Numbered from the stretch's first letter, positions 1 to 59,845 are shown. The stretch is 59,845 nt of DNA from Minisyncoccota bacterium (GCA_035541295.1 DATKNP010000004.1:1-59845), one strand, 5' to 3'. Notes: a model not told the origin generated them from the letters alone. Numbers and translations are program-made.

Positions 1-768
<768 letters not shown>

Positions 769-1046
769 ATTGGACGTTGATCTCCGCGTAAGCGGGGGGA
801 GACTGATAGTCGATTTGAGTGTCCGGCCTGCTATCAGCAGGTCAGCTGACCTGCCTGCCGGCAGGCAGGGCACTCAAGGGTCATGACAGTACGACCCTTC
901 AATCTGTCGGACACATCGGAAAGACGATGCAAGGAACTCCGTAAAAGACGTAAAATCACTTTGTGATTACGTCTCTGCGGGGCACATGGACGGAACAAAA
1001 GAGTGGCTTATCTTCCTGTTTGTAAGTTGTAATTGCTACGAAAAAA

Positions 1047-1078
1047 CGCCGACTCCTTTATGGAACACGGCGGTTTTT
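1047..1078 (+). terminator. Hairpin plus T-run inside the 16S/tRNA-Ile spacer
   Basis: cgccg (1047-1051) pairs with cggcg (1068-1072), followed by gttttt (1073-1078). The stem is short and the loop is long. Confidence 0.3.
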
Positions 1079-1418
1079 GGTTTGGGAAAAATAAAAGCCG
1101 CCGACCCTGATGGATTGGCAGCCCTTTTTATTGTGTCCCTTGTACGGACTAAAACGAATATGTTATGAGCCCGGCCGACGCGATCTTATGTAGCGTTGGG
1201 TTGATGTCGATATGGTGGTCCCACGTTTCGGAATAAGCGCCGGAGCGTCCTCTTACTCAATTCTTTTCTTTTCTTTGCCCTGAAGCCCTTTGGCTTGAGG
1301 TTCTTCCTTTCCTTATGCCCATTAAAAGACATGCATCGCTCCTATTGCGACGCACGGCACGTGCGTCAGCATTTACGCTAGCATAGCAGGTCTATTTTTG
1401 CTACTATCGCCCCTGTAA

Positions 1419-1490
1419 GCGCCGGTAGTTCAGTGGTAGAACGCTGTCCTGATAAGACAGAGGTCGAAGGTCCGATTCCTTCCCGGCGCA
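1419..1490 (+). tRNA. tRNA-Ile (anticodon GAU), no encoded CCA
   Basis: Manual cloverleaf: acceptor gcgccgg/ccggcgc, D stem gttc/gaac, anticodon stem ctgtc/gacag with loop cuGAUaa, T stem gaagg/ccttc, discriminator A. The T loop reads TCCGATT (C at position 55). Confidence 0.9.
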
Positions 1491-1673
1491 CACGCATCCT
1501 CGTATTGTTTGCTACAATGGATCCATGCAATACAGGAACGACAAACAGGGCTCGAAGGTGTTTTTCTTCTTCTTACTTATCGTCATTGTGTATGCCGCCT
1601 TCTTCAACTTCAATATTCCTGCGGCTTACACGTATACCATAAGCAGCGTCGGGAATTTCTTCCACTAGCGTCA

Positions 1674-2822
1674 TTATGTCGCAGCGCCGCGCAGTGCGAC
1701 ACCTGCGGCGATCGCGAATTTTGGTCCGACTTCGCGCAAGACGTCTTCGATGATGATAGGGGCGCGGACTTTTGCAAACGCATCCGCAATTTCCACCTTT
1801 GTATCGAAATGCGCTGCAGCTGATTGAGCGATGTCATCAAGACAGGCGCCGCCGCCGAGAAGCACGACACGCCCGATGTCGACATCGTATTCATTGGCCG
1901 CGGCTTTTATCAATTGTGAACCTTCAGAAAACAACTGTCTGAGCATATCGCGGATCACGGTAGCGACCGCCCTCCGCTCTTCCTCAGTGTAGGATGTAGA
2001 AGTTGCGATGCTTTTGGCGCGTTTGGCATCCTCTGCTTTATCGAAATGCCATCCGCACGCTTGCATTATCTTTTCGGTTATTGCTTGTCCTCCGAGTGGC
2101 ACCACATGCACTCCAACAGGGACTCCTTGTCCGTTGGTAATGCAAAGCTTCGTCGAGGATGCGCCGATGTCCATAAAGAGGGCGGGCCCGGTGGCAGTGT
2201 GCATATTGGATCGAACAGATCCGAAGAGTTCAAGTTCATAAAACTCGACGGCTATTCCGGTGCCCGCGATCGCTGCCCTATACGCTTCGGTCGTCTTTTT
2301 TTCTATAGCGACCATCATCACGTTCTGGATCGAAGCCTGCGCTGGCTCATTCCGTTCGACTCGTGCAAACGCATTCTCCCTAGGGATCTCATCTGAAATA
2401 AATGCCCAATCCAGTACAACGTCATCTATGGGGATAGGCACATATTGCTTGGCTTCGAGCGGCAGGATCTGGCGCATTTGATCAGGATCCCGTTTGGGGA
2501 TCTTTACGAATGTTACCAACGCCGAAGAAACTGGTATCGCGATACCGCATCTTCGCGAGGTTGCGTCAACGGCACCGAAGAGATCGAGGACGGCATCTGA
2601 CAGACGCTTCGGGTCGAGATGCGCAGTCCTCCCTGCCTGCCGATCACCATAAGGACCCAGAAGGATCTCCCCATATGTCTCGAGCACGACGGTGGCGCCC
2701 TCCAGAGAAAGTTGGACGATCTTTATCGAAGATGTCCCAATATCGATACCAATGAATCCGTTACGCAGGAGCGGAGATGCAATGTTTTCAAGGCTTGAAA
2801 TCGGGTTTGATGGAAGCTTCAT
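1674..2822 (-). CDS. pilM: Actin-like ATPase, type IV pilus assembly protein PilM-like (FtsA-like not excluded)
   Basis: 382-aa ORF. N-terminal phosphate-1 motif GIDIGTSSIKIVQL, FMDIGASSTKL, and C-terminal LLGGGACL adenosine motif. The length fits PilM better than FtsA. Confidence 0.6.
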   Translation of the reverse strand: MKLPSNPISSLENIASPLLRNGFIGIDIGTSSIKIVQLSLEGATVVLETYGEILLGPYGDRQAGRTAHLDPKRLSDAVLDLFGAVDATSRRCGIAIPVSSALVTFVKIPKRDPDQMRQILPLEAKQYVPIPIDDVVLDWAFISDEIPRENAFARVERNEPAQASIQNVMMVAIEKKTTEAYRAAIAGTGIAVEFYELELFGSVRSNMHTATGPALFMDIGASSTKLCITNGQGVPVGVHVVPLGGQAITEKIMQACGWHFDKAEDAKRAKSIATSTSYTEEERRAVATVIRDMLRQLFSEGSQLIKAAANEYDVDIGRVVLLGGGACLDDIAQSAAAHFDTKVEIADAFAKVRAPIIIEDVLREVGPKFAIAAGVALRGAAT

Positions 2823-2887
2823 AAGAAAAGTGTATCATGAGGGATACTCCAGAAAGAAGCTATATACGCGATATACCACGACAGACT

Positions 2888-4057
2888 ATGAATGTTCTCC
2901 TAATCACGAATGATTTGAATGTTCTGCGAGAAAACACGCCGGCACGGGCAGCTGTGGAACACTATGCGACTTTCACCAAGCACCTCGTCGTTGTAGTACT
3001 CAACACGAGCCGAGACCGTTATCGAGCACAAAAGGTTTCTGAATCCCTCCTGCTACTCCCGACCAATGCCTACGCGTCCATCTTTGCTCCCCTAAAGGCT
3101 TATCAACACATCATTCACCAACTGTATTTTCAGGGCCGACTGCAAGTGGATCTTGTCGTCGCGGGGGACCCGCTCTTGGCAGGATTCGTTGGATGGTTCA
3201 CCTCAGCACGCTTCCATCGGCCGCTTCTCATCGAATTACGCATGAATGTTCTTTCCCGAAATTATGCAAGCCAATCCTTCGCGCATACCCTCCGAAGTAT
3301 GGTGGGTCGTTTCTTGGTGCGCCGTTCTCATGGTCTTATCATATATTCTGAAGGGATACGCGCTACGCTTGCCGATATAAGTACATCAATCGCCGATCGT
3401 GCAATGCGAGCGCCACACTTCATGGATATCGAAGCATTCCAGAAAGAACCCCTGCATGTGGATCTCGCCGCGAAATACCCACAATTCAAAACCATACTGC
3501 TGACCGTCGCGCCACTCGAGAAAGTATCCAATCTGCAGCTTGCGATCAAAGTTCTTGCAGGAGTGGTAGCTTTATACCCTGACACAGGTCTCGTCATTGT
3601 AGGTGAGGGTTCTTTGTATCGGAAGCTCAAAGCCTATGCGCGGAAGACTGGCATGGCAGAGCATGTCATATTTGAACCTAAGACAGATAACATTTCTTCG
3701 TATTACAAGAGCGCGCGATTCTTCCTGATGACAGCGCTGTATGAGGGATATGACGACCCGCTTGCATATGCCGCAGCGGCGAGCTGTGCTATTGTATCGA
3801 CCGCTGTCGGGATAGCACCAGCAATCATTGAGGATGGTATCTCGGGATTTCTCTGCGAACCACATGACACGGCGAAGCTCGTCACAAGCATAACCACGAT
3901 GATACGCAAGCCGAGCCTTTGTGATAGCGTGCGTCTCAATGCGAATCTCTCGATCCAAAAGTATATGGACAGTGACGAGAAGACGTACATTGAATTTTCT
4001 CGACAGGCATGGGAACAGACGATCAAAGAAGCGTCCAAAGAAGCTGAGTCGGTCTAG
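2888..4057 (+). CDS. Glycosyltransferase family 4 (GT-B, group 1)
   Basis: The ORF-track ORF is 2837-4057. The start was moved to ATG 2888 (MNVLLITND), typical of GT4 N-termini. The C-terminal EX7E-type region is FLMTALYEGYDDPLAYAAAASCAIVSTAVG...DGISGFL. Confidence 0.75.
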   Translation: MNVLLITNDLNVLRENTPARAAVEHYATFTKHLVVVVLNTSRDRYRAQKVSESLLLLPTNAYASIFAPLKAYQHIIHQLYFQGRLQVDLVVAGDPLLAGFVGWFTSARFHRPLLIELRMNVLSRNYASQSFAHTLRSMVGRFLVRRSHGLIIYSEGIRATLADISTSIADRAMRAPHFMDIEAFQKEPLHVDLAAKYPQFKTILLTVAPLEKVSNLQLAIKVLAGVVALYPDTGLVIVGEGSLYRKLKAYARKTGMAEHVIFEPKTDNISSYYKSARFFLMTALYEGYDDPLAYAAAASCAIVSTAVGIAPAIIEDGISGFLCEPHDTAKLVTSITTMIRKPSLCDSVRLNANLSIQKYMDSDEKTYIEFSRQAWEQTIKEASKEAESV

Positions 4058-4078
4058 TCTAATAGAAGAATTATAGCT

Positions 4079-5383
4079 ATGAACTACCACGTCACCGGCG
4101 GGAAGAAATTAAGTGGAGAGGTTACGACCAATATTTCCAAGAATGCTGCGGTGGCGTTGCTCTGTGCATCGCTTTTAAATAAAGGCACGACGATCTTGAA
4201 GCGCATGCCACGCATCGAGGAGCTCAAACGGCTCATTGAGGTACTCGAATCGATTGGCGTCGCGGTTGTGTGGGAAGACGGTGGCAACATCCGTATCACG
4301 CCACCATCGAGGCTAAGCCTCGATGCAATCAATCGCGCGTCCGCTGAGCGGACGCGCTCCATCGCGATGTTCATCGCACCGCTCGCACACCTGATGGGGT
4401 CGTTCGATTTGCCCGCTCCATCGGGTTGCGATCTGGGCAAGCGTAGTCTCGGCGCACATATCGATGCTTTAGCCAAGCTTGGTATCGCGATACGTGGCAA
4501 CGAGGATGCGCATACGTATCATGTCGAGACTGGTACATTGCATCCGGCCGAGATCGTCATGTCGGAAGCATCAGACACTGGCGTCGAGAATGTACTCATG
4601 GCTGCGGCGAAGATCCCCGGGACGACTACCATCAAATTCGCGAGTGCCAACTACATGGTGCAAGATCTCTGCGTATTCCTGCAAGCGTGCGGGGTCAAGA
4701 TAGAAGGTATCGGTACATCAACGTTGATGGTACACGGTGTTGCTGATATCAATACCGACATCACCGGCATTCCGAGCGAAGACCCTATCGAGTCGATGTT
4801 TTTCATCGCGCTTGCTGCGACGACCAAGTCTGAGCTATCGATCCGCCGCTGCCCGATAGATTTCCTCGAGCTTGAGTTGCTCACCCTCGAACATATGGGG
4901 CTTCAGTATGAGCGAGGCCCCGTATACAAGGCAGAGAATGGCAGAGCGAACCTTGTCGACCTCACCATTCATCCATCGATCTTGCATGCGCCAGCCGAGA
5001 AAATCCATTCGATGCCATATCCGGGCATCAATGCGGACAATCTGCCATTTTTCGTACCCGTCGCGACGCAAGCCGATGGCCGCACGCACATTCTTGATTG
5101 GATGTACGACGGAAGGGCAATTCACTATATGGAAATGAAAAAACTCGGCGCCGACATCTTGCTCGCAGACCCGCACCGAGTCTACATCGAAGGTCCGACG
5201 CCGCTTCATGGCGCCGATATCAAGGCACCGCCGGCATTGCGCCCCGCGACCATTCTCCTTATCGGTATGCTTGCCGCAGAAGGGGAGTCGACGCTCCAAG
5301 ACGTCTACCCGATCAATCGCGGCTATGAGAATCTCCATCAGCGATTGAAGGCATTGGGCGCCTCTATCGAAGCGGTGGAATAA
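4079..5383 (+). CDS. murA: UDP-N-acetylglucosamine 1-carboxyvinyltransferase
   Basis: 434 aa, EPSP-synthase/MurA fold. N-terminus is GGKKLSGEVTTNISKNAAVALLCASLL. Catalytic Cys context is PSGCDLGKRSLGAHIDAL. Confidence 0.9.
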   Translation: MNYHVTGGKKLSGEVTTNISKNAAVALLCASLLNKGTTILKRMPRIEELKRLIEVLESIGVAVVWEDGGNIRITPPSRLSLDAINRASAERTRSIAMFIAPLAHLMGSFDLPAPSGCDLGKRSLGAHIDALAKLGIAIRGNEDAHTYHVETGTLHPAEIVMSEASDTGVENVLMAAAKIPGTTTIKFASANYMVQDLCVFLQACGVKIEGIGTSTLMVHGVADINTDITGIPSEDPIESMFFIALAATTKSELSIRRCPIDFLELELLTLEHMGLQYERGPVYKAENGRANLVDLTIHPSILHAPAEKIHSMPYPGINADNLPFFVPVATQADGRTHILDWMYDGRAIHYMEMKKLGADILLADPHRVYIEGPTPLHGADIKAPPALRPATILLIGMLAAEGESTLQDVYPINRGYENLHQRLKALGASIEAVE

Positions 5384-5477
5384 ATCGGCCGTAACGTATA
5401 GAATGCCTCAGTCGGTGGCTCGCTTCGCTACCACACTTGGATTTTCTAAAACGGATTATCGTCAAGAAAATCTCGGC

Positions 5478-5559
5478 GGGCATGTGGCGGAATTGGTATA
5501 CGCGTACGTCTCAGAAGCGTATGGGGAAACCCGTGAGAGTTCAAGTCTCTCCATGCCCA
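5478..5559 (+). tRNA. tRNA-Leu (anticodon CAG), class II with long variable arm
   Basis: Acceptor gggcatg/catgccc, 3-bp D stem gcg/cgc, anticodon stem tacgt/gcgta with loop cuCAGaa, variable arm tggggaaacccgtg, T arm gagag-ttcaagt-ctctc, discriminator A. Confidence 0.9.
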
Positions 5560-5583
5560 CTCGTTATTGGCAAGTGATAGTAT

Positions 5584-6450
5584 ATGCATATGGTGCAGTG
5601 GATCGAGAATCTTAATGCTGACATTTTAGACGGCCTCATCAAAGGCTCAGCGTTGATTGCATTCATTATCATCTCGCAGGGGGTTATATGGTTCCTCAAG
5701 TTTCGGCTTCGTCGCCACTATACGCAAGTGACGAGAGAATTAGCGGATATGGATGAAGTCCAGCAGGCGTCACTCACATACTTCCGCCGTCGCCAATTCC
5801 TTGACGTAATACGTGCGTCGTTACTCCTGGTAAGTCTCCTCATTGGGGTGCTCTTCTACAACATCCAGGCGTTCAGCTTCTTGGCACTTGCCTTGGGTGC
5901 TGTGGTCATCAATCAGAAAGAAAATATTAATTCGGTCATCGCCTACTTCTTCATTCTTTCGAATTATCAGGTCGGAGATGACATTGGCACGATGATCGGC
6001 ATGATGAATAGCCTCGGCGAAATAGTCCGCATTGGACTCTTCAATACGACGCTCGCTGGCAAAGATGAAGCAGGCGAGTACAATGGCAAACGTATCTCAA
6101 TACCCAATTATCAATTCCTCTTGAATCCGGTCGAGCAACAAAACCTAAAGACTGACACCTACCGGCAGATTGTCATGGACATTCCGTATTCGCAGGAGTT
6201 GTATGCGAGGGAATTTGAAGTATTCATCAAAGATCTGCAGGCATTTCTCGATGAGCTCTTGCCGAAGCGTAACTTGCGACAGGTCGGGACATTCCGCGGA
6301 TTTGCCGGTATCCAATACAAAATAAACTTCGATTACAATACGGCCGGCTGCATCGTCGTGCGAATCACATTCATCTCACGCGCACGCGACGTGAGAGAGC
6401 GCAAAGAACGAATCGTCACATTCGTCGAGCACATGAAATCAGCCACATGA
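5584..6450 (+). CDS. Mechanosensitive (MscS-family) ion channel-like membrane protein
   Basis: 288 aa with N-terminal TM helices. MscS-like beta-domain pattern: NYQVGDDIG...GEIVRIGLFNTTLAG...GKRISIPNYQFLLNPVEQQN. Confidence 0.55.
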   Translation: MHMVQWIENLNADILDGLIKGSALIAFIIISQGVIWFLKFRLRRHYTQVTRELADMDEVQQASLTYFRRRQFLDVIRASLLLVSLLIGVLFYNIQAFSFLALALGAVVINQKENINSVIAYFFILSNYQVGDDIGTMIGMMNSLGEIVRIGLFNTTLAGKDEAGEYNGKRISIPNYQFLLNPVEQQNLKTDTYRQIVMDIPYSQELYAREFEVFIKDLQAFLDELLPKRNLRQVGTFRGFAGIQYKINFDYNTAGCIVVRITFISRARDVRERKERIVTFVEHMKSAT

Positions 6451-6477
6451 AATTCCCAAACGAACGGTGCGATCGAG

Positions 6478-7488
6478 CTATTCCGTCGGTGCAACAGGGG
6501 GTGCCTTCTTCTTATCGCCACCGGAATCGACCTCGTAGCTCGTGTTCTGGGCTTCGAAGAAATTGACGAGCTCGAAGACGTCGGTCGCGGTCGACATCCA
6601 TTTGGCCGGGTTGGTTGCGTTGAAGTACTTATCCATACCAAGCTCGATCAAGCGACGGTCGGCAACGTACTGGACGTACTGGTTGACGTACTCAGCATTG
6701 AGTCCGAGGATCCCGCGTGGGAAGAGGTCTTTATTGAAGGCAGTTTCGAGCTCGACGCCTTCGATGATGATGTCGCGGATCTCGGCGGCGAATTCTGGCG
6801 TTACGAGCTCGGGATTCTCTTCGAGAATGCCATGGATGAGATTGATACCGAACTTGAGATGCAACGACTCATCGCGCAGAACCCAGTTGATCATACTTCC
6901 GAGATTGCGGAGTTGGTTGCGTTGACGGAAGCTAAGCGCGACCATGAAGCCCGAGTAGAACCAGATGCCTTCCATGACGACGTTGTAGGCAGCGAGGTTA
7001 CGGACAAAGTCGCGTTTGCCATCGGCAGTCTCGATGTCGAGTTTGACGTCAGTCATGCGTCGCATGTATTTGTTGATGAACTCTTCCTTCGCGGTCATCG
7101 ATGGCACCGACTCATGCAAGGAGAAGGCGCGGTCGCGGTCGATGGGGAAGGTATCGAGGACGTACTCGAACGCGACGCAATGGTTGGCTTCCTCCCACAT
7201 TTGTTTGGCGAGATAGAGATGACATTCGGCTGATTTGAGATACGGATAGACGCCAAGTGCCAAGACGCGGTTGACGATGAGTTCGGACGGATTAAAGAAT
7301 GAAATGAGAAACTCCACTGCATGCCGCTCGTCATCGGTCATCTTTACCCAATCATCGAGATCTTCTTTGAGCGCTATTTCATGCGGGAACCACGTGTTGC
7401 GGACCGCTTGATCGTAGAGCTCTTTGGCCCACGGATAGATGCTCGGATGAATGTTGTAGTCCTTCGGTGCGGCTTTTCCTAATAGCAT
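6478..7488 (-). CDS. nrdB: Class I ribonucleotide reductase, beta (R2) subunit
   Basis: 336 aa with di-iron ligand contexts EEANHCVAFEY and RDESLHLKF, and FYSGFMVALSF. It lies immediately downstream of nrdA on the same strand. Confidence 0.9.
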   Translation of the reverse strand: MLLGKAAPKDYNIHPSIYPWAKELYDQAVRNTWFPHEIALKEDLDDWVKMTDDERHAVEFLISFFNPSELIVNRVLALGVYPYLKSAECHLYLAKQMWEEANHCVAFEYVLDTFPIDRDRAFSLHESVPSMTAKEEFINKYMRRMTDVKLDIETADGKRDFVRNLAAYNVVMEGIWFYSGFMVALSFRQRNQLRNLGSMINWVLRDESLHLKFGINLIHGILEENPELVTPEFAAEIRDIIIEGVELETAFNKDLFPRGILGLNAEYVNQYVQYVADRRLIELGMDKYFNATNPAKWMSTATDVFELVNFFEAQNTSYEVDSGGDKKKAPPVAPTE

Positions 7489-7513
7489 AGTGGCTGCTCA
7501 GCTTAACAAATAA

Positions 7514-10273
7514 TTATTGGCACGCAATGCAGACGTTGGGGTTCTCGGCAGGGTCCATCGGCGCATCGGGGATTGATCGTTGGGTCGTCGCGACTGGTGC
7601 TGCTACGGGCTGCACTGTCGGCGCTTGCGCTATGATGGGCTCGGCACTTGCGCGTACCTCGATGCTTGTCTCGGCGACGATAGGAGTCGTTCGCGCAGCG
7701 ACTGGTTGCATCTCCCGCTGTGGAAGTGTTGAAGGGGTGACCAAAACAGGGGAGGGGGTCGCTGTCACGGTAGAGAATCCGAGCGGGTTGGACGTCGGCA
7801 ACGAGGGTGGGGTGAATGGTGTGGTCTCGATGACGACAGGCGATGGGGTCGATTCGGCAACGGGTTCTGCTGCAGCAGGACTCACAGCCGCTGCCTTGAT
7901 GGCTCCGAATCCGCGCTTGCCCGTCATTTGTGCTTTGTTGACGGTGGTTGTCGACTGCTCGGCAGTGTGCCGCGGCTTCATGTGGAGATAGTACGTGCTC
8001 TTGAGACCTTTTTTCCAGGCGGTCATATAGACACCCTTCATCTCCTCCATATCGCGGCTCTCGAGATACATATTGCGTGACAAGGCTTGGTCAACCCACT
8101 TCTGCGCGCGCGCGGCAACTTCGATGTACGCATGCGGGCTCGTGGTGAATGCAGTACGGTAAATCTCTTTGAGATAATTCGGGATACCGGGCACATTGCT
8201 GATGTCCCCCTGTTCCTCAATGATGCGCTCCTTGATATCCTCCCACAGACCCATGTTTTTGAGGTCTTTGACGAGGTTGTGATTGAGGTCGAGATATTTG
8301 CCGGATATTTTGTTGCGTGAGAAGACCTGCGCGAAGCGTGCGTCGATGCCCGGCGTCGTACCCGCAAGCAATCCGATATTGGCGTTTGGAGCGACAGCCA
8401 TCAGGGTTGCATTGCGCATACCACCTTTGACCTTCGTGCGCAGCAGCCCCCAATCGAGTCGGCGCTGCTTAGTGATTTTCGGAAGGTCGATTTGCATGCC
8501 ACGATCTTTTTCTAGAATTTCAATCGTATCCACCGGCACCATACCCTGCGACCAGCGCGAGCCCGGGAAATTCTTGTAGCTGCCGCGCTCGCGCGCGAGA
8601 TTCGCACTCTCATCGATTGCCATATAGCTGACGAACTCGAAGAGTCGATCGGCGAAATCCCACGCATGCGGACTCTCATAACTCATCGAGAGGCGCTCCA
8701 AGGCATCAGCAAAACCCATGACGCCCAGCCCCACGGCGCGGTTCTCTTTATCGGACTTCGTCGCCTCAGGGATGGAGAGCTTGTTGATGTCGATGAGGTT
8801 GTCGAGGTGACGAATGCCCGAGCGTACCGTCTCCTCAAGCTTGTGCCAATTAACCTCCTTATTCTCAATATGCCCCGCAATGTTGACCGAGATGAGGTTA
8901 CACACAGCGATATTATCTTTGTCCTGCGGGAGCATTATCTCGGTGCAAAGGTTACTCATGTGAATCGTTCCTGTGTTGTTGTTGAGGGCACGCAAGTTGG
9001 CCGCATCCTTCCAGGTGAGCCACGGATGCGAAGTGGACTGCAACGAGGTGAGGATCTGGTGCCATTGTTCCTTGGCTGGTACTTTCTTCCACATCCGGAT
9101 CTTGCCTTGCTTGGCCATTTCTACATATTCGCCGTAGCGGGTACTGAACGCTTTGCCGTAAAGTTCATTGAGGTCGGGCGTTTCCTTCGGGTCGAACATG
9201 TACCAATCGTCGCCCGCCTCGACGCGACGCATGAATTCGTCCGAGAGCCATGCGGCGGTGTTGGCTGTCCGCATGCGCAAGTAGTCGTCGCCCGCATTAT
9301 GCTTCCAGTCGATAAACTCGGGGAAGTCGTAGTGCCAGTTTTCCATGTAGAAACAGAGCGCGCCCTTCTTCTTACCACCGCGTTGAATCGCGCGTATCGC
9401 GGTGTCGATGATCTTTGCAAAGGGAGTGGGACCGGAGGAGGCACCCCCGAAGTTTGACATGAGTGGTGAACCCGTCGCGCGCAGCTTCGTAATCGAGACA
9501 CCTAAGCCACCAGAATCTTTTGATAGAAGCATTACATCAGAGACGGTTTTGGCGATATGTTCCATGTTGTCGTGCATCTCAAGTAGGAAACAGTTGGAGA
9601 GCGAGGAGCGGACGGTGCCCGCGCCGAGGTTCGTCGAGCCACCGGCGATGTAGAGGAGTCGCGACATCTTCTCGTAGAACGAGATCGCAGTTTCGGTCGG
9701 ATTCTTTTCGTTGTAGGAGAGTCCCATTGCAACGCGCATGAAGAAATACTGCGGTGTCTCGAGTGTTTGCTGGTTCGGACCTTTCATCGCATAGCGGTTG
9801 ATGAGACCGTCGACACCTGCATAGACGAACAGCTCATCGCGCTCGATCGCAAGTGCTTCGGAGAGCTTCTCGAGGTCGAACGTAAGCATGTTTTCGTGCA
9901 ATCTACCTTCGGCAACACCTTTTTTTACATATGTCAGGAACGCGGCAGCATGCTTTTTCTTGAGGTCGGCAGGGTTGTCCAGATCGTAGTCACCCACCAC
10001 GCGTCGATAGACGGTCTTGAGGAAGAGTCTGGTCGCAATCTTGTCGTAGTCAGTGTCTTCCTTGATGTTTTGGACGGCTGCGCTGATGGTCGCCTTGTCC
10101 ATTTCTTCGGTCGTTATTCCATCGTACAGGGTCAACTGCGTCTCGGTGGCTATTTGGGTGACCATCGAGATAGGATCGAGCAAACCGACTGCAGCACGTT
10201 CGATAGAGCGGTTGATTTTGTCGGCATTGAAGGGCTCCTTCTCCCCATTGCGCTTTGTAATTGAGATACTCAT
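7514..10273 (-). CDS. nrdA: Class I ribonucleotide reductase, alpha (R1) subunit with N-terminal ATP-cone and long low-complexity C-terminal tail
   Basis: The ORF-track ORF runs to 10369. The start was moved to ATG 10273 (MSISITKRNGEKEPF = ATP-cone start), preceded by ggaaggaaccaaggaacc. Conserved LSNCFL, NLCTEI and STYYLH motifs. The C-terminal CIAC pair follows ~150 aa of P/T/A/V-rich linker. Confidence 0.9.
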   Translation of the reverse strand: MSISITKRNGEKEPFNADKINRSIERAAVGLLDPISMVTQIATETQLTLYDGITTEEMDKATISAAVQNIKEDTDYDKIATRLFLKTVYRRVVGDYDLDNPADLKKKHAAAFLTYVKKGVAEGRLHENMLTFDLEKLSEALAIERDELFVYAGVDGLINRYAMKGPNQQTLETPQYFFMRVAMGLSYNEKNPTETAISFYEKMSRLLYIAGGSTNLGAGTVRSSLSNCFLLEMHDNMEHIAKTVSDVMLLSKDSGGLGVSITKLRATGSPLMSNFGGASSGPTPFAKIIDTAIRAIQRGGKKKGALCFYMENWHYDFPEFIDWKHNAGDDYLRMRTANTAAWLSDEFMRRVEAGDDWYMFDPKETPDLNELYGKAFSTRYGEYVEMAKQGKIRMWKKVPAKEQWHQILTSLQSTSHPWLTWKDAANLRALNNNTGTIHMSNLCTEIMLPQDKDNIAVCNLISVNIAGHIENKEVNWHKLEETVRSGIRHLDNLIDINKLSIPEATKSDKENRAVGLGVMGFADALERLSMSYESPHAWDFADRLFEFVSYMAIDESANLARERGSYKNFPGSRWSQGMVPVDTIEILEKDRGMQIDLPKITKQRRLDWGLLRTKVKGGMRNATLMAVAPNANIGLLAGTTPGIDARFAQVFSRNKISGKYLDLNHNLVKDLKNMGLWEDIKERIIEEQGDISNVPGIPNYLKEIYRTAFTTSPHAYIEVAARAQKWVDQALSRNMYLESRDMEEMKGVYMTAWKKGLKSTYYLHMKPRHTAEQSTTTVNKAQMTGKRGFGAIKAAAVSPAAAEPVAESTPSPVVIETTPFTPPSLPTSNPLGFSTVTATPSPVLVTPSTLPQREMQPVAARTTPIVAETSIEVRASAEPIIAQAPTVQPVAAPVATTQRSIPDAPMDPAENPNVCIACQ

Positions 10274-10472
10274 AGGTTCCTTGGTTCCTTCCGAAATAAA
10301 ATAGCCACTAATGTTTCTATTAGCGGGCGGTGAAAGAGCTCCGAGGAGGCCTCGTAGTCTTGCGCGCACGCTAGTCAGGGAATGTGTTCGCGAATCCAGT
10401 CAAGATTCCGTATCAATCGATCGCGGTTATCATTATGCACCTTTTTGCAGGTGCGCGCTGGATGAAAATTAC

Positions 10473-10481
10473 TGTGGATAA
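10473..10481 (-). promoter_or_regulatory. Perfect DnaA box (TTATCCACA on minus strand) in the nrdA/murD divergent spacer
   Basis: The plus strand reads TGTGGATAA at 10473-10481, 200 nt upstream of the nrdA ATG and ~150 nt upstream of the murD ATG. Confidence 0.4.
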
Positions 10482-10629
10482 CCCGACTCATACGATGGTA
10501 TCGAACGGTCTCTCAAAGTGTAGCTTTTCTAGTAATACATGTTGGAGTCAATATTATCTACGAATCAAAAATCAGAGATGTCAAACATCACCACTTCGGA
10601 AGAACCCAAATGTGGCATATAGTGGTGAG

Positions 10630-11964
10630 ATGAAAAATTTTTGTGAGCCGTTCGAAGCCAAAAAAGTAACCGTCATGGGTCTCGGGCTGCTCGGTCGTGG
10701 TGTTGGCGACGTCGAGTTTCTCGCGGCCTGTGGTGCTCGGGTACTCGTGACTGATACAAAGCGTGCGCATGAGCTCGCCGATTCTATAGAGAAGCTCAAA
10801 AAGTATCCAAACGTGTCGTTTCATCTTGGCGAACACAAGGAAGAAGACTTCACTCGATGCGATTTTATTCTCAAAGCGGCTGGAGTCCCGCTCAGCTCTC
10901 CGTTCATAGAAGCCGCACGGACAGCAGACGTGCCTGTCTACATGTCGACTGCACTTTTTGCCAACTATGCGATGCACGAGGGAGCCATGATTGTCGGTGT
11001 GACCGGCACGCGCGGCAAATCGACCGTGACGCAGATGATGTATGAAATACTAAAAACAAAAAACAAAGAAAATGTTCTCCTCGGCGGAAATGTTCGCGGC
11101 GTTTCCACACTTTCATTTTTGCCACAGGTGACGAAAGATACCATTGCGGTTCTCGAACTCGATTCATGGCAGCTGCAAGGCTTCGGCGATCTGAAAATCT
11201 CTCCGCAGATCGCGGTCTTTACCAATCTCATGCCGGATCATCAGAATTATTACAAGGATATGGATGAATATTTTGCTGACAAGGCGAATATTTTTCGATT
11301 CCAAATAGAAGGTGATGTGCTCGTATGCGGAAAGGGTATTGAAGAGAAAATAACCGCGGCAGCACCAAAGGTGCTGCCGCGCGTACCCACACCACTTCCG
11401 TCTGATTGGAAATTAAAAATCCCTGGCGAACATAACAGAGAGAATGCTGCACTTGCAGCGGAGGCACTCCGCACATTGAAAGTGTCCGAAGATGAAATTC
11501 GCGTTGGTCTCGAAAAATTCGAAGGTGTCGAGGGTCGTTTGCAATTAGCTGGTGAGGTCAATCACGTGAAAATTTATAACGACAACAATGCAACGACTCC
11601 TGAAGCAACGATCGCTGCACTCGAAGCACTTGACCCAGAAGGCCGACGAAATATCCTCCTCATCATAGGCGGTGCAGACAAAGGACTCGATATGTCTCAC
11701 TTGCAAAGAGCAATACAGATGCATTGTAAGAAAGTGTTGTTGCTTGCGGGGACAGGAACAGAAAAGATTCGCTCGTATGTTTCCGACGCAGTCTTTTTCG
11801 ATTCACTCAAATCAGCGTTTGACGCAGCACTCGCATCAGCGACTATGGACGACATCATTCTCTTCAGCCCCGCCTTCGCTTCATTCGGCATGTTCAAGAA
11901 TGAATATGAGCGGAATGATGAATTCGTGCGAATACTCACAGAAGTGTTGAAAAGAGATGTCTAA
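10630..11964 (+). CDS. murD: UDP-N-acetylmuramoylalanine--D-glutamate ligase
   Basis: The ORF-track ORF is 10384-11964. The start was moved to ATG 10630 (MKNFCEPFEAKKVTVMGLGLLGRGVGDVEFL = MurD Rossmann N-terminus). Mur ligase P-loop GVTGTRGKST. Confidence 0.9.
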   Translation: MKNFCEPFEAKKVTVMGLGLLGRGVGDVEFLAACGARVLVTDTKRAHELADSIEKLKKYPNVSFHLGEHKEEDFTRCDFILKAAGVPLSSPFIEAARTADVPVYMSTALFANYAMHEGAMIVGVTGTRGKSTVTQMMYEILKTKNKENVLLGGNVRGVSTLSFLPQVTKDTIAVLELDSWQLQGFGDLKISPQIAVFTNLMPDHQNYYKDMDEYFADKANIFRFQIEGDVLVCGKGIEEKITAAAPKVLPRVPTPLPSDWKLKIPGEHNRENAALAAEALRTLKVSEDEIRVGLEKFEGVEGRLQLAGEVNHVKIYNDNNATTPEATIAALEALDPEGRRNILLIIGGADKGLDMSHLQRAIQMHCKKVLLLAGTGTEKIRSYVSDAVFFDSLKSAFDAALASATMDDIILFSPAFASFGMFKNEYERNDEFVRILTEVLKRDV

Positions 11965-11970
11965 CAAAAA

Positions 11971-11990
11971 AGCACGTCCGAGAACGTGCT
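11971..11990 (+). terminator. Hairpin just after the murD stop (no T-run)
   Basis: agcacgt (11971-11977) / acgtgct (11984-11990), preceded by an A-run and not followed by a U-tract. Confidence 0.3.
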
Positions 11991-12196
11991 AAGTTGGGGG
12001 AATTGGATCAACCTCCTTTCGGCAACAAGAACACTTTGGAGTCTCTGGGGACTCTCGGTTCCTGTGTGGTAGGGGGATTTATATTCCAAAGATCTTCTCG
12101 GTGCCTCCTCTCAAAAGCCATTCCAATCCTATAACAAAAGGATTTTTTGGCAATGCGCACTTTGAGTATAGTGATGCACTTACGCTATTTACTGTG

Positions 12197-12202
12197 TATA
12201 GT
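12197..12202 (+). promoter_or_regulatory. -10-like TATAGT placed 7 nt before the murC ATG (leaderless-type arrangement)
   Basis: gtgTATAGTtagttttATG. The same gtgTATAGTt string recurs 6 nt before ATG 46200. A second TATAGT lies at 12167-12172. Confidence 0.3.
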
Positions 12203-12209
12203 TAGTTTT

Positions 12210-13490
12210 ATGGAAGTCCCGAAAAACATTTACATGACCGGCATCGGCGGGATCGGGATGTCGGCGCTCGCGCAAATGCTGCATGCGCAAGGCAAAACGG
12301 TTGCTGGCTCCGATCGCGAAGAATCACCGACGACAGAACTCTTAACCTCGAAGGGGATTCACGTCGATATCGATCAAGCTGCAGGAAATATTCCGGAGGG
12401 CACGGGACTTTTGATTTATAGCGATGCTGTTCCCGAATCGAATCCAGAACGCATGCGCGCGAAAGAACTTGGCATCGAGGAACTGTCGTACTTCGAAGCG
12501 CTCGGCGAAGTCTCATATGGAATGAAGACGATCGCGGTGACCGGAACCCACGGAAAGACCACGACGACCGGCATGCTCACAAAGATTTTACAGACGGCAG
12601 GGAAAGAGCCGACGGCTATCATCGGCTCGATCGTGCGTGATTTTGAATCAAACTTCTTAGCTGGTTCGGATGATCTACTTATCGTTGAGGCCTGCGAGTA
12701 CCGCGATCATGTCTTGAAACTCTCACCACAGATTCTCGTCATTACCAATATCGAATGGGATCACACTGATTATTTCCCAACACTCGATGCGCTCGTCGAG
12801 ACGTTTCGCACGGCGGCGCACAAGGTTCCACACGATGGGTACATTGTGACGAACCCCGCAGGATCCAACATCGCTCGTGTCCTTGCAGGTGCACAAGCGC
12901 ACATCATTGATTACACGCAAGAGGAAGTGCCGACGCTTTCACAAATCGGCGAATTTAATCGCGAAAACGCGCGGGCGGCCGCTGCGGCCGCCCGCAGCGT
13001 ATTTCCTGATATACAACAGGGCACCATCGATCGCGCACTCCTCGACTTCAAAGGTTCGTGGCGGCGCTTCGAATACAAAGGTGAGACGCCATTGGGTGCG
13101 CTCGTGTACGATGATTATGCACATCATCCGACGGCGATCGAAAAGACGCTCGAAGCGGTGCGCGCGAAATTTCCCGACAAGAAAATTGTGGTCGCATTCC
13201 ACGCACACCTCTATTCCCGCACGAAATCATTCTTGAAAGAATTCGCTCGAGCGCTGGCCAAAGCTGATCGTTCCATCATCGCGCCGATTTATGCAGCGCG
13301 TGAGCCGAACGATCCGAGTGTGTCCAACCAGATCATCGCTGAAGAAATCCATGCAGTCGGCGGCCTCTCGCTCGCGCTCGATTCATTCGACGAGATTCGT
13401 GACGAATTATTGAAGCTCGATTCCTCGCATCTCATCATCACGATGGGTGCGGGGGATATTTATAAGGTGGCTGATCAGATCGCGGATTGA
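12210..13490 (+). CDS. murC: UDP-N-acetylmuramate--L-alanine ligase
   Basis: The ORF-track ORF is 12147-13490. The start was moved to ATG 12210 (MEVPKNIYMTGIGGIGMSALAQML). P-loop GTHGKTTTT. DYAHHP motif. Confidence 0.9.
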   Translation: MEVPKNIYMTGIGGIGMSALAQMLHAQGKTVAGSDREESPTTELLTSKGIHVDIDQAAGNIPEGTGLLIYSDAVPESNPERMRAKELGIEELSYFEALGEVSYGMKTIAVTGTHGKTTTTGMLTKILQTAGKEPTAIIGSIVRDFESNFLAGSDDLLIVEACEYRDHVLKLSPQILVITNIEWDHTDYFPTLDALVETFRTAAHKVPHDGYIVTNPAGSNIARVLAGAQAHIIDYTQEEVPTLSQIGEFNRENARAAAAAARSVFPDIQQGTIDRALLDFKGSWRRFEYKGETPLGALVYDDYAHHPTAIEKTLEAVRAKFPDKKIVVAFHAHLYSRTKSFLKEFARALAKADRSIIAPIYAAREPNDPSVSNQIIAEEIHAVGGLSLALDSFDEIRDELLKLDSSHLIITMGAGDIYKVADQIAD

Positions 13491-13491
13491 T

Positions 13492-13575
13492 ATGGGAACT
13501 CTTTCAATAGTCGCAACGCCGATAGGCAACGTGGAGGATATTACGCCGCATATTCAAGCAATAGCTACCCGATAG
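13492..13575 (+). pseudogene. Orphan 5' stub of an rsmI-type gene (27 codons, then stop)
   Basis: MGTLSIVATPIGNVEDITPHIQAIATR*. Codons 2-18 match the intact rsmI at 14200-14250 in 40 of 51 nt and 15 of 17 aa (hand-counted). Confidence 0.6.
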
Positions 13576-13577
13576 AT

Positions 13578-14102
13578 ATGCGCTATAGTGTTCGAACGCA
13601 TATGTCGCGGAAGCAGAACAATTATGCCTTCATCGATGGCCAAAATACGCACAAGGGTGTGCAGAGTTTGGGTTGGAAAATCGATTGGTTTCGTTTTCGG
13701 ATATATTTGCGAGAAAAGTATCACGTAGAGGTAGCATATGTGTTTATTGGATTTATGGTACAGCACAATGCGCTCTATGAGCATTTGCAAAAAGCTGGCT
13801 TTATCTTGAAGTTCAAGCCAGTGTTGCCTGATAGGAATGGTAAACCAAAAGGAAACGTCGATGCTGACCTTGTTCTGCAGGCGATGTTGGATTACAGCTC
13901 GTATGATCAAGCGGTGTTGGTATCGAGCGATGGTGACTTTTATTCACTTGTGGAGCATTGGTATTCGACCGACAAGCTAAAGATGGTGCTTAGTCCGTAT
14001 ATCAAGACATGTTCGACATTGTTGAAAAAGACCGCAAAAGAAAAGATAATTTATCTTGACACAGTACGCCCCAAGATTAGTCAAAAGAAAAGCACCGCTT
14101 AA
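13578..14102 (+). CDS. NYN-domain (LabA/DUF88-like) predicted RNase
   Basis: 174 aa. YAFIDGQN..., KGNVDADLVLQAM, and AVLVSSDGDFYSLV fit the NYN/PIN-like acidic motif pattern. Visibly more A+T-rich than its neighbours. Alternative start at ATG 13602. Confidence 0.7.
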   Translation: MRYSVRTHMSRKQNNYAFIDGQNTHKGVQSLGWKIDWFRFRIYLREKYHVEVAYVFIGFMVQHNALYEHLQKAGFILKFKPVLPDRNGKPKGNVDADLVLQAMLDYSSYDQAVLVSSDGDFYSLVEHWYSTDKLKMVLSPYIKTCSTLLKKTAKEKIIYLDTVRPKISQKKSTA

Positions 14103-14130
14103 GGACGAAACCTTAAGAGGTGCTTTTCAT

Positions 14131-14922
14131 ATGGATATAGAGAGTATGACAAATCAAAAAGAAAAGTCAATCGTTTCTAGAGATACACAAACTCTTATCG
14201 GAGTGCTTTCAATCGTCGCCACACCGATAGGCAATATAGAGGACATCACGCTACGTGCTTTGCGGACGCTGAAAGAGTGCAACGTAATTTATGCCGAAGA
14301 TACAAGGGTCATTTCGAAGTTGCTGGCGAAATATGAGATCAAGAAGCCGCTTCAACGATTGGATGCGGCGACAGAAATGAACAAGGCGAAAGAAATTATC
14401 GATCGCCTCGAGGCAGGGGAGCACGTCGCGTTTGTCTCCGATGCAGGCACGCCCGGGATATCTGATCCAGGAGCGAGACTTGTCGCTCGGGTAAGAGCGC
14501 ATAGCGCGGGAGAAGTCTTTTTCGCTTCCGGCTCGCAGTTCGGGTCGAAAAAGACTTCTCCCGCACCACTGATCATCGAGACAATCCCAGGACCATCGGC
14601 GTTGACCGCGGCGATATCAATCGCCGGCATCGATGAACCATCATTCACCTTTCTTGGATTCCTGCCGCACAAGAAGGGTCGCCAGACCATGCTTAAAGAG
14701 ATAGCGGCGAGTAAGCATCCGGTCGTCGTCTATGAATCTCCGCACCGAGTATTAAAACTCTTAGCCGAGCTTGCTGCGCACGGCATCACTCAAGTACACA
14801 TCGGACGTGAGCTCACGAAGATGCATGAAGAGATGCTTGTAGGCGAACCATTGGATCTCGCGAAGCGGCTCGAGGAAAAGGGGGGAGTACGAGGTGAATT
14901 CGTCCTTATAATAGGACGGTAA
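14131..14922 (+). CDS. rsmI: 16S rRNA (cytidine1402-2'-O)-methyltransferase
   Basis: LSIVATPIGNIEDITLRAL, VSDAGTPGISDPG, IPGPSA and FLGFLPHKKG motifs. The ORF-track start 14056 overlaps the NYN gene. ATG 14131/14146 or GTG 14203 are possible starts, which leaves the N-terminal ~24 aa uncertain. Confidence 0.85.
   Translation: MDIESMTNQKEKSIVSRDTQTLIGVLSIVATPIGNIEDITLRALRTLKECNVIYAEDTRVISKLLAKYEIKKPLQRLDAATEMNKAKEIIDRLEAGEHVAFVSDAGTPGISDPGARLVARVRAHSAGEVFFASGSQFGSKKTSPAPLIIETIPGPSALTAAISIAGIDEPSFTFLGFLPHKKGRQTMLKEIAASKHPVVVYESPHRVLKLLAELAAHGITQVHIGRELTKMHEEMLVGEPLDLAKRLEEKGGVRGEFVLIIGR
14506..14564. repeat. 59-nt perfect-arm palindrome inserted in frame inside rsmI
   Basis: The left arm gcgggagaagtcttttt (14506-14522) is the exact reverse complement of the right arm aaaaagacttctcccgc (14548-14564), with a 25-nt spacer. 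It encodes an extra ~20 aa (AGEVFFASGSQFGSKKTSPA) between conserved RsmI blocks. Confidence 0.85.
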
Positions 14923-14984
14923 ACTGTGTTCGGTTTTCCGGAACGGGGCTTTCATTTATTTGTCAGTGCGGTAGACTTCTCGCT

Positions 14985-15260
14985 ATGACTTTAGATGCCC
15001 TTATCATGCTCGTGGGAGCGCTTGTTGCGGTGATGCCACTCCTCGGCTTCCCCGTCGACATGAAGATGTGGATATTTTTTATATTGGGAGTCATCGTTGT
15101 TGGGCTCGGTATTGCGGTACGTCGTCGTGGAGCGCGACAGCAGCACGCACCGAAGCGCAAGGGAGAGTTCGTCGAGAGTACACCGTCGAATGCTATGCAC
15201 CACGATCCTGAAAATCAATTTGATCATGTGCGCACGTCAGCTAAATCGCGTATAGAATAA
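14985..15260 (+). CDS. Small two-TM membrane protein, hypothetical
   Basis: 91 aa. Two hydrophobic helices (LIMLVGALVAVMPLLGF, MWIFFILGVIVVGLGIAV), then a basic tail. Confidence 0.45.
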   Translation: MTLDALIMLVGALVAVMPLLGFPVDMKMWIFFILGVIVVGLGIAVRRRGARQQHAPKRKGEFVESTPSNAMHHDPENQFDHVRTSAKSRIE

Positions 15261-15266
15261 AAATCT

Positions 15267-15536
15267 ATGGATGCAGAAACAAAAGAGATTCTCGAAGTTG
15301 TTAATTCCATCAAGGATAAGATGGTAACGAAAGACGAGTTACAGGAAGGACTCGATGGTCTGCGTACGGAATTGAAGGCAGATATCAAGGAAGTTGGTGA
15401 ACGAGTTCTCGCTGTCGAAAACCGACTCAGCGCCATGGATAATCGCATCGATGATGAAGCCGCGCGTCGAAAGGATCTTGAGAATCGGGTCCGCAACGTC
15501 CTACCGAAGCTTTCACCTGCGCCGGAGCGGGTTTGA
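15267..15536 (+). CDS. Small coiled-coil protein, hypothetical
   Basis: 89 aa with heptad-like charged sequence. Lies 6 nt after the previous stop. A paralogue-like ORF is at 51492-51767. Confidence 0.45.
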   Translation: MDAETKEILEVVNSIKDKMVTKDELQEGLDGLRTELKADIKEVGERVLAVENRLSAMDNRIDDEAARRKDLENRVRNVLPKLSPAPERV

Positions 15537-15564
15537 AGTCAAACTTACTGATATACTAGAGAGT

Positions 15565-17409
15565 ATGCATCCCGATGCACGCGACGATGATCGCCGCATC
15601 ACGTATTTTGCGGCGACACACACGCGCGGTAAACGCGAGATGTTTGGTATACGTGCCATCGACCGCGGTAAGCACGTCTATGTGATCGGCAAGACTGGTA
15701 TGGGCAAGTCGACCATGCTCGAGAACATGGCGATACAAGACATTCAGCACGGCGAAGGCATCGCCTTCATCGACCCGCACGGCTCGACTGCCGAGAAGCT
15801 CCTCGACTTCGTCCCGCATGACCGCATCAACGACGTCGTCTACTTCGCACCCTTCGATGTTGATCATCCACTCGGATTCAATGTGATGGAGGACGTTGGC
15901 TTCGAACATCGCCACCTCGTGGTCTCTGGCCTCATGGGAGCCTTCAAGCGCATCTGGGTCGATGCGTGGAGCGCGCGCATGGAATACATATTGCAAAACA
16001 CACTCTTAGCACTCCTCGAATATCCGGGCTCGACCTTAATCGACGTCAACCGAATGCTTACCAACAAAACGTTCCGTACTGCCGTCGTCGATAAAGTGAG
16101 CGACCCCATCGTAAAGGCGTTTTGGACTGAAGAATTTGCCGCGTTCACCGATACCTATACGCGCGAAGCGACACCCGCCATACAAAACAAAATCGGTGCG
16201 TTCGTTTCCAACCCGCTCATCCGCAACATCATCGGCCAGCCGACCTCCTCGTTCGATCTACGCACAATAATGGACGAGAAGAAAATATTCATCGTCAATC
16301 TTTCCAAAGGTCGCATGGGAGAGAGCAATGCGAGTCTCTTGGGATCGATGCTTACCGTGAAGATCTATCTCGCCGCGATGAGTCGCGCGGAAGAGCCCGC
16401 GAGCCGCATGGCGAAGCTCCCGCGCTGTTTCTTCTATGTCGATGAATTCCAATCGATGATGAATGAATCCTTCGCTGATATTCTTTCGGAGTCGCGCAAA
16501 TACAAACTCGCGCTCACACTTGCCAACCAGTACATCGAGCAGATGGACGAAGAAGTCCGCGATGCAGTCTTCGGCAACGTGGGGACACTCATCACCTTCC
16601 GCGTCGGTCCCTTCGATGCTGAGACCTTGAAGACGGTCTTCGAACCGACCTTCGAAGCAGAAGACATGGTGGGGCTTGGCATTGGACAGATTTATTTGAC
16701 CCTCATGATCGACGGTGTCGGTTCGGCACCCTTCTCAGCTGAGACAATTCCACCCATCGAGAAGCCGCATATTTCGTATCGCGAAGATGTCGTCACACAC
16801 TCGCGTGAGACCTATGGTCGCTCACGTGCCGAGGTCGAAGCAGTGATCGCAGCCAAGCAAAAAGAATTCATCCCACCGCCAGTACTCTCGAAGACCCAGA
16901 TACGTAAAATAGAAGGCAGTACCTATGGCTCGCGTCCTCGGGAAGTCGCCCCCTCGACACCGCCGATCGCGGTCACGCACGCCGCACGTACGACAAACAC
17001 ACCGATACCACCAGTGCCATCAAGCACCGATGCCTCACGGCCGACTGACCGATCGAGTGCTTCGGAAGTAGAGCAGCGTTCGGCATTACGCGCGGCGATC
17101 GAGAGCGCACGCAAACCCACTGCTCCCACACCGACTCCAGTTCGCTCGCCAGCAGATCTCTTGCGTGTGCGGATGCAGCAATCGTTTTCATCAGGAAATA
17201 ATCATCATGCACCGCAGTCTTCATCAAACTCATTTCGATCGAATGATTTCCGCACGGCGCGTCCGGCCAGTCCGCCGCGTGGGCGCGAGCAGCCGACGCC
17301 AGTGAGCGTCGATGAACCTAAAGAAGTGGGCACGGGAGAAGTCTCATCAGAAATCCTCAAACGTGTTATTAGTGGACAAGGGGGTCATGAAGAAGATTTG
17401 GATACATAA
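15565..17409 (+). CDS. VirD4/TraD/TrwB-like (type IV coupling protein-like) P-loop NTPase, no TM segment, disordered C-terminal tail
   Basis: The ORF-track ORF is 15394-17409. The start was moved to ATG 15565. Walker A VIGKTGMGKST, FIDPHG, Walker B-like CFFYVDEFQ, SRKYKLALTLANQY. The last ~150 aa are P/S/T/A-rich. Confidence 0.7.
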   Translation: MHPDARDDDRRITYFAATHTRGKREMFGIRAIDRGKHVYVIGKTGMGKSTMLENMAIQDIQHGEGIAFIDPHGSTAEKLLDFVPHDRINDVVYFAPFDVDHPLGFNVMEDVGFEHRHLVVSGLMGAFKRIWVDAWSARMEYILQNTLLALLEYPGSTLIDVNRMLTNKTFRTAVVDKVSDPIVKAFWTEEFAAFTDTYTREATPAIQNKIGAFVSNPLIRNIIGQPTSSFDLRTIMDEKKIFIVNLSKGRMGESNASLLGSMLTVKIYLAAMSRAEEPASRMAKLPRCFFYVDEFQSMMNESFADILSESRKYKLALTLANQYIEQMDEEVRDAVFGNVGTLITFRVGPFDAETLKTVFEPTFEAEDMVGLGIGQIYLTLMIDGVGSAPFSAETIPPIEKPHISYREDVVTHSRETYGRSRAEVEAVIAAKQKEFIPPPVLSKTQIRKIEGSTYGSRPREVAPSTPPIAVTHAARTTNTPIPPVPSSTDASRPTDRSSASEVEQRSALRAAIESARKPTAPTPTPVRSPADLLRVRMQQSFSSGNNHHAPQSSSNSFRSNDFRTARPASPPRGREQPTPVSVDEPKEVGTGEVSSEILKRVISGQGGHEEDLDT

Positions 17410-18193
17410 CATCATACTACTGCTCTTGCTAGTGCCGCATCTTGTGGCAGCACAGGTCGTGATAAGCGAGGTCATGTACGATCCACTCGGCGCCGATACT
17501 GGTCATGAGTGGCTAGAAGTCTACAACGCAAGCACCTCGTCGGTACCACTCACCACATGGAAACTCTACGAAGGTGATGCCAATCACAATATCATCGCTG
17601 CATCGGGTGATGCGACGTTGGCACCGAGTACGTATGGGGTCATCGCATCGAACGCGACGAAATTCTCGGCTGATTATCCGGACTTTGCCGGCACACTCTT
17701 CCACAGCGCGGTCTCGCTCGACAATGCAGGCGAGTCGATAACACTGCGCGACAAGTCACTTACCGATATCGACACTGTCTCATACGACAGCAGCGAAGGG
17801 GCGCTTGGTGATGGTAATAGTTTGCAGCGTTCGCCGGGAGATATGGGATCATTTACTGCACACACACCGACACCCGGTGCTTCGATCTCAACCACTACGA
17901 TAACGCCGAAGAGCAAACCTGTATCTCCGGTGAAGCCTCCCAAACCAAAAAAGTCAACGAGTGCGAAAATTAGACCTGCATCATCGAACACAGACATTCG
18001 CGCGAGCAACGATGCGGGCAATATGTCAGTCGTCGCACCGCAAGCGGCTGCGGTAGCAACACGTAGCACGAGCTCCTATTGGTTCTTCGCGCTCGCTGCT
18101 GTCATATTCCTCTCGATCGCTGCTCTTGCCGTCTCACGGCATGTCAAAAAGTCCGAATGGGACATTGTTGAAGAAAGTCCCGAAGACGTGTAA
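17387..18193 (+). CDS. Secreted lamin-tail-domain (LTD) protein with C-terminal TM anchor
   Basis: The start was moved to ATG 17387 (MKKIWIHNIILLLLLVPHLVAAQ signal peptide), which overlaps the ATPase stop by 23 nt. LTD pattern VVISEVMYDP...HEWLEVYN...WKL, a PK-rich linker, and TM YWFFALAAVIFLSIAALAV. Confidence 0.7.
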   Translation: MKKIWIHNIILLLLLVPHLVAAQVVISEVMYDPLGADTGHEWLEVYNASTSSVPLTTWKLYEGDANHNIIAASGDATLAPSTYGVIASNATKFSADYPDFAGTLFHSAVSLDNAGESITLRDKSLTDIDTVSYDSSEGALGDGNSLQRSPGDMGSFTAHTPTPGASISTTTITPKSKPVSPVKPPKPKKSTSAKIRPASSNTDIRASNDAGNMSVVAPQAAAVATRSTSSYWFFALAAVIFLSIAALAVSRHVKKSEWDIVEESPEDV

Positions 18194-18205
18194 TCTTCTG
18201 GCTAT

Positions 18206-19078
18206 ATGGATACTGATAAACAAACGGTGCTTGTCACCGGTGGTGCCGGCATGATCGGCTCACGCCTTATCGAGATGCTCCTACCGAAGTATCGTGTCAT
18301 CTCGCTCGACAACTACTTCATTGGCAAGAAGGAAAATCACATCGAAGCCGCCGAGTATCGTGAAGGTCATACGAAGGACATCGAATCCCTCTGTGGTGAT
18401 CTCAGTCCGGCGATCATCTTCCATCTGGGAGAATATTCGCGCGTCGAGCAGAGCTTCAACGACGTCGAGCTCGTATGGCAATCGAACGTGATGGGAACGC
18501 ATTACGTCCTCGAATACTGGCGCAAGCGCAAGTGCAAGATCGTCTACGCCGGATCCTCGACGAAGTTCGCCGATGGTGGCATGGGCCGCGATCAGTCACC
18601 CTACGCATGGATGAAAGCCTCCAACACCGAGCTCGTCAGTAACTACGGCAGATGGTTCGATCTTCCGTACGCCATCACCTACTTCTACAATGGCTACGGT
18701 GCGCGCGAACTTGCCGAAGGTCCATATGCATCGGTCATCGGTCGTTTCAAGACGCTCTATTGGGCAGGGCAACCGATCACCGTCACATCGCCGGGCACGC
18801 AGAAGCGTAACTTCACGCACGTCGACGACCTCGTGCGCGGGCTTATGATGGTAGGCGAAAAAGGCAAAGGAGATGAATACGGTCTCGGCAGCCACGAGTC
18901 CTACACGGTGCTCGAGCTTGCGCAGATGTTCACCGACAACATCGTCATGCTCCCCGAACGCCCGGGCAATCGCATGGAGTCCTACATCGACACATCGAAG
19001 GCCGAGAAGGAATTCGGCTGGAAGGCGGAGCATTCTCTGCGCGATTACATTGAATCGCTGAAGGCAATCAAGAAGTAA
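18206..19078 (+). CDS. NAD-dependent sugar epimerase/dehydratase (extended SDR)
   Basis: VLVTGGAGMIGSRL Rossmann motif and a YAWMK catalytic YxxxK. 290 aa. Confidence 0.8.
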   Translation: MDTDKQTVLVTGGAGMIGSRLIEMLLPKYRVISLDNYFIGKKENHIEAAEYREGHTKDIESLCGDLSPAIIFHLGEYSRVEQSFNDVELVWQSNVMGTHYVLEYWRKRKCKIVYAGSSTKFADGGMGRDQSPYAWMKASNTELVSNYGRWFDLPYAITYFYNGYGARELAEGPYASVIGRFKTLYWAGQPITVTSPGTQKRNFTHVDDLVRGLMMVGEKGKGDEYGLGSHESYTVLELAQMFTDNIVMLPERPGNRMESYIDTSKAEKEFGWKAEHSLRDYIESLKAIKK

Positions 19079-19121
19079 GACAGCCTTTTCTTTTGGCGCT
19101 TTTGGGCTAGGATGAGGCGCA

Positions 19122-20345
19122 ATGAAGCCTAGACGCATTCTTATATTTTCCCTCACGTACCACCCGTTCGTCGGTGGTGCGGAGGTTGCTATCAAGGAGA
19201 TCACCGATCGGATTGATCCGGCTGAATATGAGTTCGACATGATCACATTGCGATTTGATTCGCGATTGCCGGAGGTTGAACGGATCGGGAATGTCACGGT
19301 GTATCGCATTGGCTCGACTGTGGAGAATCCAAAAGTTTCTGACAGGAATTTGCCGCCCGCTTTGAAGCGCGCAAAACTATTTTTTCCACTCACTTCGTTT
19401 TGGAAAGCACATTCACTCAATCGTAAGAACAAATACGATATGACGTGGGCGATGATGGCCAATTATGCCGCGTTCGGCGCGTTGCTCTTCAAGTACACGC
19501 ACCCATCAACTCCATATTATCTCGAATTACAAGACGGCAACTCGCTCGCGCAAGTAAGAAATCGCCAGCCGATACTGCGCGCGATGTGGTTCTTCTATAA
19601 GCGCCTCTATCTCAAAGCCGACCGTATCAAAGCGATTTCATCATTCATCGAGAAACTCACGCGCGAAGTAGGTTACCAGGGGACGGTCGTCATCATTCCG
19701 AATGCGGTGGATACCGAGAAGTTCTCGGCTCCGGTCTCAGGTGAACGTTTGTGGGAATTGAAGAACAAATACGGCAAACAGCATGGTGATGTGTATCTCT
19801 TCACTGCATCGCGCCTCGTGCTCTCGCGCGGTGTAGAGGATGTGATACGCGCACTGCCGCATCTTCCGGCCAACGTGAAGTTCCTCATCGCGGGTGATGG
19901 TGAGGATCGCAGCAAGCTCAACGATATTGCAAAGAAGGCAAACGTCGATGATCGCGTTATCTTTGCCGGACATATCGATCATTCTGAGCTGCCTGCGTAT
20001 TTCAAAATGTGCGATATTTTTGTGCGCCCGTCGGTGATCGAAGGCTTCGGCAATGCGTTTGTCGAAGCGTTCGCCGCCGGCATCCCCGTCGTTGCGACTC
20101 CGGTCGGCGGCATCGTCGACTTCCTCTTTGATCCATGGAAAGATCCCGAAATTCCATCGACAGGAATCTTTTGCAACGTGCATGATCCGATGTCGGTCGC
20201 TTCTGCGGTGCGGCACTATATCGAGGATCCGCAACTCACCGCGACCATCGTGAAGAATGCGCGTGCGCTTGCGATAGAAAAGTACGATTGGAATATTATT
20301 GCTGCAGATATGAGAAACGAGGTCTTTGGTGCATTGACGAAGTAG
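19122..20345 (+). CDS. Glycosyltransferase family 4
   Basis: 407 aa. N-terminus ILIFSLTYHPFVGGAE. C-terminal FVRPSVIEGFGNAFVEAFAAGIPVVATPVGG. Confidence 0.8.
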   Translation: MKPRRILIFSLTYHPFVGGAEVAIKEITDRIDPAEYEFDMITLRFDSRLPEVERIGNVTVYRIGSTVENPKVSDRNLPPALKRAKLFFPLTSFWKAHSLNRKNKYDMTWAMMANYAAFGALLFKYTHPSTPYYLELQDGNSLAQVRNRQPILRAMWFFYKRLYLKADRIKAISSFIEKLTREVGYQGTVVIIPNAVDTEKFSAPVSGERLWELKNKYGKQHGDVYLFTASRLVLSRGVEDVIRALPHLPANVKFLIAGDGEDRSKLNDIAKKANVDDRVIFAGHIDHSELPAYFKMCDIFVRPSVIEGFGNAFVEAFAAGIPVVATPVGGIVDFLFDPWKDPEIPSTGIFCNVHDPMSVASAVRHYIEDPQLTATIVKNARALAIEKYDWNIIAADMRNEVFGALTK

Positions 20346-20416
20346 CGAGATACCACTCACTCCTTGCACTTTAGACTGAACGGGTGTCTGATTGAGGTGG
20401 AAAGGAGGGAATGTAA

Positions 20417-20642
20417 CATGGCTCAAACCCTCGACCCTTCTGTGGAATGGCCAAGACTTCTCGGCAACCCATTCTACTTCATGGATCCTGAGAATTGGCC
20501 GAAGGCGTATATTCTTATGTTCGGCTTCGGATGCGTGTTTCAGGGTGCGGCATCGCGGATGTGTTCGCCTGCAGGGATGTCGTTCCCTTACGCAACTCCT
20601 CCGTTGGTTGTCCGACGTCGGCGAAGGCCAGCGTCAGAATGA
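20417..20642 (+). CDS. Hypothetical 75-aa protein (weak call)
   Basis: The only ORF in a 358-nt gap between GT genes. Preceded by the best canonical RBS in the window, aaaggaggg (20401-20409). No recognisable domain. Confidence 0.25.
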
Positions 20643-20654
20643 CTGACTATCTGT

Positions 20655-20679
20655 GCGGCGCGCCCCCTTGGCGCGCCGC
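20655..20679. other. GC-only 10-bp perfect hairpin 24 nt upstream of the next GT gene
   Basis: gcggcgcgcc (20655-20664), loop ccctt, ggcgcgccgc (20670-20679). No U-tract follows. Confidence 0.6.
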
Positions 20680-20703
20680 TCTCACGTGCGCTACAGTACT
20701 TCC

Positions 20704-21699
20704 ATGCGCATTATCATTGCAACAGGTATTTATCCGCCTGAGGTTGGCGGGCCCGCTTTGTATGCCAAGGGTGTGAGGGAGTCGCTCGAAAAGACTGGCC
20801 ACGATGCACCGGTCGTTCTCTTCAGTTCGCTGAAGAACTATCCTTCGGGTGTCCGGCATGTTCTCTATGTCTTCAAGCTCATGCGAGCAGCGTGGGGTGC
20901 TTCAGCGATATTCGCATTTGATACGTACAGCGCGGGCGTGCCGACGGCCTTCGTCGGAATGCTTCTTCGCAAGCCCGTCGTCATCCGCATTGGCGGAGAC
21001 TTCGTCTGGGAATCGTACATCGAACGCACGCATGATCTCGTGCCGCTGCCGAAATTTTATCGTGCCCCGCGCGCCCTTAGTCGCAAAGAACGCATGGCGA
21101 AGAAGTTGGTAGCGTGGATGCTGCGGCATGGCGAACTCGCATTCAATACGCCGTGGCTCGCTCGAATTTGGACTGAGCCCTATGGCCTCGACGAGTCGCG
21201 TATACATACCGTTGAGAATGTTATTGGTCCTCGGCTTGAACGATCTAAAGAGACGAATCGTTCGGTGATCTTGTACGGACGGCAAATGGCGCTCAAAAAT
21301 GCATCGGCGTTTCGAACTGCTTTCGAGAAAGTTCGTGCCGAGGGCATTGATCTCGAACTCAAAGAGGGAATCGTGCCACATGCCGAATTGATGGAGTTGA
21401 CGCGTTCATGCTACGCCGTCGCCTTGCCCTCAATATCAGACGTCGCACCCAACACCATCATCGATGCCCTGCGATGCGGTGTGCCGTTCATCATAACCAA
21501 AAACTCCGGCTACGCGGAAAAATATAAGAACATGGGAATTGTTATCGACCCGCTGGACGAAGCCGACATGATTCGCGGCATTAAAGCGCTCGCCGATCCG
21601 GCTACATACGAACGCTTGCGCGCGAACATTGCAGCATATACGACAGTGCGTACGTATGACGACGTCGCCCATGACATGCTCGCGATCATTCAAAAATAA
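20704..21699 (+). CDS. Glycosyltransferase (GT-B, GT4-like)
   Basis: The start was moved to ATG 20704 (MRIIIATGIYPPEVGGPALYA). The ORF-track start is 20653. Confidence 0.7.
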   Translation: MRIIIATGIYPPEVGGPALYAKGVRESLEKTGHDAPVVLFSSLKNYPSGVRHVLYVFKLMRAAWGASAIFAFDTYSAGVPTAFVGMLLRKPVVIRIGGDFVWESYIERTHDLVPLPKFYRAPRALSRKERMAKKLVAWMLRHGELAFNTPWLARIWTEPYGLDESRIHTVENVIGPRLERSKETNRSVILYGRQMALKNASAFRTAFEKVRAEGIDLELKEGIVPHAELMELTRSCYAVALPSISDVAPNTIIDALRCGVPFIITKNSGYAEKYKNMGIVIDPLDEADMIRGIKALADPATYERLRANIAAYTTVRTYDDVAHDMLAIIQK

Positions 21700-21700
21700 T

Positions 21701-22780
21701 ATGCGCGTACTCCAGATCGGCTCAGATAGATCGAAACGAGGGATTCTTTTCCCCGGGACGCCTGCATTCTCACGACAGATTTCGTATGCTGACACATTTG
21801 GTCATTTAGATATTATTGGATTCTCACTTCGATCTGATGGAACGGTAGAATACAAAGAGAGAAATCTCTCCGTCTATCCGACCAACTCGCTCTCAAAGAT
21901 ATTTTACGGACTCGATACCTTGCTCATTGTTCGCAACCTGCCGAAGCCCGACGTCATCTCCGCACAAGATCCGTTCGAAGTTGGGCTCCTCGCACTCCTT
22001 ATCGCCTGGGTCAAAGGAGTACCGCTCCACGTGCAGGTGCATACTGATTTTCTCTCACACGGATATACCCAGCATTCATTCATGAATCGACACCGTGCAC
22101 TCGTTGCTGGTTTCGTATTACGTCGGGCTACACGCATACGCGTCGTTTCAGAGCGCGTCAAAAATGAGATCATTGCGCGATATAAACTAAAAATACCGAT
22201 CAGCGTGTTGCCGATTTTCGTCGATATAATTCTGCATCAGAGGCAATCGGATCCGATGCTCGTTAGTGCATTTTCAAGATTCGATAGAAAACTACTGTTC
22301 GTTGGTCGGCTTGAACCGGAGAAGAATGCAAGTCTCGCTATTCGTGCATTCGCGCAAGCGGCACCCGAACGCACATGTCTTATCATCGTTGGAGATGGAA
22401 GTGAACGAGCGAAACTGAAAGCACTCGCTAAGGAATTAAATGTAGATGCGGGATCGAGAATGGTGATTTTCGAAGACCAGAAAGAGAGCCTGAAATATTA
22501 TCCTATCGAGGATCTTGTACTCGTGACCTCTCACTACGAAGGCTACGGACTCGTCATCATCGAGGCACTCGCCGCAGGGAAACCAGTCATATCAACTGAC
22601 GTCGGCATCGCGCGTGAAGTTGGTGCCATCATCGCGAGTGAAAAGGATTTCCCCGCGGCACTATCGGAATGGTTCAAAAATGGTCCGCGTGAGATGCATC
22701 TCAAAAATTATCCGTACCAAAGCGAAGCGGACTACATCCAGAAATATTGCGTCGATATCACCGCGTGCGTAAAAAGATAG
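21701..22780 (+). CDS. Glycosyltransferase family 4
   Basis: The start was moved to ATG 21701 (MRVLQIGSD), 1 nt after the previous stop. C-terminal VTSHYEGYGLVIIEALAAGKPVISTDVG. Confidence 0.8.
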   Translation: MRVLQIGSDRSKRGILFPGTPAFSRQISYADTFGHLDIIGFSLRSDGTVEYKERNLSVYPTNSLSKIFYGLDTLLIVRNLPKPDVISAQDPFEVGLLALLIAWVKGVPLHVQVHTDFLSHGYTQHSFMNRHRALVAGFVLRRATRIRVVSERVKNEIIARYKLKIPISVLPIFVDIILHQRQSDPMLVSAFSRFDRKLLFVGRLEPEKNASLAIRAFAQAAPERTCLIIVGDGSERAKLKALAKELNVDAGSRMVIFEDQKESLKYYPIEDLVLVTSHYEGYGLVIIEALAAGKPVISTDVGIAREVGAIIASEKDFPAALSEWFKNGPREMHLKNYPYQSEADYIQKYCVDITACVKR

Positions 22781-22806
22781 AGACCGCAACTTCGCTGCGG
22801 CCTCTA
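22778..22806. terminator. Bidirectional hairpin between convergent genes
   Basis: tagagaccgca / tgcggcctcta (one mismatch), loop acttcgc, then tttgg. Confidence 0.5.
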
Positions 22807-22818
22807 TTTGGCCGATGC

Positions 22819-23475
22819 TCACCAACCCCTAGTTTGAGGTTGATATACTCCACGTCTCATGTCTGAAATGCCATTGATCTCGGCGATTGCACGTGCAACA
22901 TAATCGTATCGGCGCAACTCTTCTTCGATCCAGTTCCTTTTCGTCGAACGTTCGACTTCGGATGCACACGCTGCAAGAATGAATGACTCCGCGCTGAGAA
23001 ATACCGGACTCCATCCACTACAAAGCGCGCTCTCTTCTGAGCGGTCTCTGTGATAATGGCTCGTGATGATTGCACATCGCCGATGTTTACCAGCCTCCCG
23101 ATCCTCATACACCATTTTACGGATAACTTCCAGTGTGTGGCCCGTATTGCTGTCGGAAGTATTCCAAGACACTTGCTCCCGCGGGACACCAAGATCACGG
23201 ACGAGCATCTCGCAAATCGCATTGCCTTGATAAACCACACAGTCATTGATCCGCTTCTCGTCTTTTCCGACGATAGTGATGTGTTCACAGAACCCCCCCA
23301 TGATCGTGGCTGCGAATCCGTGAAGGCGGAGTTCGCCATACATAGGAAGTGGCATTTGTGGTCCGAGTTGTATCTCGGCCGGTTTAAAGCCACTTCGTCT
23401 CTCTGAATCGCGCTCCACGTCGAACGCAAGTCCGAAAGCTCGTTCCAATGGGAATATAGATTCTCCGATCATCAT
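22819..23475 (-). CDS. DUF218/YdcF-like (SanA/ElyC family) protein
   Basis: 218 aa. The pattern ...GNAICEMLVRDLGVPREQVSWNTSDSNTGHTLE...CAIITSHYHRDRS resembles the DUF218 core (sEa..m...GVp...s.nT...VTs.yH..R). Confidence 0.45.
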   Translation of the reverse strand: MMIGESIFPLERAFGLAFDVERDSERRSGFKPAEIQLGPQMPLPMYGELRLHGFAATIMGGFCEHITIVGKDEKRINDCVVYQGNAICEMLVRDLGVPREQVSWNTSDSNTGHTLEVIRKMVYEDREAGKHRRCAIITSHYHRDRSEESALCSGWSPVFLSAESFILAACASEVERSTKRNWIEEELRRYDYVARAIAEINGISDMRRGVYQPQTRGW

Positions 23476-23588
23476 CCTGCTCCGTTTGTTTGGGTCGAAC
23501 TAAACCAAAAATACTATATGTTATATGAAGTATCGTGTCAACTCGATTTCTTGCAGAAATCAAGCCAAGAACGCATAATACGTCTCAT

Positions 23589-25559
23589 ATGGCGCGCTCC
23601 TCAAAACCGGTCGGTTTCATCGGTCAGGGATGGATCGGGAAGAATTATGCCGATGATTTTGAACGACGTGGGCTCTCCGTCGTGCGTTACTCACTCGAGG
23701 AACCATATCGCCACAACAGGGCCAAGATTGCCGAATGCGACATCGTCATCATTGCAGTGCCGACACCGACGACACCGGACGGATCAGACTTTAGCATTGT
23801 GCGCGAAGCCGTCTCGCTGGTCGGGAAGGGCAAGACCGCCGTCATCAAGTCCACGATGTTGCCGGGCACCGCTCTTGCGATACAAAAGGATTTCCCGGAC
23901 CGTATCGTCATGTACTCTCCGGAATTCCTGAGTGAAGCGACAGCGGCACACGATGCATCGCATCCGTTCGCCAATATCATCGGTCTTGCACATGATACAC
24001 CGGAGACCCGCGCGATCGCACAAGACATACTCGCGGTGCTTCCCGAAGCACCGTTCTCGCTTGTCTGTTCGAGTACCGAAGCCGAGATCATCAAGTATTC
24101 GCACAATGGGAGCGGCTATACGCAAATCATTTTCTTCAATCTCATGTATGACCTCGCCCGAAGCCATGGCTTCGGATGGGAAAACATCCAGCGCGCGCTC
24201 GAAGCCGATCCGCTGATCTCCAATCGCTATTCGCGTCCCTTTCACAAGAGTGGCAGAGGCGCTGGCGGGCATTGCTTCATCAAGGATGTTGCTGCCTTGA
24301 GCCAAGAATACGCACAACGCGTGGGGGACACCGAAGGTTCTAGATTGTTCCGCGCGATGGAACAGAAAAACATAGAACTTTTGCGGACCACCGGCAAAGA
24401 TCTTGATCTCCTCGCTGATGTCTATGGTGCGAACGTCCTCAAGGGCGAAGTCACTCCGACGAAGACACCCGAGCTGCGCTCCATTCGCGGCGATATGGAC
24501 ATCCTTGTCGTCACGGAAGCAATCGATCGCACTGATCCACTGCTCGGCTTCTTCCATCGGTGGATCGAGGAATTTGCGCGACAGGCACGCCGCGTGCAGG
24601 TGATCGCGCTCGGTGTGCGCGAGCGTAACCTACCAGCAAACGTCATCGAACATTCGCTCGGCAAAGAATCGGCACATGGGAATCGCTATCTGAAACGCTT
24701 CGTCTATACGATGCGATTCTTGCGCTATGTGTGGCAACTTCGAAGAGAATATGAAACCGTGCTCGTCTACTTGAGTCCGGAATTCGTTCTTCTTGCGTGG
24801 CCCATCTGGCGGCTAACCGGCAAACGCATCGGCTATTGGTTTAATGACACAGAAGCATCGCGCTTGGCTCGGCTCGCTATCTGGCTCTCGGATGTGGTCT
24901 TCTATACCAACCCGCATTCTTATGCCGCTGCTTGTGAACATAGTCGCATGGTGCCGATGGGAGTCGATGCAGACATGTACGCTGAGGAGTTAAAGCGTGC
25001 ACCGGACTCACTCATCTTTCTTGGGCGCATCACTGCGAAGAAGAATCTCGACCGTATCCTCAAGGCGCTTGGTACGTTTGTGCAAGCCGCGGCACCACAC
25101 CTCGACATCTACGGTTCACCCGGCGCGGGTGATGAGGCATATGCAGCAGCGCTTCGCTCTACGTATGCGACACTCGAACGCCGCGGCATTATCACGTATC
25201 ACGGTAATGTGTTGCACGACAAGACGGCAGAGGTCTACGGTTCGCACGATATATTCATAAACACCGGTAGTGTTCGCGGTTTTAACAAAACCCTCTTCGA
25301 GGCAATGGCCGCGGGCATGATCGTCGTCACCTCAGAGCCGACAATGAAAGGCGTCGTCGACGATCGGCTCTTCATCACGGATGCTTCCGAGCAGGGGATC
25401 GCGCGGGCAATTCACGCGGCGCTTTCGCTCACACCGGAAGAGCGCACGCAAGAACGCAGTAAGCTTCGCGCCTACGTGCGGCGCGAACACGCGCTCTCAT
25501 CAGTCGTGCCGGCCATGCTCGAGATGCTTCGAAGTACGGGCGGCGAGCTTGCGCGATAA
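23589..25559 (+). CDS. Fusion: UDP-glucose/GDP-mannose dehydrogenase-like N-terminal and central domains + GT4-like glycosyltransferase
   Basis: The start was moved to ATG 23589 (VGFIGQGWIGKNYA Rossmann motif). GGHCFIKDVAAL matches the UGDH catalytic-Cys motif. From ~aa 300 the sequence (DILVVTEAIDRTDPLLGFFHRWIEEF...) parallels the next gene residue for residue. Confidence 0.65.
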   Translation: MARSSKPVGFIGQGWIGKNYADDFERRGLSVVRYSLEEPYRHNRAKIAECDIVIIAVPTPTTPDGSDFSIVREAVSLVGKGKTAVIKSTMLPGTALAIQKDFPDRIVMYSPEFLSEATAAHDASHPFANIIGLAHDTPETRAIAQDILAVLPEAPFSLVCSSTEAEIIKYSHNGSGYTQIIFFNLMYDLARSHGFGWENIQRALEADPLISNRYSRPFHKSGRGAGGHCFIKDVAALSQEYAQRVGDTEGSRLFRAMEQKNIELLRTTGKDLDLLADVYGANVLKGEVTPTKTPELRSIRGDMDILVVTEAIDRTDPLLGFFHRWIEEFARQARRVQVIALGVRERNLPANVIEHSLGKESAHGNRYLKRFVYTMRFLRYVWQLRREYETVLVYLSPEFVLLAWPIWRLTGKRIGYWFNDTEASRLARLAIWLSDVVFYTNPHSYAAACEHSRMVPMGVDADMYAEELKRAPDSLIFLGRITAKKNLDRILKALGTFVQAAAPHLDIYGSPGAGDEAYAAALRSTYATLERRGIITYHGNVLHDKTAEVYGSHDIFINTGSVRGFNKTLFEAMAAGMIVVTSEPTMKGVVDDRLFITDASEQGIARAIHAALSLTPEERTQERSKLRAYVRREHALSSVVPAMLEMLRSTGGELAR

Positions 25560-25564
25560 CCGTC

Positions 25565-26602
25565 ATGGCACAACACGCTCGCCCACACCTTCTTATTTGC
25601 ACCCAAGTCGTCGATGCGGATGACCCGGTGCTCGGATTTTTCCATCAATGGATAGAAGCATTCTCGAAGCAGTATGAGACAGTCTCAGTTATTTGTCTCA
25701 AGCGCGGGAGGCTCAGCCTTCCACCGAATGTGTCGGTCTATTCCTTGGGAAAAGAAAACGGAGTATCACGCATCAAATACATCCTTAATTTTTATCGCTA
25801 TCTCTGGCAGCTCCGAAAACAATATGATGCTGTTTTCGTCCACATGAACCCGGAATACATGGTGCTCGGTGGCGCGTGGTGGCGCCTGATGCGCATACCT
25901 GTCGGCTTATGGTATGTGCACAAAAGCATCACCTGGCGACTTCGCATCGCCGTATTTTTTTCATCCGTTGTGTTTACCGCAGTGCCCGAGAGTTTCCGCC
26001 TTGCATCGAAGAAGGTGCGCGTCGTGGGACAAGGTATCGCGACCGATGTGTTCCGAATTAAGGATACAGTGACACATGACGAACTGCGTATCATAACAGT
26101 CGGTCGTATTGCCGAATCGAAGCGTGTCATCGACATGCTTTCGGTGCTTGATGTGCTTGCGCGCGAAAACGTCCCGTTTTCTTTTACAATCGTGGGTGCT
26201 CCCGCGATATCAGAAGATGTTGCATACCAAGCACGTTTGAAAGAAGAAGTCGCGCGCCGTGCGTATGCAAGTGATGTCCATTTTCTCGGAGCGCTTGCAC
26301 CGCGTGAATTGCCGGCCGTACTCGCAGAAGCTGATATCTTCTTGAATCTCGGCAAGACGGGTGGATTGGACAAGGCCGTTTTGGAAGCAATGTCATGCGG
26401 TGTTGTGCCGGTCACGACTAATGGTGCGTTTCGAGAACTGTTGAGCCCACTTGGCTTGTTCGTCGGAAGTGATGATCCAGAAGCAATAGCGGAGGCGATA
26501 CAACATGCTCGGTCGATCGATCCGGTGCTATTACACAGCATGGTGGAAAAAGATCATTCGCTCATCGCACTTATCCCGAAGATACTGAGTGCGTTACAAT
26601 AA
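25565..26602 (+). CDS. GT4-like glycosyltransferase, tandem paralogue of the C-terminal half of the previous gene
   Basis: LICTQVVDADDPVLGFFHQWIEAF...YRYLWQLRKQYDAVFVHMNPEY compares with the previous gene's FLRYVWQLRREYETVLVYLSPEF. Confidence 0.75.
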   Translation: MAQHARPHLLICTQVVDADDPVLGFFHQWIEAFSKQYETVSVICLKRGRLSLPPNVSVYSLGKENGVSRIKYILNFYRYLWQLRKQYDAVFVHMNPEYMVLGGAWWRLMRIPVGLWYVHKSITWRLRIAVFFSSVVFTAVPESFRLASKKVRVVGQGIATDVFRIKDTVTHDELRIITVGRIAESKRVIDMLSVLDVLARENVPFSFTIVGAPAISEDVAYQARLKEEVARRAYASDVHFLGALAPRELPAVLAEADIFLNLGKTGGLDKAVLEAMSCGVVPVTTNGAFRELLSPLGLFVGSDDPEAIAEAIQHARSIDPVLLHSMVEKDHSLIALIPKILSALQ

Positions 26603-26610
26603 GCATCGCT

Positions 26611-27231
26611 ATGGCTCAAGTGTCGAACAACCATTACCACTTCAAGCGATATGCAAATGTCGGCCGCTTTGCGAGCTACTATTACCAGCTTAGAGAGATC
26701 TTTGCGACGAACCCCACGTCTCTCCTTGAGATCGGTGCAGGCGACGGGGTCGTCGGAGACTACCTGCGTCGACAGAGAGGCATCACCTATACGAGTGTAG
26801 ATTATGCGCCGGACACGAAGCCCGACGTCGTCGCGGATGTGCGTGCATTACCTTTCGCGGCCGCTTCATTTGACGTGACATGTGCCTTTGAGGTCCTTGA
26901 GCACCTACCGTTTGATGATTTTGAAAAAAGTCTCTCCGAGCTTGCACGCGTCGCGCGCACCCATGTGCTCATCTCAGTACCGCATTTCGGTCCACCGGTG
27001 AAGTTTTGTCTCAAGATGCCATTCATTCCGGAAATTACGTTCGCGTTTAAGATCCCGTTTCCACGGACGCATGTCTTTAACGGCCAGCATTACTGGGAAA
27101 TCGGGAAAAAAGGATATCCATTGTCGCGTGTCCTCACCGTGATGAGGAAGTATGGCACCGTCACCAAACACTTCGTGCCGCTCGAGAACCAGTACCATCA
27201 CTTTTTCGTTATCGAAAAGAAGACCATATGA
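26611..27231 (+). CDS. Class I SAM-dependent methyltransferase
   Basis: Motif I LLEIGAGDGVVG. Post-I/II FDVTCAFEVLEHLP. Confidence 0.75.
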   Translation: MAQVSNNHYHFKRYANVGRFASYYYQLREIFATNPTSLLEIGAGDGVVGDYLRRQRGITYTSVDYAPDTKPDVVADVRALPFAAASFDVTCAFEVLEHLPFDDFEKSLSELARVARTHVLISVPHFGPPVKFCLKMPFIPEITFAFKIPFPRTHVFNGQHYWEIGKKGYPLSRVLTVMRKYGTVTKHFVPLENQYHHFFVIEKKTI

Positions 27232-27863
27232 ATACCCTTTCTATTTCGCGGAAAATTTATGGGGGACAAAGCCTTGCGCGCATTCTGATGAATAGGGGAT
27301 TTCGTGCATACGCGCTCCGTGGCCGTGTCGTCGATGTCGGTGGCGGGAGGGACCCGAATTACTTCGATTATTTCAACACGACAGCTATGACCTCAAAGGA
27401 GGCAATCGACGCATCATTGAGCGCGATCGATTTTGAGAACGACTCGCTTCCGTATAATGACGAGAGCGTCGATACGGTCGTATGCGCGAACGTGCTCGAA
27501 CATGTTTTCAACCACCGACACCTTATTGTTGAAATGCATCGCGTGCTCAAATCGACCGGTACGCTCGTCGGTTTCGTCCCGTTTCTCATCCAATACCATC
27601 CCGACCCTCATGATTATTTCCGCTATACCAAAGAAGCACTCGTGCGACTTTTCACGGACGCTGGACTCGTTGACGTGCGGGTAGAGACGATCGGTGGCGG
27701 TCCCTTTGCGGTCAATTTCAACAACATCATGCTTTCGATGCCACGTCAGATCGCTGCACTGTTTTTTTTCATCTACTGGCCACTCGACTGTGTTTTTCTA
27801 AAGCTTCGACCTGCCGCTCGCGGGCGCTATCCGCTCGGTTTTATTTTCTCTGCCAAGAAATGA
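27228..27863 (+). CDS. Class I SAM-dependent methyltransferase
   Basis: ATGA start/stop overlap with the previous gene. VVDVGGG and VVCANVLEHVFNHRHLIVEMHRVLKSTGTLV. Confidence 0.75.
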   Translation: MNTLSISRKIYGGQSLARILMNRGFRAYALRGRVVDVGGGRDPNYFDYFNTTAMTSKEAIDASLSAIDFENDSLPYNDESVDTVVCANVLEHVFNHRHLIVEMHRVLKSTGTLVGFVPFLIQYHPDPHDYFRYTKEALVRLFTDAGLVDVRVETIGGGPFAVNFNNIMLSMPRQIAALFFFIYWPLDCVFLKLRPAARGRYPLGFIFSAKK

Positions 27864-27870
27864 TATTTTT

Positions 27871-28995
27871 ATGAATCTGAAAATGTACTACGTGATCAAT
27901 GCACGCTTGCCCAACAAAAAAGCGTACGGGATCCAGGTGGCGAAAATGTGCGAAGCATTCATCGAAGCAGGCGTCGATCTCGAGCTGGTCATTCCGAGAA
28001 CGCATGCATCACAGTCCACTTCGATGCGGGATTTTTACCAGCTGCGCGTCGACGTGCCGACAACCATCCTGCCGACTGTCGATTGGTATGCTGGAGGCCG
28101 CATTGGCTATTATGTGAGTGCAAGTATCTTCGCGATTTCGTGTTTTTTTTATCTCATCATAGAGCGCATCAAAGGTAAGCGAGGTATTTTCTATTCCATT
28201 CCTGACACATTCTCGCTTGTCGCGGGTTTAGCGGCGGGAATGGATTGTTATTTGGAAATACATGAGATGCTCTTGCAGGCTCCGCTCTTGAAACTACTTC
28301 GCGTCGCGCACGGACTCATTGCGACGAATCCTATGATTGCCGAGTCATTACGTAAGATTTTGGGAGGACAGACGCACATCATTGTCGAACCAAATGCTGT
28401 CGATCTGGATCCTTTTGAACATGTGCCTTCAAAAGAAGAGTCCCGGCAGCAGGTGCACCTACCATCATCCGAACAAATCGTGCTTTATATAGGACGCTTC
28501 TATGCATGGAAAGGTCTCGGTATCCTTGTCGCAGCGGCAGCGCGTGCACCTTCGTTCGCCTGGTATGTCGTGGGAGGAACACGTGAGGAATTCATGCAGG
28601 TTACCGGTTCGCAAACAGTGCCGGCCAATCTGCACGTTGTCGGCGAGTGCACGCTTGATGAGGTACCGCTCTGGCAAGCTACCGCTGATGTACTCCTCAT
28701 TCTCGGTACCAAAGAAAACGAGCAATCGTACCGCAACACGACCCCGATGAAAGTGTATGAATATATGGCGTCGAACCGACCGATCGTTGCATCGCATACA
28801 CCGGCTTTGACGAGCGTGATGCAAGAGTCTGAAGTTACCTTTTATGAACCGGATGACGCACAAAACCTCGTCGATATGGTCACGAAAGTCTTTGAAAATG
28901 TATCGGACAGTCAAGCGAGAGTGACGCATGCATATCAAAGTGCGATGAAACATACTTGGACAAGACGAGTCGCGCGGATACTTTCCTTCATATGA
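27871..28995 (+). CDS. Glycosyltransferase family 4
   Basis: 374 aa. KKAYGIQVAKMCEAF N-terminus. C-terminal PMKVYEYMASNRPIVAS. Confidence 0.75.
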   Translation: MNLKMYYVINARLPNKKAYGIQVAKMCEAFIEAGVDLELVIPRTHASQSTSMRDFYQLRVDVPTTILPTVDWYAGGRIGYYVSASIFAISCFFYLIIERIKGKRGIFYSIPDTFSLVAGLAAGMDCYLEIHEMLLQAPLLKLLRVAHGLIATNPMIAESLRKILGGQTHIIVEPNAVDLDPFEHVPSKEESRQQVHLPSSEQIVLYIGRFYAWKGLGILVAAAARAPSFAWYVVGGTREEFMQVTGSQTVPANLHVVGECTLDEVPLWQATADVLLILGTKENEQSYRNTTPMKVYEYMASNRPIVASHTPALTSVMQESEVTFYEPDDAQNLVDMVTKVFENVSDSQARVTHAYQSAMKHTWTRRVARILSFI

Positions 28996-30059
28996 CCATT
29001 CACTTTTATACATTCAGCACTGAGATGAGTGGGACATCTCGCCAACGTGCGTTTCGCATCGCCGAAGAATTAGAATCACGTGGTTTCAAAACGGTGATCC
29101 ATCGGCCACCCGTACTGGCGATCTCAACGACGCGATGGCCGAAAAAATTCGTCCTCATCATACAGACAATCCGCTCACTTTTCTCCATCAAGAAAGATGA
29201 CTTCGTCTTTCTCCAGCGTGCCATCGCGAACAAGTATTTCTTTGTGATCATGGTTTGCTACCTCAAGATCTTTCGGCGAAAAATGATCTTCGATTTTGAC
29301 GATCCAGTTTACACACACAGTTTCACCAAAACAAAAGTGTTCACTCAAATGGCCGATGCCGTTATTGTGTGCACACATGGGCAGGCGCAGTGGGCCAAAC
29401 AATACAACCACAACGTTCATATCATCCACATCTCAATCGAATTTTCGGAATATGAAAAGTTCACGAAGGATTATTCGATCGAAACCAAGCCAAGTGTGAT
29501 CGGGTGGGTGGGCACAGGCACAGAACATCTGCGCAACCTCGAAATACTCGCATCGGTATTTAGAAAACTGCTCGCGACTTATACCACCGCATTTAGCTTC
29601 ACTCTCGTTGGTGCTCTTAAAGATCAACGTGTGTACAAACTCTTCCAAGACATCAAAGGACTTGAGGTAAAATTTATTGATTCGCTCGTGTGGAATGATC
29701 CGGAAAGTGTGCCGCGTGAAATTCAAAAGTTTGATATCGGTGTTCTACCACATCGGAGCGATGGCGAATGGAATCAGTCGAAGACGTCACTCAAGAATCT
29801 TCAGTACATGGCGTGCGCAGTGCCTGCAGTATGTAGCGCGTTCGGAGAAATGCCCTTCGTCTATAGCAATGGCGTGAACGGATATATTGTGAAAACCGAA
29901 GATGAGTGGATCGAGGTATTGACGAAACTACTTAAAGACAAAAGTCTTCGTGAGCGAATCGGCCGCGCAGGACAGCAATTAGTGCGCGAGCAGTATTCGT
30001 ATGATGCGATCATTCCGCGTATCATAGAGATCATACGAGGTGTCGAGCACGCGTTGTGA
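28992..30059 (+). CDS. Glycosyltransferase (GT-B, group 1)
   Basis: The start was moved to ATG 28992 (ATGA overlap with the previous stop). C-terminal KNLQYMACAVPAVCSAFGE...NGYIV. Confidence 0.7.
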   Translation: MTIHFYTFSTEMSGTSRQRAFRIAEELESRGFKTVIHRPPVLAISTTRWPKKFVLIIQTIRSLFSIKKDDFVFLQRAIANKYFFVIMVCYLKIFRRKMIFDFDDPVYTHSFTKTKVFTQMADAVIVCTHGQAQWAKQYNHNVHIIHISIEFSEYEKFTKDYSIETKPSVIGWVGTGTEHLRNLEILASVFRKLLATYTTAFSFTLVGALKDQRVYKLFQDIKGLEVKFIDSLVWNDPESVPREIQKFDIGVLPHRSDGEWNQSKTSLKNLQYMACAVPAVCSAFGEMPFVYSNGVNGYIVKTEDEWIEVLTKLLKDKSLRERIGRAGQQLVREQYSYDAIIPRIIEIIRGVEHAL

Positions 30060-30066
30060 AGAAAAA

Positions 30067-30089
30067 GCGTCCGCATAGCATGCGGACGC
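30067..30089. terminator. Bidirectional hairpin between convergent genes
   Basis: gcgtccgcat-agc-atgcggacgc, a perfect 10-bp stem preceded by an A-run. Confidence 0.5.
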
Positions 30090-30108
30090 CCGATCAAAAC
30101 TGGGATCA

Positions 30109-30636
30109 TCAAGAATGTTCCCTCAACCACGCCACCCCTCTGGGTATGATCTGTCGATGGAAACCGATAATGTTGGGAGGCAGATTTTCGGGGTCTGCAA
30201 GCACGGCACCGTCCGGTAATGTCCCACCGAGGAGTCTCAGAGCAAATATGAGACCCACTTCCTGTCCGCGCACACATTCCATTGGCCCATCGCCCATGGG
30301 CACATGGATTCGATCGACGAAGTAAGGTTCCGAAAATCTGACGTCTGTCCCGAGCTCCTTCCTTGCTCGTTTGATTGCGTCTTCTTCACCTTCCCCGCCT
30401 CGGAGAACCGTTCCAGGTCCATGTAGTTTGCCCGCGAATAGATCTTTCTCGGGGCGCGGAAGTAAAACAACCTGCCCTGTCTCTGTCAATACCACGAGCT
30501 CGATAGCGACCGATGGAGCTGCCTTCAGAAGGGCATTAAAGACTTCAAGCTGCATTGGCCACGTTACTTCAGCGAGTAGTTCAACGAGCCGCTCGCACTC
30601 CTCTGCGGTCAGAGCCATCCACAGTTTCCTTTCCAC
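30109..30636 (-). CDS. Hypothetical protein, possibly Nudix-fold with a degenerate Nudix box
   Basis: 175 aa. GGEGEEDAIKRARKELG only partly fits GX5EX7REUXEEXGU. The ORF-track start is a GTG. ATG 30618 is an alternative. Confidence 0.3.
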   Translation of the reverse strand: MERKLWMALTAEECERLVELLAEVTWPMQLEVFNALLKAAPSVAIELVVLTETGQVVLLPRPEKDLFAGKLHGPGTVLRGGEGEEDAIKRARKELGTDVRFSEPYFVDRIHVPMGDGPMECVRGQEVGLIFALRLLGGTLPDGAVLADPENLPPNIIGFHRQIIPRGVAWLREHS

Positions 30637-30722
30637 TAGGGATTATTCCCGAACTGGACGGTAGCATTATTTGAAACAAAAGTCAACATGGTCTTGCGGA
30701 CCCCTTCTGTTAATATGGCCTA

Positions 30723-31970
30723 ATGTCTAAGAAAAAAAGTCCCACAAAGTCTCATCCTATGCGCATTACGTATGCACTTGCGGTATACGGTCAGGAAGAA
30801 ATAGATGCGGTGGTCGAGGTGCTCAAGACACCCCTGCGAATCGGTCCCGGAGAGTGTGTCAAAGAATTCGAACGCGCTATCGCAAAACTATTCGGCAAAC
30901 CCCATGGCGTCATGGTCAATTCAGGTTCCTCCGCCAACCTGCTTGCTGTTGAAGCGCTCGAATTATCTCGTGGTTCAGAAGTCATCACGCCGGTGCTGAC
31001 GTTTTCGACGACCATCGCACCGCTCCTACAGCAGGGACTCAAACCCGTCTTTGTCGATGTGTTGCCTGGCACGTATGTAATTGACGCAGACAAGATCGAA
31101 GCTGCGATTACCAAAAAGACTCGAGCGCTGATGATCCCATCCTTGCTCGGCAATATTCCCGATCTTGAGAAAATCCAAAAGATCGCCAAGAAGCACAAAC
31201 TTTCCTTTATTGAAGATTCGTGCGATACCGTCGGCGCGACATTCGCCGGAAAGCCGACCGGACACTATTCCGACATTTCGACGACGAGCTTCTATGCATC
31301 GCACATCATCACTGCCGCAGGGTCCGGTGGAATGGTCTGTGTCCGCGATCCCAAAATGGCGCATCGGATTTTGGTCAAGAGCAGCTGGGGCAGGGATTCG
31401 ACACTCTTCGGTACCTATGAAAAGTCAGAGGACATTACGAAACGGTTCGCAGGGAGAATTGGTGAACAACCCTATGATGCGAAATTTGTGTTTTCTGAGA
31501 TCGGCTACAATCTTCAATCTGGCGAACTGAATGCAGCGTTTGGCCTTGAGCAATTGAAGCGATTGAAGACGTTCGCAGCCCGCCGACAAACCAACTTCAA
31601 ACTCCATTCACGCTTCTTCAAGCACTATGAGCAATTCTTTGTGCTCCCGATACAAGATCCTCGTGCCAAAACAAGCTGGCTCGCCTATCCTCTCACAATC
31701 CGTCCCGGCGCACCGTTCACTCGCATGGAGATCACGCGTTATCTTGAGGAGCATAATATACAAACACGTCCGATTTTCACGGGAAATATATTACGTCAAC
31801 CGGCCTTCAGCGAACTCTCGAAATCCGTTAAACGAGATCGTTTTCCTGTTGCTGATGATGTCATGAGAAATGGTTTTCTCATCGGCTGTCATCATGGTTT
31901 TGGAGATGTTGAGAGGGAATATCTGGAGGAGTCCGTCTTATCAGACTTTTTGAGGCCCTATGTCTCCTAA
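30723..31970 (+). CDS. DegT/DnrJ/EryC1-family PLP/PMP enzyme of the RfbH(E1)/ColD type (NDP-4-keto-6-deoxyhexose 3-dehydratase-like)
   Basis: 415 aa. The active-site block SFYASHIITAAGSGGMV has His where aminotransferases of the family have the Schiff-base Lys (SFhxxKxxT). Confidence 0.65.
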   Translation: MSKKKSPTKSHPMRITYALAVYGQEEIDAVVEVLKTPLRIGPGECVKEFERAIAKLFGKPHGVMVNSGSSANLLAVEALELSRGSEVITPVLTFSTTIAPLLQQGLKPVFVDVLPGTYVIDADKIEAAITKKTRALMIPSLLGNIPDLEKIQKIAKKHKLSFIEDSCDTVGATFAGKPTGHYSDISTTSFYASHIITAAGSGGMVCVRDPKMAHRILVKSSWGRDSTLFGTYEKSEDITKRFAGRIGEQPYDAKFVFSEIGYNLQSGELNAAFGLEQLKRLKTFAARRQTNFKLHSRFFKHYEQFFVLPIQDPRAKTSWLAYPLTIRPGAPFTRMEITRYLEEHNIQTRPIFTGNILRQPAFSELSKSVKRDRFPVADDVMRNGFLIGCHHGFGDVEREYLEESVLSDFLRPYVS

Positions 31971-33012
31971 GATTAGACCTCATACCGTACTCATAACCGG
32001 CGGAGCAGGGTTTATCGGTTCCCGTTTGATCCGACGATTCTTCCTAAAATATCCAGATGTACACGTGATTTGCCTCGATGCACTCACGTATGCCGGTAAT
32101 CGCAAGAATCTTGCGGATATACCAAAGGCATCGCGACTAATCTTCGTGAAAGGTGATATTACTGATGCTCCGCTCGTGCGTCGTGTATACAAGAAATATC
32201 GTCCCGACCTAGTGATCAACTGTGCCGCCGAAACACATGTGGATCGGAGCATCCATGGCGCAGCCGATGCCTTTGTACGAACCAATGTGCTCGGTACGAC
32301 AGTTCTGTTGCGAGCACTTCTCGATGCGCCATTTGTGAAGAAGTATGTGCAAGTGTCGACCGACGAAGTGTATGGTAGCTTGACGCTCGCATCCAAAAAA
32401 GCATTTACCGAATCGAGCCCGCTCGCTCCGAATTCTCCCTATGCTGGAAGCAAGGCTGCAGGAGATCTCTTAGCACGCTCGTTCTTCAAAACGTACGGAT
32501 TGCCCATTGTCATCACGCGTTGTTCCAATAATTATGGACCGTATCAATATCCAGAAAAGTTCATACCATTTTCTATTTTTCGGCTCATGCAAAGTAAACC
32601 GCTTACGCTCTATGGTGACGGCAACTACATCCGTGACTGGATCCACGTAAACGACCATGCAGATGCACTCATTCTTGCGTCCGGTAGTGGCGTGCCCGGT
32701 GAAATATATAACATTGGTGCATCAGATGAAGTGAGCAACCTCGACCTCGCGCGCAGCATCCTTACATATTTTGGCAAAGATGAATCGATGCTTTCGTTCG
32801 TTGCCGACCGTCTCGGGCACGATCGTCGGTATGCAATCGACTCGAATAAAATTCGCCATGACTTAGGTTGGAAACCCTCGCATTCATTCAGGAAATCCTT
32901 GCCAGAGACGATTGGATGGTATGTCGACAACCAGCGATGGGTCGATGATGCACTTAAGCGTAATGGCTTAGCAAACCAACATATCGTTAGCGAAGATAAA
33001 GATGCGGTATAG
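31960..33012 (+). CDS. rfbB: dTDP-glucose 4,6-dehydratase
   Basis: VLITGGAGFIGS, LDALTYAGNRKNL, STDEVYG and YAGSKAAGDLL motifs. Confidence 0.9.
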   Translation: MSPKIRPHTVLITGGAGFIGSRLIRRFFLKYPDVHVICLDALTYAGNRKNLADIPKASRLIFVKGDITDAPLVRRVYKKYRPDLVINCAAETHVDRSIHGAADAFVRTNVLGTTVLLRALLDAPFVKKYVQVSTDEVYGSLTLASKKAFTESSPLAPNSPYAGSKAAGDLLARSFFKTYGLPIVITRCSNNYGPYQYPEKFIPFSIFRLMQSKPLTLYGDGNYIRDWIHVNDHADALILASGSGVPGEIYNIGASDEVSNLDLARSILTYFGKDESMLSFVADRLGHDRRYAIDSNKIRHDLGWKPSHSFRKSLPETIGWYVDNQRWVDDALKRNGLANQHIVSEDKDAV

Positions 33013-33019
33013 TGATGGT

Positions 33020-33742
33020 ATGAAAGGAGTCATTCTCGCTGGGGGATTGGGGACGCGGCTTCATCCGCTGACCAAGATAACCAACAAACATCTTTTGCCG
33101 GTCTACGACAGACCAATGATCCTCTATCCGTTGGATACCCTGAAACGCTCTGGGATTGAGGAGATAATGATCGTCTGTGGACGCGAGCACGCCGGTCACT
33201 TTATGCAATTTCTCGGTTCTGGTAAAGAATATGGGGTGAAGCTCTCGTATGCCCTTCAAGATACAAATAACGGTGGCATCGCCGATGCGCTCTCATATGC
33301 GGAGGATTTTGCAGATAATTCGCCGATCGCGGTCATTCTCGGCGACAATCTTTTCGAAGACGATTTTCATGAGGTGGTCGCAAATTTCAAAGGAGGAGCA
33401 ACTGCCTTCTTCAAGAAGGTCGAAGATCCGAGACGATTTGGCGTACCAACCTTTTCTAAGGATGGTAAAACAGTCATTCGTATAGATGAGAAACCTCAGA
33501 ATCCCGCTTCCAATTTCGCACAGACGGGGTTTTATCTCGTTGATGCGAAAATATTTTCGTACATCAAAACTTTGAAACCATCAGGACGTGGGGAACTTGA
33601 GATGACTGATGCAATAAACAAATATGTAAGGGAAGGCGAGCTTTTGTTCGGATATGTGCAGGGAGCGTGGCTTGATGCGGGCACAATCGACTCGCTCTTC
33701 ATGGCCGCTGCATCCATGCGGGAAAAATTAAAGAAGCAATAG
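33020..33742 (+). CDS. rfbA: Glucose-1-phosphate thymidylyltransferase-like sugar nucleotidyltransferase (short form)
   Basis: The start was moved to ATG 33020. MKGVILAGGLGTRLHPLTKITNKHLLPVYDRPMI. Confidence 0.8.
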   Translation: MKGVILAGGLGTRLHPLTKITNKHLLPVYDRPMILYPLDTLKRSGIEEIMIVCGREHAGHFMQFLGSGKEYGVKLSYALQDTNNGGIADALSYAEDFADNSPIAVILGDNLFEDDFHEVVANFKGGATAFFKKVEDPRRFGVPTFSKDGKTVIRIDEKPQNPASNFAQTGFYLVDAKIFSYIKTLKPSGRGELEMTDAINKYVREGELLFGYVQGAWLDAGTIDSLFMAAASMREKLKKQ

Positions 33743-33745
33743 TAT

Positions 33746-34294
33746 ATGGCTGATACAGCACTCTTTACAGCGGAAGCACTCGGACTTCCGGGAGTACTCA
33801 AGATCACACCGAGGGTATTCAATGATGAGCGCGGGCTTTCGTCGACAACCTATGCACCGGAGCAGTTTGCGGCAATTGGCATAACCGAACAATTTGTTCA
33901 GGATTATTTCTCACATTCACACAAACATGTCATACGCGGGATGCATTTCCAGCGTGCGCCATATGCACAGGGCAAGTTGGTTCGTTGTGCTTCGGGCGAA
34001 ATCTTCGACGTGGCTGCAGATTGTGATCCCGCATCACCTACCTATGGCACGTATGTATCAACGACGCTTAGCGCAGACGCACAAACGATGCTCTATATAC
34101 CAGGTCGCTACGCGCATGGATTTTGTGTATTGAGCGATCAGGCGGTTGTCGAGTATAAAATGAGTAGCATATATGAGCCCAATTATGCAGGTGGGGTGCG
34201 CTTTGATGATCCTAGACTTGGCATCGAATGGCCGATCTCCAGCCCAATCCTTTCTCCGAGAGATGCATCGTGGCCGTTGCTGCCACATACCTAG
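33746..34294 (+). CDS. rfbC: dTDP-4-dehydrorhamnose 3,5-epimerase
   Basis: DERGLSSTTY..., RGMHFQ, QGKLVRCASGEIFDVAAD, and HGFCVLSD cupin motifs. Confidence 0.9.
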   Translation: MADTALFTAEALGLPGVLKITPRVFNDERGLSSTTYAPEQFAAIGITEQFVQDYFSHSHKHVIRGMHFQRAPYAQGKLVRCASGEIFDVAADCDPASPTYGTYVSTTLSADAQTMLYIPGRYAHGFCVLSDQAVVEYKMSSIYEPNYAGGVRFDDPRLGIEWPISSPILSPRDASWPLLPHT

Positions 34295-34297
34295 TCT

Positions 34298-35146
34298 ATG
34301 GACATATTTCAAGAGACGCTAACGACAGGAGCGAACGGGATGGTCGGGAGCTATGTCGATTTTGGTATCCGTACTGATCATAGGTCGCTTGATGTGACGG
34401 ATCTCTCGATGGTTCGCGCCGTGTGTCGAGAACATAAGCCAAAAGTCATCATTCACCTTGCCGCAGCGACTGACCTCGCACGTTGCGAACGCGAACCTGA
34501 TTATGCCTATCGCGTCAATGCGGTCGGTACGTACCATATGGCGCTCGTCGCGCGCGAGATCGGCGCGAAACTCGTTTATGTATCCACATCAAGCGTATTT
34601 GATGGCACGAAGAAGAGCCCGTATCTAGAACGTGATATACCGAATCCCATAAACACCTATGGACACTCAAAATATCTCGCCGAACTCGCCGTGCAGGGAA
34701 TGCTTGAGGATTACCTCATTGTACGTGCGACGTGGATATTCGGTGGCGGGCCGGATAATGATAAGAAATTTGTCGGGAAAATCCTCAAACAACTCAACCA
34801 ACCAACTATCAATGTTGTTGTCCATAAACGTGGTTCGCCGACGTACGGTAAGGATATGATGCAAGGCATTAAACGTCTTATTGTAGAAGAAAAACGTGGC
34901 GTTTTCCACATGCCCAATCTAGGTTCTGCGACACGCGCCGACATTGTGCGAGAAATACTCTCCATTACTAGATCGTCGGCTACGATCAAGGAGACAGATG
35001 AGTCAATATTCGCCGTAGCATATCAGACGGGTGAGAACGATAGTCTTGCTTCGGAAACAACCTTCTTCATGCGTCCGTGGCAAGATGCACTGTGTGAATA
35101 CGTAGAGACCGAATGGGACGAATATGTTAGAAATTCTGCCACGTAA
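34298..35146 (+). CDS. rfbD: dTDP-4-dehydrorhamnose reductase
   Basis: GANGMVGSY, HLAAATD, YGHSKYLAE and VRATWIFG motifs. Gene order is rfbB-A-C-D. Confidence 0.8.
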   Translation: MDIFQETLTTGANGMVGSYVDFGIRTDHRSLDVTDLSMVRAVCREHKPKVIIHLAAATDLARCEREPDYAYRVNAVGTYHMALVAREIGAKLVYVSTSSVFDGTKKSPYLERDIPNPINTYGHSKYLAELAVQGMLEDYLIVRATWIFGGGPDNDKKFVGKILKQLNQPTINVVVHKRGSPTYGKDMMQGIKRLIVEEKRGVFHMPNLGSATRADIVREILSITRSSATIKETDESIFAVAYQTGENDSLASETTFFMRPWQDALCEYVETEWDEYVRNSAT

Positions 35147-35210
35147 ACACTGCCCTGCCGAACCCAGAATAACCACTAGGAGCTTGCTATTTTAGAACAC
35201 GCTTTGTATT

Positions 35211-36053
35211 ATGGTTCATATGTCGGAGCGCCATGAAGGAATAATACGGCGCACTGCGCGAAAAGTCGTCTATAAAATTCCAGGAGCGAAAGCGCTCTGG
35301 CAGCGGTGGATATTCGGCAAGAAAGGCGTCCATCAATTCGAGGGCTGGGGGATGACCACAGAGGCCGTCCCTCCTTGGCGCAATCCTAGAGATGACACCG
35401 CAAGAGATTTTCTCCAAGTTCATGAGGCACTTGTCAAAGAAGTCCTTGCGGGTCGCTTCCGCCTTGCGCAATTCGATGCAGTCAATGATAAAGAGGCCTT
35501 ATTGTATAGCTTGATGTGGAGACATTATATTGTTTTTTGGTCGGCGCGTTATGCACAGACGGCCATGGGTAATACGCTCGCCGAATGTGGCGTCTGTGAC
35601 GGCCTCACTGTGTACTTTGCCATGAAGGCGCTCGGCAAAGACCATAAGGCATTTCTCTATGATGCATGGGAGGGAATGGACGCACAGCACCTGCTTGAGA
35701 ATGAACATAAACATCTCGGTGATTATGCATATCTCGACATAGAAGACACTAAGAAGAATCTCTCAACATTCAATACGATCTTTATCAAGGGTTTTATTCC
35801 AGAATCATTTGCAGGTGCAGAAAAGCCCACCGGTGTGGTGTGGTTACATATAGATCTCAATGCGTCGTTACCAACGACCGATAGCCTCCGCTATTTATTT
35901 GACCAGATACCCGCAGGGGGAGTCGTGCTTTTTGATGATTATGCCGGTCAAGCATATACCGACACAAAGAAAGCGGTCGACACCTTCTTCTCAAATAAAA
36001 AAGGTATCCTCTTACCATTGCCAACGGGACAGGCGATTTTCTTTAAACGATAG
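35211..36053 (+). CDS. TylF/macrocin-O-methyltransferase-family SAM methyltransferase
   Basis: AECGVCDGLTVYFAMKAL, DAWEGM and WLHIDLNASLPTTDSLRYLFDQIPAGGVVLFDDY motifs. Confidence 0.7.
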   Translation: MVHMSERHEGIIRRTARKVVYKIPGAKALWQRWIFGKKGVHQFEGWGMTTEAVPPWRNPRDDTARDFLQVHEALVKEVLAGRFRLAQFDAVNDKEALLYSLMWRHYIVFWSARYAQTAMGNTLAECGVCDGLTVYFAMKALGKDHKAFLYDAWEGMDAQHLLENEHKHLGDYAYLDIEDTKKNLSTFNTIFIKGFIPESFAGAEKPTGVVWLHIDLNASLPTTDSLRYLFDQIPAGGVVLFDDYAGQAYTDTKKAVDTFFSNKKGILLPLPTGQAIFFKR

Positions 36054-36075
36054 GTTCGATAGGAGGCACGATGAC

Positions 36076-36960
36076 ATGAAAAAGACCCCCGACGTCTCTA
36101 TAGTCGTGTTGAACTATAATACATCCGATCTTTTAGATGCTGCTCTCGAGTCGATACAATCGACCGTGGATTCACTATCGGTTAGTGTTGTGGTTATTGA
36201 TAACGCATCAACCGATGGAGGGATCTCAGCCTCCACTAAAAAGTTTGTTCAGGATTCGCGTTTCGATTTCATTCAGAATGAGAAAAATGTCGGTCTAGCG
36301 GCAATGAACATTATGCTGTCAGAAACGAAGGGTAAATATATTCTCACGATGGATCCTGACGCACGTCTGCTCTCCGGCGCTCTCCGAGCATTGATAAATT
36401 TTCTGGAAGCTACTCCCGAGGCGGGTGCCGCGACAGCAAATCTCTTAAATGCCGATGGAACAGAACAACGATATTTCCGTCGCCTTATAACACCGTCCTT
36501 AGGATTTTTTACGACGGTCATGGGTCGATTCATAGACAAATATTTTCTTGGACTGCGGCAATTTAAGAAATATCATTATGAGGACGCGGACCTCACAAAG
36601 ATTGTTGAGATCGAACAACCCTCGGTCTCGTGTCTATTGATTCGTCGGGCAGTAATCGGCGAGTATATCATTGATCCTGACACACCGTTTTATTTCACTG
36701 ATGTCGGATTGTGCAAGCGCATTTATAACCAAGGTTATAAGATATATTTGGTGCCTGACGCTAAGGTTATCCATCTAAAGTCGACATCTTTCAAAAAGAC
36801 TAGGAATGCATGGCGAACACAAGAGTACTATAGGAGTCTCATGATGTATTTCAAAAAGGAATATCCGAACTATGCTCCAACCATGTGGTTCATCCTATGG
36901 GGAGACCGTCTTTTACGAGATCTTATGCTTTCTATTATGGATCGTGAACCTATGCGCTAA
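36076..36960 (+). CDS. Glycosyltransferase family 2
   Basis: The start was moved to ATG 36076, 9 nt after AGGAGG (36061-36066). VSIVVLNYNTSD, DNASTDG and MDPD (DXD-like) motifs. Confidence 0.8.
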   Translation: MKKTPDVSIVVLNYNTSDLLDAALESIQSTVDSLSVSVVVIDNASTDGGISASTKKFVQDSRFDFIQNEKNVGLAAMNIMLSETKGKYILTMDPDARLLSGALRALINFLEATPEAGAATANLLNADGTEQRYFRRLITPSLGFFTTVMGRFIDKYFLGLRQFKKYHYEDADLTKIVEIEQPSVSCLLIRRAVIGEYIIDPDTPFYFTDVGLCKRIYNQGYKIYLVPDAKVIHLKSTSFKKTRNAWRTQEYYRSLMMYFKKEYPNYAPTMWFILWGDRLLRDLMLSIMDREPMR

Positions 36961-36969
36961 TGAAACCCT

Positions 36970-38199
36970 ATGGGAGATTGCATCCACAGAACGACCTGCC
37001 GCATTTGCGGAAGTACGGACCTCGTAGAGGTCCTCGACCTCGGTCGTACACCGCCGGCAAATGCATATCTCAAGTACGAAGATCTCGACAAGCCCGAGAA
37101 ATCATACCCCCTAGTACTATATTTTTGTCGCAACTGCTCCCTTGTACAGCTGCTTGATGTGGTTGATCCTAGGATCCTCTTCAAGGATTACCATTTCTTG
37201 ACGAGCGCCAGCGCTCCCGCGGTCGCACATTTCAGAAAGTATGCCTCCGAAGTCATCATCCCAAACCTTACAGATCCGTCCGATCTCGTTATCGATATCG
37301 GCGGCAATGACGGTGTACTGCTGAGCTATGTGAAGGACCATGCGCGTGTGCTCAATGTCGATCCGGCCGAGAACATGGCCCCTGTTTCAGAAGGAAGTGG
37401 CGTGTCTTTTTATCCAGCATTCTTTACATCGCGGACGGCCGATGACATCATCGCCAAGTATGGGAAAGCGCGGATGGTCGTTGCCAATAATGTATTTGCA
37501 CACACCGATCCGATCCGCGATGTTTTTGAAGGGGTCGCTAAGCTCATTGGGAATGACGGGATATTTGTATTCGAGGTCCATTGGGTGAAGCACCTCATTG
37601 ACCAACGATGTTTCGACCAGATCTATCATGAACACCTCTGCTTCTATTCACTACATGCAGCGAAGTATTTGATCGAGGCAACTGGCATGCAGGTATTCGA
37701 TGTAGAAGTCGTCCCGACACAGGGACAATCACTACGCATCTACGCATCGAAGAATCGTCCTGCAAAAGATTCAGTCATCAAACTTCTTGAGATAGAGCAG
37801 GCTGCAGAATTGACGGATGAAAAAATGTTTCTCGGCTTTGGTAAGCGAGTGAAGGACAATAAAGAGAAGTTGTGCACGCTACTATTTGACTTAAAAGCGC
37901 AAGGTAAGCGTATCGTCGGATACGGCGCGCCCGCCAAGGGCAATACGCTCCTGAATTACTATGGGATCGGTCCGGATACACTCGACTATCTCACCGACAC
38001 GACATCACTCAAGCAAGGTCTCTATAGCCCGGGCATGCATATTCCTATCGTAAGCCCGGAGCGTCTCATGGTCGATCGACCCGATTTCATCCTTCTTTTA
38101 GCTTGGAATTTCAAGGATGCCATTCTTGAAAAAGAAAGCAACCTTCGTGCACAGGGGACAAAGTTCATCATCCCGATTCCCGAAGTGCACGTTATCTAG
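36970..38199 (+). CDS. NDP-hexose C-methyltransferase-type enzyme (Zn-ribbon + class I MT + C-methyltransferase C-terminal domain; TylCIII-like)
   Basis: CRICGSTDL...YFCRNCSLVQL four-Cys ribbon, DIGGNDGVLL motif I, HLCFYS, and a 409-aa length typical of this family. Confidence 0.7.
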   Translation: MGDCIHRTTCRICGSTDLVEVLDLGRTPPANAYLKYEDLDKPEKSYPLVLYFCRNCSLVQLLDVVDPRILFKDYHFLTSASAPAVAHFRKYASEVIIPNLTDPSDLVIDIGGNDGVLLSYVKDHARVLNVDPAENMAPVSEGSGVSFYPAFFTSRTADDIIAKYGKARMVVANNVFAHTDPIRDVFEGVAKLIGNDGIFVFEVHWVKHLIDQRCFDQIYHEHLCFYSLHAAKYLIEATGMQVFDVEVVPTQGQSLRIYASKNRPAKDSVIKLLEIEQAAELTDEKMFLGFGKRVKDNKEKLCTLLFDLKAQGKRIVGYGAPAKGNTLLNYYGIGPDTLDYLTDTTSLKQGLYSPGMHIPIVSPERLMVDRPDFILLLAWNFKDAILEKESNLRAQGTKFIIPIPEVHVI

Positions 38200-38202
38200 T
38201 AT

Positions 38203-40107
38203 ATGAAAAGTCTTTTGTTGCTCTATGAATCGAAACAAGTTTCCATGCTCCCTAGCTTGCGAGCGCTTGTACCGATCGAAGAACAGAAAAATTTGACGAT
38301 CATTGCACTCGGTGTAGATATCGAGCTCGCACTTCGTGAACAGAACATTCTCTTTGAAACCGGACGTGGTCTTCGGACGACCAGTCATGCCGATGCTTTG
38401 ATGAAAACGGAAATGATCGGACGCAGCATACTTTCTGATCCCAGTCTTTCTTTTCTCTTGTATAGAGGGGTACCGCTCGCACATGTCCTCATGCCAGTTT
38501 TGCAAGACTACCTACTTTACCCACTCTATTTTATTGATATCCTCACCACGCTGATAGAAAGGCATCCAGAATGCGAACGGATCATAGTTCCTCCCTCGAC
38601 CATCACCGTCCTTGAAACCGCAGGTATCATGGCACTACTTGAAACTTCCGCTGCAATGGATGCTGCCCGTTTGATCGGAAAGAAATATAACATCGAGATC
38701 CTCATGGTACCGACTGTTGAGTCACGGACGTTCTCGCCGCAAAACTATCTCGTTAACGCCCGCTTTTATTTCACGCGGCGTGTATTTGGATGGGTACTGT
38801 CCTTATTGAATACATTCGTGACCACATTTCGTCGACCGCAACACATACGCGTTCTCGTTACCGATTATTGGAAACATCTGTCGCCCCTTATGAAAAGGCT
38901 TCCGGAGAGCGAGCTCATGCTCCTCGATAGGAGCGAGGTACTTAATGCGGGCTTCCCGGCAATTTGGCGAAATCGAGTACAGTTCATACACATAGAAGAC
39001 TTCCTCTCGCGTCAAATAAAAAAAGAAGCCTCAGTCCAAGCGGTGCGATTACTAGCAGAATGGCAAGACGTCGCTCATTCAAATATAGCGATCCAACAAG
39101 CAGTATTCCGTGGCCACGCGCTAGATAGTCTGCTTCGTACTGCAATCCACCATATGTTCATGGTGGGAGGGAGGCGCTCAATGCGAGTTATCGAAGGTTC
39201 TTATGCTCTCTACGAAAGAATGCGGCCGGATGTCGTTTTGGTGCGCGCAAGTCTTTCACTGCAAATACATTTCCCGATCCTTTGCTATGTTGCAAAGGTG
39301 TTCGGTATTCCATCCATAGAAATTCAGCACGGCCTGCTGTATCTGGGACCCGGCACATTCATCAACAATCCCGCGCCTGAATACATTGCTACTTACGGAC
39401 CACTCACGAGTGCCGGATTCAAGCGATTTGGTTATACGAATGAACAGTTACTCAACACTGGTTCGCCACGATTCGACCAATACGAGATCTTACGGAAATC
39501 GGTGCGAGATTCGTCCAGTTCGACTAAGCTATTTACCATTGCCTGCATCGTACCGGCCGTACTCCCGCAATCATGGTCTGATACGTATGAGGTTGAGGAT
39601 TATTTCAGACACATCGCCGCGGCTGTCGTTGATATTCCCAATATCCAGATAATCTTCAAGTTGCGACCAGGCGCAGAATACGAAGCGTTTTATCAACGTA
39701 TCATCACGGAGCAGATGCGTGACGTTAATTTCAAAATAGCGCAGTACGAATCACTCATCGACGTTTTTGCAGAGGCGGATGTGGTCGCAACGATCTATTC
39801 GACGACAACCCTTGAGGGTCTCATTTCTGGACGACCAGTCGTCTACAACGGGACGCTGGAAATGCACGCGTGGCTTGGTCGCGAGTTCGAAGAATACGAA
39901 CAGGCCGGAGCATTAATGATGGCGACGACGCCGCAGCGATTGAAAGAAATTTTCGAAATTCTAGCGCACGACCCACAACGAGGGGCGGAATTAGTCGCCA
40001 ATGCCGACGCATTTATGAAGAAGAATTATTCTTTCGATGGAGGTGCGGCACAAAGGCTCGCTGACGATATTCGACGCTTGAAAGCCCGAAAGGATTCCGA
40101 AGAATGA
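38203..40107 (+). CDS. Large hypothetical protein; the C-terminal half is GT-B-like (TagB/TagF-like or other sugar/phospho-transferase)
   Basis: 634 aa. IEIQHGLL...GSPRFDQY...ADVVATIYSTTTLEGLISGRPVV resembles GT-B/Glyphos_transf organisation. The N-terminal ~300 aa are unrecognised. Confidence 0.35.
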   Translation: MKSLLLLYESKQVSMLPSLRALVPIEEQKNLTIIALGVDIELALREQNILFETGRGLRTTSHADALMKTEMIGRSILSDPSLSFLLYRGVPLAHVLMPVLQDYLLYPLYFIDILTTLIERHPECERIIVPPSTITVLETAGIMALLETSAAMDAARLIGKKYNIEILMVPTVESRTFSPQNYLVNARFYFTRRVFGWVLSLLNTFVTTFRRPQHIRVLVTDYWKHLSPLMKRLPESELMLLDRSEVLNAGFPAIWRNRVQFIHIEDFLSRQIKKEASVQAVRLLAEWQDVAHSNIAIQQAVFRGHALDSLLRTAIHHMFMVGGRRSMRVIEGSYALYERMRPDVVLVRASLSLQIHFPILCYVAKVFGIPSIEIQHGLLYLGPGTFINNPAPEYIATYGPLTSAGFKRFGYTNEQLLNTGSPRFDQYEILRKSVRDSSSSTKLFTIACIVPAVLPQSWSDTYEVEDYFRHIAAAVVDIPNIQIIFKLRPGAEYEAFYQRIITEQMRDVNFKIAQYESLIDVFAEADVVATIYSTTTLEGLISGRPVVYNGTLEMHAWLGREFEEYEQAGALMMATTPQRLKEIFEILAHDPQRGAELVANADAFMKKNYSFDGGAAQRLADDIRRLKARKDSEE

Positions 40108-40110
40108 GTG

Positions 40111-40980
40111 CTAGGCCTCAGCGTAGGCGATGAGCGTGTCCGTCTTATGAGCTTCTATAAGAATGCGCTCATAAGTACGCTCTATGTCGGTGCTGCGCAG
40201 GGCAGGAAATTTCTTCTGGCCACCCGGCTCTCCAGAGACGAGCCAGCCGATGTGATTAGCGAGTGGGTAGCGTTGGAATCCTTGTATCTCGATATTCTTG
40301 AAACCACCTGCCTGCAGGAATGCACGCAAGCTTTCTTTTGTATGAAGAATGAAATGTTCGCTCCAGAGCGAGAATTGTTTGAATGAATCCAAAGAAAAGA
40401 GTACATCGCGTGCATGCGGTACCTCGATGACGATTTTGCCGCCTGGGCGCAAGAGTTTCCGAGTCGCCGCGAGCGTTTCGAGTGGATCGGTAATATGTTC
40501 GAGTACATGAAAAAGCGTCGCTATGTCGAAACGGCTTTCGGGAGCTTCTTCCGGGACGCGATACATCTCATAACCGAGCGTGATGAGTTCTTTTCGGACA
40601 TATTCTTGCGGCTCGATCCCAGAGATACTGTGTGAAGCCCTTTTGATCTGATCCATGAATCCTCCCGTGCCGCAACCGACATCAATGACATCTTTGCCGA
40701 CAATGAGATCATGAAATTGTTTCGCGCGACGCTCGTCATCCTCGCGATATTTTTCAAGTGCCTCTGCCCGATCCTTCGCGCCCCAATATGAGCCGCCTTC
40801 GATGGACTCATAGTGCGCCATGTCCATATGATCGGAACGGTCCAGAAAAATGATTCCTGTCTCGGTATCGCGCAGGACACCGATATCATCGCGATCGCGC
40901 ACGCGCGCCGAGAATTTCTCAAGACGCTTTTCGTCGATGAGACCGAGCTTGATGAGGTCGCACGCGATCTTGTTTTCCAT
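40111..40980 (-). CDS. Class I SAM-dependent methyltransferase
   Basis: VIDVGCGTGGF motif I, DIATLFHVLEHITDP, and LRPGGKIVIEVP. Its stop codon lies 3 nt from the stop of the convergent gene. Confidence 0.75.
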   Translation of the reverse strand: MENKIACDLIKLGLIDEKRLEKFSARVRDRDDIGVLRDTETGIIFLDRSDHMDMAHYESIEGGSYWGAKDRAEALEKYREDDERRAKQFHDLIVGKDVIDVGCGTGGFMDQIKRASHSISGIEPQEYVRKELITLGYEMYRVPEEAPESRFDIATLFHVLEHITDPLETLAATRKLLRPGGKIVIEVPHARDVLFSLDSFKQFSLWSEHFILHTKESLRAFLQAGGFKNIEIQGFQRYPLANHIGWLVSGEPGGQKKFPALRSTDIERTYERILIEAHKTDTLIAYAEA

Positions 40981-40982
40981 TG

Positions 40983-41870
40983 TTAGAAGCGCTTCAACTT
41001 CTTACGCTGTACTTCTTCGATGTCGAGAACCTCTTTCTTTTTGTGGGTGAGTGCTGTGTGGGTCGCATGTAAGTCACGTACAAGTCGGCGCATACCATCG
41101 GGCTCGAGGGATGCCGCGTGATCGGTTCCTTTCCAGGTGCGGTTGAGCGTGAAGTGGCGTTCAATGATGGGAGCTCCGAGCGTGTATGCGGCGTTATCAA
41201 TCGCGATGCCGTTGTGATGTCCCGAGAATCCTATTTCTTTGACGATATTGCCATACGTTTTCTTGAGGCGGACGATCTCAAGCAGCGCGACATCTTCGAA
41301 AGGTACTGGATAGCCTGAGGTGCAAGCGTACAAGACGACATCCTTGGCGCGGCCGTGCTTTTTCATAAAATCAACGATCTTTTTCTCTTCAGCGCGCGTC
41401 GTCATACCGAGCGCGATGTGAATTTCACCATTGTAGTGCTTCGCGAGGTATTCGAGCATGTCGAATCGTAAGTTGGAAGGTGAGCCGACTTTGATCATAC
41501 GCGGCTGTAAGACGGCGATCTGCTTGGCCGAGGTCAAATCCCAGACCGAGCTCGAATACTCGATACCGAGACCCTCCGCATATTTCTTGAGCTTCGCGTG
41601 TTGGGCTGGTGTGAACTCAAGAAACTCACGATGAGCGCCGTACGTGTCGCCGTAGCTGTTGTCCGGATTGGGATGCGGTGCATTGTATTCTTCCGGCGTG
41701 AAAAGCTCTTTGTTGGTGCGCTTCTGAAACTTGACCGCATCAGCTTCGCAGAACGCTTTGGCGACCTGGATCATTTGCTTGGCAATTTCAAAATCACCCT
41801 TATGGTTCCCGCCGATCTCGGCGATGACGTAGGGTTTCTTATAGAGAGGTGCAGCAGTCTTTTTGGCCAT
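40983..41870 (-). CDS. NeuB-family nonulosonic acid (sialic-acid-type) synthase, no SAF domain
   Basis: The start was moved to ATG 41870 (MAKKTAAPLYKKPYVIAEIGGNHKGDFEIAKQMI). DAVKFQKR and SGHHNG motifs. It ends ~50-60 aa short of SAF-containing NeuB proteins. Confidence 0.75.
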   Translation of the reverse strand: MAKKTAAPLYKKPYVIAEIGGNHKGDFEIAKQMIQVAKAFCEADAVKFQKRTNKELFTPEEYNAPHPNPDNSYGDTYGAHREFLEFTPAQHAKLKKYAEGLGIEYSSSVWDLTSAKQIAVLQPRMIKVGSPSNLRFDMLEYLAKHYNGEIHIALGMTTRAEEKKIVDFMKKHGRAKDVVLYACTSGYPVPFEDVALLEIVRLKKTYGNIVKEIGFSGHHNGIAIDNAAYTLGAPIIERHFTLNRTWKGTDHAASLEPDGMRRLVRDLHATHTALTHKKKEVLDIEEVQRKKLKRF

Positions 41871-41884
41871 AGAGGAACACTGTA

Positions 41885-42577
41885 TCACTTTCCTTTTTCG
41901 CGTGCCAGAAGCAGCTTCTCGACCTCTACCCAATCTTCCGGTTCGTCGAGTTCAACCGCAAAATGCGGCGGCATCTCGTAGACACCGATCGAGCCCCCGA
42001 GGCGGTTCTTCTCACGCTCAAGCGTCTCTTTCTTTGTAATATAGAACGCACCGTTCTCCATAATCGTGCCTTTGAACTGCTGACGCATCGGCCGATTCTT
42101 GTAATCGTAATTGTGTGCGACCCCGTCGTCAGTCCAGAAGAACCGCTTCGTACGCACACCGGTCAGCATCGAGTCGTGATCGTTCTTGAGGAAATGATCG
42201 AGTGCGGCTTCGAGCTCTGCCTCGGTCGTGAGAGGAGATGTCGCCTGAATAGTGAAGAGAATGTCGAAGTCCGGCACTTCCTGCATAAAATGCATCATCA
42301 CTGCGTCGGTCGTCGTGAGATCCTGTGCGAGCTCCTCCGGCCTCTTGATGACCTTCACGCCAAGTCCGAGCGATTCAACGACTTCTTTGATTTTCGGATC
42401 CTCGGTCGAGACATATACTTCTGAAATAGAAGGAGAATCAGTAGCCGCCTTAAGTACCCAGTAGGCGAGGGGCATTCCACCTATTTCTTTAATGTTCTTA
42501 TACGGAATCGACTTCGAGCCACCACGAAGTGGAACAAGAGCAACAACCTTTTTTTTATGAGTTCCTTTTCCGATCAT
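41885..42577 (-). CDS. Acylneuraminate (CMP-nonulosonate) cytidylyltransferase
   Basis: The start was moved to ATG 42577. VVALVPLRGGSKSIPYKNIKEIGGMPL is the CMP-NeuAc/CMP-Kdo synthetase N-terminal motif. Confidence 0.8.
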   Translation of the reverse strand: MIGKGTHKKKVVALVPLRGGSKSIPYKNIKEIGGMPLAYWVLKAATDSPSISEVYVSTEDPKIKEVVESLGLGVKVIKRPEELAQDLTTTDAVMMHFMQEVPDFDILFTIQATSPLTTEAELEAALDHFLKNDHDSMLTGVRTKRFFWTDDGVAHNYDYKNRPMRQQFKGTIMENGAFYITKKETLEREKNRLGGSIGVYEMPPHFAVELDEPEDWVEVEKLLLAREKGK

Positions 42578-42654
42578 GTAGTAGTCTATTGACACTTAAT
42601 GATAATTAATACATACTATAAGCAGGAAATAGACAAAAAGCAAGGGAGATCCAC

Positions 42655-43662
42655 GTGAACATCTTGGCACTTACGACAATGTTCGCCGCGGTGCTTGGGC
42701 TCGCGGCCACGTTTCTCTATAGAAGATACCTTCTCGGGAAGTTAGGAGTTTTTACCGGAAAAGAAATATTGGTGGGACAATCGACAATTGCCGCTCTGAT
42801 GTGCATCGCGTTTTTTGTCACGGTAGGTCCGTGGTGGAATACGTTCGCTCCTGAAAAGCAAAATCCATCTATTTGGTGGATCGGTCTCGGAATGACGACA
42901 ATAGTTGGCTTCGTCATACAGTTCGCCAACATGCGTGTAGCGAGTCTTGCCGAAGCCTCGTTCACTGCGCCTATCAGTGCGATGACGCCAGGCCTCGTCC
43001 TCCTTTCGGCACTCATGATTGGAGAGAAGCCCGGACGCATTGGAATAATTGGCATCATCATTGTCGGAATCGGTACATTCATTCATGTGCGTGAAGGTGC
43101 ATCGTGGCGCGAATATCTGAAGCCACTTTTTTTCTGGCGATTATTCTCGCCTGTTGAGAAATTGCCGGAAGCAGAGCGAAACAAGATACTCGCACTGCGA
43201 TGGGCTTATGCGTCTGCGACGTGTGGAAGCATAGGACTGCTAGGTGACGGGCTCATCGCTCGTCACGGTGACATGATTCTAGCGGTCACGATCCAGCTTG
43301 TCGCATTCGCTCTCGGCTTCATGGTGTTCGTCCCGAATCGGACGAACGATGAAAGGTCCAAGAGTCGATTTTTTCCGCGTCTTCGGGCCAATGCACCGCG
43401 AATGGTGATCATGGGAATCGTCTACGGACTACCTTTCATCCTCCTAGGAGTTGCGTTCCGGCTTGCGCCGATCGCTTCTATCGGAAGTCTGAAGCGACTC
43501 TCGCTGGTCTTGATCGCAATCGGCGGTAGCCGGCTCTTGGGTGAACAATCGGGCACGCGACGTGTTCTGCTCTCTATGATCATCGTGGTTGGGGCAATTC
43601 TCATCAGCCTCGATCCGACTTCAGCGGTATTCATCGATTCGCTCGATGCACACCTGCAATGA
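42655..43662 (+). CDS. Multi-pass membrane protein, DMT/EamA-like permease
   Basis: 335 aa with about 10 hydrophobic segments and two EamA-like halves (..LMIGEKPGRIGIIGIIIVGIG..). GTG start 6 nt after agggag. Confidence 0.5.
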   Translation: MNILALTTMFAAVLGLAATFLYRRYLLGKLGVFTGKEILVGQSTIAALMCIAFFVTVGPWWNTFAPEKQNPSIWWIGLGMTTIVGFVIQFANMRVASLAEASFTAPISAMTPGLVLLSALMIGEKPGRIGIIGIIIVGIGTFIHVREGASWREYLKPLFFWRLFSPVEKLPEAERNKILALRWAYASATCGSIGLLGDGLIARHGDMILAVTIQLVAFALGFMVFVPNRTNDERSKSRFFPRLRANAPRMVIMGIVYGLPFILLGVAFRLAPIASIGSLKRLSLVLIAIGGSRLLGEQSGTRRVLLSMIIVVGAILISLDPTSAVFIDSLDAHLQ

Positions 43663-43684
43663 TCGCGAACAAACGACTTCAAAA

Positions 43685-43710
43685 GGGCGGCTTCGGCTGC
43701 CCGTTTTTTT
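43685..43710 (+). terminator. Intrinsic terminator
   Basis: gggcggc-ttcg-gctgccc followed by gttttttt. Confidence 0.7.
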
Positions 43711-43768
43711 ATATAAAAATCGACACGTCGCGTTTCCAAGGAGACGAATTTTTGATAGACTCATCGAC

Positions 43769-44356
43769 ATGGAATCTGCTGTCAGTGGGCCCATACTCAA
43801 GACCTTCAAAGGCCTTATCCTCGACGCCGATGGCGTGTGGTTTTCGGGGCATGAGTATCGAACGGTCTTGGCGGATGGTTCGGTAGCGGTCATGAAAAAG
43901 CGACATTTTCATGATGCGCAAGGGTTGTCATTCTTGCGTGCACTTGGTCTCAAAGTCGTCTTCGCGACCGGAGAAGGCCAGCCACTCGATAGCATCATCG
44001 ACAAAATCAATAAGATTCCATCGGCTGCATCAGGTGCCTGGGTACCGGTCGAACTATTCACGGGACAGCTCAACAAGGGTGGCAAGGTTGCATCGCTTGA
44101 AGCATGGCTCGCACAGCAAAACCTTACCTGGAGCGATTGCATCTATATCGGCGATGATCGCACTGACCTCGAAGCGATATTGAAAATAAAATCCGAAGGA
44201 GGAATTGTTGTCGTCCCTGCGGATGCGACACGGCTTGTAAAAAAGCTTGGCGACATTGTTCTCACCAAGGATGGTGGCGAGGGTGCGATACGGGAGTTCG
44301 CCGAGCTGGTGCTCGACGCGCGTGGGATCGATGAAGCGACGCTACCGGCCGCATAA
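43769..44356 (+). CDS. HAD-IIIA phosphatase of the KdsC (Kdo-8-P / KDN-9-P phosphatase) type
   Basis: The start was moved to ATG 43769. LILDADGVW (DxDG), ATGEG, IGDDRTDL, and GGEGAIREFAELVL follow the KdsC pattern. Confidence 0.75.
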   Translation: MESAVSGPILKTFKGLILDADGVWFSGHEYRTVLADGSVAVMKKRHFHDAQGLSFLRALGLKVVFATGEGQPLDSIIDKINKIPSAASGAWVPVELFTGQLNKGGKVASLEAWLAQQNLTWSDCIYIGDDRTDLEAILKIKSEGGIVVVPADATRLVKKLGDIVLTKDGGEGAIREFAELVLDARGIDEATLPAA

Positions 44357-44363
44357 GATTGCT

Positions 44364-46172
44364 ATGGCAACACGCACACCAGATCGCAGTTCGCTCGATA
44401 TCCTCGCACATACCTTTCGCGGCTATCTCTGGTATTTCATCGCGGTCACCGCCCTCGGGACGCTGACAGCACTTATCGATGGCGTCTCGATCGCTTCGAT
44501 CATTCCCATCGTCTCGTTTCTCATTCCGAGTACTGCTACGGTCAGTACTACCGTGACACACGTCATGCAGGTCACTTTCTCTATCCTGCACATACCGTTC
44601 AAGTTCTTCTTCATGTTGCTTTTCGTCTCGTGTCTCATCATAACGCGCGCCGTCTTGATGGCACTCTTCGTTCTCTTGCGCGGCATCGGGTCGGGACGTT
44701 TCTTGTCGTATCAGATCGATTCAACCTATACATCATTGCTTAATGTCCGCTGGCAATTCGCATTGCGGGAAAAGGCCGGACATTTACAAAACATCGTCCT
44801 CTGGGATACGAAACGTGCGGGACAGCTCCTCGACGGCATAGTGCAATTCCTCCAGTCGGTGACCGGATTTCTCATTTACCTTGCATTAGCGGTCTTCATT
44901 TCGCCGTTCGTGACCTTCTTGGCACTTGGCGCGGGCGCAGTACTCATCTTTATTCTGCGGCCCTTTATGTATAAGACGCGGCAGTTTGCCGACGAGACGG
45001 CACGGCTCGAGAAGGATATTGCGCAGCACATCGGCGAGCACATCCAAGGATTCAAGACCGTTAAAGCTTCTGGTGTCGTCCCCCAAGCGCTCAGCGTTGC
45101 ACGCGCCTACCTCACACGCTTCCGCGAGCTTGCAGTGCGAGCGATATTTGTCCAGAGCCTCGGATCTATTTTCATACAACCCTTTGGGTTCATCTTTGCG
45201 ATGGGCGTCTTCGCGTTCAGCTACTATTCAGGCAATTTCAATATCGCTGCATTTGCGGCGACTTTGTATCTCATCCAGAAGATCTTCGTCTATTTAGACT
45301 CCACACAATCGTCATTCAGCATGGTGATACAGTACATTCCGTTTGCCGAGAGCGTCCTCTCTTTCAAAGCGCGCACGTACGCAGAACGTGAAGAAGATGC
45401 GGTAGGGGCGCAACACTTTGCATTCGAAAAAGACATTGTATTTGACAAGGTATCGTTGCGGCACGAAGGCGGCGCGGAGGCGCTCTCCGACGCCTCATTC
45501 GTCATCAAAAAAGGTCAGTTCGTTGGTATTGTGGGACCGTCAGGAAGTGGCAAGACATCGCTCGCTGATCTCTTACTGCGCCTCTTCACCCCGACAACGG
45601 GCACGATCAAGGCCGACGGGATCTCAATCTCGAATATCCGAATGAGTGAATGGCGACGATCGATCGGCTACGTCTCGCAAGATTCATTCCTGCTCCATGC
45701 TTCCATTCGCGAGAATATTCGTTTTTACGATGAATCCATCACCGAGGCAGATATCGATCGTGCGATCCGCGAAGCACAGCTGTTTGATTTCATCAAGTCG
45801 CTACCGGAGGGACTCGATACAATTCTCGGTGACCGTGGTGTGACGCTCTCCGGTGGCCAGCGCCAACGAGTCGCGCTCGCCCGTACGCTCGCTCGGCACC
45901 CCTCGATATTGGTAATGGATGAAGTAACAAGTGCGCTCGACTCGGAGTTGGAAGAACAAATACAGGCAGTTATCAGTGAGTTGCACGGGTCTATAACGCT
46001 CGTGGTTGTTGCACATCGTGTCTCGACGGTGGTCAATGCCGATGAGATCATCGTATTGAAAGATGGGGTCACCATGGAACAAGGTGCACCATCGGCCATG
46101 CTCAGCAATCCCGATTCCTATCTTTCCCGTATTGTCGGGCTTCAAGGAGGGAATCAAGACGCGAATCGCTGA
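44364..46172 (+). CDS. ABC exporter, fused permease-ATPase half transporter (MsbA/PglK-like)
   Basis: The start was moved to ATG 44364. Six N-terminal TM helices. Walker A GPSGSGKTS, signature LSGGQRQR, Walker B ILVMDEVTS. Confidence 0.85.
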   Translation: MATRTPDRSSLDILAHTFRGYLWYFIAVTALGTLTALIDGVSIASIIPIVSFLIPSTATVSTTVTHVMQVTFSILHIPFKFFFMLLFVSCLIITRAVLMALFVLLRGIGSGRFLSYQIDSTYTSLLNVRWQFALREKAGHLQNIVLWDTKRAGQLLDGIVQFLQSVTGFLIYLALAVFISPFVTFLALGAGAVLIFILRPFMYKTRQFADETARLEKDIAQHIGEHIQGFKTVKASGVVPQALSVARAYLTRFRELAVRAIFVQSLGSIFIQPFGFIFAMGVFAFSYYSGNFNIAAFAATLYLIQKIFVYLDSTQSSFSMVIQYIPFAESVLSFKARTYAEREEDAVGAQHFAFEKDIVFDKVSLRHEGGAEALSDASFVIKKGQFVGIVGPSGSGKTSLADLLLRLFTPTTGTIKADGISISNIRMSEWRRSIGYVSQDSFLLHASIRENIRFYDESITEADIDRAIREAQLFDFIKSLPEGLDTILGDRGVTLSGGQRQRVALARTLARHPSILVMDEVTSALDSELEEQIQAVISELHGSITLVVVAHRVSTVVNADEIIVLKDGVTMEQGAPSAMLSNPDSYLSRIVGLQGGNQDANR

Positions 46173-46199
46173 AGCAGAGAGTTCGTGTATAGTTCCAAT

Positions 46200-47315
46200 A
46201 TGGGGCGACGCATCGTCATACTATCGTACGATTTCGGAGGTGAAAATATCCATAGCCGCGAAATAATGGAGCGCAAGCTTGCGCGCGATGGACGTGCTGA
46301 TGCAACGGTCCTCTATATCAACTGGAGTCCTAAGCGTGAGCACATTACACTTTCCGATCGAATACAAGTCGAAGCACTGCGGGCACGATTCCCAAAGTCC
46401 CGACCACTATACGATCTACTCTTTATATTTTTTGCTCCGAAGATAGTCTCAGACAGTGGTTTCAAGCCCGACGAGATACTCATCTCGGATTTCAGTTTGG
46501 TATGGGCAGCGATGCGCGTGCGCGCACGAGTTGGTGGACGCGTCATCTTACAGTTGAATGGATTACCTCATCAGCTTGCCGCGACACGCGGCTTTGTGCA
46601 CTTCATCTATTATCGTTTGAACGAAAAGTTTACTGCGCGCTTTGTCGATACCTTTGTCGCCATCAACGAGACAACACAGCGGTATCTTATTGAGCTCGGT
46701 GTCCCATCCGATCATGTAGAGGTGCGTGCGCCCAATGTCATCCGAGCGGACATGTCGTTCATCCAGTCGGCAGTGCGCGGCCGTGTACGAGACGAGCTTC
46801 GTATCACGCACGATACGCCCATACTCCTCGCCGTCGGGCGGCTTGAGCCGGAGAAAACATTCGATGAATTGCTCCATCTTTTCGCGACCGCATCTATTGA
46901 TACCCGACTCATTATTGTGGGGGAAGGGAAGTTACATGACTCACTGCAAAAGCTTACAGATGAACTAGGTATCAGAGACAGAGTTTTCCTTGTGGGCCAC
47001 AAGGACCGCTCCAAGATATGGAACTATTACAGAGATGCAGATGCGTTCGCACTGATCTCAAAAAGTGAAGGCCTCGGCCTCGTCTTATGGGAAGCGATGT
47101 ATGCGGGAGTACCCGTCATTGGCCGGCCTGTTGGCGGCATCAAAGAGACGATCGGCGAAGACGGTCTGCGGGGATTCTTCTGGGATACTCCGAATGGCGC
47201 AGCAGCATTTGGCGAGAAACTTGAGCGGTGCTTCAAAAAGGAACATGAAGTGCAGGAAATGGTGGAACGTGCGAAAGTATATGTGAAGAGTCAGCTTGGA
47301 ATCGTTGATGTATGA
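46200..47315 (+). CDS. Glycosyltransferase family 4
   Basis: The start was moved to ATG 46200, 6 nt after TATAGT. ALISKSEGLGLVLWEAMYAGVPVIGRPVGG. Confidence 0.8.
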   Translation: MGRRIVILSYDFGGENIHSREIMERKLARDGRADATVLYINWSPKREHITLSDRIQVEALRARFPKSRPLYDLLFIFFAPKIVSDSGFKPDEILISDFSLVWAAMRVRARVGGRVILQLNGLPHQLAATRGFVHFIYYRLNEKFTARFVDTFVAINETTQRYLIELGVPSDHVEVRAPNVIRADMSFIQSAVRGRVRDELRITHDTPILLAVGRLEPEKTFDELLHLFATASIDTRLIIVGEGKLHDSLQKLTDELGIRDRVFLVGHKDRSKIWNYYRDADAFALISKSEGLGLVLWEAMYAGVPVIGRPVGGIKETIGEDGLRGFFWDTPNGAAAFGEKLERCFKKEHEVQEMVERAKVYVKSQLGIVDV

Positions 47316-48052
47316 CTACTATCATTACAACCAGTTGGGATGATGGCGATGCGCTCGATGAGCGCCTTTCCGATCTACTCGATCGATACGGGGTCAAAGG
47401 CACATTCTATATTGCGCGTGACTACCGCAAGCATCGCATAGCGGACGATGTGATTAAACGTATCGCGCAGCATCACGAGATTGGTGCACATACACTCACG
47501 CATCCGAATCTTATGCAAATCTCGCCTGAAAAACGCCGACAGGAAATAGAATGGAGTAAAGCGTGGCTCGAAGATATTGTCGGGAAGGAAGTTCCACTCT
47601 TTTGTTATCCGGGAGGAAAGTTCGACGATGCGGTTGTCGAGGCGGTGCGCGCGGCGGGCTTCCGTGGCGCGCGTACGACGCAAAAAGAGGCGGGAGAATT
47701 GTCTACTGACCCGTTCCGCTTTGGTGTGAGTGTGACGCTCTATCCGAAGCCATTCACTCAGTACGATCATGCGATCGCCGGATATCGGCGATTGCTCGAG
47801 CCTTTGGGCACGGGTGTTCCGAATTTTCTTCAAGCTGAGTTTTTACAGCTGCAGCATTCATGGGAGACATATGCACGTGCACTTTTCGATGAGGTGCACG
47901 CACGAAGCGATATCTTCCACCTCTATGGACACTCGTGGGCAAACACGCGCTATGGCATGTGGCCGGTACTCGAACGCTTCTTGGCATATATAAGCAAGCG
48001 AAGGGATTGCATATACCTCACCAACAGTGAAATGTTGGAACGGTTGTCATAG
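47312..48052 (+). CDS. Polysaccharide deacetylase (CE4 / NodB homology domain)
   Basis: TTSWDDGD, GVKGTFY, and EIGAHTLTHPNL motifs. ATGA overlap with the previous gene. Confidence 0.8.
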   Translation: MTTIITTSWDDGDALDERLSDLLDRYGVKGTFYIARDYRKHRIADDVIKRIAQHHEIGAHTLTHPNLMQISPEKRRQEIEWSKAWLEDIVGKEVPLFCYPGGKFDDAVVEAVRAAGFRGARTTQKEAGELSTDPFRFGVSVTLYPKPFTQYDHAIAGYRRLLEPLGTGVPNFLQAEFLQLQHSWETYARALFDEVHARSDIFHLYGHSWANTRYGMWPVLERFLAYISKRRDCIYLTNSEMLERLS

Positions 48053-48080
48053 GCACACACGGGAGGTATTGTTCTTATCC

Positions 48081-48944
48081 ATGAAGCAGACAGGTAAGCC
48101 AAAGAAAGCCAAAGAGGGAACTAAGCCCTCGGCGAAGCCCCGATCAAAGACCCAATGGGTCATGGTCTCTGGTGGATTCGACCCCATACATATCGGCCAC
48201 GTGCGCATGTTTGAGGCGGCGCGCAAACTGGGGAGTAAGCTCGTGGTCGTCATCAACAACGACAATTGGCTGCACACGAAGAAGGGTCATGTGTTCATGC
48301 ACGAGAAGGAGCGTGCGGAGATCATCTCGAACTTTCCATTTGTCGATAAGGTCGTTCTCACTTCGCACAAGAAAGATGACCCTGATCGGAGCGTGGTGCG
48401 CGAACTTGCGCGGTTGAAGCCCGTCATCTTCGCCAATGGCGGCGACCGTGATACGAAAGATGCAAAAAACAAGAATTCATCACTCAATCCCGAACAGCGC
48501 TATTGCCTCGAACACAACATCAAGATGGTTTTCAATGTTGGACGCGGCGGGAAGGTGCAGTCGTCATCATGGATGATCCGCGATGCGAGCCGCAACTTCA
48601 TGCGCTCGGTTCGCCCGTGGGGATCATTCTACGGTTGGGATGCAGGAAAGCGCTGGAAGCTCAAGACGATATACATCGATCCGAAAAAGCGCTTGAGCCT
48701 GCAGTATCATCATCATCGAGCGGAACATTGGATGCTCGTCGAAGGTGATGCGACGGCGACCATCCACGATACAGATGGCGCGGCGCGGCGGATACAGATG
48801 CAGGTAGGTGTACCACTGTTTGTCGATGTGAAGGCAATTCATCGGCTCGAGTCGAAGAAAGGTGGCGTAGTCGTCGAAATAGCACTCGGGGAATTCGATG
48901 AGAACGACATCGTACGTATCGAAGACGATCACGGCCGTGGCTAG
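48081..48944 (+). CDS. Fusion: cytidylyltransferase-like nucleotidyltransferase (HIGH motif) + type II phosphomannose-isomerase-like cupin
   Basis: The start was moved to ATG 48081. SGGFDPIHIGHVRMF in the N-terminal half. RPWGSF...KLKTIYIDPKKRLSLQYHHHRAEHWMLVEG in the C-terminal half. Confidence 0.7.
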   Translation: MKQTGKPKKAKEGTKPSAKPRSKTQWVMVSGGFDPIHIGHVRMFEAARKLGSKLVVVINNDNWLHTKKGHVFMHEKERAEIISNFPFVDKVVLTSHKKDDPDRSVVRELARLKPVIFANGGDRDTKDAKNKNSSLNPEQRYCLEHNIKMVFNVGRGGKVQSSSWMIRDASRNFMRSVRPWGSFYGWDAGKRWKLKTIYIDPKKRLSLQYHHHRAEHWMLVEGDATATIHDTDGAARRIQMQVGVPLFVDVKAIHRLESKKGGVVVEIALGEFDENDIVRIEDDHGRG

Positions 48945-48972
48945 TCGAGACTCTAGCGTCCCGTGAGTGACG

Positions 48973-48981
48973 TGGTACAAT
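48973..48981 (+). promoter_or_regulatory. Extended -10 (TGgTACAAT) 7 nt upstream of ATG 48989, a leaderless-type arrangement
   Basis: cgTGgTACAATcccacccATG. Confidence 0.35.
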
Positions 48982-48988
48982 CCCACCC

Positions 48989-51343
48989 ATGTCACTTCAA
49001 AAAATATTGCGATGGGTCGTTATCATTGGCATATTCGCCCTCCCCTTCGTACCACTCATTGTCTCTACGTCGCTCTTCTTCCCCTATATCACCGGCAAGA
49101 ATTTCACCTTTCGCATCATTGTTGAGCTCATCGCCGGCGCGTGGCTCGCGCTTGCGCTTATGGACCCACACTATCGTCCGAAGCGTGGCTGGATCCTCGG
49201 AGCATTCGCACTTTTTATACTGGTCATCGCTCTCGCCGACGCGCAGGGAGTGAACCCCTTTAAGAGCTTTTGGAGCAACTATGAACGCATGGATGGTTGG
49301 GTGACGATCGCACATCTCTTCGTCTATTTCGTCATCGCATCGGCCGTGATGAATACCGAAAATCTCTGGCGCGCACTCTTCCTGCTCTCGGTATGGATCT
49401 CCTCGTTCTTGAGCGGGCTTGGACTACTTCAGATATTGGGTTTGGTGAACTTCGGCTCTGGCGGCACGGGGCTCTCCGCCCGTATCGATGTGACATTCGG
49501 CAATCCGATATACCTCGCGGTCTACATGCTCTTCAATATTTTTATCGCAGCACTTTTGTGGTCACAGGAAGGGCGTCAAGGCTGGAGTGTGAAGGAGCGA
49601 TATGCACTGCCCGCAGTACTACTCCTTACCGTTGCAACCATTCTGATTCCACAGCAGGGTCAAGCCCTCCCCGTTCTTGGTGGTCTTACACTTGCGTACA
49701 TCATATTCGTCCTCCTTATCGAGGGGCTCATGCTCCTGCCCCAGCGGTATCTGTTCTCGGTTATCATCCTTATCGATACGTTCGCACTCTTCTTCACAGG
49801 CACCCGCGGCACTATGATCGGTCTCGCACTCGGCGCCGTCGTTACCTCTGTGCTCCTCATCATTATGATGAAGAACAAAAATATAACGCGCCTCGCCGGT
49901 GGCATTCTTGCACTCATTCTTGTTTTTGGTGGTGTGGTATGGATCGCGCGCGACAGTGCGTTTGTACAAAAAGTCGGCTTCCTCGATCGCCTCGCTACCA
50001 TTTCAAGTGACGACACGACCATCCAATCGCGCATCATCAACATGGAGACAGCCTGGAATGGTGTCAAAGAACGCCCGATACTCGGTTGGGGACAGGAGGA
50101 TTACGCGATCGTCTTCGACAAATACTACGATCCGCGTATGTATGCCGATGAACAATGGTTCGATCGAGTGCACAACATAATCTTCGATTGGCTCATCGCT
50201 GGTGGTGTGGTCGGGCTCGCGAGCTACCTTTCTATTTTCGCTGCGACGCTCTGGGTGCTCTGGCGTAAGAATAAATCAGGTGGCCACACATTCACGGTTG
50301 CCGAACGAAGCATTATCACCGGACTTTTGGCCGGATACTTCTTCCACAACCTAACCGTTTTCGACAATGTGACGAGCTACATACTCTTTGGTACTGTTCT
50401 TGCTTATATCGCGTGGCGTACAGATTCTAAAGACAATGCACCACCAATCATACGCGGTGATCTCGTGCCGAACGCCGCCTCTCCCTTCATTGTAACGATC
50501 ACTATTGGACTCGGACTGGTTGCTGTTTGGGCAATAAACTGGAACGCGCTCCAAGAAAACGTCACACTACTTAACGCACTCACATCACCCAATCTCGCAA
50601 CATTCGAGAAAGCGATATCGTATGGCACGTATGGCACACAAGAAGCTCGCGAGCAGCTCGCGCAAATTGCAGCACAGGCCGCCGCGGCACCGTCGCAAAA
50701 CGTCTCCGATGCGGTGAAGCAACAATTCTTCACCACTGCCATCAATCAGATGCAGCTGCAAGAAAAAGCATCGCCCTTAGATGCGCGATTCCCACTATTC
50801 ACTGGCACCATTGAGGATTCTTTTGGTGATTACGCCGATGCCGCACAGGCATTACAAGCGGCTCATGAGCTTTCGCCCAACAAGCAGAGTATACTCTTCC
50901 AAATAGGTTTCAATCAGCAAGCACTCAATGATCTCAGTGGTGCCGAACAAACGTTCAAACAAGCCTATGAACTCGATATACATGATCAAATGGCTCTCGG
51001 CTACTACATCGAAGCCGCGGTTCGCGCTGGCGATGATGCCACCGCACAAAACCTCCTCACACCCTCCGCGCGTACTTCAAGTAGTGTCGTGACGCAACGA
51101 CTTGCATCAGCCTTCGCATCTCGTAACGCCTACAGCAAAATTATTCCGATTTGGAGCGCATACCTCGCAGCAAATCCCACCGACGTGAACGCGTATACAA
51201 CGCTTGCGGCAGCATACTTCCAAACGGGGAATACTAGCGATGCAATTACAACCTTACAGGCACTTGGCAAGGCAGTGCCGTCCTCTGCTGCTCAAGCCGA
51301 AAGCCTCATTCAAGAGATACAGGGTGGTGCGATCAAAAAATAG
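48989..51343 (+). CDS. O-antigen ligase/polymerase-like (Wzy_C) polytopic membrane protein with C-terminal TPR repeats
   Basis: 784 aa with about 12 TM segments. FFTGTRGTMIGLALGAV is the Wzy_C signature region. The last ~250 aa are Ala/Gln-rich TPR-like repeats. Confidence 0.75.
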   Translation: MSLQKILRWVVIIGIFALPFVPLIVSTSLFFPYITGKNFTFRIIVELIAGAWLALALMDPHYRPKRGWILGAFALFILVIALADAQGVNPFKSFWSNYERMDGWVTIAHLFVYFVIASAVMNTENLWRALFLLSVWISSFLSGLGLLQILGLVNFGSGGTGLSARIDVTFGNPIYLAVYMLFNIFIAALLWSQEGRQGWSVKERYALPAVLLLTVATILIPQQGQALPVLGGLTLAYIIFVLLIEGLMLLPQRYLFSVIILIDTFALFFTGTRGTMIGLALGAVVTSVLLIIMMKNKNITRLAGGILALILVFGGVVWIARDSAFVQKVGFLDRLATISSDDTTIQSRIINMETAWNGVKERPILGWGQEDYAIVFDKYYDPRMYADEQWFDRVHNIIFDWLIAGGVVGLASYLSIFAATLWVLWRKNKSGGHTFTVAERSIITGLLAGYFFHNLTVFDNVTSYILFGTVLAYIAWRTDSKDNAPPIIRGDLVPNAASPFIVTITIGLGLVAVWAINWNALQENVTLLNALTSPNLATFEKAISYGTYGTQEAREQLAQIAAQAAAAPSQNVSDAVKQQFFTTAINQMQLQEKASPLDARFPLFTGTIEDSFGDYADAAQALQAAHELSPNKQSILFQIGFNQQALNDLSGAEQTFKQAYELDIHDQMALGYYIEAAVRAGDDATAQNLLTPSARTSSSVVTQRLASAFASRNAYSKIIPIWSAYLAANPTDVNAYTTLAAAYFQTGNTSDAITTLQALGKAVPSSAAQAESLIQEIQGGAIKK

Positions 51344-51450
51344 TACGTGGGTTTGTTATTGCACAAAATTAATCCGCGCATATACTGAGGTGGTGAGTGC
51401 CACACATCCGTGTGATTGTGTAGTACCTAAAACGTGAAAGTTGCCAAATG

Positions 51451-51471
51451 CCGCCTGCAAGGGCGGTTTTT
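51451..51471 (+). terminator. Intrinsic terminator
   Basis: ccgcc-tgcaag-ggcgg followed by ttttt. Confidence 0.55.
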
Positions 51472-51491
51472 GGTTGTGTTATGATTGCCCG

Positions 51492-51767
51492 ATGACAAAA
51501 GCAATCACTTTGGAAGAGGTAGGAGTCAGCTTGAAAGAAGTGGGGGAAATGCTTACACATGTCGTCAGCCATATAGCGACGAAAGAGGATCTTGGGGAAT
51601 TAGAAGAGAGATTAACGAATAAGATTGAGGGGGTCGATTCTCGCTTAGATACTGTAGAAAAGCGCTTGAGTGTTCAAATACAAGCGCTCGATTCACGCTT
51701 CGGTGCGCACGAAAATCATGAGCTTGATAAGCGGAATGCAGCTCGAAGTCCGTGTCGATACGCTTGA
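51492..51767 (+). CDS. Small coiled-coil protein, hypothetical (similar in pattern to 15267-15536)
   Basis: The start was moved to ATG 51492. TKEDLGELEERL...VEKRLS compares with TKDELQEGLDGL...VENRLS in the other copy. Confidence 0.4.
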   Translation: MTKAITLEEVGVSLKEVGEMLTHVVSHIATKEDLGELEERLTNKIEGVDSRLDTVEKRLSVQIQALDSRFGAHENHELDKRNAARSPCRYA

Positions 51768-51806
51768 GCAGAAGGTACTCGCGCGCAAGTAAGGGTGGAA
51801 ATCATC

Positions 51807-51840
51807 AAAAAGAGGAGCTTAAAACCTCCTCTTTTCTCTT
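51807..51840 (+). terminator. Intrinsic terminator
   Basis: aaaaagaggag-cttaaaac-ctcctctttt, then ctctt. Confidence 0.55.
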
Positions 51841-52203
51841 TATTGCGCTGTTTTTGCCTCATGCTACCTTTATTGCAGATATTCAAGATATAAAAAGACG
51901 CAGCGCGGAGGGCGGCGGCACTCACATAAGACTTTCACTTTGGAGCTCGCACCCGTCCTCCGCATTGCGCCGTTTTGATTTGAACGTACAACGACATACA
52001 CAACAAAAATATTCGAACGAACTAAAATATTTTTGTAAGAAATGATCCTCCGTGATTTATAAAATAAAAAGTTATCCACATATATGCGCATCATGTACTA
52101 CGATGCACGTCATGAGTGTAATAATGAATGAGTAAACGCATCTTCGTGCAACATTGCATGCAATGCGGGTCGAACTTAACCACTCACAAAACATTTACAT
52201 CAT

Positions 52204-52257
52204 ATGGCAGCTAAAAAGCGAAAGACAGCGAAGAAGGCAGCGAAGAAGCGCCGCTAG
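52204..52257 (+). CDS. 17-codon poly-basic mini-ORF (MAAKKRKTAKKAAKKRR), speculative
   Basis: ATG 52204 to TAG 52255-52257, followed 8 nt later by a strong terminator. No RBS. Confidence 0.25.
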   Translation: MAAKKRKTAKKAAKKRR

Positions 52258-52264
52258 TGTCTAG

Positions 52265-52296
52265 AAAAATCCCCGCGTCTGACGCGGGGATTTTTC
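52265..52296. terminator. Strong bidirectional intrinsic terminator
   Basis: aaaaatccccgcgtc-t-gacgcggggattttt. A-run and T-run flank a GC-rich stem of about 10 bp. Confidence 0.75.
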
Positions 52297-52316
52297 GTTT
52301 TATCACGCCGAGCGAG

Positions 52317-52348
52317 GAACGAAATGAAAGCAAGCTTTCATTTCGTTC
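52317..52348. other. Perfect 15-bp-arm hairpin/palindrome ~115 nt upstream of secA
   Basis: gaacgaaatgaaagc-aa-gctttcatttcgttc. Confidence 0.7.
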
Positions 52349-52463
52349 GAGCGATGGCGGGACACAGGATATGAAACTAGGGCTTGCCTTGAAGTTTTAA
52401 TACCTTTTATATACTCGTAGACGGACCGTCGCAAAAAAGAACGTTTTGGGGTAGGATGACGCG

Positions 52464-54986
52464 ATGGGATTTTGGAATCAAATCGTCGGAGATGAGAATG
52501 CTGCGGCTCTAAAGCGTGCTGAGCCGATAGTTGCAAAAGTGAACGATTTGGAGCCACGTTTTAAGGATCTTTCTGACGAGGCTCTCAAGCTCGTGACTAT
52601 CGAATTCAAAGAGCGTCTCACCGCAGGTGCAACCTTAGACGAGCTTGCACCGGAAGCTTTTGCTGCCGTACGAGAAGCCGCACGACGCACCCTTGGCCAA
52701 CGGCACTTCGACGTGCAGCTCATCGGTGGGATGATTCTCCATAACGGAGATATTGCAGAAATGCGTACCGGCGAAGGCAAGACGCTTGTCGCGACTCTGC
52801 CAAGCTACCTCAATGCGCTTACGGGCAAGGGTGTACATATAGTCACTGTCAACGATTATCTTTCTCGACGTGATGCAGCATGGATGGGTGCGGTTTATCA
52901 CGCACTCGGACTTTCGGTTGGCGTCATCAATCATGAAGCATCATATGTGTATGATCCTTCGCACGTGACTCGGGAAGATATCAAAACAGAAGATGAGGTT
53001 GGCAGCTTCAAGGTCATGCACGATTTCCTCCGTCCTGTTAGTCGTCACGATGCCTATGCCGCCGATATTACCTATGGTACAAACAACGAATTCGGCTTCG
53101 ATTATTTGCGTGATAGCCTCGAATATGAACCGGAAAAGCTGCGTCAGCGACTTCCACAAGATGGCGCATATCACTTCGCTATTGTTGACGAGATCGATTC
53201 GATACTCATCGACGAGGCACGGACGCCACTCATCATTTCGGCACCGGTGGCTGATGCAGAATCTCTCTACGCACGCTTCGCCACCATAGCAGCGCATCTC
53301 ATACCCGAAGATGATTACACGATCGACGAGAAGCATCGACAAATAGCGCTCACGGATGCCGGTATCGAGAAGGCGGAGAAGGAGTTGGGGATCGAGAATA
53401 TCTATACCGACGCGGGCATTAAATTTGTCCACCACCTAGAGACGGCAGTACGCGCGCAGGCTATTTATCGACGCGACAAAGACTATGTTGTCCACGGCGG
53501 GGAAGTAGTCATTGTGGATGAGTTGACTGGTCGTATGCAGCCGGGGAGAAGGTGGTCCGATGGTCTGCACCAAGCTATTGAGGCAAAAGAAGGCGTCACC
53601 GTCCAGCAAGAGTCGCGCACATTTGCCTCTATAACATTTCAGAATTATTTCCGCCTCTACGAGAAACTTGCCGGTATGACGGGTACTGCTATCACTTCCT
53701 CTGAAGAATTCTATAAGGTGTATGGACTCAACACGGTTGTCGTACCCACCAATCGCACATCGAAACGCATCGATGATGAAGACCTTATTTTCCAGAGTGA
53801 GAACGGCAAGATGCGTGCCATCGCGAAGACGGTCAAGGAACTCCACGAGAAGGGAACTCCGGTCTTGATCGGTACTGCGTCTGTCGAGAAGAACGAATTA
53901 CTCTCGGCATATTTCAAACAAGAAGGTATTCCGCACGAACTTCTGAATGCGAAAAATCATGAGCGCGAGGGCGAGATTATCGCGCAAGCAGGAAGGAAGG
54001 GTGCAGTGACTATTGCAACCAATATGGCGGGACGCGGTGTCGATATAAAGCTCGGTGGCAATCCAAGTTCAGAAGTTGAATATGCTACCGTTCGGGATTT
54101 GGGTGGATTATTTGTACTCGGCACGGAGCGCCATGAGGCTCGTCGCATCGATAATCAACTTCGTGGTCGTTCGGGTCGTCAGGGAGATCCCGGCAGGACA
54201 CAATTCTTCGTTTCGCTTGACGATTCGCTGATGCGCGTATTCGCATCAGACACACTCAAGCGCGTCATGGGCACGTTCAAGATTCCTGAAGATGAGCCGA
54301 TATCCAATGCAATGATCACGCGTTCACTCGAGAAGGCACAAACCAAAATAGAAGAACTCAATTTCGATGCACGCAAGCACGTGCTCTCGTACGATGATGT
54401 ATTGAATGTCCAACGTCAGAGCGTGTATGGTCGACGTCGCGCGCTTTTGACCGGTGATGCCGTTACGATCGATACAGAACTCAATTCGATCGGAGGCGAG
54501 GACAAATCATTCTACCAACTTCTTGAAGAGAAGCGGCGCGAATTTGGAGAATCATTCTATCCAAACACTCGGCGACTTCTCTTGCAGACGATTGACTTCC
54601 TTTGGGTAGATCATCTCGAAGCAATGGAGTATCTTCGTAGTAGTGTCAATTTGCGTGCATATGGTCAGCGAGATCCACTCGTCGAATACAAAAAAGAAGG
54701 ACTCAATCTATTCCATGCAATGGAAGCAGCATACAACACTCGCATACGGGAGCTCATACCTCAGGTGACAGTGAATCCGCAGACACCTGTGCCAGGGACA
54801 CAGGAAGGGGAGGCGATTCGCCGGGCGGCAATTGCAATAACAGCGTCCACAGAAGATAGTAAGAAAGAATACGGACGTAACGAACATGTCACCATTACGA
54901 ATGGATCTGAGATACAGGAGATGAAGTATAAGAAAGCGGAGCGACTGATTGCGAGCGGGCAGTGGCGTCTCGTGGAAAAGACCTAG
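52464..54986 (+). CDS. secA: Preprotein translocase ATPase SecA
   Basis: 840 aa. Walker A MRTGEGKTLVATLP, DEIDSILIDEARTPLIIS, and TNMAGRGVDIKLGG motifs. Confidence 0.95.
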   Translation: MGFWNQIVGDENAAALKRAEPIVAKVNDLEPRFKDLSDEALKLVTIEFKERLTAGATLDELAPEAFAAVREAARRTLGQRHFDVQLIGGMILHNGDIAEMRTGEGKTLVATLPSYLNALTGKGVHIVTVNDYLSRRDAAWMGAVYHALGLSVGVINHEASYVYDPSHVTREDIKTEDEVGSFKVMHDFLRPVSRHDAYAADITYGTNNEFGFDYLRDSLEYEPEKLRQRLPQDGAYHFAIVDEIDSILIDEARTPLIISAPVADAESLYARFATIAAHLIPEDDYTIDEKHRQIALTDAGIEKAEKELGIENIYTDAGIKFVHHLETAVRAQAIYRRDKDYVVHGGEVVIVDELTGRMQPGRRWSDGLHQAIEAKEGVTVQQESRTFASITFQNYFRLYEKLAGMTGTAITSSEEFYKVYGLNTVVVPTNRTSKRIDDEDLIFQSENGKMRAIAKTVKELHEKGTPVLIGTASVEKNELLSAYFKQEGIPHELLNAKNHEREGEIIAQAGRKGAVTIATNMAGRGVDIKLGGNPSSEVEYATVRDLGGLFVLGTERHEARRIDNQLRGRSGRQGDPGRTQFFVSLDDSLMRVFASDTLKRVMGTFKIPEDEPISNAMITRSLEKAQTKIEELNFDARKHVLSYDDVLNVQRQSVYGRRRALLTGDAVTIDTELNSIGGEDKSFYQLLEEKRREFGESFYPNTRRLLLQTIDFLWVDHLEAMEYLRSSVNLRAYGQRDPLVEYKKEGLNLFHAMEAAYNTRIRELIPQVTVNPQTPVPGTQEGEAIRRAAIAITASTEDSKKEYGRNEHVTITNGSEIQEMKYKKAERLIASGQWRLVEKT

Positions 54987-55210
54987 ATTCAAAAGGCTGC
55001 CTGGGGATAACACATCCGGACTATAGTACCTAATCCGTTATATCGTCTCTCCGATACACGCATATCGGATTCCGAGATATCCATATATATCAATGAAATC
55101 TCGGCATTAGGAATTCTAGGCATTCTAACAATCCTTCAAGTACTTCTGAGGTCATCGCAGACCTACAGGGTACCGCTTGGAAAGATGTTTGAATTTGTTA
55201 CAGTATCAAA

Positions 55211-56662
55211 ATGACAGATGAGTATGAGACTACAATAGGCCTTGAGGTGCATGCAGAGCTGAAGACCAAGACAAAGATGTTTTGCTCGTCTAAGAACGAT
55301 CCAGATGAGACGAGGCCGAATATGAATATCTGTCCGGTTTGTCTTGCACACCCTGGGACGCTGCCGGTGCCCAACTGCGAGGCACTAGAGCTTGTTTTGA
55401 AGGTTGGTGCCTCTCTCGGCAGCACACTGGCCGATTACACGGAATTTGACCGTAAGAATTACTTTTATCCAGACCTTCCCAAGGGCTATCAAATAAGTCA
55501 ATTCGAATTTCCATTAGTCGCCGGCGGAAGCCTTAATGGCGTTGAGATCACACGCATACATCTCGAAGAAGACACCGCAAGCTCAATACACGATGACAAT
55601 ACTGGTACGACCCTTATCGATTACAACAGGTCAGGCGTGCCTTTGATGGAGCTTGTGACTGAGCCCGTCATGCACAGCGCCCAAGAGGCGGGGGACTTTG
55701 CGCGAGAGCTGCAGGTTCTGCTACGGACGCTTGGTGTCAGCGAGGCCAATATGGAGAAGGGTCAGATGCGCGTAGAGGCCAATGTTTCAGTTGCCAAGAA
55801 GGGGACTCGGAGTGCTGCATACGTCGAGATCAAGAATCTCAACTCCTTCAGAGCAATGGAGCGTGCTGTCGCCTATGAGATTAAGCGTCAGCAGGGAATG
55901 CTTGATCGTGGCGAGATCCTTACCAAGCAGACGCTCGGATGGGATGAGGCAAAGCAGGAGACGTTCCCACAGCGAAGCAAAGAAGGCAGTGCAGACTACC
56001 GTTACTTCCCAGACCCCGATATTCCATCACTTCGTCTTTCCGAGATACCATATTACAAGCCATCTCGGATACAATCGAGTTTGCCAGAGCTACCAAACCA
56101 GAAGCGCGTACGATACGAAAGTCTCGGTATTAATCCAGAAGATGCTCAAATGTACGTGAATCAAAAAATACTCGGCTCATTCTTTGAGGAGGTTATCGCG
56201 AACGAGACTGATAGCACGAAGATCAAACTTGCCTCCAACTATATCGCCAATGATCTGGTGAAAATAATCCGAGATTCTTCCAGCCGAGATACGGAATCAA
56301 AGGAAATAATTGAAATATCGGTACCAATTTCGGCAGATTATTTCAGATCAATAATCGATCTCATTGCGAGCAATAAAATATCTTCCCGTTCAGGCAAAGA
56401 TCTCTTGAGGCTTACGATCGAGGAGAACCGACAACCTGAAGAGCTGGCGAAAGAGAGAGGCCTTATGATGCAAAACTCGGCTTTCGACCTCGACGCATTG
56501 ATTGCAAAGATAGTAGCTGATAATCCGAAGGTTGTGGGAGAATACAAATCTGGTAAAGATTCGGTCCTTGAATTCCTTGTTGGGCAGGGCATGAAGGCAT
56601 TGCGAGGATCAGGTGACCCACAAGCCTTGCGCAAAGCTTTTCTTAGCAATCTGAAGCATTAG
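55211..56662 (+). CDS. gatB: Asp-tRNA(Asn)/Glu-tRNA(Gln) amidotransferase subunit B
   Basis: 483 aa. IGLEVHAELKTKTKMFC, CPVCLAHPGTLP, and a C-terminal YqeY-like tail. No gatA or gatC adjacent. Confidence 0.95.
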   Translation: MTDEYETTIGLEVHAELKTKTKMFCSSKNDPDETRPNMNICPVCLAHPGTLPVPNCEALELVLKVGASLGSTLADYTEFDRKNYFYPDLPKGYQISQFEFPLVAGGSLNGVEITRIHLEEDTASSIHDDNTGTTLIDYNRSGVPLMELVTEPVMHSAQEAGDFARELQVLLRTLGVSEANMEKGQMRVEANVSVAKKGTRSAAYVEIKNLNSFRAMERAVAYEIKRQQGMLDRGEILTKQTLGWDEAKQETFPQRSKEGSADYRYFPDPDIPSLRLSEIPYYKPSRIQSSLPELPNQKRVRYESLGINPEDAQMYVNQKILGSFFEEVIANETDSTKIKLASNYIANDLVKIIRDSSSRDTESKEIIEISVPISADYFRSIIDLIASNKISSRSGKDLLRLTIEENRQPEELAKERGLMMQNSAFDLDALIAKIVADNPKVVGEYKSGKDSVLEFLVGQGMKALRGSGDPQALRKAFLSNLKH

Positions 56663-56756
56663 AATCAATTCCCGAATCTTCTGACCTTAAGGACGTTCTT
56701 ATTGTGCACCATTGAGGCGAGCACACTCGAACAGTATCGAGTATACTCTACCTTAT

Positions 56757-57704
56757 ATGGTTGAAGAGATACCAGTAGGCGATAGTACATATGTCTCGTC
56801 TAAGCGAGCATCAGAAATAAGCGCATATGCACAAGATTACATCGGCCAGCTTGCTCGGGCGGGTCACATTGCGGCGAAAAGAGTCGGAGGACTCTGGTAT
56901 ATCGACATGAATTCTTTGGAAGCTTACAGATCAAATCCGATCGCAAACCAAAGAGACCATAGGTCTAAAGAAAATGGCTATCAAGAGGACCAAGATACAG
57001 AAGCACTCGTATCATTCGATGGAAAAAACTATATCTCGGCTAGTCGAGCATCGAAATTGACAGGTTATAACCAAGATTATGTCGGCCAACTAGCACGATC
57101 GGGCAAATTACTCGCAAAGCAAGTCGGCAGCCGTTGGTACGTGGAACGAGATGGTTTACTGGCTCATAAAAAAGAAAAAGACTCCTTATTAGCAGCAGTG
57201 CAGGCGGATGCCGTCGGGATTGGGCTATATTCGCCTACACCAGTTCTTACTGATGATCATCTTGACATTCAGGAAATGCCGTTACTCCAATACTCCCCCG
57301 AATCAAGAGACTTAAGACCGATTTTGCGTTCTAAAGATACTCACGATATAGAAATAAAGAGACAATCTAACGAATATAGCCAGAAGGGACAAAATTCAGA
57401 GACATTTGAAGATATCGGAAGCAAGAAAAGTATTAAAATAGGATCACAAGACGACAAAAAAACACCTCCAGAGAACTTCAAAAACAATACGAAGAAAGAA
57501 TCTCAAAAGAATCTCATTTATCTCGCTTTTGGGGGATTCCTGTTGTTATTAATGGGATTGGTTCTCGTTTTAATTTTAAAATTGAAGACTCCTTCGGAAA
57601 AAAATTCGAATATAGTAATTATCGCAAGCGAGAATGCATTAAATCAGCTGACAAGATCCTTTGAAGACACATTTTCACCTGAACTCCAATATAAAAGAGA
57701 TTGA
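56757..57704 (+). CDS. Membrane protein with two tandem N-terminal HTH-like (excisionase/MerR-type) domains, a low-complexity linker and a C-proximal TM helix
   Basis: The start was moved to ATG 56757. Repeats YVSSKRASEISAYAQDYIGQLARAGHIAAKRVGGLWYI and YISASRASKLTGYNQDYVGQLARSGKLLAKQVGSRWYV. TM LIYLAFGGFLLLLMGLVLVLIL. Confidence 0.55.
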   Translation: MVEEIPVGDSTYVSSKRASEISAYAQDYIGQLARAGHIAAKRVGGLWYIDMNSLEAYRSNPIANQRDHRSKENGYQEDQDTEALVSFDGKNYISASRASKLTGYNQDYVGQLARSGKLLAKQVGSRWYVERDGLLAHKKEKDSLLAAVQADAVGIGLYSPTPVLTDDHLDIQEMPLLQYSPESRDLRPILRSKDTHDIEIKRQSNEYSQKGQNSETFEDIGSKKSIKIGSQDDKKTPPENFKNNTKKESQKNLIYLAFGGFLLLLMGLVLVLILKLKTPSEKNSNIVIIASENALNQLTRSFEDTFSPELQYKRD

Positions 57705-57863
57705 TTTACTCGCCATGAAAGAATATCTAATAAAATATAGTAATTTCGTTTATACGGACGAGTAAATAAATGTAGAATAGGATTGATAATTATTACTCGT
57801 GTAGACGAGATCCTATCTCCACGAAGCATAGATGCACTATAAAGTAGGGCATCTCGAGTAATA
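57704..57863. promoter_or_regulatory. Array of two 9-bp inverted-repeat pairs sharing the half-site TTACTCG/CGAGTAA
   Basis: ATTTACTCG 57704-57712 / CGAGTAAAT 57759-57767, and TATTACTCG 57791-57799 / CGAGTAATA 57855-57863. A related palindrome, GAGTATACTC, lies at 56739-56748. Confidence 0.5.
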
Positions 57864-58078
57864 TCTTTTCGAGACCCATTCACAATAGGATAAGTTTCAG
57901 TTTAAATTGAACTCAAAATTTTAAAAATCTCTATTATTTCTCGACCCACATCATTCCGAGTCGTAATAAAAAACAAATTAAGTGTAAGAAATTCTTATCC
58001 CCAGATTTCCAAGAAGATAAAATTATATAAACGAATTATCTAGTAATATATTAATGATATCGTGTTGCCGACCTGCTC

Positions 58079-59845
58079 ATGAGTGACGATTTATATTTTG
58101 AAGGACTTAAATATATTTCCGCAAACGAAGCGGCAACCTCTTCGGGGTTTACACGTGATTATATTGGAAGACTTTGTCGCGCCGGAAGAATTCGTGGAAA
58201 AAGAATTGGTAAAAATTGGTATGTCGATAATACATCGCTGCAATCTTTTTTGATCTCACAAGAATATCTACGAGGCAAGCGTCGTGAATCATTGGTACAA
58301 GAACGAACATCCGAATATCAACAAGCTCAAGCAAATGGAGTTATAGCTCGTAGCATTCAACCAGTAGCTAAAGCTTCTTGGGGACCAAGCTATAAAGCCC
58401 CGAACCCGCATAATTTTTCAGGGATTGATATCAAAGCTGCTCATAACTACGAGTTTTTTAATAAGAGTACAAAATCGCACGAGAAAATTTCCGCCGGATT
58501 GGACTCCCTATTAAAAATTCCGGCAGGTGTCGGGCATGCGGCGCTGCAGGTTAGCCATATACCTGTGTCGAATGCACTTCCGTTTATAGATATTGTACAT
58601 AAAATGACGGCGCTGCTTGCGATTTCGATCATTGCATTTGGGGCATATGCCATGGTGAATCCTCAGGGAGCGTCACTGGTGCTGAATAATGTTCAGAAGG
58701 ATATCGCTCGTACAATGGGTATAGAAGCTACTCCCGTTGCCGATGATTCATCGGGTAGGTTACTTGCCGCTGTTGCCAGTCCCACGAATCCGATCTCATC
58801 CATTGAACAAGTGTTCGAGGGGATTGCTCGTTCCATCAACACGAATGCCAATGCATTTCTGTATGCTGTCATCCCTGGCATGATGCCTCAAGATAGTGTG
58901 AGTGCAGGACGTGGCACAATCGCATTAACTGTAACGTCCTATGATCCTGTTACTCAGCACGATACTAGTAGCGGGACCTCATTGGCGCAGTCCAACACGC
59001 AGCCAATTCCACAAGCAAGCACGACGCTCGTTACAGCTTCAATCCCCATCCCGACAACGAGTCCCGTACATACGAATCCCTCACCTGCGACAGTCGTTAC
59101 CAACACACTGCCAGTTGTGGTTCGTACTATTGAGACGGAGCGTATTGTGAATGAGGGAGGTGTCTCTGAGAATGAACTCACAGAACGTTTACAAGAACTG
59201 AACAATTCTCTGACGGCAAGCATCTACAGACTTTCAGGTGCGAATACTCAAGTGATCGGTCAGAACTATAATGTCACTGCACAAACGAATGCGATCGATC
59301 AGCTTACTGGTACGGCGATCTCAAATCCTACGATAACTGGTGGATCAATATCAAATACATCTATCGCTGCATCGGACTTGTCAGTCTCGGGGAATGCCAC
59401 GTTCGCTTCCATTGTTGCTGGCACTTCGACATTCACGGGGCTCTCACTCACCTCAACCAACTGTTCAGGACTAGGCAACGGTGGCAAGCTTACGACAGAT
59501 GCATCGGGGAATATTATATGTGGTGCCGACCAAGGGGGTGCAGGCAGCACAGTCGCTGGAACAAACGGACAAGTCCAGTTCAATGCTTTTGGTGGTTTTG
59601 GTGCAAGTTCTAATTTTTCTTACTCTACAACTACCAACACACTCACATCCGTCAATGCATCGACGACGAATGTATCAATCTCAGGGACGGCGTATCTCGG
59701 TACTGGCACCACGACCGCGAGTAACGGATTCAATATCAACACCGGGTGCTTCGCCGTGAATGGTACCTGTATCACCGGAAGTGGTGGCGGCACTTGGGGC
59801 AGCATCACGGGCACGCTCTCGAATCAAACCGATCTCCAGAATGCA
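58079..59845 (+). CDS. Large surface protein, 3'-truncated by the window end: N-terminal HTH-like domain, one TM helix, extracellular Thr/Ser/Gly/Asn-rich fibre-like region
   Basis: An open frame from ATG 58079 to the last base (589 codons, hand-translated). It is not in the ORF track because no stop lies inside the window. YISANEAATSSGFTRDYIGRLCRAGRIRGKRIGKNWYV, TM ALLAISIIAFGAYAMV, then ...GTAISNPTITGGSISNTSI...GQVQFNAFGGFGASSNFSY... Confidence 0.6.
   Translation, partial: MSDDLYFEGLKYISANEAATSSGFTRDYIGRLCRAGRIRGKRIGKNWYVDNTSLQSFLISQEYLRGKRRESLVQERTSEYQQAQANGVIARSIQPVAKASWGPSYKAPNPHNFSGIDIKAAHNYEFFNKSTKSHEKISAGLDSLLKIPAGVGHAALQVSHIPVSNALPFIDIVHKMTALLAISIIAFGAYAMVNPQGASLVLNNVQKDIARTMGIEATPVADDSSGRLLAAVASPTNPISSIEQVFEGIARSINTNANAFLYAVIPGMMPQDSVSAGRGTIALTVTSYDPVTQHDTSSGTSLAQSNTQPIPQASTTLVTASIPIPTTSPVHTNPSPATVVTNTLPVVVRTIETERIVNEGGVSENELTERLQELNNSLTASIYRLSGANTQVIGQNYNVTAQTNAIDQLTGTAISNPTITGGSISNTSIAASDLSVSGNATFASIVAGTSTFTGLSLTSTNCSGLGNGGKLTTDASGNIICGADQGGAGSTVAGTNGQVQFNAFGGFGASSNFSYSTTTNTLTSVNASTTNVSISGTAYLGTGTTTASNGFNINTGCFAVNGTCITGSGGGTWGSITGTLSNQTDLQNA

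Follow-up and report, generated by a model that had tools for sequence, protein, structure and literature searches.

The window, the whole stretch of 59,845 nucleotides that was analysed, belongs to the chromosome of a Candidatus Kaiserbacteria and carries four genes on the plus strand at 14985-15260, 15267-15536, 15565-17409 and 17387-18193, encoding in turn a 2-TM protein (91 aa), a coiled-coil protein (89 aa), an ATPase (614 aa) and a lamin-tail-domain (LTD) protein (268 aa). All four ORFs were verified on re-reading of the sequence together with their common strand and their spacing, with 6 nt between the 2-TM and coiled-coil genes, 28 nt between the coiled-coil and ATPase genes and a 23-nt overlap of the ATPase and LTD genes, and codon-usage scores back the annotated frame of each, the coiled-coil ORF included. 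The motifs on which the original prediction was built were likewise all found, namely GKTGMGKST, FIDPHG, FFYVDEFQ and KYKLALTLANQY in the ATPase and VVISEVMYDP...EWLEVYN in the LTD protein. A scan of the region for sigma-70 promoters and terminators gave matches at chance level, and no RNA-seq runs carrying the sequence were found, with only DNA runs from wetland metagenomes containing it. A pilM gene lies approximately 12 kb upstream in the window.

The ATPase (15565-17409, plus strand) is a soluble protein resembling type IV coupling proteins (T4CPs), with a nucleotide-binding domain (NBD) and an all-alpha domain within residues 1 to ~440 followed by a tail of ~170 aa (from about residue 440 to 614) that is low-confidence or disordered and carries conserved short motifs. 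Pfam searches returned TrwB_AAD_bind at 31.6 bits (cut-off 20.5), T4SS-DNA_transf at 26.0 bits (cut-off 20.1) and TraG-D_C at 22.0 bits, the last exactly at its cut-off of 22, while residues G42, G45, G47, K48 and D293/E294 are invariant or nearly so across 123 diverse homologues, identifying a P-loop NBD. An AF2 model based on an alignment of these 123 sequences reached a pLDDT of 93.5, replacing an earlier model from 27 close homologues that was unusable at pLDDT 48, and contains a helical insert at aa 113-237 that corresponds to the all-alpha domain. TrwB was both the best PDB match by sequence and the top fold match of the model (E=1e-13, TM-score 0.56-0.64, about 15% identity), followed in the fold search by HerA, Cag-beta, DotL and VirB4. 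The start at 15565 is the one kept in homologues and no hydrophobic segment precedes the P-loop, such that the protein lacks the N-terminal transmembrane anchor by which T4CPs are recognised, and its description as a TM-less T4CP-like ATPase is supported by sequence and by fold.

TrwB, VirD4 and TraD (PF10412, PF02534; PDB 1e9r, 1gki) share with the ATPase the Walker A/B NBD with its inserted all-alpha domain, and the disordered C-terminal tail is as in F TraD. Besides the missing TM domain, the window ATPase differs from them in being chromosomal and vertically inherited, with a core that is nearly invariant among 27 homologues and about 85% identical across a family-level clade compared to about 65% for MurC from the same loci. 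HerA and VirB4 (PDB 4d2i, 4ag6) belong to the same fold superfamily but rank below TrwB, their E-values in the fold search running from 1e-12 to 5e-9. Relaxase and VirB4 genes, with which T4CPs are typically linked, were seen neither among the scanned ORFs of the window nor among the recognised neighbours of the ATPase in 174 related loci, which comprise envelope, Sec, sigma-like and housekeeping genes only (recognised without a VirB4/VirB6/relaxase profile search). The earlier statement that T4SS genes are lacking nearby holds for the 34 window ORFs scanned with Pfam, in which VirB4, VirB6 and relaxase had no match (~16 ORFs of at least 120 aa lie outside the scan), and in loci from the Candidate Phyla Radiation (CPR) the ±5-8 kb around the ATPase contain no recognisable T4SS gene.

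The closest published system is the set of orphan, VirD4-like T4CP homologues of Patescibacteria, which the paper describing them reports from 2,918 of 3,035 genomes (96%) at roughly two copies per genome, with VirB4 present in fewer genomes (80%; Quinonero-Coronel et al. 2025, PMC12102498). According to the same text most are unlinked to T4SS, 148 of 5,713 lying near virB4, and epibiotic growth of Ca. Southlakia requires the T4SS but not the t4cp homologue; the role of the unlinked homologues is acknowledged there as an open question (PMC12102498). The view that the locus is so far undescribed therefore stands only in part, since the orphan homologues are published, while the searched passages of that paper make no mention of a TM-less or split architecture, DUF8128, an LTD partner with its tail motif or a leaderless promoter (PMC12102498); to that extent neither the split from DUF8128 nor the partner with the LTD tail is published.

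The membrane-less T4CP ATPase is very common in CPR bacteria, and the ATPase family comprises 5,610 clusters at 50% identity (E<=1e-30). An N-terminal extension made up of a TM segment and DUF8128 is present on 38 of the top 150 family representatives, and the window ATPase is 43-53% identical to such fused forms, in keeping with orthology of the core. Loci L082/L083, L091 and L174 carry TM+DUF8128 as a gene of its own, with 3-42 nt between its end and a short ATPase gene, and in L173 a sigma4/HARE-HTH gene is followed by DUF8128 with no ATPase alongside, and therefore the two halves can be unlinked. The sigma70-region-4/HARE-HTH gene lies directly upstream in L082, L083, L085, L091, L173 and L174, often with SecDF nearby, and is absent from the window. 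An NJ tree puts the fused forms at the base and the split forms next, with the window ATPase nested within the fused forms and all ATPases in the TM2/LTD context in one derived clade. Searches for DUF8128 by tblastn and HMM matched nothing in the 60-kb window, nor in the ±8 kb covered at 80 Kaiserbacteria-type loci (L001-L080), the DUF8128 profile had no match among PDB sequences or NCBIfam models, and a literature search for the domain turned up nothing.

The same TM+DUF8128+ATPase class is found on Bacillus plasmids (B. methanolicus pBM69, WP_003349917.1; B. subtilis FUA2231 plasmid, WP_345805471.1), in split form on haloarchaeal Natrinema plasmids and in the Bacillus phages SPO1 (gp27.4) and G (gp156; phrog_5156), with DUF8128 present on hundreds of plasmids. 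Its ATPase core is homologous to the window ATPase, which phrog_5156 matches at E=4e-58, and an ATPase HMM built from the loci finds the Bacillus plasmid protein at E=1e-37 and SPO1 gp27.4 at 6.5e-20. On the B. subtilis plasmid and pBM69 the gene order is DUF8128-ATPase, replication-relaxation protein, conjugal transfer proteins and VirB4-like ATPase, and on a Natrinema plasmid the split version has a pilin and a T4SS gene for neighbours. Among CPR bacteria, relatives of the window ATPase bear the same domain, fused or as an upstream gene, whereas the window ATPase has no DUF8128 of its own or nearby; likewise the plasmid versions stand in conjugation operons with a relaxase-like and a VirB4-like gene, whereas the window ATPase is flanked by genes for cell wall and glycans and has an LTD protein as its partner. 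VirB3-VirB4 fusions may show a similar order of TM segment, N-domain and ATPase.

The four genes had been proposed to form a minimal device for DNA uptake or export, with the motor anchored by the 2-TM and coiled-coil proteins. Although this genome packs the genes tightly on a single strand, they are not co-conserved in relatives, an outcome that the original prediction had itself counted against the module, and such a device is now highly improbable. The gene for the 2-TM small protein (14985-15260, plus strand; two hydrophobic helices) precedes the ATPase at a distance of no more than 5 kb in 92 of 109 dereplicated loci (84%), including a few without rsmI, but adjoins the ATPase directly in only 13 of the 109 (12%) and is missing from a clade with a dnaB context. 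It is conserved beside rsmI, and in ~88% of relatives the ATPase follows only after one to three cell-envelope genes; the interval usually holds a DUF4015 glycosidase-like gene, an L,D-transpeptidase/carboxypeptidase gene or a toxin-antitoxin pair, so that the 2-TM gene is not supported as a member of an ATPase unit. The coiled-coil ORF (15267-15536, plus strand) has a homologue in none of the 174 related loci, with no tblastn match in 80 genome loci and nothing homologous that recurs among the small ORFs preceding the ATPase in the 174; its codon usage is gene-like, and only ~56 nt occupy its position in the closest relatives, L001 and L002, consistent with a lineage-specific insertion outside the conserved unit. 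Small ORFs upstream of the ATPase elsewhere, considered as possible coiled-coil homologues, proved unrelated, several being ParE toxins. Each of the three upstream genes moreover has its own -10-like box, that of the 2-TM gene being TAGACT, 7 nt ahead of the ATG. Both small genes are best read as bystanders, and better candidates for the membrane anchor are the TM+DUF8128 protein, which represents the ancestral fused N-terminus of the family, and the TM and tail of the LTD protein. Archaeal Ced DNA import, in which small TM proteins act with a TM-less VirB4/HerA-like ATPase, resembles the earlier idea of small membrane proteins serving a soluble motor, but a CedA-like polytopic protein is absent here and the small genes are not co-conserved with the ATPase, whose NCBIfam CedD match is weak (E=1e-4) and confined to the P-loop region.

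The conserved unit is the ATPase-LTD pair, which operon signals in the DNA predict to be co-transcribed. Of the Kaiserbacteria-type loci with enough flank, 65 out of 67 have an LTD orthologue following the ATPase, and the LTD family is present in 74 of 113 dereplicated loci overall, while several clades have no LTD gene beside the ATPase and a glycosyltransferase gene there instead. In L089, L090 and their relatives the pair is kept with every flanking gene different; the LTD protein is a true linked partner of the ATPase, as the pair outlives complete loss of flanking synteny. A -10-like box, TATACT (15552-15557, plus strand), lies 7 nt upstream of the ATPase ATG as in a leaderless-type promoter, and 44 of 51 related loci keep the arrangement TATA(C/A)T, 6-7 nt, ATG, set against a chance expectation of about 2% for such a hexamer in a 20-nt window; a promoter-like element of its own for the ATPase speaks against the module as a single unit. 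A GGGGG Shine-Dalgarno-like run (17380-17384, plus strand) is located 2 nt upstream of the LTD start within the 3′ end of the ATPase gene, and the overlap of LTD start and ATPase stop fits translational coupling of the two. The wider syntenic block reads murC-rsmI-TM2-(envelope genes)-ATPase-LTD-epimerase-GT; locus L081 (P0213) was uninformative, its contig having low coverage and many frameshifts.

The LTD protein (17387-18193, plus strand) is a type-I membrane protein with a signal peptide (aa 1-23), an LTD (aa 22-133), a Pro/Lys-rich linker, a TM segment (aa ~231-250) and the cytoplasmic tail RHVKKSEWDIVEESPEDV, and PF00932 matches the LTD at 59.2 bits (cut-off 34.3), confirming the domain assignment. 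The tail carries the conserved C-terminal motif EWDIVEE (18155-18175, plus strand), and the LTD partners are all type-I membrane proteins in which a TM segment and a basic cluster precede an EWDI(V/I)EE-type end. Of 81 sources, 61 have exactly one such tail per locus, and the gene that bears it is invariably the one following the ATPase; it occurs nowhere else in the window or loci. Within the motif the W is invariant and E, I and E are at least 90% conserved, while the LTD ectodomains are merely 30-60% identical; other clades carry the variant tails YSIELIE, GDIELIE and DDxPWV. Used as a profile against a large protein database, the 53-aa alignment of the tail gave one match, on an E-value scale too strict for so short a motif. 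A sortase or exosortase sorting signal was rejected as the motif follows the basic cluster on the cytoplasmic side, and the protein has no LPXTG or PEP sorting motif and no match to an NCBIfam CTERM model. The conservation of a cytoplasmic tail calls for a cytoplasmic partner.

This conservation bears on another reading, in which gene order alone is inherited and the ATPase is a cytoplasmic HerA/FtsK-like DNA translocase acting in segregation or repair, functionally unrelated to the LTD, 2-TM and envelope neighbours. The whole murC-to-GT block is syntenic, HerA is among the top fold matches, the ATPase is without a TM segment and its very high conservation is typical of core functions, yet the pair is retained when both flanks change, the ATPase and LTD start and stop codons overlap or lie close with an SD-like run, the LTD tail requires its partner and the family descends from membrane-anchored T4CPs rather than HerA. 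HerA moreover has an N-terminal barrel domain before its ATPase, which is not apparent in the ATPase model as judged from its secondary structure, and overall this reading is unlikely. A role as a mad8-like or HerA-like anti-phage defence ATPase is less credible still, to the point of being negligible. The PADLOC mad8 model matches the ATPase at E=6e-17 alongside weak HerA models, but no other mad or defence genes lie nearby and no MADS or Sir2/nuclease partners were seen among ATPase neighbours in the 174 loci, and for want of partner genes the defence reading was dropped; the mad8 literature was uninformative on the point. Defence genes are typically patchy in distribution, whereas this gene is vertically inherited, near-universal and syntenic in a cell-envelope block. 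In the same PADLOC scan a DUF8128 protein, the sigma4/HARE-HTH protein and the products of the three other genes here (2-TM, coiled-coil and LTD) gave no more than weak or generic matches.

The TrwB-like fold, the DUF8128-linked family and the relatives in plasmid conjugation operons together lead to the preferred explanation, that the 614-aa protein is the relocated soluble motor half of a split T4CP of the monoderm/archaeal class and powers T4SS-linked transfer, which is plausible, if slightly short of probable. The ancestor is a TM+DUF8128+ATPase protein of the kind that heads the conjugation operon on Bacillus plasmids next to the relaxase-like and VirB4-like genes. Within Parcubacteria its gene came apart, with TM+DUF8128 in one gene and the ATPase in another, and in a clade including Kaiserbacteria the ATPase gene then moved into the cell-envelope block, where it is predicted to be transcribed from its own leaderless-type promoter along with the surface LTD protein. 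Homology, fold, the history of split and fusion, the operon signals and the conservation of pair and tail are shown by the data, and the mechanism is inferred from them. The ATPase would form a TrwB-like hexamer at the membrane, recruited by the acidic-aromatic LTD tail (EWDIxEE), a contact that can only be conjectured, and/or by a DUF8128 membrane protein that may be encoded elsewhere in the genome, and would power macromolecule transfer, most likely via a dispersed patescibacterial T4SS. This explanation is weakened by the lack of a DUF8128 gene in the window and around the 80 Kaiserbacteria-type loci, the lack of recognisable T4SS genes around the ATPase in the CPR loci, the clades with a glycosyltransferase gene in place of the LTD gene and the modest TM-scores and identity to TrwB. 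It is weakened too by T4CP homologues outnumbering VirB4 and by the non-essential t4cp of Southlakia (PMC12102498), both of which favour exaptation.

Under exaptation the ATPase hexamer would sit on the EWDIxEE tail of the LTD protein as a self-contained envelope machine independent of any T4SS, which could import LTD-bound DNA or nucleoprotein, or else have the LTD protein itself as the object of extraction or remodelling. C-terminal signals mark the substrates that T4CPs accept, and ATPases of the VirB4 type pull pilins out of the membrane; the retention of the pair across broken synteny, the conserved cytoplasmic tail and the greater conservation of the ATPase core than of MurC are all in keeping with such a machine. 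Against it, the operon contains no channel protein, DNA binding by the LTD is putative and several clades that retain the ATPase are missing the LTD gene. A link to ComEC suggested by L174 is not general, as ComEC lies beside only 1 of the 174 ATPases, itself at a DUF8128-type locus, and a tblastn search with the L174 ComEC (Competence plus Lactamase_B) had no match in the window or the other 173 loci; ComEC is also dispensable in Southlakia (PMC12857230). An exapted machine is accordingly a minority possibility, entertained with considerable doubt.

For the Patescibacteria, the open question of the T4CP homologues gains structure on the preferred explanation, with descent from a TM+DUF8128+ATPase coupling protein of monoderm conjugation, a split, and relocation of the motor in one large clade, where the motor half gained a partner at the surface, the LTD protein with its conserved cytoplasmic tail. 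Two interaction hypotheses follow, of the ATPase with the tail peptide and of the ATPase with DUF8128, and DUF8128, a domain of unknown function, is given a genomic context. It is also conceivable, though rather improbable, that a T4CP-derived hexameric motor freed from both membrane domain and T4SS docks to the LTD protein through a hitherto unrecognised cytoplasmic motif, the TM-basic cluster-EWDIxEE end, as a two-component envelope machine of Parcubacteria, which if true might serve, for example, nucleic-acid capture and import in organisms unable to make nucleotides.

Four closely packed open reading frames (ORFs) lie on the + strand of the window at 14985–18193, coding for a 91-aa protein with two hydrophobic helices (2-TM; 14985–15260), an 89-aa protein with only weak matches of coiled-coil type (15267–15536), a 614-aa ATPase resembling type IV coupling proteins (T4CPs; 15565–17409) and a 268-aa protein that by Pfam is clearly a lamin-tail-domain (LTD) protein (17387–18193). 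Codon usage agrees with all four reading frames, and the ORFs and their spacing, with gaps of 6 and 28 nt and a 23-nt overlap between the last two, are exactly as given in the original prediction, which had proposed a four-gene device for uptake or export of DNA or nucleoprotein. Gene order was compared in 80 genome loci around close ATPase homologues, together with 80 metagenome loci centred on a 59%-identical relative and 14 loci found by exact look-up, with dereplication at 95% identity before the 2-TM counts. The usual order in relatives was murD-(murI)-murC-rsmI-TM2-[X]-ATPase-LTD-epimerase-glycosyltransferase, X being one to three of a DUF4015 glycosidase-like gene, an unknown secreted protein, an L,D-transpeptidase/S11 carboxypeptidase and a ParE toxin with antitoxin. 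The 2-TM gene was found at most 5 kb upstream of the ATPase in 92 of 109 dereplicated loci, immediately adjoining it in only 13, while no homologue of the coiled-coil gene was present in any of the related loci examined, its place being about 56 nt long in the two closest relatives (L001 and L002). The coiled-coil ORF looks like a genuine gene, but one inserted in this lineage alone, at a place where small inserts gather. ParE-toxin/antitoxin pairs or other unrelated small ORFs lie just upstream of the ATPase start in the related loci L018, L027, L032, L043 and L064, and the coiled-coil gene of the window fills the same short intergenic slot as these inserts. Since the coiled-coil gene is without homologues and the 2-TM gene is rarely adjacent, the four genes are not co-conserved, an outcome that the prediction itself had named as refuting it, and the four-gene device is essentially refuted.

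Four lines of evidence establish the ATPase-LTD pair as the conserved unit. The gene after the ATPase belongs to the LTD family in 65 of the 67 Kaiserbacteria-type loci having enough flank and in 74 of 113 loci of the wider dereplicated set, and is mostly no more than 20 nt away or overlapping. In the homologous loci L089 and L090 and their relatives all flanking genes differ (ligA, gatCA, L21, recR and dnaB upstream of the ATPase; DUF5667, a sigma factor, ychF, L20/L35 and IF3 downstream of the pair) and the 2-TM gene is absent, yet the pair is kept, with a protein comprising a signal peptide, an LTD and a C-terminal TM helix encoded 19 nt after the ATPase. The ectodomains of the LTD partners vary in length (250–700 aa) and share only 30–60% identity; at its C-terminus every partner has a TM helix followed by a basic cluster and then by a conserved cytoplasmic motif, which is (K/R)(K/R)xEWDI(V/I)EE in the Kaiserbacteria-type clade (tail peptide KKSEWDIVEESPEDV in the window protein) with variants YSIELIE, GDIELIE, DFTIIEE and DDxPWV in other clades. 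The Kaiserbacteria-type motif is present as a single copy per locus, in 61 of 81 sources, with no further occurrence in the window or loci. Because a surface protein keeps a conserved cytoplasmic tail, a conserved cytoplasmic partner is implied, for which the co-transcribed ATPase would be the obvious candidate. Both the survival of the pair through rearrangement and the conservation of the tail make it unlikely that the association is pure synteny, with the ATPase in a cytoplasmic housekeeping role. The partnership is not universal, as there are clades without an LTD gene in which a glycosyltransferase directly follows the ATPase.

The ATPase scored above the Pfam thresholds for TrwB_AAD_bind and T4SS-DNA_transf and exactly at the cut-off for TraG-D_C, and no TM segment was found in its 614 residues. 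An AlphaFold model built from a diverse alignment (pLDDT 93.5, pTM 0.89) gave TrwB as the top structural match (E=1e-13, TM 0.56–0.64), with HerA, Cag-beta, DotL, DndH-C and VirB4 ranked below. Across 27 homologues there is almost no variation in the first ~400 residues, a region better conserved than MurC or RsmI from the same loci; the tail of ~170 aa is disordered, yet carries short conserved motifs. More than 8,000 word-sharing homologues were found, the best 120 at 64–90% identity, and an exhaustive search returned 21,093 clusters of 50% identity at E≤1e-3 and 5,610 at E≤1e-30. The PADLOC model mad8, from the MADS defence system, matches the ATPase core (15565–17409) at E=6e-17, more strongly than the Pfam T4CP models, so that mad8 and the window protein seem to share one branch of ATPases.

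Among the top 150 family representatives, 38 are proteins of 900–1,100 aa with an N-terminal TM helix and a domain of ~350 aa preceding the ATPase, PF26449 (DUF8128), of which no mention was found in a literature search. In other Parcubacteria DUF8128 has a gene of its own, with 3–42 nt between its end and a short ATPase; a sigma70-region-4/HARE-HTH gene, and often secDF too, lies ahead of this DUF8128 gene. In a neighbour-joining (NJ) tree the fused forms are basal, the split forms come next and all ATPases in the TM2/LTD context form one derived clade; a search for DUF8128 genes found none in the window and none in the ±8 kb around the ATPase of 80 close loci. Outside the Candidate Phyla Radiation (CPR) the fused protein occurs on 405 plasmids (Streptomyces, Bacillus, Staphylococcus, Clostridium, haloarchaea and Sulfolobus) and in Bacillus phages (SPO1 gp27.4, G gp156; phrog_5156). 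On a B. subtilis plasmid and on B. methanolicus pBM69 it heads an operon continuing with a replication-relaxation protein, conjugal transfer proteins and a VirB4-like ATPase, while on a Natrinema plasmid the split form adjoins a pilin gene and a type IV secretion system (T4SS) gene. By these operon contexts the family is a class of coupling proteins used in conjugation by monoderms and archaea, and the window ATPase is its relocated soluble half. The large, lytic Bacillus phages SPO1 and G encode this coupling-protein homologue in full, DUF8128 together with the T4CP-like ATPase, as gp27.4 (locus L176) and gp156. In six loci (L082, L083, L085, L091, L173 and L174) a protein of ~350 aa with N-terminal sigma-70 region 4 and C-terminal RNAP-delta-like HARE-HTH is always encoded directly upstream of DUF8128, often after secD-secF. 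These two genes are conserved as a pair in the CPR and stand in L173 without the ATPase.

As a further line of evidence for the pair, the sequence TATA(C/A)T precedes the ATPase ATG by 6–7 nt in 44 of 51 loci, the spacing that a -10 box would have in front of a leaderless mRNA. A separate -10-like box stands before the 2-TM gene and another before the coiled-coil gene, and a GGGGG run within the ATPase coding sequence lies 2 nt upstream of the LTD start. Several first-in-operon genes of the window have -10-like hexamers (TACACT, TAGACT, TAGAAT, TATACT, TACAAT, TAGGAT) 6–8 nt before the ATG without a Shine-Dalgarno sequence, the sites being 2823–2834 (pilM, - strand), 14972–14977, 15253–15258 and 15552–15557 and approximately 48976–48981, 19108–19113 and 52452–52457, suggesting that leaderless mRNAs are common in this organism.

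The closest named homologues of the window proteins come from Candidatus Kaiserbacteria (CPR/Parcubacteria). At the start of the window are the 3′ part of a 16S rRNA gene of bacterial type and tRNA-Ile (1–1491), followed by pilM on the opposite strand rather than 23S rRNA, such that the rRNA operon appears unlinked; pilM is ~12 kb upstream of the four genes. A Pfam scan of 34 window ORFs, with about 16 others of at least 120 aa outside the scan, placed peptidoglycan genes (MurA-like, MurD, MurC) and ribonucleotide reductase upstream of the ATPase and a surface-glycan cluster of ~30 kb, then secA and gatB, downstream, and detected no VirB4, VirB6 or relaxase. The glycan cluster (18206–51343, ~33 kb) is large for a small CPR genome, with many GT4 glycosyltransferases, epimerases/dehydratases, a DegT aminotransferase, NeuB, C-methyltransferases, an ABC exporter and a Wzy_C/TPR O-antigen-ligase-like protein. 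One ORF within it (38203–40107, 634 aa) and another at 5584–6450 (288 aa) have no Pfam match at E≤1e-3 to 1e-4. An NYN-domain (RNase-like) gene between murC and rsmI (13578–14102) overlaps the long form of the rsmI ORF, which starts with TTG. A similar gene occurs in only 1 of 80 related loci and at a different position, so that the NYN gene appears to have been inserted in this lineage. GC content falls to 0.405 at 56001–58000, against ~0.50 elsewhere, around an HTH_17 (excisionase-like) gene (56712–57704), and this stretch may be the edge of an integrated element.

Orphan T4CP homologues are already known in Patescibacteria. One study reports 5,713 VirD4-like homologues in 2,918 of 3,035 genomes, only 148 of them near virB4, with VirB4 in 2,417 genomes, and finds the t4cp homologue of Ca. 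Southlakia non-essential and the T4SS essential; its authors explicitly allow for exaptation (Quinonero-Coronel et al., 2025; PMC12102498). Among searchable papers, no description was found of the split from DUF8128, the LTD-tail partnership or the leaderless operon. A putative T4SS-independent ATPase-LTD device, possibly for DNA capture, is a less likely alternative to the reading preferred below. ComEC was found near only 1 of 174 ATPases. In that locus (L174) the ComEC gene (10427–12728), split into Competence and Lactamase_B parts, is the second gene downstream of a DUF8128-type ATPase, the first being efp; ComEC is dispensable in Ca. Southlakia according to a 2025 review. Our tentative preference is that the ATPase represents the motor half of a coupling protein that has been split; a DUF8128 protein from another site in the genome and/or the tail of the LTD protein would keep this half at the membrane, where it may still serve macromolecule transfer, probably with the dispersed patescibacterial T4SS.
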